Shown here: piece after piece, positions 1 through 14,973 of the stretch
How positions within the stretch are numbered: position 1 is the first letter of the stretch
How the letters are laid out: every line of letters starts with the position of its first letter
Assembly: GCA_005191425.1 (NCBI GenBank)
Contig: SUPR01000086.1
Coordinates: 1-14,973 of the forward strand
Reading direction: 5' to 3'
Length of the DNA: 14,973 bases
DNA from: Candidatus Helarchaeota ASGARD archaeon Hel_GB_B
GTDB taxonomy: Archaea > Asgardarchaeota > Lokiarchaeia > Helarchaeales > HEL-GB-B
Translations under genes and position numbers: made by a program
The notes under the pieces: generated by a model
Database searches by the model: none
Seen by the model: the letters and a program-made list of their open reading frames with translations, nothing else
Told to the model about the DNA's origin: nothing

Positions 1-139
1 GGAAAAATTCATTTCCAATAGAAATCTTTTTTTATCACAAATTTAAATTTTTGAAAAAAAAAGAATATAAATAAATTTATAGAATTAAATTTAAAGCGGT
101 CAAAAATATTAATTAAAAAAAGCAGAAAGTGTTTTTAAA

Positions 140-1519
140 ATGAGAATAGAAAAAGATTTTCTTGGGGCTATAGAAGTTCCAGATGAAGCATATTGGGGCT
201 CAAATACTCAACGAGCTATTCAAAACTTTAAGATAAGTGGAATGACATTTCCATTATCTTTTATTCTTGCGATTATAAAAGTAAAAAAAGCATGTCTTCA
301 AGCAAATTTTGAATTAGAAAATATAGATAAAGAAAAATTTGATGCTATATTTCAAGCAATTAACGAAATACTTATAGATAATAAATATTTGGACCAATTT
401 CCACTGGACATTTACCAAACTGGTTCTGGAACACAAATAAATATGAATGTAAATGAAGTAATTGCAAATAGAGCAAATGAACTACTTGGATATTCGCTTG
501 GCAAAAAATTTCCAGTTCATCCAAATGATCATGTAAATAAATCTCAATCATCAAATGATGTAATACCTACTGCTATGCACATTGCCACATTAGAACAATT
601 AGATTCAAATTTATTTCCTGTTCTGAATGAATTAATTAATATTTTAAACATGAAAATCACCGAATTTAATGATATTATAAAAGTTGGAAGAACGCATTTA
701 CAAGATGCTGTACCAATTCCAATTTCAACTGAATTTAAAGTATATAAACGTCAAATTGAAATAAGTAAAAAAAATTTGGAAAACATATACGATCAATTAT
801 TATATATACCAATAAGCGGGACTGCAGTTGGGACCGGTATAAATGCAGATAAAGGTTTTGGGAATAAAGTAATTAAATATTTAGTAAAATTAGACAATAG
901 GTCCTATAAAATAAATCCAGTAAAAGCAGAAAATATAGCATCCCATTTAATATTAGTAAATATAAGTAGCGCACTTCGATTATTAGCAATTGCATTATTA
1001 AAGATGGCAAATGATATTAGATGGATGGGAAGTGGTCCAAGAGCTGGTTTAGGCGAATTAATTTTGCCACAGAATGAGCCAGGTTCTTCAATTATGCCTG
1101 GTAAAGTTAACCCAACTCAATCTGAAGCATTAATTCAAGTCTGTTTAAAAGTGATTGGAAATGACCTTACAATCTCGTTGGGTGAATTATATGGTAGTAA
1201 TCTTGATTTAAATGTCTGTAAACCATTAATAATAACAAATCTTCTTGAATCTATCAAAATTCTTTCGGGAGGAATTAAATCGTTTATAAAAAATTGTTTA
1301 AAAGAACTAAAAGTCAATGAAAAAGTGTGTTCTAAAAATTTAGAGAATATTCTGATGCTAGTAACTAATCTTGTTCCAATTATTGGATATGATAAAGCCA
1401 GTGAAATCGCTTCTATTGCATATAAAACAGGAAAAACAATTAAAGAAGTAGTTTTAGATTTAAAATTAGAGATTAAAGAAAATCTCGATGAATTATTAGA
1501 CCCTAAAAAAATGGTCTAA
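140..1519 (+). CDS. fumC: Fumarate hydratase class II (fumarase C), 459 aa
   Basis: Contains the family signature GSSIMPGKVNPTQSEAL, plus QTGSGTQINMNVNEVIANRA, HPNDHVNKSQSSNDVIPTAMH, GRTHLQDA and GTAVGTG. The PTQxEAL context fits FumC better than aspartase. Confidence 0.93.
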   Translation: MRIEKDFLGAIEVPDEAYWGSNTQRAIQNFKISGMTFPLSFILAIIKVKKACLQANFELENIDKEKFDAIFQAINEILIDNKYLDQFPLDIYQTGSGTQINMNVNEVIANRANELLGYSLGKKFPVHPNDHVNKSQSSNDVIPTAMHIATLEQLDSNLFPVLNELINILNMKITEFNDIIKVGRTHLQDAVPIPISTEFKVYKRQIEISKKNLENIYDQLLYIPISGTAVGTGINADKGFGNKVIKYLVKLDNRSYKINPVKAENIASHLILVNISSALRLLAIALLKMANDIRWMGSGPRAGLGELILPQNEPGSSIMPGKVNPTQSEALIQVCLKVIGNDLTISLGELYGSNLDLNVCKPLIITNLLESIKILSGGIKSFIKNCLKELKVNEKVCSKNLENILMLVTNLVPIIGYDKASEIASIAYKTGKTIKEVVLDLKLEIKENLDELLDPKKMV

Positions 1520-1613
1520 TAATTATTTTTAATTGTATCATATTAAATAGTAAGAAAATCTCTAATTATAAATAAAATCAAATTTATTTTTTAGAAAAAT
1601 TTAGGAATTAAAT

Positions 1614-1637
1614 AAAAAAAATTGCAAAAAGAGCAAT
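1614..1637 (-). terminator. Possible terminator downstream of the acyl-CoA synthetase (5-bp stem ATTGC/GCAAT followed by a T-run on the minus strand)
   Basis: The + strand reads aaaaaaa-attgc-aaaaaga-gcaat at 1614-1637, in the gap between two convergent genes. The stem is weak and the region is AT-rich. Confidence 0.25.
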
Positions 1638-1694
1638 CTACTTTGTCCATTTAAGTATTTTTAATTATATTTTTTCCTCATAGAGAAATAGATT

Positions 1695-3743
1695 TTAATT
1701 TTTTATCAGATTCCAATCAAATGTGGATTTTGAATCTGGTTTTCCCCATATATCTCTTATTTTTTGTCTTAATACTTTTCCGACTGGAGAAATTGGAAAT
1801 TTATCAGCGAAAATTATCGATCTAGGCTTTTTATACCCTGCTATTTTATCTTTACAATAATCAAGTATTTCTTGTTCAGTTACCTTCTTTTTTGGTATAA
1901 TTACTGCTCTGACAATAGAACCCCAAGTTTCATCCGGGACTCCAATTACGACTACATCTTTTACAGCAGGGTGCTCGGCAATAATTTCTTCGACTTCCAA
2001 CGGAAAAACTTTCTCACCACCGGTATTGATACATTCTTTTTTTCGTTCAATAGTATATAATTCTCCATCTTTTAGATATCCAAGATCTCCACTATGAAGC
2101 CATCCCTCTTCATCAATTGTTTTCCTTGTCTTTTGTTCATCACCATAATAACCTTTCATCACATTTGGACCTCTATATAAAATTTCTCCAATTTCACCTT
2201 CAGGCACTTCATTTCCGTTATCATCGATTATTTTGATTTCAATATTTGGGACTGTTATTCCAACACTCCGGTCTCTTATTGTAGATTCATCGCCATCTAT
2301 TTTGACTGAGGCTGCCGGTGCCATTTCAGTTTGTCCAAAAACGTCTAATATTAATGTTTCCGGAAAATATTTCAAAATTTTTTTCTTAATTTTAGCTCTC
2401 AATAAAGCAGCCCCTGAAAAAGCAACTTGTAAAGAGTTAATTCGCATATCGGGTTTCTCATTATCTAAGTATTCTACAATCCATTTCCACATTGTTGGTA
2501 CAAAAAATGTCCATGTAACATCATTGTCTTTCATTAACTCGATAATTTTAGCCGCATTAAAACTTGGGTCGTCCGGTAATACAATTGTTGCACCAGAAAC
2601 AAGCCAATTTAATATAAACAAAGCATAAGATGCCAGATGAAACAATGGTGGTGTTATTAACATAACTGTAATATTTTCTTCGGTTGGTTTTGCAGATAAG
2701 GATTTAATAATGTTTATTCTATCACTGAAACTACCTTCTAAATGAATTCCTCCTAACAAGAATTTATAAATTAAGCCAGGTAATATACTCAACTTTCCTT
2801 TAGTTGTATAAGCTTTTGGTAATATATTAACGAGATCTCGTATTTGGTCAATCAAAGATCCTTTAAAAATGACATCATATTTTTCTGCTTTCCCTTTAAA
2901 CATTTTTAACTTTCCTTCCACTTGCCTAATTGTCATTGGTGGAATAGGCACTGCACCTTTTTTCGTTGGTAGCTCGAAGACCACTATTTTTGTGTCATTA
3001 GGGTCTTTAAACAATTGCTGATAAATTTGTCCAATAAACATGTTAAGAACTCTTAGTAATTTTTCTTCTACTTTACTCCTAGCAAATTTTGGATAATCAA
3101 TATCTTTTACCGAAGGCAAAAATGACATCAGCAAATTAATTGTAGCTTCTTGATTTATCATCATATTTTCATATGATAGAATTACCCCTTTTGGACGACC
3201 AGTAGTCCCACCAGTATAGATAATTACCGAATCATCATCCCATCCAATATTTTTTACTTTAACGACCTTATTTTTTCCTTTTTGGATTAAAGTATCATAA
3301 TTAAACATATCTTCAGGTAATGTTTGATTTTCTGTTGGCTTTGCGATATAAAATCTTACATTTGGTGTATTTGGCTTAGCTTTAAGGACTAAATCTAATA
3401 ATTCACCTTCAAAAATAAGTCCAATTGAATCTGAATTGTTTAGTAAAAATTCAAGTTCGGATGCAACATACCGATAATTTACTGGAACTGGAACTGCACC
3501 CAAAGCTTGTAATGCAATATTTGATTCAAAAAATTCAGGTCTATTATGAAATAATATTGCTACCTTATCACCTTTTTTAATTTTAAGTCCATTAAAATTT
3601 CTCAATGCATATGCTAGTTTATTAATTCTAGAATATTCTTCCTTCCACGTGTATTTTAAATTTCCATAGACAGTAGATATTCTATCTGCTGGATAATTCT
3701 CAGCTTTTATTTTAAACATTTTGTAAAATGGTGAAATTCCCAT
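1695..3743 (-). CDS. Long-chain acyl-CoA synthetase (AMP-forming, ANL superfamily) with a large internal insertion (SCP2-like), 682 aa
   Basis: P-loop IYTGGTTGRPKG (aa 175-186), PPLFH, FGQTE, GEIGEILYRGPNVMKGYY, WLHSGDLG, RKKECINTGGEKVFPLEVE and the terminal lysine motif PISPVGKVLR. The ~180 aa between the P-loop and PLFH is about 140 aa longer than usual. Confidence 0.92.
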   Translation of the reverse strand: MGISPFYKMFKIKAENYPADRISTVYGNLKYTWKEEYSRINKLAYALRNFNGLKIKKGDKVAILFHNRPEFFESNIALQALGAVPVPVNYRYVASELEFLLNNSDSIGLIFEGELLDLVLKAKPNTPNVRFYIAKPTENQTLPEDMFNYDTLIQKGKNKVVKVKNIGWDDDSVIIYTGGTTGRPKGVILSYENMMINQEATINLLMSFLPSVKDIDYPKFARSKVEEKLLRVLNMFIGQIYQQLFKDPNDTKIVVFELPTKKGAVPIPPMTIRQVEGKLKMFKGKAEKYDVIFKGSLIDQIRDLVNILPKAYTTKGKLSILPGLIYKFLLGGIHLEGSFSDRINIIKSLSAKPTEENITVMLITPPLFHLASYALFILNWLVSGATIVLPDDPSFNAAKIIELMKDNDVTWTFFVPTMWKWIVEYLDNEKPDMRINSLQVAFSGAALLRAKIKKKILKYFPETLILDVFGQTEMAPAASVKIDGDESTIRDRSVGITVPNIEIKIIDDNGNEVPEGEIGEILYRGPNVMKGYYGDEQKTRKTIDEEGWLHSGDLGYLKDGELYTIERKKECINTGGEKVFPLEVEEIIAEHPAVKDVVVIGVPDETWGSIVRAVIIPKKKVTEQEILDYCKDKIAGYKKPRSIIFADKFPISPVGKVLRQKIRDIWGKPDSKSTFDWNLIKN

Positions 3744-4085
3744 AATTTACATCTCTTAATTTCTTAATAAGTATTTGTTTATTCATTATCCTAAATTATT
3801 ATTATTTAATTTTAAAATAATTTTAATTTAAAATATATATTTTTGAATTAAAATATTATAACAATAAGTAGTTTAAAAATATTATGACTTAAATTAATTT
3901 AAATTTAACTCAAAAGAGCTCTAAAAATTATGGCTATAATTATAAAGTTTTTTCAGAAATTTATTAATTAATAGAGAATAATTATTCTTTTAAATTCAAC
4001 TTTTTGATTCATTTTAAGATTAAATAATTTTTTCTTATAATTAAAAAAATAAAAAGTTAAAGAATATAGAAGAGGGGAGTTTTTA

Positions 4086-4712
4086 TTATAAAGAAATATA
4101 GATCCAAGCGGTAATAAATGTTATTATCATAAAACAGATTCCAAACCATTGATTTTTGAAAAATTTAATGTAATTTGCTGCTGAAATATCCCATAAATCC
4201 ACATTATATTTGGTCAAATATTTTTTTAGTAATAAATAAATACCTAATGCGCAGAATACACCAGTCGGAGATGCAATTACCATAGGAAAGGGCAAAACGC
4301 CCAATCCAAAATCAATGAATGAATATGGAAATAAATAGCTCATGACTAACAAAATTCCTATAATAAGACCAGTTCCAATTGCAATTCCTAATAAAAAGTT
4401 GACAGTAGGTCTAATGAATGATGGGATTATAAAAATTATTGAATGAATTAACAGAATAATTGTTGGAATAATATAAATTATACCATGCATGGGAGCTAAT
4501 GAATATATTGCTATTTGCATCATTGTTTGAATTAGATTTGCTGCTGCAAATAAAAAGATAGATCCAACCCATAAATAAAATACAGTACCAACATTTCTTT
4601 TTGGCTGAATTTCTAATGATTTTTCATCCCCTAATTTTAATTCCGAAGTGAATTTAATTACGTAGAATATTAAAGCTCCAATTAAAAAGAAAGAAGCATT
4701 TATTTGATACAT
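4086..4712 (-). CDS. Polytopic membrane protein of unknown function (about 6 predicted TM helices, ~208 aa)
   Basis: Long hydrophobic segments throughout. The ORF track starts at GTG 4721, but that GTG lies inside an AGGTG Shine-Dalgarno-like motif 6 nt before ATG 4712, so ATG 4712 is the likelier start. It lies 14 nt after the phosphatase stop, so the two are probably co-transcribed. Confidence 0.7.
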   Translation of the reverse strand: MYQINASFFLIGALIFYVIKFTSELKLGDEKSLEIQPKRNVGTVFYLWVGSIFLFAAANLIQTMMQIAIYSLAPMHGIIYIIPTIILLIHSIIFIIPSFIRPTVNFLLGIAIGTGLIIGILLVMSYLFPYSFIDFGLGVLPFPMVIASPTGVFCALGIYLLLKKYLTKYNVDLWDISAANYIKFFKNQWFGICFMIITFITAWIYISL

Positions 4713-4726
4713 TTTTAACACCTATT

Positions 4727-5920
4727 CTATGGATGATTACTATTTAAAGTAAATTGGTCAAATAATATACCTAGTGAAGTATATGCTTTTACTGTTAAAG
4801 TTAAATTATTTACTTCGACAGAACAAAATTGATGAATATTTTCAGAATATTGAGTTCCTGCTTCACTCCCAATATATACTTCATTTTCAGAACCACCACC
4901 ACCTGTAACGACATATTGAACTCCGTCCACGAAAATTCGTTCATATTGATGGTCATGTCCACTAAAAACTAAATCTACTTTATATTGCGTAAAAATTGGT
5001 TGTAGGTCTTGAATTTCATAAGGGTCATCTCCGTATCCTCCTGACGAATACAGTGGGACATGAAAAAAGATTATAATCCAATTAATTTTCGAACTAGAAT
5101 TTGCTTTATTTAAATCGTTAATTAACCACGCTTTTTGAGCACTTGAAATATGTACATTTGAAACAGATAAATTTAAGCAAATAATATGCACATTACTGTA
5201 ATTAAATGAATAATACCATTCGTTATTTGGATAATTAAAGAAATTAAAATAATGTTTTCCATTATCACCACTATATTCATTATATTCATGATTTCCTAGT
5301 GTGGTAAAAAAGGGTGCCCGTGCCATAATATCTTTTGCCTCCCAAAAAAATCGATCCCATTGATACTCGAGATTGCTTTGGAATACAATATCGCCTGTAT
5401 GTAAAACAAAAGCTGGATTTGGTTCAGTCTTGAGCATCCTTTTACATATTCTACCATGAGCACTATTTCCGAAAATGTCCGGCCTTGAATCGCCATAAAC
5501 CAGAAAAGTAAAAGGTATTGTGGAATTAGGAGCGGTTTTAAACTGATGGTCTATTAATAATTGAGAGTAATTTTTTATATTTGAAATTATTCTATAATGA
5601 TATATCTTATTTGGCTCAAGTCCAGTTAATGTCACGCTTCTTAAATTACCAATAGAAGGTGTACCTGCTTTTATATTTCCATAACTTATATTCTCACCCC
5701 ATTGAACAGTACCATTCGTAGGAATTGGTGTTTCCCAACTAATTGTCATAGTTGTTTTCGGATCTTCTGTCCATGACAAATAAGGGCCTTTAAGGTTAGG
5801 AGTTTGGAGCCATGGCCCAATATTACTTGTAAACATTATTAATATGAACCCAATGATTATTCCTATTGCTAAAATTATTTTAATTAATCCATTTTTAAAA
5901 TTCTTTTTTAGGCGTGACAT
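4727..5920 (-). CDS. Membrane-anchored metallophosphoesterase of the purple acid phosphatase family (FN3-like N-domain plus calcineurin-like domain), 397 aa
   Basis: N-terminal TM/signal segment (aa ~12-31). FN3-like region (TTMTISWET...VTLTGLEPNKIYHYRI...FKTAP). Metal motifs GDSR, HTGDIV, LGNHE, FFHVP and SGHDHQYER, followed by YVVTGGGG. Confidence 0.9.
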   Translation of the reverse strand: MSRLKKNFKNGLIKIILAIGIIIGFILIMFTSNIGPWLQTPNLKGPYLSWTEDPKTTMTISWETPIPTNGTVQWGENISYGNIKAGTPSIGNLRSVTLTGLEPNKIYHYRIISNIKNYSQLLIDHQFKTAPNSTIPFTFLVYGDSRPDIFGNSAHGRICKRMLKTEPNPAFVLHTGDIVFQSNLEYQWDRFFWEAKDIMARAPFFTTLGNHEYNEYSGDNGKHYFNFFNYPNNEWYYSFNYSNVHIICLNLSVSNVHISSAQKAWLINDLNKANSSSKINWIIIFFHVPLYSSGGYGDDPYEIQDLQPIFTQYKVDLVFSGHDHQYERIFVDGVQYVVTGGGGSENEVYIGSEAGTQYSENIHQFCSVEVNNLTLTVKAYTSLGILFDQFTLNSNHP

Positions 5921-6030
5921 AAATCTATAAAGGTAAAAACATCATATAAAATTTTCTTGAATAAATTTCTTAAAATTTAGATTATTATGTCAATTCATTT
6001 TTTAGATTAAACTTTTGATTTATTTCTTTG

Positions 6031-6060
6031 ATATTTCGATGAATATTTTGCTCGAAATAT
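6031..6060. promoter_or_regulatory. Perfect 9-bp inverted repeat ATATTTCGA-N12-TCGAAATAT in a divergent intergenic region (candidate operator)
   Basis: Arms at 6031-6039 and 6052-6060 are exact reverse complements. They lie between the divergent starts at 5920 (-) and 6187 (+). Function is inferred only. Confidence 0.3.
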
Positions 6061-6186
6061 AATCAATTATCATTAAAATATATGAATTATCTAAAAAACA
6101 ATTATCTTTATAATGAATCTCATTTAAATAAAATATAATGTTATTTACAAGCGGTAATTTAATATTTTAAGGACTGAAATTATAAA

Positions 6187-7377
6187 ATGAGAAATGTAAT
6201 TAAAATAAAGTCAGATTATTATTTTCCAGCAGTTTTAGATAACATATCTGAACAAACTCTGCGAAATAACTTATTAAATTTAGAATTAGAGCCGGTGTAT
6301 TGGGATGATATTGAAATTGGAAATAAAAGTACTATGAAAATTAAAATATCAAATAAATTAATACTACTTTTTATTCTTTTAACTAATAATTTTATATTGA
6401 TTTCAAATAATTTAGACTCTATGATAGCAGGAGGGACATTATTACTCAGCTTTATTTCTGGGTTAACTGGAATTTATCTTTTAGGAGCTGGTATTTTTTT
6501 AATTGAAAAAAAAGAGGCTGAATTTTATCATATTGTAAAAGAAAATGATTTTATAATTGTTCAATCAGAGATTATAAAAAAATGGACTGAAATGAAACAT
6601 AATAAGACAAGATATTTTGTAGAGATAAGTCAAAAAATCTATTTGGTCAATAACAATATAAAATATGATAAAAAGAAATTATTGGTTGGTAAGACAGGCG
6701 CAATTGCAAGCGTACTAAATAAAAGCAGGCCCGATAATATAGAAAAACATCAAATTAAAGAGGAAGTTCATTTCTTTTTACCAAAATTTCTTGAAAATAT
6801 TGATATAAACAATTTGAAAAAAGATATTAAAAAATTAATTGACTATAAAAAAAGAGCAATAATGGAATACATTAAATCAGTTAATTTTAATAATCAAAAT
6901 GTTATTAATGTAGAAAGTAATATTATTTCAATTACATCAAAAATGGTTTTAATTTTTGCATATCTTTCTAATGACTTTAATCCATTACATTGTAGCGAAG
7001 TTTTTGCTTCTAACTTACCTTCAAAACTATTTAATAAAAAGAATATTAGTCATGGAGCTTTAAATATTGGCCTAATTTCTGGTGTTAATAGTATTGTTAA
7101 GTTACTTTTTCCCAATTATAATTTCAAATTGATAAAAAAGAAAAAAGGACAATTTATTAAACCTTTAAAATTTGGGGATAAGATAATTATTAAAAGTGAA
7201 ATGAAATTTGTTAGAGACAGTAAAGATGATAATAATTCGCTCTATTTAGAAACTAATGAAGACGTTTTTCTTTTGCTAGATCAAGAAAATGAAGTTAAAG
7301 AAGTCCTTGCTATTAAATCTGGTTCTATTTATCAAGTATATTGTGAAGGAGATGAAGTGTTTTGGAAGATAAAGTAA
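6187..7377 (+). CDS. Double hot-dog MaoC-like (R)-enoyl-CoA hydratase family protein (degenerate N-domain, intact C-domain), 396 aa
   Basis: The C-domain has FAYLSNDFNPLH (Asp263/His268, the PhaJ-type D-x4-H dyad), ISHG and FIKPLKFGD. The N-domain follows the MaoC pattern (WDDIEIG...LF..LT.NF...IAGG...LISG...G.GI...F...V...D.I) without the dyad. Confidence 0.75.
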   Translation: MRNVIKIKSDYYFPAVLDNISEQTLRNNLLNLELEPVYWDDIEIGNKSTMKIKISNKLILLFILLTNNFILISNNLDSMIAGGTLLLSFISGLTGIYLLGAGIFLIEKKEAEFYHIVKENDFIIVQSEIIKKWTEMKHNKTRYFVEISQKIYLVNNNIKYDKKKLLVGKTGAIASVLNKSRPDNIEKHQIKEEVHFFLPKFLENIDINNLKKDIKKLIDYKKRAIMEYIKSVNFNNQNVINVESNIISITSKMVLIFAYLSNDFNPLHCSEVFASNLPSKLFNKKNISHGALNIGLISGVNSIVKLLFPNYNFKLIKKKKGQFIKPLKFGDKIIIKSEMKFVRDSKDDNNSLYLETNEDVFLLLDQENEVKEVLAIKSGSIYQVYCEGDEVFWKIK

Positions 7378-8210
7378 TTATTACAGCTGCTATAACCGGG
7401 TCAATTCCTTCAAAGAAAAATAATCCAAATATTCCTTATACCCCACAAGAAATTGCTGAAGAAGCTTATAAATCTTATTTAGCTGGGGCATCAGTAATAC
7501 ATTTACATGCCAGAAATCCCGAAACAGGTGTACCTATTAGTGGTAAAGAGAGTGTACCTATATTTAAAGAATACTTAAAATTAATTAAAGAGAAGTGCGA
7601 TATAATTTGTCAAATTACTACTGGTGGTGGCGCTACTACAATTAATGGCATAGAACAATTGGATAGGATTAAACCTGTAATTGAATGTAAACCAGAAATG
7701 GCTTCATTAAATACTGGAAGCTTAAATTTTGGGTCAAAAATTTTTCCTAACCCTCCAGAATTAATAGAAACTTTCGCAAAAATAATGCAAGATTTAAATA
7801 TTAAACCCGAATTAGAAGTTTATGAATTGGGACATATTGAAAGTGCTAAGAAATTAATAATAGAAAAACACTATCTTAATTCACCGCCACAATTTTCCCT
7901 TGTTTTAGGTACTGCCGGGGGCGTCCCTGCTACTCCTAAAAACTTGTTAATAATGAAAGAAGCACTTCCTGTAAATTGTACTTGGCAAGTTATTGCAATC
8001 GGTAAACATCAAATTCCACTTGGAACAATGGGTATAATTATGGGCGGAAATGTTAGAGTAGGATTTGAGGATAATGTATATTTAGAAAAAGGAGTTCTTG
8101 CAAACAGTAATTCGGAATTGGTCGGAAAAATTGCCAGAATCATTAGAGAATTAGGTAAAAAAGTTGCAGATGTAAGTGATGCACGGGAAATTCTTAGTTT
8201 AAAAAAATAA
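7362..8210 (+). CDS. Beta-keto acid cleavage enzyme (BKACE / DUF849, 3-keto-5-aminohexanoate cleavage enzyme family), 282 aa
   Basis: ITAAITG, PNIPYTPQEIAEEA, Zn-binding HLHAR, TTGGG, ASLNTGSLNF, PELEVYELGH and GGNVRVGFEDN. The TTG start at 7362 is preceded by AAGGAG and overlaps the upstream gene by 16 nt. Confidence 0.92.
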   Translation: MEDKVIITAAITGSIPSKKNNPNIPYTPQEIAEEAYKSYLAGASVIHLHARNPETGVPISGKESVPIFKEYLKLIKEKCDIICQITTGGGATTINGIEQLDRIKPVIECKPEMASLNTGSLNFGSKIFPNPPELIETFAKIMQDLNIKPELEVYELGHIESAKKLIIEKHYLNSPPQFSLVLGTAGGVPATPKNLLIMKEALPVNCTWQVIAIGKHQIPLGTMGIIMGGNVRVGFEDNVYLEKGVLANSNSELVGKIARIIRELGKKVADVSDAREILSLKK

Positions 8211-8750
8211 ATATTTTGAAATTAACTGTATTTATCTAATACTTTTTAGATTCATATTGAATTTGATTTTCTTAAGCTAGAGATTAGTAAATATTGAAAT
8301 CACCGTTGCTATTGAGTAAAATTCAAACCCAAGCAATATATTTGTAATTATTACTATTTTTTTTAAATCGTAATGATAATATAATCAGTGCTCCCCAATT
8401 TACGAAAAAATTATGAATTATTGTACAGTTGAAGATATCACAATTTGAAATATGAATACTTAACCATCATTGAAATAATGAATATTAAGTTTAACGAAGT
8501 CCAAATTTTATATTTCCATTTAACAATATTTAATAAGAATTTAAATTACCTGGACAATATTATTTAAATTCAATATTTTAGGACTCTAAGCTAAAAAACT
8601 CAAACTTTTATAAAAAATAGAAAAATATATTGAATATTTATATTTCGTGAGCAAGTAAATATAATAGTCATGATTTTTGTCTATTTTATTGGATTTTATC
8701 TTATTTTTTAGACCTTAAGTTTTCATTTCGTTCTTTTTTCTATAAATTTT

Positions 8751-9683
8751 TTATTTTAACTTTTTCTTATGTTTATAATCTACTACTGATCCAAGTTTTA
8801 CTCCTGCTACAATTCCTAATACGATTAAGATTATATATACTGGAAATGATAACTGGAATTTTGTTTCTCCATATCGCACATATTTTACCAAAAAAGCATC
8901 ATCACTACCTGCTCCAAAACTCGCAGTATATCCGCAGAGATATACATTATTTTCACTGTCTACTGCTATAGCATTGCCAATATCCCAGTTTATTCCACCC
9001 CATGTAGTATTCCACAGCGGGACACCGCTTGTGCTATATTTTACCAGAAATGCATCGGCATTTCCTGCTCTAAAACTCATAGTTTCTCAGCAGATATATA
9101 TATTATTCGCGATGTCCACTACCACACCAAAACCTTCATCGTCAGATGCACCACCCCACATAATATTCCATAACTGAACCCCATTAGAATTATATTTCGC
9201 CAAGAATACATCATATCCACCCGATCCAAAACTCCCAGTTTCTCCACAGAGATATATATTATTTTCACTGTCTATTGCTACACCAGTGCCAGCATCAGAA
9301 TACTCGCCACCCCATGTAATATACCATAATAGAATACCTACAGGATCATACTTTACTAAAAATGCGTCATAATCGCTTATTCCATAACTATGAGGATATC
9401 CACTCAGATATAGATTATTCTTATTGTCCAATGCCACAACAGTGCCAATATCGTCAGATGTACCGCCCCATGTAATATTTAATTTATCTAAATACAACAT
9501 ATTATTCGAGGACGAAGATGAAGCTGATTTAATTATTTTATTTTTATCATTATTTTCCTTATTTTGATTATTAGTTTTCAAAAAATAAACATTGGATATA
9601 TTTAAGTATAATATCGCATAGAAAGAGAGAGTTAATATAATTAATAGCGAAAGTGTTAAAATTTTTGTATTTTTTGACTTCAT
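8751..9683 (-). pseudogene. SBBP-type beta-propeller repeat surface protein (N-terminal signal/TM, four 52-aa repeats, C-terminal TM with basic tail) interrupted by an in-frame TGA at 9087-9089
   Basis: ORFs 9087..9683 and 8751..9080 are in the same frame and read through as NNIYIC*ETMSFRAGNADAFLVKY. Sister repeats read NNIYLCGETGSFGSGGYDVFLAKY and NNVYLCGYTASFGAGSDDAFLVKY, with GGA at the TGA position. Confidence 0.8.
8868..9479 (-). repeat. Four tandem 156-bp (52-aa) coding repeats, WGG...D.G..VA.D..NNIY..G.T.SFG.G..DAFL.KY...G..LW
   Basis: WGG occurs at aa 72, 124, 176 and 228, an exact 52-aa period. At DNA level 8935-8968 and 9247-9280 match at 32 of 34 nt (offset 312 = 2 x 156). Confidence 0.9.
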
Positions 9684-10574
9684 ATATTTCTCAACAATAA
9701 TTAATATATTATTTATACAAATACAGCATTAATCTAAATTATTCATATATTAAAATTAGTCTTTTAATATAAGTTTAAAAATTATTCTATCACTTAAAGT
9801 TCAATATATTGAATTTTATTAAATTAAAAGAGAACATCAATAAAAATAGATTATACAAAGAAGATTGAATAATAAAAAACTTTTAGGATATCTAAATAAC
9901 GATAAATGAAAAAATATATAGTAAACAATACAATAGAAGCGTATTAAATATAGTAAATAAATAATGATGGATTAATTGCGAAAAAAGAATTTTTTAAATT
10001 CTATTGTAGATGAAAAATAATAATTTTTAAATAAAACCATTAAGATTTAAACTTTTTAACAATAGATACGAATTTAAACAATAGATAAACAAATATTTGG
10101 ATAAATTAAGGATAGACCATAACATTTTTGAGTATCTCTTTTACCAATTTCAAAATTTTTTTTATAGTAAAATAGGAATTTAAAATTGCTTTTTAAGTAG
10201 ACACAAAACGCTTCCCTTTAAAATCTAATAATCTTTTGAAGATGGTCTTTTATATAAATATCAAGTTTATTTTCTTTTATATTGGGCAAGTTAAAATTGC
10301 TTTTAAAAATTAAACAAATTATAAGAATTTCAACATTATTCTAAAGACTGAAATTGAATTTTTTAATTAGAAATTTATATTTAATATTCTCCAGAAATCC
10401 TTGTTTAATATTATTTATATGCCCTCAAATATATCAATATCAAAAGATTTCCCCGGATTTTATATTTTTTGGAGAGAATTTAAATTATTTAAATAATTTA
10501 ACTATATAAAGATTTTATAAAATTTCAATTTTATTAATATTAATTTTGTTTTGGACCATTTTCTCGAATACAAT

Positions 10575-10595
10575 GCTAAAATTTTAATATATATG
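10575..10595 (+). promoter_or_regulatory. Possible archaeal BRE/TATA promoter for the thiolase-DUF35 operon (possibly leaderless)
   Basis: gctaaaa-ttttaatatata places TTTAATAT at 10583-10590, about 23-30 nt before ATG 10613, and there is no clear Shine-Dalgarno site. The AT-rich background makes this weak. Confidence 0.3.
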
Positions 10596-10612
10596 AATAT
10601 AAAGTATGATTC

Positions 10613-11815
10613 ATGCCGAAAAAAGTTGCAATAGTTGGGATTAGTGCATTTCCGTTTAGAGTTCGTCATCCACATTATACATATTATAGAATGGCATTTG
10701 AAACAACGAAAATGGCACTTGAAAATGCAAATTTATCTATAAATGACATTGATTCAGCAGTTTATGGTATTTACAATGATTTTTTTGAGAGGCAATTTAT
10801 GCCGGATATTATAGTCCATGATTATATTGGGATGATTTTAAAACCAGGAACTCGAGTGACTACTGGAGGAGCGACGGGTGGGTATGCTATAAGAACAGCA
10901 TATATGGAAGTAGCGAGTGGATTATCAGATGTAGTATTATGTCTAGGAGTGGAGAAATCAAATGATTGTTGGGATCCAAATACGGATACTCGTACTCCTG
11001 AACTTGTTAAAGCGATAAGTTATAGTGCGGATTGTGAATTTGTTAGACCACTTGGCTCATTTCCAGCAGCATCTTATGTATTACCTGTAAGGGCACATAT
11101 TGAGAAGTTTGGAAATCCAAGTGAAGAATCTATGGCACGAGTATCTGTAAAAAACCATGGGAATGCTATAGGAAACCCAAATGCGCAATCTCCTATGAAA
11201 ATTACCGTTGAAGATGTTTTAAATTCAAGATATATTTCAGAACCTTTTAAAAAATTAGATTGTTGTCTTTATAGTGAAGGTGCTGCTGCTATGATTTTAG
11301 CCTCTGAAGAGAAAGCAAAGGAAATATGTAAAAATAGTGGAAATGAGCCCATTTGGATAACTGGAATTGGGGCGGGAAATGATTCAAATTTTGGTGGACT
11401 TCGGAAAAATCTATGGTCTTTGACTTCAAATGTTTATGCAAGCAAACAATGTTATAAAATGGCTAATATTAAGAATCCACTTAAAGAATTAGATGTTGCA
11501 GAACTTCATGATGCTTTTACAGGACAAGAAATACTAAGTTACGAAGACTGTGGATTTATTGAACATGGAAAAGGTTATACTTTAATTGATGAAGGCATCG
11601 TTGAAGAAGGTGGCGAATTACCAGTTAATTTATCTGGAGGTTTAATAGGCTGCGGGCATGCTGTAGGAGCTACAGGTATTTATCAAGCAACTGAAATTGT
11701 TAAACAATTAAGAGGAGAGTCCCATAGACAGGTTTCGGATGCTGAAAAAGGACTTCTACATAGTGTTGGCGGCCCAGTTACTGCTTATTGTGTATGTATT
11801 ATAATGGAGAGATAA
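10613..11815 (+). CDS. Thiolase-superfamily protein of the SCP2-thiolase/archaeal type, lacking the canonical nucleophilic Cys, 400 aa
   Basis: VAIVG N-terminus, VVLCLGVEK, VSVKNHGNAIGNPNAQ, CCLYSEGAAAMILAS, AELHDAFT, VNLSGGLIGCGHAVGATG and HSVGG. The usual xxACASGG loop reads TTGGATGG. Confidence 0.88.
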   Translation: MPKKVAIVGISAFPFRVRHPHYTYYRMAFETTKMALENANLSINDIDSAVYGIYNDFFERQFMPDIIVHDYIGMILKPGTRVTTGGATGGYAIRTAYMEVASGLSDVVLCLGVEKSNDCWDPNTDTRTPELVKAISYSADCEFVRPLGSFPAASYVLPVRAHIEKFGNPSEESMARVSVKNHGNAIGNPNAQSPMKITVEDVLNSRYISEPFKKLDCCLYSEGAAAMILASEEKAKEICKNSGNEPIWITGIGAGNDSNFGGLRKNLWSLTSNVYASKQCYKMANIKNPLKELDVAELHDAFTGQEILSYEDCGFIEHGKGYTLIDEGIVEEGGELPVNLSGGLIGCGHAVGATGIYQATEIVKQLRGESHRQVSDAEKGLLHSVGGPVTAYCVCIIMER

Positions 11816-11818
11816 TAA

Positions 11819-12337
11819 ATGAATAATGTTCCGAAAAAAGATTTTAAAGAAAAATTATTGGCTCAAATTGATCAATTAAACAAAGACCCAAATTTCCATG
11901 AATATTATGATGAAATGATCATTCATTATAAATATTCAGTTGGTGAACTATCAAAATTTTTTGTAGAAATTAGAGATAACGCCAAACTATTTGGTACTAA
12001 ATGTACGAAATGTGGATTTGGATATTTTCCTCCTAGATTATATTGTAATAAATGTTATACAAAATGTGAATGGACTGAGTTAAGTGGTAAAGGGGAAATT
12101 ATAGCGGGTACAATTGCTCATTTTGGAGTCAGTGCTTTTACAGATAAAGTCCCAATTTCAATTGCATTTATAAAAATGGACGGAATGGACATGGCAATTC
12201 GGCATACCATAGTTATGGACGAAGCTGATTATAAGATAGAAAATATGAAAAAAGGCACACGAGTTAAAGTCCAATTTAAGCCTAAAGAAAAGCGTGAAGG
12301 TAAGATTACCGATTTTTACTTTGTTCTGGACAAATAG
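11819..12337 (+). CDS. DUF35-family Zn-ribbon/OB-fold protein (thiolase partner subunit), 172 aa
   Basis: KCTKCG...FPPRLYCNKC Zn ribbon, then WTELSGKGEI and an OB-fold ending GTRVKVQF. It starts 3 nt after the thiolase stop, with GGAGAG upstream. Thiolase-DUF35 pairing is well established. Confidence 0.9.
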   Translation: MNNVPKKDFKEKLLAQIDQLNKDPNFHEYYDEMIIHYKYSVGELSKFFVEIRDNAKLFGTKCTKCGFGYFPPRLYCNKCYTKCEWTELSGKGEIIAGTIAHFGVSAFTDKVPISIAFIKMDGMDMAIRHTIVMDEADYKIENMKKGTRVKVQFKPKEKREGKITDFYFVLDK

Positions 12338-12374
12338 ACTTAATTATAAATATAGTCTAAAATTTATTAAAACT

Positions 12375-12394
12375 AATTTTTTGAAAAAAATTTT
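12375..12394. terminator. Possible bidirectional poly-T terminator between the convergent DUF35 and acyl-CoA dehydrogenase genes
   Basis: aaTTTTTTgAAAAAAAtttt gives a T-run on each strand. Archaeal termination commonly uses oligo-T. Weak in this base composition. Confidence 0.25.
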
Positions 12395-12440
12395 AGAATT
12401 AAATATCAATTTTTAATTTTTTAAAAAGAGTTTGAATGAA

Positions 12441-13586
12441 TTATCTACCCAATTCTTCTCTAGCAATAATCAATCTTTGGATTTGGTCTGTACCTCCGCC
12501 TATTTGCATTAATTTCATGTCTCTTAAATATCGTTCTACAGGATAATCTTTGGTATAACCATCTCCACCACAAATTTGAATAGCATTTAAGCATATTTGA
12601 ATACCATTGCTAGCTGCAAATAATTTAGCCATGGCTGCCTCTTTAAACGGATTTTTACCTGCATCAATGTCTTTACAAAGATGATAAAGCATTAACCTAG
12701 CTGCATAGCAATTTGTTACCATATCGGCGACCATGTGTCTTATAGCTTGAAATTTGGAAACTGGCCTATCAAATTGAACTCTCTGTTTTGCATATTCCTT
12801 AGCTGTTTTAATGGCACCCAACATTAAACCGGTAGCTTCTGCAGTTGCAGTTGCCCTCTCAGTAACAAACATTTTCATTAGTATATTAAACCCTTCATTC
12901 AGATTTCCTAACAAATTTTCTTTAGGTACTCTAACATCTTTTAAGTCTAACTTAACGTTATGAACTCCACGCATCCCCATTAAATCAAACCGCTTTTCAA
13001 CAGTTAATCCCGGCGTTCCTTTAGGTATTATAAATGCGCTCATTCCTTTTTGAGGTCTTGATGCATTTGAGTTTGTTATTGCCCACAAAACATGCTGCCC
13101 AAGGCCACCGTTTGTTATAAATCGTTTTTTTCCATTTATAACCCATTCATCTCCTTCTAATACTGCTTTGGTTTCCATCCTTGCAGCATCAGACCCAACT
13201 TGTGGTTCAGTTATACATATACTCCCAAGAGTTTTTCCTTCAGCTATAGGCCTCAAAAATTTCTCTTTTTGTTCATGGGTTCCTGCAATATTTATTACTA
13301 CTCCAGAATAAATTGTTGCATTCCTTGCCATAGAAACAGCAGCACTTACCTGTGCCAACTCTTCGACTACAATACAATGATATAAAACTCCTTTTTCAGA
13401 ACCACCATATTTTTTAGGAAATGGTAATCCAAAATATTTTTTACCAATTTCTTCGAAAATTTTATTGGGAATTTCATTTGTCTGTTCTATTTCTTTTGAA
13501 TATGGCTTAATTTTTTCCTTTATAAATTCTTGTACTGACTTTCTAAATTCTTCCTCTTCTTTTGTGAAAATTGAATATTCCTTCAT
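12441..13586 (-). CDS. Acyl-CoA dehydrogenase (catalytic Glu at the IVD/LCAD-type position), 381 aa
   Basis: [72 protein letters not shown] and [11 protein letters not shown]. Confidence 0.95.
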
Positions 13587-14039
13587 TAATCTTCACTATC
13601 CTTTCTTGTTAATTTTTGAATTGATTTTTGTAGACCATTAATTTAGTTATTAATTTTAAATTCTTTTTATATAAAAGGTTTTTTCAGAAATTTGAACATT
13701 TAAAATAAAAAACAAGAAGATTTTAATCAATTTAAAGCAGTAGTAATTTCTATTTTGAACAAATCCTATATAAATTAAAAATATGACCAATTTATAGAAA
13801 ATAATATTATTTTTTAGACTAGGAAATGCCTATAAATAAAAATTTCGAGTATACTACAATTTCTATGTATTAAATATAAAATATGCTACAGAAGATAATT
13901 GTAATCAGAAAAATAACTAAATGAATATGGAAAATATCCAAAAAATATTGCTATAATTAGTTAAAAATGAATAAAAACAAATAAAATTAATATTATTGTA
14001 TTCTGAATATTTTCTAACTTTTTATTAATTGTTTATGTT

Positions 14040-14483
14040 TTAACTAGGATAAATTGCAAGCATTCTTTGAATTTCGCGGTCTAAGCCCATCTCACCGATA
14101 GCTCCAACTACTTGATGTACTGGCCTACCATTTTTAAAGAAAATAAATCTTGGTATGCTTTGTACATTTAGTCGTAAGGCTGTTCTTCTATTTTGTTCCG
14201 TATTTAATTTGCAAAATTGTACTTGTGGATATTTATAAGATAAATTGTGGAATGGTACTGCCATCATTTTACAAGGATAGCACCAATCAGCCCAGAAATC
14301 TATCAATATTAATTTTTCTGTACTGGATATTATATGATCAAAATTTTGATCTGTTAAATTAATAATCTCCGATCTTACCGGTTCTTTTTTTACTGTCTCT
14401 TCAGTTTTCTGTGAGGAATATCTTAATAATTCCTTAAGTTTTCTTTTTCTAATTTTTTCCAGTTCGGGGTCATCATTACTCAT
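14040..14483 (-). CDS. trxA: Thioredoxin with N-terminal charged helix extension, active site WCYPC, 147 aa
   Basis: IDFWADWCYPCKMM (Cys68/Cys71), FCKLNTE, VQSIPRFIFFKNG and VVGA. The N-terminal extension is DDPELEKIRKRKLKELL. AGGTAA lies upstream of the ATG. Confidence 0.88.
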   Translation of the reverse strand: MSNDDPELEKIRKRKLKELLRYSSQKTEETVKKEPVRSEIINLTDQNFDHIISSTEKLILIDFWADWCYPCKMMAVPFHNLSYKYPQVQFCKLNTEQNRRTALRLNVQSIPRFIFFKNGRPVHQVVGAIGEMGLDREIQRMLAIYPS

Positions 14484-14593
14484 TGTAAATTACCTATTTC
14501 ATTAATTTATCAGAAGATTAAAAGGTATTTAATTCTAAAGATCATTTAATTTATTAGGGTATAATAAAAAATCAGTTATTATAAATATTTAGC

Positions 14594-14607
14594 TGACATT
14601 ATTGTCA
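14594..14607. promoter_or_regulatory. Palindrome TGACA-N4-TGTCA in the divergent trx/hypothetical intergenic region (candidate repressor site)
   Basis: Exact 5-bp arms at 14594-14598 and 14603-14607, just downstream of a TATA-like ttattataaat (14576-14586) oriented toward the ORF at 14634. Confidence 0.25.
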
Positions 14608-14633
14608 TTCAAATATAAAAGGTAATAGAAAAG

Positions 14634-14973
14634 ATGAGATTTGCAGAAATTGGAAAAAAATCTTTAAAGGACGAATCAGCTGGAAGAATATTGATTGAAG
14701 TGCCATTAATATTAATTGATAAATTAAATTTTTCATCAGAAAAAAATGAAATTATAAAGAAAACAAAACAATATTATGATTTACTAATAGATTGGATTAA
14801 TAAATTTGAAAATGAAATAAGACCAATTAATAAGATGTATATTATTTCTTTAACAAATTTAGATGATTTAGAAAAATATATTAATGAGAATTTTAATTTC
14901 TATGAAAAATTTAGGGACTATTTATTACAATTATTAAATAACAAAACAGTCGAATTAATTGAGGACGAGGATT
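14634..14973 (+). CDS. Hypothetical protein, truncated by the window end (>=113 aa: MRFAEIGKKSLKDESAGRILIEVPLIL...KTVELIEDED)
   Basis: My translation from ATG 14634 has no stop up to base 14973. AGGTAA lies upstream. It is absent from the ORF track because it lacks a stop in the window. No family recognised. Confidence 0.7.
   Translation, partial: MRFAEIGKKSLKDESAGRILIEVPLILIDKLNFSSEKNEIIKKTKQYYDLLIDWINKFENEIRPINKMYIISLTNLDDLEKYINENFNFYEKFRDYLLQLLNNKTVELIEDED

Follow-up and report, generated by a model that had tools for sequence, protein, structure and literature searches.

Acyl-CoA enzymes encoded in the window

The window, the whole stretch of 14,973 nucleotides that was analysed, comes from an Asgard archaeon of the order Helarchaeales, in agreement with the archaeal host proposed in a first-pass annotation of the DNA. 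The host is a sediment anaerobe. A 682-residue acyl-CoA (ANL) ligase is encoded at positions 1695–3743 on the minus strand, and a 396-residue double hot-dog MaoC protein at positions 6187–7377 on the plus strand. [quoted passage not shown] A thiolase-fold protein without the nucleophilic Cys (10613–11815, plus strand) follows, and the gene for a stand-alone DUF35 protein of 172 residues, consisting of a zinc ribbon and an OB fold (11819–12337, plus strand; Pfam zf-ChsH2 and OB_ChsH2_C), starts 4 nt past it. Convergent with the DUF35 gene is that of an acyl-CoA dehydrogenase (ACAD; 12441–13586, minus strand; Pfam ACAD N, M and C domains). The genes thus occupy both strands, and a phosphatase gene, a membrane protein gene and a broken SBBP gene are interspersed among them; the window contains no 3-hydroxyacyl-CoA dehydrogenase or aldehyde dehydrogenase gene. 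The unusual features that the first-pass annotation had ascribed to the five enzymes were all confirmed at their positions.

The ligase carries an insert with a predicted SCP2-like fold

The ligase was matched by Pfam AMP-binding in two stretches and by AMP-binding_C, has complete core motifs, and showed an ANL fold in a full-length AlphaFold2 model (pLDDT 83.8). An insert of about 160 residues (residues 196–356; positions 2676–3158, minus strand) separates the P-loop from the PLFH motif, at a place where the best PDB match, Mycobacterium tuberculosis FadD5 (8r2q), has approximately 14 residues in the alignment. A Pfam search of the insert gave no match, including none to Pfam SCP2. The insert was also modelled alone with AlphaFold2 (pLDDT 70.8), and the top Foldseek matches of this model, which is predicted as an alpha/beta fold, were nearly all SCP2-fold proteins, namely UbiJ-SCP2 (the best, E 1.7e-4), SCP2-like-2, human SCP2 and the SCP-2L of MFE-2. 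SCP2 proteins were again retrieved by VIA-align without Foldseek, with Z of 5.0–5.9 and 93–111 residues aligned. The TM scores were 0.45–0.59. The insert postulated earlier is therefore real, and its SCP2-like fold, matched by two independent aligners, is supported by the models and falls short of proof because the scores are modest.

Five of the order's other six genomes have ligase orthologues in which the insert is 61–79% identical. Only paralogues of 30–33% identity were found in the relative G005, and a search of 34 other Lokiarchaeia genomes did not find the insert. The ligase probably activates a hydrophobic acid.

A MaoC fusion is coupled to a BKACE outside the Kce clade

The MaoC protein is a tandem duplicate of an N-half (residues 1–183) and a C-half (approximately residues 216–396), with Pfam MaoC matching residues 245–346 only. 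The N-half shares 35% identity (E 7e-35) with a stand-alone 185-residue MaoC from a relative, from which it differs by D to N, H to S and HG to GG changes and a 9-residue deletion. D263, H268 and H289–G290 of the D-x4-H hydratase motif are intact in the C-half. All hydratase residues are thus gone from the N-half and present in the C-half, as expected from the earlier reading of a fused dead/live hydratase; judged by these residues, the N-half is catalytically dead and the hydratase motif of the C-half is live, an arrangement that follows the logic of the hydratase-2-type double hot dogs MFE-2, ChsH1/ChsH2 and HadAB. Full-length homologues are rare, with only two among 1.84 billion representative proteins.

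The MaoC protein is translationally coupled to the BKACE. In an alignment to Kce, the BKACE retains the zinc site, with the HxH (HLH) and FED (GFEDN) residues, and has Ile at the position of Glu14, which binds the 5-amino group in Kce (PMC10470551), and the loop ITGSIPS versus ICGAEVT in true Kce. Its NCBIfam Kce score of 320.9 bits is under the 382-bit cut-off. In the tree it pairs with the G005 gene and next with a gene of a Syntrophaceae locus (L012), separate from the true Kce clade. Searches for Kal and KamD (PF09043, NF052388) gave nothing in either this genome or G005, but detected them in the genomes G010, G032 and G040. In Lokiarchaeia, the Kal gene lies directly upstream of true Kce, the position held here by the MaoC gene; the G005 BKACE orthologue is preceded by an Lrp/AsnC regulator and not by a MaoC gene.

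Could the BKACE still be the Kce of lysine fermentation, with the MaoC protein replacing Kal? The 48–49% identity to true Kce and the upstream hot-dog gene, placed as kal is, would fit this explanation, but the replaced amino-group ligand, the separate clade and the lack of both KamD and Kal make it extremely improbable. From its residues and phylogeny, the BKACE is not the lysine-fermentation enzyme, and its first-pass designation as a non-Kce BKACE is upheld. A second BKACE clade was also found, in which the Lokiarchaeia members lie 7–10 kb from a thiolase-like/DUF35 pair and the Dehalococcoidia members directly adjoin DUF35 and Cys-less thiolase-like genes.

The thiolase-fold protein lacks the nucleophilic Cys

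In alignments to 7yvy, 4yzo and 6esq, Gly86 (nt 10868–10870) stands where 7yvy and 6esq have the nucleophilic Cys of the xxCxSG loop, and Gly occupies this position in 11 of 11 aligned clade members. The motif HDAF replaces HDCF, both thiolase histidines (HDxF and GH motifs) are retained, and the GGATGG, HDAF and GCGHAVGATG motifs are conserved throughout the clade. Because the Cys is replaced by Gly, the protein as read from its sequence cannot form an acyl-enzyme. Four genomes of the order have orthologues at 87–90% identity, and wherever an orthologue or paralogue was examined, a DUF35 gene is paired with it. The earlier description as a Cys-less thiolase with DUF35 is accordingly sound. 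Among PDB entries the protein matched 7yvy (3e-55), 6esq (1e-43), Ltp2 (6ok1, 1.4e-30) and Sal (9myr, 5e-27). Known thiolase-fold aldolases carry a catalytic Tyr in the motifs YDHF (Ltp2) and YDCY (Sal) (PMC12329534). With HDAF in their place, this Tyr is absent, so that any chemistry assigned to the protein is a guess.

A structural or anabolic role was also weighed, with the Cys-less protein as a non-catalytic scaffold or partner in an archaeal KT/DUF35-type complex and the MaoC protein as its docked dehydratase, modelled on the thiolase/HMGCS/DUF35 complex or the Sulfolobus acidocaldarius fatty-acid synthase complex. Asgard genomes contain multiple KT/DUF35 pairs, and docking of MaoC is known both on KT/DUF35 in S. 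acidocaldarius (bioRxiv 10.1101/2024.07.05.601840) and with DUF35/thiolase in Shy-Sal (PMC12329534). The closest full-length MaoC homologues, moreover, come after a canonical thiolase-HMGCS-DUF35 operon in the genomes G002 and G006, and the 87–90% conservation implies strong constraint. A condensing complex nevertheless requires a nucleophilic Cys, no Cys-bearing thiolase is encoded nearby in the window, and the recurrent neighbours of the pair (ACAD, ligase and BKACE) are catabolic in type; we consider such a role unlikely.

The ACAD is of the IVD/LCAD type

The ACAD has Glu (TER) at the position of IVD Glu254 and MCAD Thr255, and Gly (IGGGT) at that of MCAD Glu376, as predicted for an IVD/LCAD-type dehydrogenase. 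Of the nine ACADs from this genome that were aligned, six are of this type; the feature is therefore not special here and, belonging to the majority, says little on the substrate. Orthologues of the ACAD (75–79%) are present in exactly those genomes of the order (seven genomes) that have an orthologue of the thiolase-like gene.

The gene set is partly linked in other genomes

The 43 acyl-CoA units of this genome were placed at random, and four of them fell within 12 kb in about 1% of 20,000 placements (p ~0.01). No other contig of the genome has more than two of these families. The clearest instance of the families together elsewhere is an operon, the Syntrophaceae locus L012, in which genes for a thiolase-like protein (56%), DUF35 (40%), BKACE (56%), a ligase, MaoC and ACAD are contiguous on one strand, the first three belonging to the same clades as the window genes. 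Among 40 relatives of that bacterium, no orthologue was found for the thiolase-like gene, and none for the BKACE except a 98%-identical fragment of 103 residues in one; such genes fit a block moved between domains. Paralogous clusters also occur. In G004, a thiolase-like gene (60%), DUF35, SCP2, a tandem ACAD, MDR, a ligase and MaoC lie within 8 kb, and the G032 and G010 clusters contain ACAD, thiolase-like, DUF35, SCP2 and ECH genes, with a BKACE 7–9 kb off. The thiolase-like/DUF35 pair thus recurs beside IVD-type ACADs, MaoC hydratases, CoA ligases, SCP2 proteins and BKACEs, and a stand-alone SCP2 gene is present in the paralogous clusters of Helarchaeales and Lokiarchaeia.

The orthologues themselves are more dispersed. 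In G005, the best-assembled relative (10 contigs), they are spread over three contigs, one with the thiolase-like pair (88%), another with the ACAD (75%) and a third with the BKACE (74%). Neither G005 nor G002 has any of the partner families in the 10-kb flanks of its thiolase-like orthologue; the neighbours of the pair there are unrelated (HTH regulators, a glycosyltransferase, a WD40 protein and QueT). With three orthologues on three contigs and no partners in the flanks, the orthologues are in part unlinked in related genomes. In favour of the set, four of the units are missing together from the 93%-complete G001, of the same genus, in which the ligase and fumC are present. Around the ligase, the fumC–ligase adjacency is the sole neighbourhood feature kept within the genus. 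No partner families were found within 8 kb or more of the insert-bearing ligase in its G003 orthologue and its paralogues, the contigs of the other orthologues being too short to judge. Membership of the ligase in the set is thus doubtful, and it may act in some other pathway. Neighbourhood conservation therefore holds for the families, which are clustered in L012, G004, G032 and G010, and not for the orthologues, which are dispersed in G005, or for the ligase, which is usually alone.

These data bear on the simplest alternative, that five independent paralogues of a lipid- and acid-degrading Asgard genome have come to lie together by chance, each serving its own pathway, with only the MaoC–BKACE and thiolase-like–DUF35 pairs being functional units. 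The size of the families in the genome (14 ligases, 10 ACADs, 8 thiolase-fold genes and 3 BKACEs) speaks for this view, and the dispersed G005 orthologues, the partnerless flanks, the solitary ligase and the strand changes and unrelated genes between the units all agree with it. It accounts poorly for the permutation result, for the same-clade families that are contiguous in L012 and recur in G004, G032 and G010, and for the perfect co-occurrence of the thiolase-like and ACAD orthologues in the order. Coincidence is, on balance, a less likely but serious explanation.

A possible route without thiolysis

We favour, tentatively and with a probability of about 0.45, a loosely organised module that processes hydrophobic acyl-CoA esters without thiolysis. 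Four of the five components (thiolase-like protein with DUF35, BKACE, double hydratase and ACAD) probably form an unstudied thiolase-free route that cuts lipid-like chains, with linkage that is only partly conserved. The thiolase-free pathway proposed in the first-pass annotation thus draws support from the L012 operon, the paralogous clusters, the permutation and the known docking of MaoC with DUF35/thiolase complexes, and is weakened by the dispersed orthologues and the usually solitary ligase. None of the results points to the isoprenoid or sterol-like acids that were suggested there among the substrates.

In such a route, the ACAD would produce a 2-enoyl-CoA, and the double hot-dog protein would interconvert enoyl-CoA and (R)-3-hydroxyacyl-CoA; the dead half, with its motif region shortened, may give space for a bulky chain. 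The Cys-less thiolase-fold/DUF35 complex would then stabilise an acetyl-CoA enolate through the retained oxyanion-hole histidines, and might directly cut or make a C–C bond in a reaction of lyase/aldolase type. Finally, the BKACE would charge CoA with the acyl group of a free beta-keto acid, spending acetyl-CoA and releasing acetoacetate. The MaoC–BKACE pair could most simply be an oxygen analogue of Kal–Kce, in which the BKACE would supply 3-hydroxyacyl-CoA (or plain acyl-CoA) for the hot-dog enzyme to process.

Comparison with known systems

The Kce–Kal pair (2y7d; NF052387, NF052388) shares with the window the BKACE TIM barrel, the zinc site and a hot-dog-fold elimination enzyme encoded directly upstream, but differs in Glu14 (here Ile), in clade, in having Kal where a double MaoC hydratase is encoded here, and in the KamD/Kal context that this genome lacks. 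The isovaleryl-CoA and long-chain acyl-CoA dehydrogenases (1ivh, 8w0t) likewise carry their catalytic Glu on helix G and have Gly where MCAD has Glu376, whereas the best overall matches of the window ACAD are Bcd-like enzymes (5ol2).

In sequence, the thiolase-like/DUF35 pair is closest to two archaeal complexes, that of acetoacetyl-CoA thiolase, HMG-CoA synthase and DUF35 (6esq) and the fatty-acid synthase complex of S. acidocaldarius (KT/DUF35/ACR/MaoC; bioRxiv 10.1101/2024.07.05.601840). They have the same thiolase-DUF35 gene pair, and MaoC docks on KT/DUF35. Their own thiolases have the nucleophilic Cys and perform Claisen condensation, unlike the clade described here, in which every member has Gly.

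The first-pass annotation had also likened the set to the actinobacterial steroid side-chain pathway. The parts list is indeed similar to that of the Ltp2-ChsH2(DUF35)/ChsH1 and Sal-Shy(DUF35) systems (6ok1, 9myr; PMC12329534): a ligase, an ACAD, a thiolase fold that like CtSal has Gly for the nucleophilic Cys, DUF35 as its partner, an associated MaoC hydratase in which one hot-dog unit is dead and the other live, and SCP2-type modules, the one in the ligase being predicted. The analogy fails in the details. HDAF without the catalytic Tyr stands in place of YDHF/YDCY; DUF35 is a separate protein, and the MaoC fusion joins the dead unit to the live one and carries no DUF35 domain. The window has one ACAD gene and not a ChsE-type alpha2beta2 pair, tandem-fused ACADs being confined to paralogous clusters in relatives. 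Similarity to Ltp2 and Sal is far below that to archaeal thiolases, and the setting is not a steroid one, with ring-degrading genes absent and a sediment anaerobe as host. That the window encodes an archaeal version of these actinobacterial or proteobacterial systems (ChsE, ChsH1/ChsH2, Ltp2 or Sal) for sterol-like substrates is accordingly highly unlikely.

In eukaryotic peroxisomes, SCPx (thiolase-SCP2) and MFE-2 (a dehydrogenase with a double hot-dog hydratase 2 and SCP-2L) resemble the set in the SCP2-type thiolase fold, in the N-dead/C-live double hot-dog hydratase (here as read from the sequence) and in the SCP2-like lipid-binding modules (predicted in the ligase), and thiolase-like, DUF35 and SCP2 genes share one operon in the paralogous clusters. 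SCPx is, however, a true thiolase with Cys, and the putative SCP2-like module of the window lies inside a CoA ligase.

Source and gene content of the contig

The genome carrying the window (3.54 Mb, 28% G+C, 94% complete) has MAGs named Candidatus Helarchaeota as its nearest relatives, indicating that the source is an Asgard archaeon, as assumed in the first-pass annotation. The window is one entire contig, and the sequencing runs listed for its sequence are DNA runs of marine sediment and hydrothermal vent metagenomes, with no RNA run among them. Besides the genes for acyl-CoA enzymes, it encodes FumC (140-1519, +), a membrane protein and a purple acid phosphatase (4086-5920, -), an SBBP-repeat protein (8751-9683, -) and a thioredoxin (14040-14483, -). 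No Rfam family or tRNA was found in the gene-free stretches. The two SBBP beta-propeller-repeat ORFs are one broken gene, split by a single in-frame TGA (9087-9089) at the Gly position of the repeat consensus NNIYLCGET (GGA to TGA), which could reflect read-through, an error in sequencing or a nonsense mutation of recent origin.

The thiolase-like protein lacks the nucleophilic cysteine

The thiolase-like gene (10613-11815, +) is followed after 4 nt by a gene for a stand-alone zinc-ribbon DUF35 protein (11819-12337, +), and DUF35 partners the thiolase-like gene everywhere examined. Where the archaeal thiolases 7yvy and 6esq have their nucleophilic Cys, the alignment places Gly86 of this protein. 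HDAF is its second motif, and both histidines are retained; the earlier description as a Cys-less thiolase with DUF35 is therefore upheld. A true thiolase was ruled out because the nucleophile is absent. The Ltp2/Sal aldolases feature a Tyr in their YDHF/YDCY motif (PMC12329534); this Tyr is missing from the thiolase-like protein, which therefore does not qualify as an aldolase of that type either.

The clade is marked by the signature GGATGG/HDAF/GCGHAVGATG and comprises three branches: orthologues with 87-90% identity in four other Helarchaeales genomes (G002, G004, G005 and G006), a paralogous group (57-61%) in most Lokiarchaeia searched, and a single Syntrophaceae member (56%). The tree is a polytomy and does not separate the directions of transfer between archaeon and bacterium. 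Annotations routinely label the genes of this clade as thiolases, which adds them to the Asgard capacity for beta-oxidation or fatty-acid synthesis; since its members are predicted to be incapable of thiolysis, such metabolic reconstructions would be wrong at this point.

Thiolase-like matches in relatives carry a single internal TAA on three contigs (G014:C14, G014:C2 and G002:C175). Another thiolase-fold gene of the Hel_GB_B genome, in locus L121 (G000:C96, 1-4414), encodes Pro at the Cys position together with HDAF; this gene and a weak DUF35-like ORF sit between subunit genes of a B12-dependent acyl-CoA mutase.

The MaoC protein is a tandem duplicate encoded next to a non-Kce BKACE

[quoted passage not shown] A stand-alone MaoC protein of G004, 185 residues long and recognised by Pfam at 9e-17, shares 35% identity (E 7e-35) with the MaoC N-half (residues 10-182). 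Opposite LANDYNPIHVD and IAHG of the stand-alone protein, the N-half has LTNNFILISNNLD and IAGG, respectively, and nine residues are missing after the motif. The C-half retains D263, H268 and H289-G290. Judged by these residues, the protein is a tandem duplicate with a predicted dead N-half and a predicted live C-half, as first proposed. It is rare: a search of 1.84 billion representative proteins gave two full-length homologues. The nearest MaoC fusions lie after canonical thiolase-HMGCS-DUF35 operons.

The BKACE has intact zinc-site motifs and Ile in place of Glu14 of Kce, the residue to which the substrate's 5-amino group binds (PMC10470551). In the tree, the enzyme groups with its G005 orthologue (74%), next with a Syntrophaceae enzyme (56%) and after that with three further enzymes from Helarchaeales, all separate from the well-supported clade of true Kce. 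As positive controls, the true Kce genes of three Lokiarchaeia of another family (G010, G032 and G040) adjoin kamD, and those of G010 and G040 also directly adjoin kal; neither kal nor kamD was found in the Hel_GB_B genome or in G005, and both were found in the three control genomes. The 'non-Kce' assignment was thereby confirmed. The control lysine-fermentation clusters, with kce (Glu14 present) and kamD, are L123 (G010:C5), L124 (G040:C14) and L125 (G032:C10), and their Kce genes nest among bacterial Kce.

No DUF35-BKACE fusion was found: longer homologues of the DUF35 protein were not detected, none of the BKACE homologues of at least 495 aa carried DUF35, and no ORF among the loci examined combined the two. 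No mention of BKACE together with DUF35 was found in the literature searched.

The acyl-CoA dehydrogenase is of the IVD/LCAD type

The acyl-CoA dehydrogenase (ACAD; 12441-13586, -) has Glu at the position of IVD Glu254 and Gly at that of MCAD Glu376, in line with its original classification. Nine ACADs of the genome were aligned and six have this placement, which thus carries little information on the substrate. Tandem-fused ACADs of ~775 residues, with two complete units that both have the IVD-type base, are encoded at L096:4353-6680 (-) and L097:15219-17540 (+); such genes adjoin paralogous thiolase-like/DUF35 or ligase-MaoC genes in G004, G005 and G006.

The enzyme families cluster in other genomes

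The contig is the only one in the genome with more than two of the acyl-CoA families, and a permutation placed four units within 12 kb in ~1% of random placements. The first-pass annotation had proposed a side-chain degradation kit for bulky or branched lipids, for which conserved gene neighbourhoods would be expected. This held in part: the same families are clustered in the Syntrophaceae locus L012 and in G004, G032 and G010, but in G005, the best-assembled relative (10 contigs), the orthologues of the thiolase-like pair, the ACAD and the BKACE are spread over three contigs (C3, C1 and C2).

In L012, genes for an ACAD, B12 mutase, MeaB, HMGCS-like-DUF35, thiolase and ECH are followed on the same strand by those for the thiolase-like protein (56%), DUF35, BKACE (56%), a ligase, MaoC, an ACAD, GntR, a TRAP transporter and a carboxyltransferase. 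Among 40 relatives of that bacterium, no orthologue of the thiolase-like protein was found, and none of the BKACE except, in one of them, a fragment of 103 residues with 98% identity; this distribution suggests that the two were exchanged with archaea as a block. G004 has thiolase-like (60%), DUF35, SCP2, tandem-fused ACAD, MDR, ligase and MaoC genes within 8 kb. G032 and G010 have ACAD, thiolase-like, DUF35, SCP2 (checked in G032) and ECH genes with a BKACE 7-9 kb off, whose clade is sister to Dehalococcoidia BKACEs adjoining DUF35 and Cys-less thiolase-like genes.

Stand-alone SCP2 genes directly follow DUF35 at L096:3556-3972 (+) and L110:11626-11991 (+), with Pfam scores of 22.4-22.6 bits (cut-off 21.3). 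L110 (G032:C8, 678-19901) also contains a PFL-like glycyl-radical enzyme gene adjoining two further Cys-less thiolase-like genes (YDPF and DDRF motifs) and two DUF35 genes, then ACAD, thiolase-like (GGATGG/HDAF), DUF35, SCP2, ECH and BKACE genes, with PIN-domain genes interspersed.

Within the order, orthologues of the thiolase-like protein and the ACAD both occur in the Hel_GB_B genome, G002, G004, G005 and G006, and neither was found in G001 or G003. G001, of the same genus, has fumC and the ligase and lacks the thiolase-like pair, ACAD, BKACE and MaoC fusion, pointing to block behaviour at the genus level. The thiolase-like orthologues of G005 and G002 are flanked by unrelated genes, and the G005 BKACE gene is preceded by an Lrp/AsnC regulator. 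The thiolase-like/DUF35 pair, ACAD, MaoC and BKACE would be the core of a non-thiolytic acyl-CoA module, uncharacterised so far, which in Helarchaeales would be only loosely linked.

The CoA ligase carries an insertion with a predicted SCP2-like fold

Residues 196-356 of the ANL ligase (1695-3743, -) are an insertion relative to FadD5 (8r2q), between the P-loop and the PLFH motif, with no match in Pfam or the ESM Atlas. Of the six further genomes in the order, five have orthologues whose insert is 61-79% identical; the sixth, G005, has it only in paralogues (30-33%). Insert-bearing ligase genes number two to four per genome of the order (three in Hel_GB_B), and none was found in 34 other Lokiarchaeia genomes. 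In the full-length AF2 model (pLDDT 83.8), the insert forms a helix-helix, four-strand, helix-helix, strand, helix subdomain. The top matches of the insert modelled alone (pLDDT 70.8) were nearly all of SCP2 fold: Foldseek returned UbiJ-SCP2 (E 1.7e-4, a modest score), mosquito SCP2-like, human SCP2, MFE-2 SCP-2L and alkylsulfatase C-terminal domains, and an independent VIA-align run gave similarly modest Z scores of 5.0-5.9 over 93-111 residues. Given the striking agreement of the two aligners, the SCP2-like identity proposed earlier is the best reading of the modelled insert and is somewhat favoured. The literature searched contained no description of a CoA ligase with an inserted SCP2 domain.

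Insert-bearing ligases stand mostly alone, without partner families, and the ligases of the conserved clusters (L012 and G004) have no insert; membership of the ligase in the module is doubtful. The convergent fumC/ligase arrangement (140-3743) is kept in G001 (L105, G001:C299; fumC 75%, ligase 80%) and is the sole orthologue-level synteny found for the window.

A possible thiolase-independent route and its relation to known systems

An Atu/Liu-like route, with carboxylation of a beta-methyl branch, was set aside for Hel_GB_B because no carboxyltransferase (PF01039) was found in its genome. For a classical 3-hydroxyacyl-CoA dehydrogenase, the search gave no more than a fragment, located at the edge of a contig. 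In the putative core module, the thiolase fold would use enolate chemistry without an acyl-enzyme, docking would take place via DUF35, and BKACE would move the acyl group of a beta-keto acid onto CoA by exchange. A more speculative reading, with a probability of about 0.15, is that Asgard archaea, along with some anaerobic bacteria that gained it by transfer, perform an undescribed thiolase-independent shortening of hydrophobic or branched acyl chains. In this reading, the Cys-less thiolase-fold lyase, held by DUF35, would cleave a 3-hydroxyacyl-CoA-type intermediate. BKACE would then re-capture the carbonyl product with acetyl-CoA, yielding acyl-CoA and acetoacetate; with a 3-hydroxy-3-alkylglutaryl-CoA-like substrate, the lyase would yield precisely the pair of substrates that BKACE uses. 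SCP2-like modules, one of them inside the CoA ligase, may feed lipids into the pathway. If the thiolase-like/DUF35 complex and BKACE cooperate, this would be a new anoxic C-C bond cleavage in acyl chains.

MaoC-BKACE may be regarded as an oxygen analogue of Kal-Kce. The predicted dead-N/live-C order of the MaoC protein is that of eukaryotic hydratase 2, and the thiolase-like-DUF35-SCP2 operon of the paralogous clusters mirrors the domain order of SCPx in split form. Together with these operons of the relatives, the ligase with the SCP2-like insert offers a testable link from Asgard lipid metabolism to the eukaryotic SCPx/MFE-2 domain repertoire. The putative SCP2-like lipid-feeding logic is common to the peroxisomal SCPx and MFE-2 of eukaryotes.

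Follow-up and report, generated by a model that had tools for sequence, protein, structure and literature searches.

Which reaction can be expected from a thiolase-fold protein that has lost the cysteine on which thiolysis depends? The question is raised by one gene of the window, that is, the whole stretch of 14,973 nucleotides that was analyzed (contig SUPR01000086.1 of Candidatus Helarchaeota archaeon Hel_GB_B), which belongs to a host genome of 3.5 Mb with 28% GC in 182 contigs. The open reading frame at 10613-11815 of the forward strand was translated into 400 amino acids, internal stops being absent, and the following features were recognized in it.

10613..11815, forward strand: Cys-less thiolase-fold protein of the SCP2/archaeal type, 400 aa (Pfam, PDB sequence matches, AlphaFold2 model and Foldseek)
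10856..10882, forward strand: nucleophile loop VTTGGATGG, aa 82-90, where G86 (GGA at 10868-10870) replaces the acyl-accepting Cys (alignment; GGATGG invariant in 121 homologues)
11507..11518, forward strand: HDAF, aa 299-302, where H299 is kept and A301 replaces the acid/base Cys of HDCF (alignments)
11651..11662, forward strand: GHx motif C347-G-H349-A350, aa 347-350, with His kept, Pro changed to Ala and Lys to Cys (alignments)
11759..11773, forward strand: HSVGG loop, aa 383-387, equivalent of HNxGG or of the classical CxGGG, with a family-invariant Ser384 (alignments)

The thiolase alpha-beta-alpha-beta-alpha fold was recovered by Pfam (domains Thiolase_N, Thiolase_C and Thiolase_C_1), by sequence matches in the PDB (7yvy, 4yzo and 6esq, E 1e-55 to 1e-43) and by an AlphaFold2 model searched with Foldseek. 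The best solved relative was the P. furiosus thiolase 7yvy (E 3e-55), followed by the S. tokodaii thiolase-like ST0096 (4yzo, E 1.5e-47) and by the M. thermolithotrophicus thiolase from the thiolase/HMGS/DUF35 complex (6esq, E 1e-43), with SCP2-thiolases, BbsB, Ltp2 (6ok1), PhlC and Sal (9myr) at lower ranks. The model (pLDDT 81.5, pTM 0.87, with pLDDT < 50 in the CGHA loop) gave TM values of 0.79-0.87 against thiolases, Ltp2 and Sal in the structural comparison with SCP2-thiolases and Ltp2 that an earlier, sequence-only reading of this DNA had proposed.

That reading had described a thiolase-fold protein without nucleophilic Cys, with Gly86 at 10868-10870 in its place, and both the translation and the HMMER alignments to 7yvy and 6esq agreed with it. 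The alignment column of G86 holds the nucleophilic Cys in 7yvy (EAACASGG) and in 6esq, as well as the Cys of the CxS motif in the four canonical paralogues that this genome encodes. HDAF with His299 and GHA with His349 were likewise found where they had been placed, and both histidines, belonging to the HDxF and GHx motifs that form oxyanion hole 1, were invariant in the 121 homologues. The loss of the second Cys had been located at HSVGG. This Cys is indeed absent, but its absence is normal for SCP2/archaeal-type thiolases, since the canonical paralogues of the genome read HN[VL]GG; the family-specific change in this loop is Asn to Ser384, with a one-residue ambiguity as to which of Ser384 and Val385 matches the Cys of the classical CxG. 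Where the second Cys has truly been lost is in the change from HDCF to HDAF: the motif was aligned with HDCF of 6esq, and position 301 was Cys in 56/56 canonical relatives and Ala in the family. Cys347, previously regarded as unusual, is uncommon, yet it is not unique to the family, this position being occupied by Lys in 36, Cys in 9 and Arg in 8 of the 56 canonical relatives. The significant changes are Cys to Gly86, HDCF to HDAF, KGHP to CGHA, and Asn to Ser384.

None of the 32 matching NCBIfam families reached its cut-off for this protein (best NF004720, 337.8 bits vs. 420), and the Ltp2-type model NF005892 gave 175 bits vs. a cut-off of 469. With both cysteines missing, scores below every NCBIfam thiolase and lipid-transfer cut-off, and His where Ltp2 has Tyr, the proposal that the protein is neither a standard thiolase nor Ltp2 was upheld. 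Seven thiolase-fold paralogues were found in the host genome, four of them canonical (Cys / HDCF / KGHP / HNxGG), so that the protein under study is not needed for thiolysis. The remaining three lack the Cys and read HDAF: the window protein, C121:1035-2309 (GGNTGG, YGHP) and C96:2048-3277 (GPASGG, RGHP).

The residue pattern was not confined to this genome. GGATGG, HDAF and GHAVGA were retained in all 121 close homologues, the best 120 of them being 53-88% identical, and the active-site loops were better conserved than the remaining positions (0.90 vs. 0.69, Mann-Whitney p = 1.6e-14), with scores of 0.99 both for HDAF and for GGLIGCGHAVGATG. The protein belongs to a conserved family and is neither a decayed copy nor a chance or sequencing feature. 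Thirteen residues were invariant in the family and different in canonical relatives (G86, Y51, Y54, N55, R60, D65, C119, Y220, E222, A301, C347, A350 and S384), several of them in the beta2-alpha2 loop, an element that in Sal gives the substrate cleft its shape (PMC12329534).

The entire family fell into a single representative of a library clustered at 50% identity, and the next representatives (49-39% identity) were other Cys-less variants, such as G/HDAF/FGHP, A/HDLI/CGHV and G/HDAF/CGHF. A phylogeny of GGATGG-type sequences, suggested by the sequence-only reading, was obtained with FastTree and placed the family as a tight clade within a Cys-less super-clade, separate from the large canonical Cys/HDCF/KGHP clade. 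The window protein lies inside the tight clade, with all four motifs (GGATGG / HDAF / CGHAVGATG / SxGG) and a DUF35 gene directly downstream, and the combination of Gly, HDA[FY] and GH[PA] recurred in separate clades of the tree. SCPx-type Cys/HDCF thiolases sit in the separate canonical clade, and the idea of an Asgard thiolase-like/DUF35/SCP2 arrangement as direct forerunner of eukaryotic SCPx was discarded.

In a scan of one genome per species, relatives were detected in at least 308 species genomes, with at least 53% identity throughout the family. The best 80 of the 308 relatives came from Asgard archaea (Helarchaeota, Loki-type, Hod-, Odin-, Hermod- and Atabeyarchaeia), Thermodesulfobacteriota and other bacterial MAGs, and the closest proteins carried the names Helarchaeota or Promethearchaeota. 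Among 151 evenly sampled genomes of the window's phylum, 20 carried the family, 18 of them belonging to one taxonomic family from which 25 genomes had been sampled. Database names for its members were 'thiolase family protein' or 'acetyl-CoA acetyltransferase', and no paper on the family was found in the literature that was searched. It is a large, strongly constrained, uncharacterized and generically annotated family, common to Asgard archaea and Thermodesulfobacteriota.

The distribution of cysteines within the family bears on whether the protein could still be a true thiolase whose acyl-accepting Cys has moved to another position (Cys347, Cys119 or Cys218). Cys218 was invariant, Cys119 was present in 116/121 and Cys347 in 113/121 homologues, the latter two residues away from His349. 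However, the Cys218 position is Cys or Ser in canonical thiolases as well, and from the alignment and the numbering of the Z. ramigera enzyme we take it to be the equivalent of the Ser that binds pantetheine in classical thiolases. Most canonical relatives carry Lys or Arg at position 347, an indication that the side chain there is directed away from the tight catalytic pocket, and position 116, adjoining the nucleophile pocket, varied among C, S and A, being Ser in the window protein. Moreover, the second (acid/base) Cys is missing too, and we know of no relocated nucleophile in the thiolase superfamily. A relocated Cys is regarded as improbable.

The genes surrounding the protein offered a second line of evidence. 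The window contains the following elements, in addition to which an Rfam scan detected nothing; repeats in the 930-nt upstream spacer resembled AT-rich chance matches and were dismissed.

11819..12337, forward strand: stand-alone DUF35 partner, 172 aa, with a C4 zinc ribbon (CxxC-x10-CxxC) and an OB fold, its start lying 3 nt beyond the stop codon of the thiolase-like gene (Pfam zf-ChsH2 and OB_ChsH2_C)
11806..11809, forward strand: GGAG, 9 nt upstream of the DUF35 ATG and within the end of the thiolase-like gene (read from the sequence, by consensus resemblance only)
12441..13586, reverse strand: acyl-CoA dehydrogenase (ACAD), convergent neighbor (Pfam; homology cluster shared with the ACADs of 26/31 bacterial loci of the family)
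6187..7377, forward strand: MaoC-like double hot-dog hydratase (Pfam; cluster shared with the MaoC genes of bacterial operons of the family)
7362..8210, forward strand: BKACE (beta-keto acid cleavage enzyme family), overlapping the MaoC gene by 16 nt (Pfam BKACE, E 1e-95)
1695..3743, reverse strand: acyl-CoA ligase, 682 aa (NCBIfam; cluster shared with ligases in 44 loci of the family)

Neighborhoods were compared for 81 genes of the family in 78 loci (47 archaeal and 31 bacterial). In 66 of the 81 cases the gene was followed directly, in the same orientation, by DUF35, with a 4-nt overlap in 25; the gene pair is translationally coupled and almost always adjacent in the family. The apparent exceptions mostly came from the end of a contig or, in GC-rich loci, from an antisense ORF masking the DUF35 gene. 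Two neighbor clusters with no Pfam matches were most likely of this nature, namely antisense ORFs lying across DUF35, ACAD or ligase genes of high GC content, and were not retained as real genes. By locus, DUF35 was recorded in 44 archaeal (n = 47) and 25 bacterial cases, plus 8 masked (n = 31).

The remaining neighbors differed between the two groups. CoA ligase (25/47 archaeal vs. 19/31 bacterial loci), crotonase (16/47 vs. 4/31), ACAD (7/47 vs. 26/31), BKACE (5/47 vs. 14/31), MaoC (2/47 vs. 7/31), CoA transferase (1/47 vs. 4/31), AOR (5/47 vs. 1/31) and SDR (3/47 vs. 1/31) were present in both. An SCP2-like protein of 123 aa (38/47), an NMO-type flavoenzyme (22/47) and Fe-ADH (5/47) were found in archaeal loci and in none of the 31 bacterial ones, while TRAP transporters of the dicarboxylate type headed 13/31 bacterial operons and were not found in the 47 archaeal loci. 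The usual bacterial order was DctPQM, thiolase-like gene, DUF35, BKACE, ligase, MaoC and ACAD. The window holds the same enzyme set (ligase, MaoC, BKACE and ACAD) in a looser arrangement, and its BKACE belongs to the same cluster as the BKACE genes located directly 3' of the thiolase-like/DUF35 pair in bacterial loci. In Asgard loci the SCP2-like gene usually came directly after DUF35, forming a thiolase-like/DUF35/SCP2 operon; it had been considered as a MaoC candidate (hhalign probability 0.1%) and proved SCP2-like. AOR or Fe-ADH (aldehyde/alcohol enzymes) occurred in 8 loci, and an aldehyde:ferredoxin oxidoreductase was encoded two genes downstream in the two closest Helarchaeota orthologues and in an unrelated bacterial locus. 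No classical 3-hydroxyacyl-CoA dehydrogenase was present among the annotated recurrent gene clusters of the 78 loci, SDR being present in 4/78.

The pairing with DUF35 and SCP2 raises the prospect of an inert subunit, that is, a pseudoenzyme binding acyl-CoA or serving as scaffold which, together with DUF35 and, in Asgard archaea, with SCP2, presents lipids or acyl-CoAs to BKACE, MaoC or ACAD. Such a role would be consistent with the loss of both catalytic Cys, with DUF35 proteins being known enzyme-bridging scaffolds (archaeal thiolase/HMGS; S. acidocaldarius FAS complex) and with the SCP2-like lipid carrier that follows DUF35 in most archaeal loci. It is nevertheless distinctly unlikely: conservation peaks in the former catalytic loops, the replacement residues are invariant across archaea and bacteria, a catalytic thiolase paralogue is not regularly adjacent, and an identity of at least 53% across domains would be unusual for a relaxed site.

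A further possibility is that the kept His/His site performs other enolate chemistry, for example decarboxylation of a malonyl-type (2-carboxyacyl) CoA or hydrolysis or isomerization of a beta-substituted acyl-CoA. Cys-less ketosynthase-like decarboxylases constitute a precedent, the loss of the nucleophile has left the His pair and both oxyanion holes in place, and the dicarboxylate-type transporters leading the bacterial operons would fit such substrates. The Cys-less relative TbSLP decarboxylates malonyl-CoA, although at a very low rate, and those who described it now suspect an aldolase (PMC12329534). On the other hand, no carboxylase, mutase or other maker of 2-carboxyacyl-CoA was recurrent in the neighborhoods of the family, and the ACAD and hydratase context points to a 3-hydroxyacyl-CoA substrate, so that we consider this chemistry unlikely.

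The explanation that we favor, tentatively, is a lyase of the retro-aldol type that would break C-C bonds in acyl-CoA without thiolysis while bound to DUF35, the protein being its putative catalytic subunit. The sequence-only reading had left three options, a non-covalent His/His mechanism, a relocated Cys and an inert subunit; the data favor the first and weaken the third. What the family has retained are the stabilizers of the two thiolase oxyanions, and what it has lost is what the covalent acyl-enzyme and the cysteine acid/base require. For a retro-aldol or aldol reaction of a 3-hydroxyacyl-CoA, the retained elements suffice together with a proton shuttle, for which the family has invariant candidates.

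The analysis shows the residue pattern and how far it is conserved, the gene neighborhood and the coupling to DUF35; the chemistry, the residue roles and the substrate are what we infer, as follows. The complex with DUF35 would bind acyl-CoA in the fashion of a thiolase and would be unable to form an acyl-enzyme. Both oxyanion holes appear to be kept, one made of the side chains of His299 and His349 and the other of the backbone NH of the Gly86 loop together with the S-V-G-G loop, and both cysteines are deleted. Most likely, the C2-C3 bond of a 3-hydroxyacyl-CoA made by the hydratase would be split by a retro-aldol route, with the 3-hydroxyl or alkoxide resting on the backbone of Gly86, in line with proposals made for Sal and Ltp2, and the leaving acetyl-CoA enolate held by the His pair. 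The proton shuttle would be a family-specific residue (candidates are Ser384, Cys347, Cys119, Tyr51, Tyr54 and Tyr220), and the products would be acetyl-CoA and an aldehyde or ketone.

Several observations can be set beside the retro-aldol reading. Those listed in its favor are the Gly that stands in for the nucleophile, a feature of both proven thiolase-fold aldolases; the coupling to DUF35, the most conserved active-site loops, the thirteen family-specific residues and the recurrent state of Gly with HDA[FY] and GH[PA]; the neighbors CoA ligase or CoA transferase, ACAD, and MaoC or crotonase, with dehydrogenase rare and AOR or Fe-ADH occasional; and the presence in the genome of four canonical thiolases. 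Listed against it are a hydratase near only approximately one third of the loci, AOR or Fe-ADH in approximately 10% of loci, a link to BKACE explained solely via a speculative substrate, the low pLDDT of the CGHA loop in the model, and the incomplete match with the catalytic residues of the proven aldolases described below.

A speculative pathway that fits both the bacterial operon and the window can be outlined around the retro-aldol cleavage. A carboxylate or dicarboxylate would enter by the TRAP transporter and be activated by the ligase, ACAD would desaturate and MaoC would hydrate it to a 3-hydroxy (possibly tertiary) acyl-CoA, and this would be cleaved by the thiolase-like/DUF35 complex. 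Given the link to BKACE, some lineages may form a beta-keto acid as carbonyl product, from which BKACE and acetyl-CoA would yield a shorter acyl-CoA and acetoacetate; such a product would arise if a 3-hydroxy-3-substituted glutaryl-type CoA ester were the substrate.

Highly conjectural, and doubtful on present grounds, is the broader proposal that the complex represents a third, independently evolved aldol solution in the thiolase fold, reusing the His/His oxyanion hole without a covalent intermediate, within a variant of beta-oxidation in Asgard archaea and syntrophic/sulfate-reducing bacteria that skips the NAD-dependent dehydrogenase and the thiolase. There, a 3-hydroxyacyl-CoA would give acetyl-CoA and an aldehyde or ketone, passed on to a ferredoxin-linked aldehyde oxidoreductase, or a beta-keto acid passed on to BKACE. 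Operating in the opposite direction, it would join acetyl-CoA and an aldehyde, a thiolase-independent and thermodynamically easier C2 elongation for lipid synthesis in these archaea, which are related to the eukaryotes.

Reconstructions of Asgard or sulfate-reducer metabolism that take database names at face value count these proteins as beta-oxidation or mevalonate-pathway thiolases, an assignment that is almost certainly wrong. Should the family be an aldolase, the thiolase-fold aldolases, of which two are known, would gain a third active-site design, and an unrecognized degradation route would be indicated for lipids or acids beyond the reach of normal beta-oxidation. The thiolase-like/DUF35 pair is, moreover, a compact two-protein system, easy to express and assay.

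Compared with known thiolase-fold systems, the family has the Gly and the DUF35 partner of the aldolases together with the His pair of the thiolases. The closest solved sequences, P. furiosus PFC_04095 (7yvy) and the M. thermolithotrophicus thiolase (6esq), are 31-32% identical to the window protein (E 3e-55 and 1e-43). With archaeal/SCP2-type acetoacetyl-CoA thiolases of EC 2.3.1.9/16 it shares the HDxF His, the GHx His, KNHxNAxxNP and a stand-alone DUF35, whereas these enzymes have a CxS nucleophile, the HDCF Cys, GHP and HNxGG in place of its Gly, Ala, GHA and HSxGG. ST0096 (4yzo, S. tokodaii) resembles the family in that both Cys are absent and both His kept, but it carries Ser at the nucleophile position, HDMA and GHP and belongs to a different clade; no reported function for it was found in the literature. 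PhlC/MucB, from the Friedel-Crafts acyltransferases PhlABC/MucABC (5m3k, 9vbo), are likewise thiolase-fold subunits working with a DUF35 protein, in complexes repurposed from the archaeal-type thiolase complex (PMC12960953). Their pattern is the opposite, the CxS Cys (acetylated in structures) and GHx being kept and HDxF lost, whereas HDxF and GHx are kept and the Cys lost here.

Among the proven retro-aldolases, TcLtp2-ChsH2(DUF35), acting on the steroid C3 side chain (6ok1), has a similar fold (E 2e-28, TM 0.79) and shares the Gly at the nucleophile column, the DUF35 partner and an LDCC motif preceding the (D/E)GA strand. No Ltp2 was found in 14 control genomes, and genes of Actinomycetota genomes passing NF005892 were used as stand-ins for TcLtp2 in the alignment. 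The Gly of these Ltp2-family proteins fell on G86, the Tyr of YDHF on H299, the His of YDHF on A301, and the second Tyr, 50 residues on, on H349, which supports the mapping of the Ltp2 Tyr pair to His299/His349 that the sequence-only reading had suggested. In TcLtp2, Tyr294 of YDHF is the base and Tyr344 the acid (PMC12329534), whereas His stands at both positions in the family; the Ltp2 DUF35 is fused to a MaoC hydratase, while here it is stand-alone.

CtSal-CtShy(DUF35), the retro-aldolase of the bile-acid C5 side chain of C. testosteroni (9myr), is also alike in fold (Foldseek E 3e-27, TM 0.82) at approximately 23% identity. Both it and the family carry Gly at the nucleophile position and go with DUF35 (CtSal works DUF35-bound), and CtSal acts after a MaoC hydratase in its pathway, MaoC being found near the family as well. 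The backbone amide of Gly89 at that position in CtSal has been proposed to hold the substrate hydroxyl, its catalytic residues are Tyr302 and Cys304 of YDCY, and Gln352 replaces Tyr344 of Ltp2 (PMC12329534). The pair Tyr302/Cys304 is absent from HDAF, as judged from those published residues through an alignment via two YDCF-type proteins, and the family has His299, Ala301 and His349 where CtSal has Tyr302, Cys304 and, at the GHx His, Gln. Moreover, the Sal DUF35 is fused to a hydratase, whereas here it is a separate protein of 172 aa. The analogy is therefore incomplete, the proven aldolases having a Tyr base at the His299 position and a Cys or Tyr acid where the family has His, Ala and His, and no description of the Gly and DUF35 of the aldolases combined with the His pair of the thiolases was found in the literature searched. 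Coupled to DUF35 in the manner of Ltp2-ChsH2, Sal-Shy, BbsAB and the thiolase complexes of archaea, the family is best described as a putative new active-site variant of DUF35-dependent thiolase-fold lyases, a third beside Ltp2 and Sal.

In Asgard loci, the Cys-less thiolase-fold family (GGATGG/HDAF/CGHA) was usually arranged as a triad rather than a pair, consisting of the thiolase-like gene, the stand-alone DUF35 gene and a third gene encoding a 123-aa protein, which was found in L014, L015, L018, L021, L023, L030, L035 and approximately 30 more Asgard loci (e.g. L068:4525-4896). Searches of this protein against Pfam at default thresholds returned no match; PF02036 was matched weakly by all of the 12 triad proteins tested (best E 3e-7), and a profile of the protein matched PDB entries 3cnu and 3bn8. 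As judged from its sequence, the third member of the Asgard triad is SCP2-like. The corresponding gene was absent from the window.

Genes located 3' of the thiolase-like and DUF35 pair encoded DUF362 and aldehyde:ferredoxin oxidoreductase (AOR) in the closest orthologues (L009:5888-9096 and L012); FMN reductase and AOR occupied the equivalent place in a Thermodesulfobacteriota locus (L013:9736-12244). The region upstream of the thiolase-like gene in the window contained the following features:

8751-9080, minus strand, SBBP beta-propeller repeat ORF, 109 aa
9087-9683, minus strand, SBBP beta-propeller repeat ORF, 198 aa
9684-10612, AT-rich spacer, 930 nt, 5' of the thiolase-like gene

The two adjacent SBBP ORFs were separated by only 6 nt, and may represent a single gene broken by a stop codon or frameshift. 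The spacer contained no ORF longer than 57 aa, had no match in Rfam and showed only weak repeats.

Among copies from contigs labelled as bacterial, the one in DATKTP010000091.1 (L011, Candidatus Deferrimicrobium sp.) was 87% identical to the Helarchaeota-type window protein, whereas the others were far less similar (54-60%); this contig is probably either a mis-binned archaeal contig or the product of a very recent transfer. Further Cys-less paralogues were found in the source genome (G000), and two copies of the family gene in a single other Asgard genome (G151):

G000 C121:1035-2309, plus strand, Cys-less HDAF paralogue (GGNTGG/HDAF/YGHP)
G000 C96:2048-3277, minus strand, Cys-less HDAF paralogue (GPASGG/HDAF/RGHP), Pro at the nucleophile site
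G151 C14:70696-71949, family gene
G151 C2:154580-155833, family gene

Both G000 paralogues belonged to clades different from that of the window protein. Each G151 copy carried one in-frame TAA within the match; the two may be pseudogenes, or an insertion or a fault in the assembly could account for the TAA.

Several Asgard loci also harbored, a few genes away from the family member, a cassette ordered DUF35, thiolase-like, thiolase-like, DUF35:

L039:5164-7591, cassette
L066:2399-4830, cassette
L070:5050-7537, cassette
L074:3180-5558, cassette

The thiolase-like proteins encoded therein lacked the Cys and most of the His motifs (e.g. RVFNGGGTG, EPYDPF, GQAWG), and these cassettes look like Ltp3/Ltp4-type heteromeric sets.
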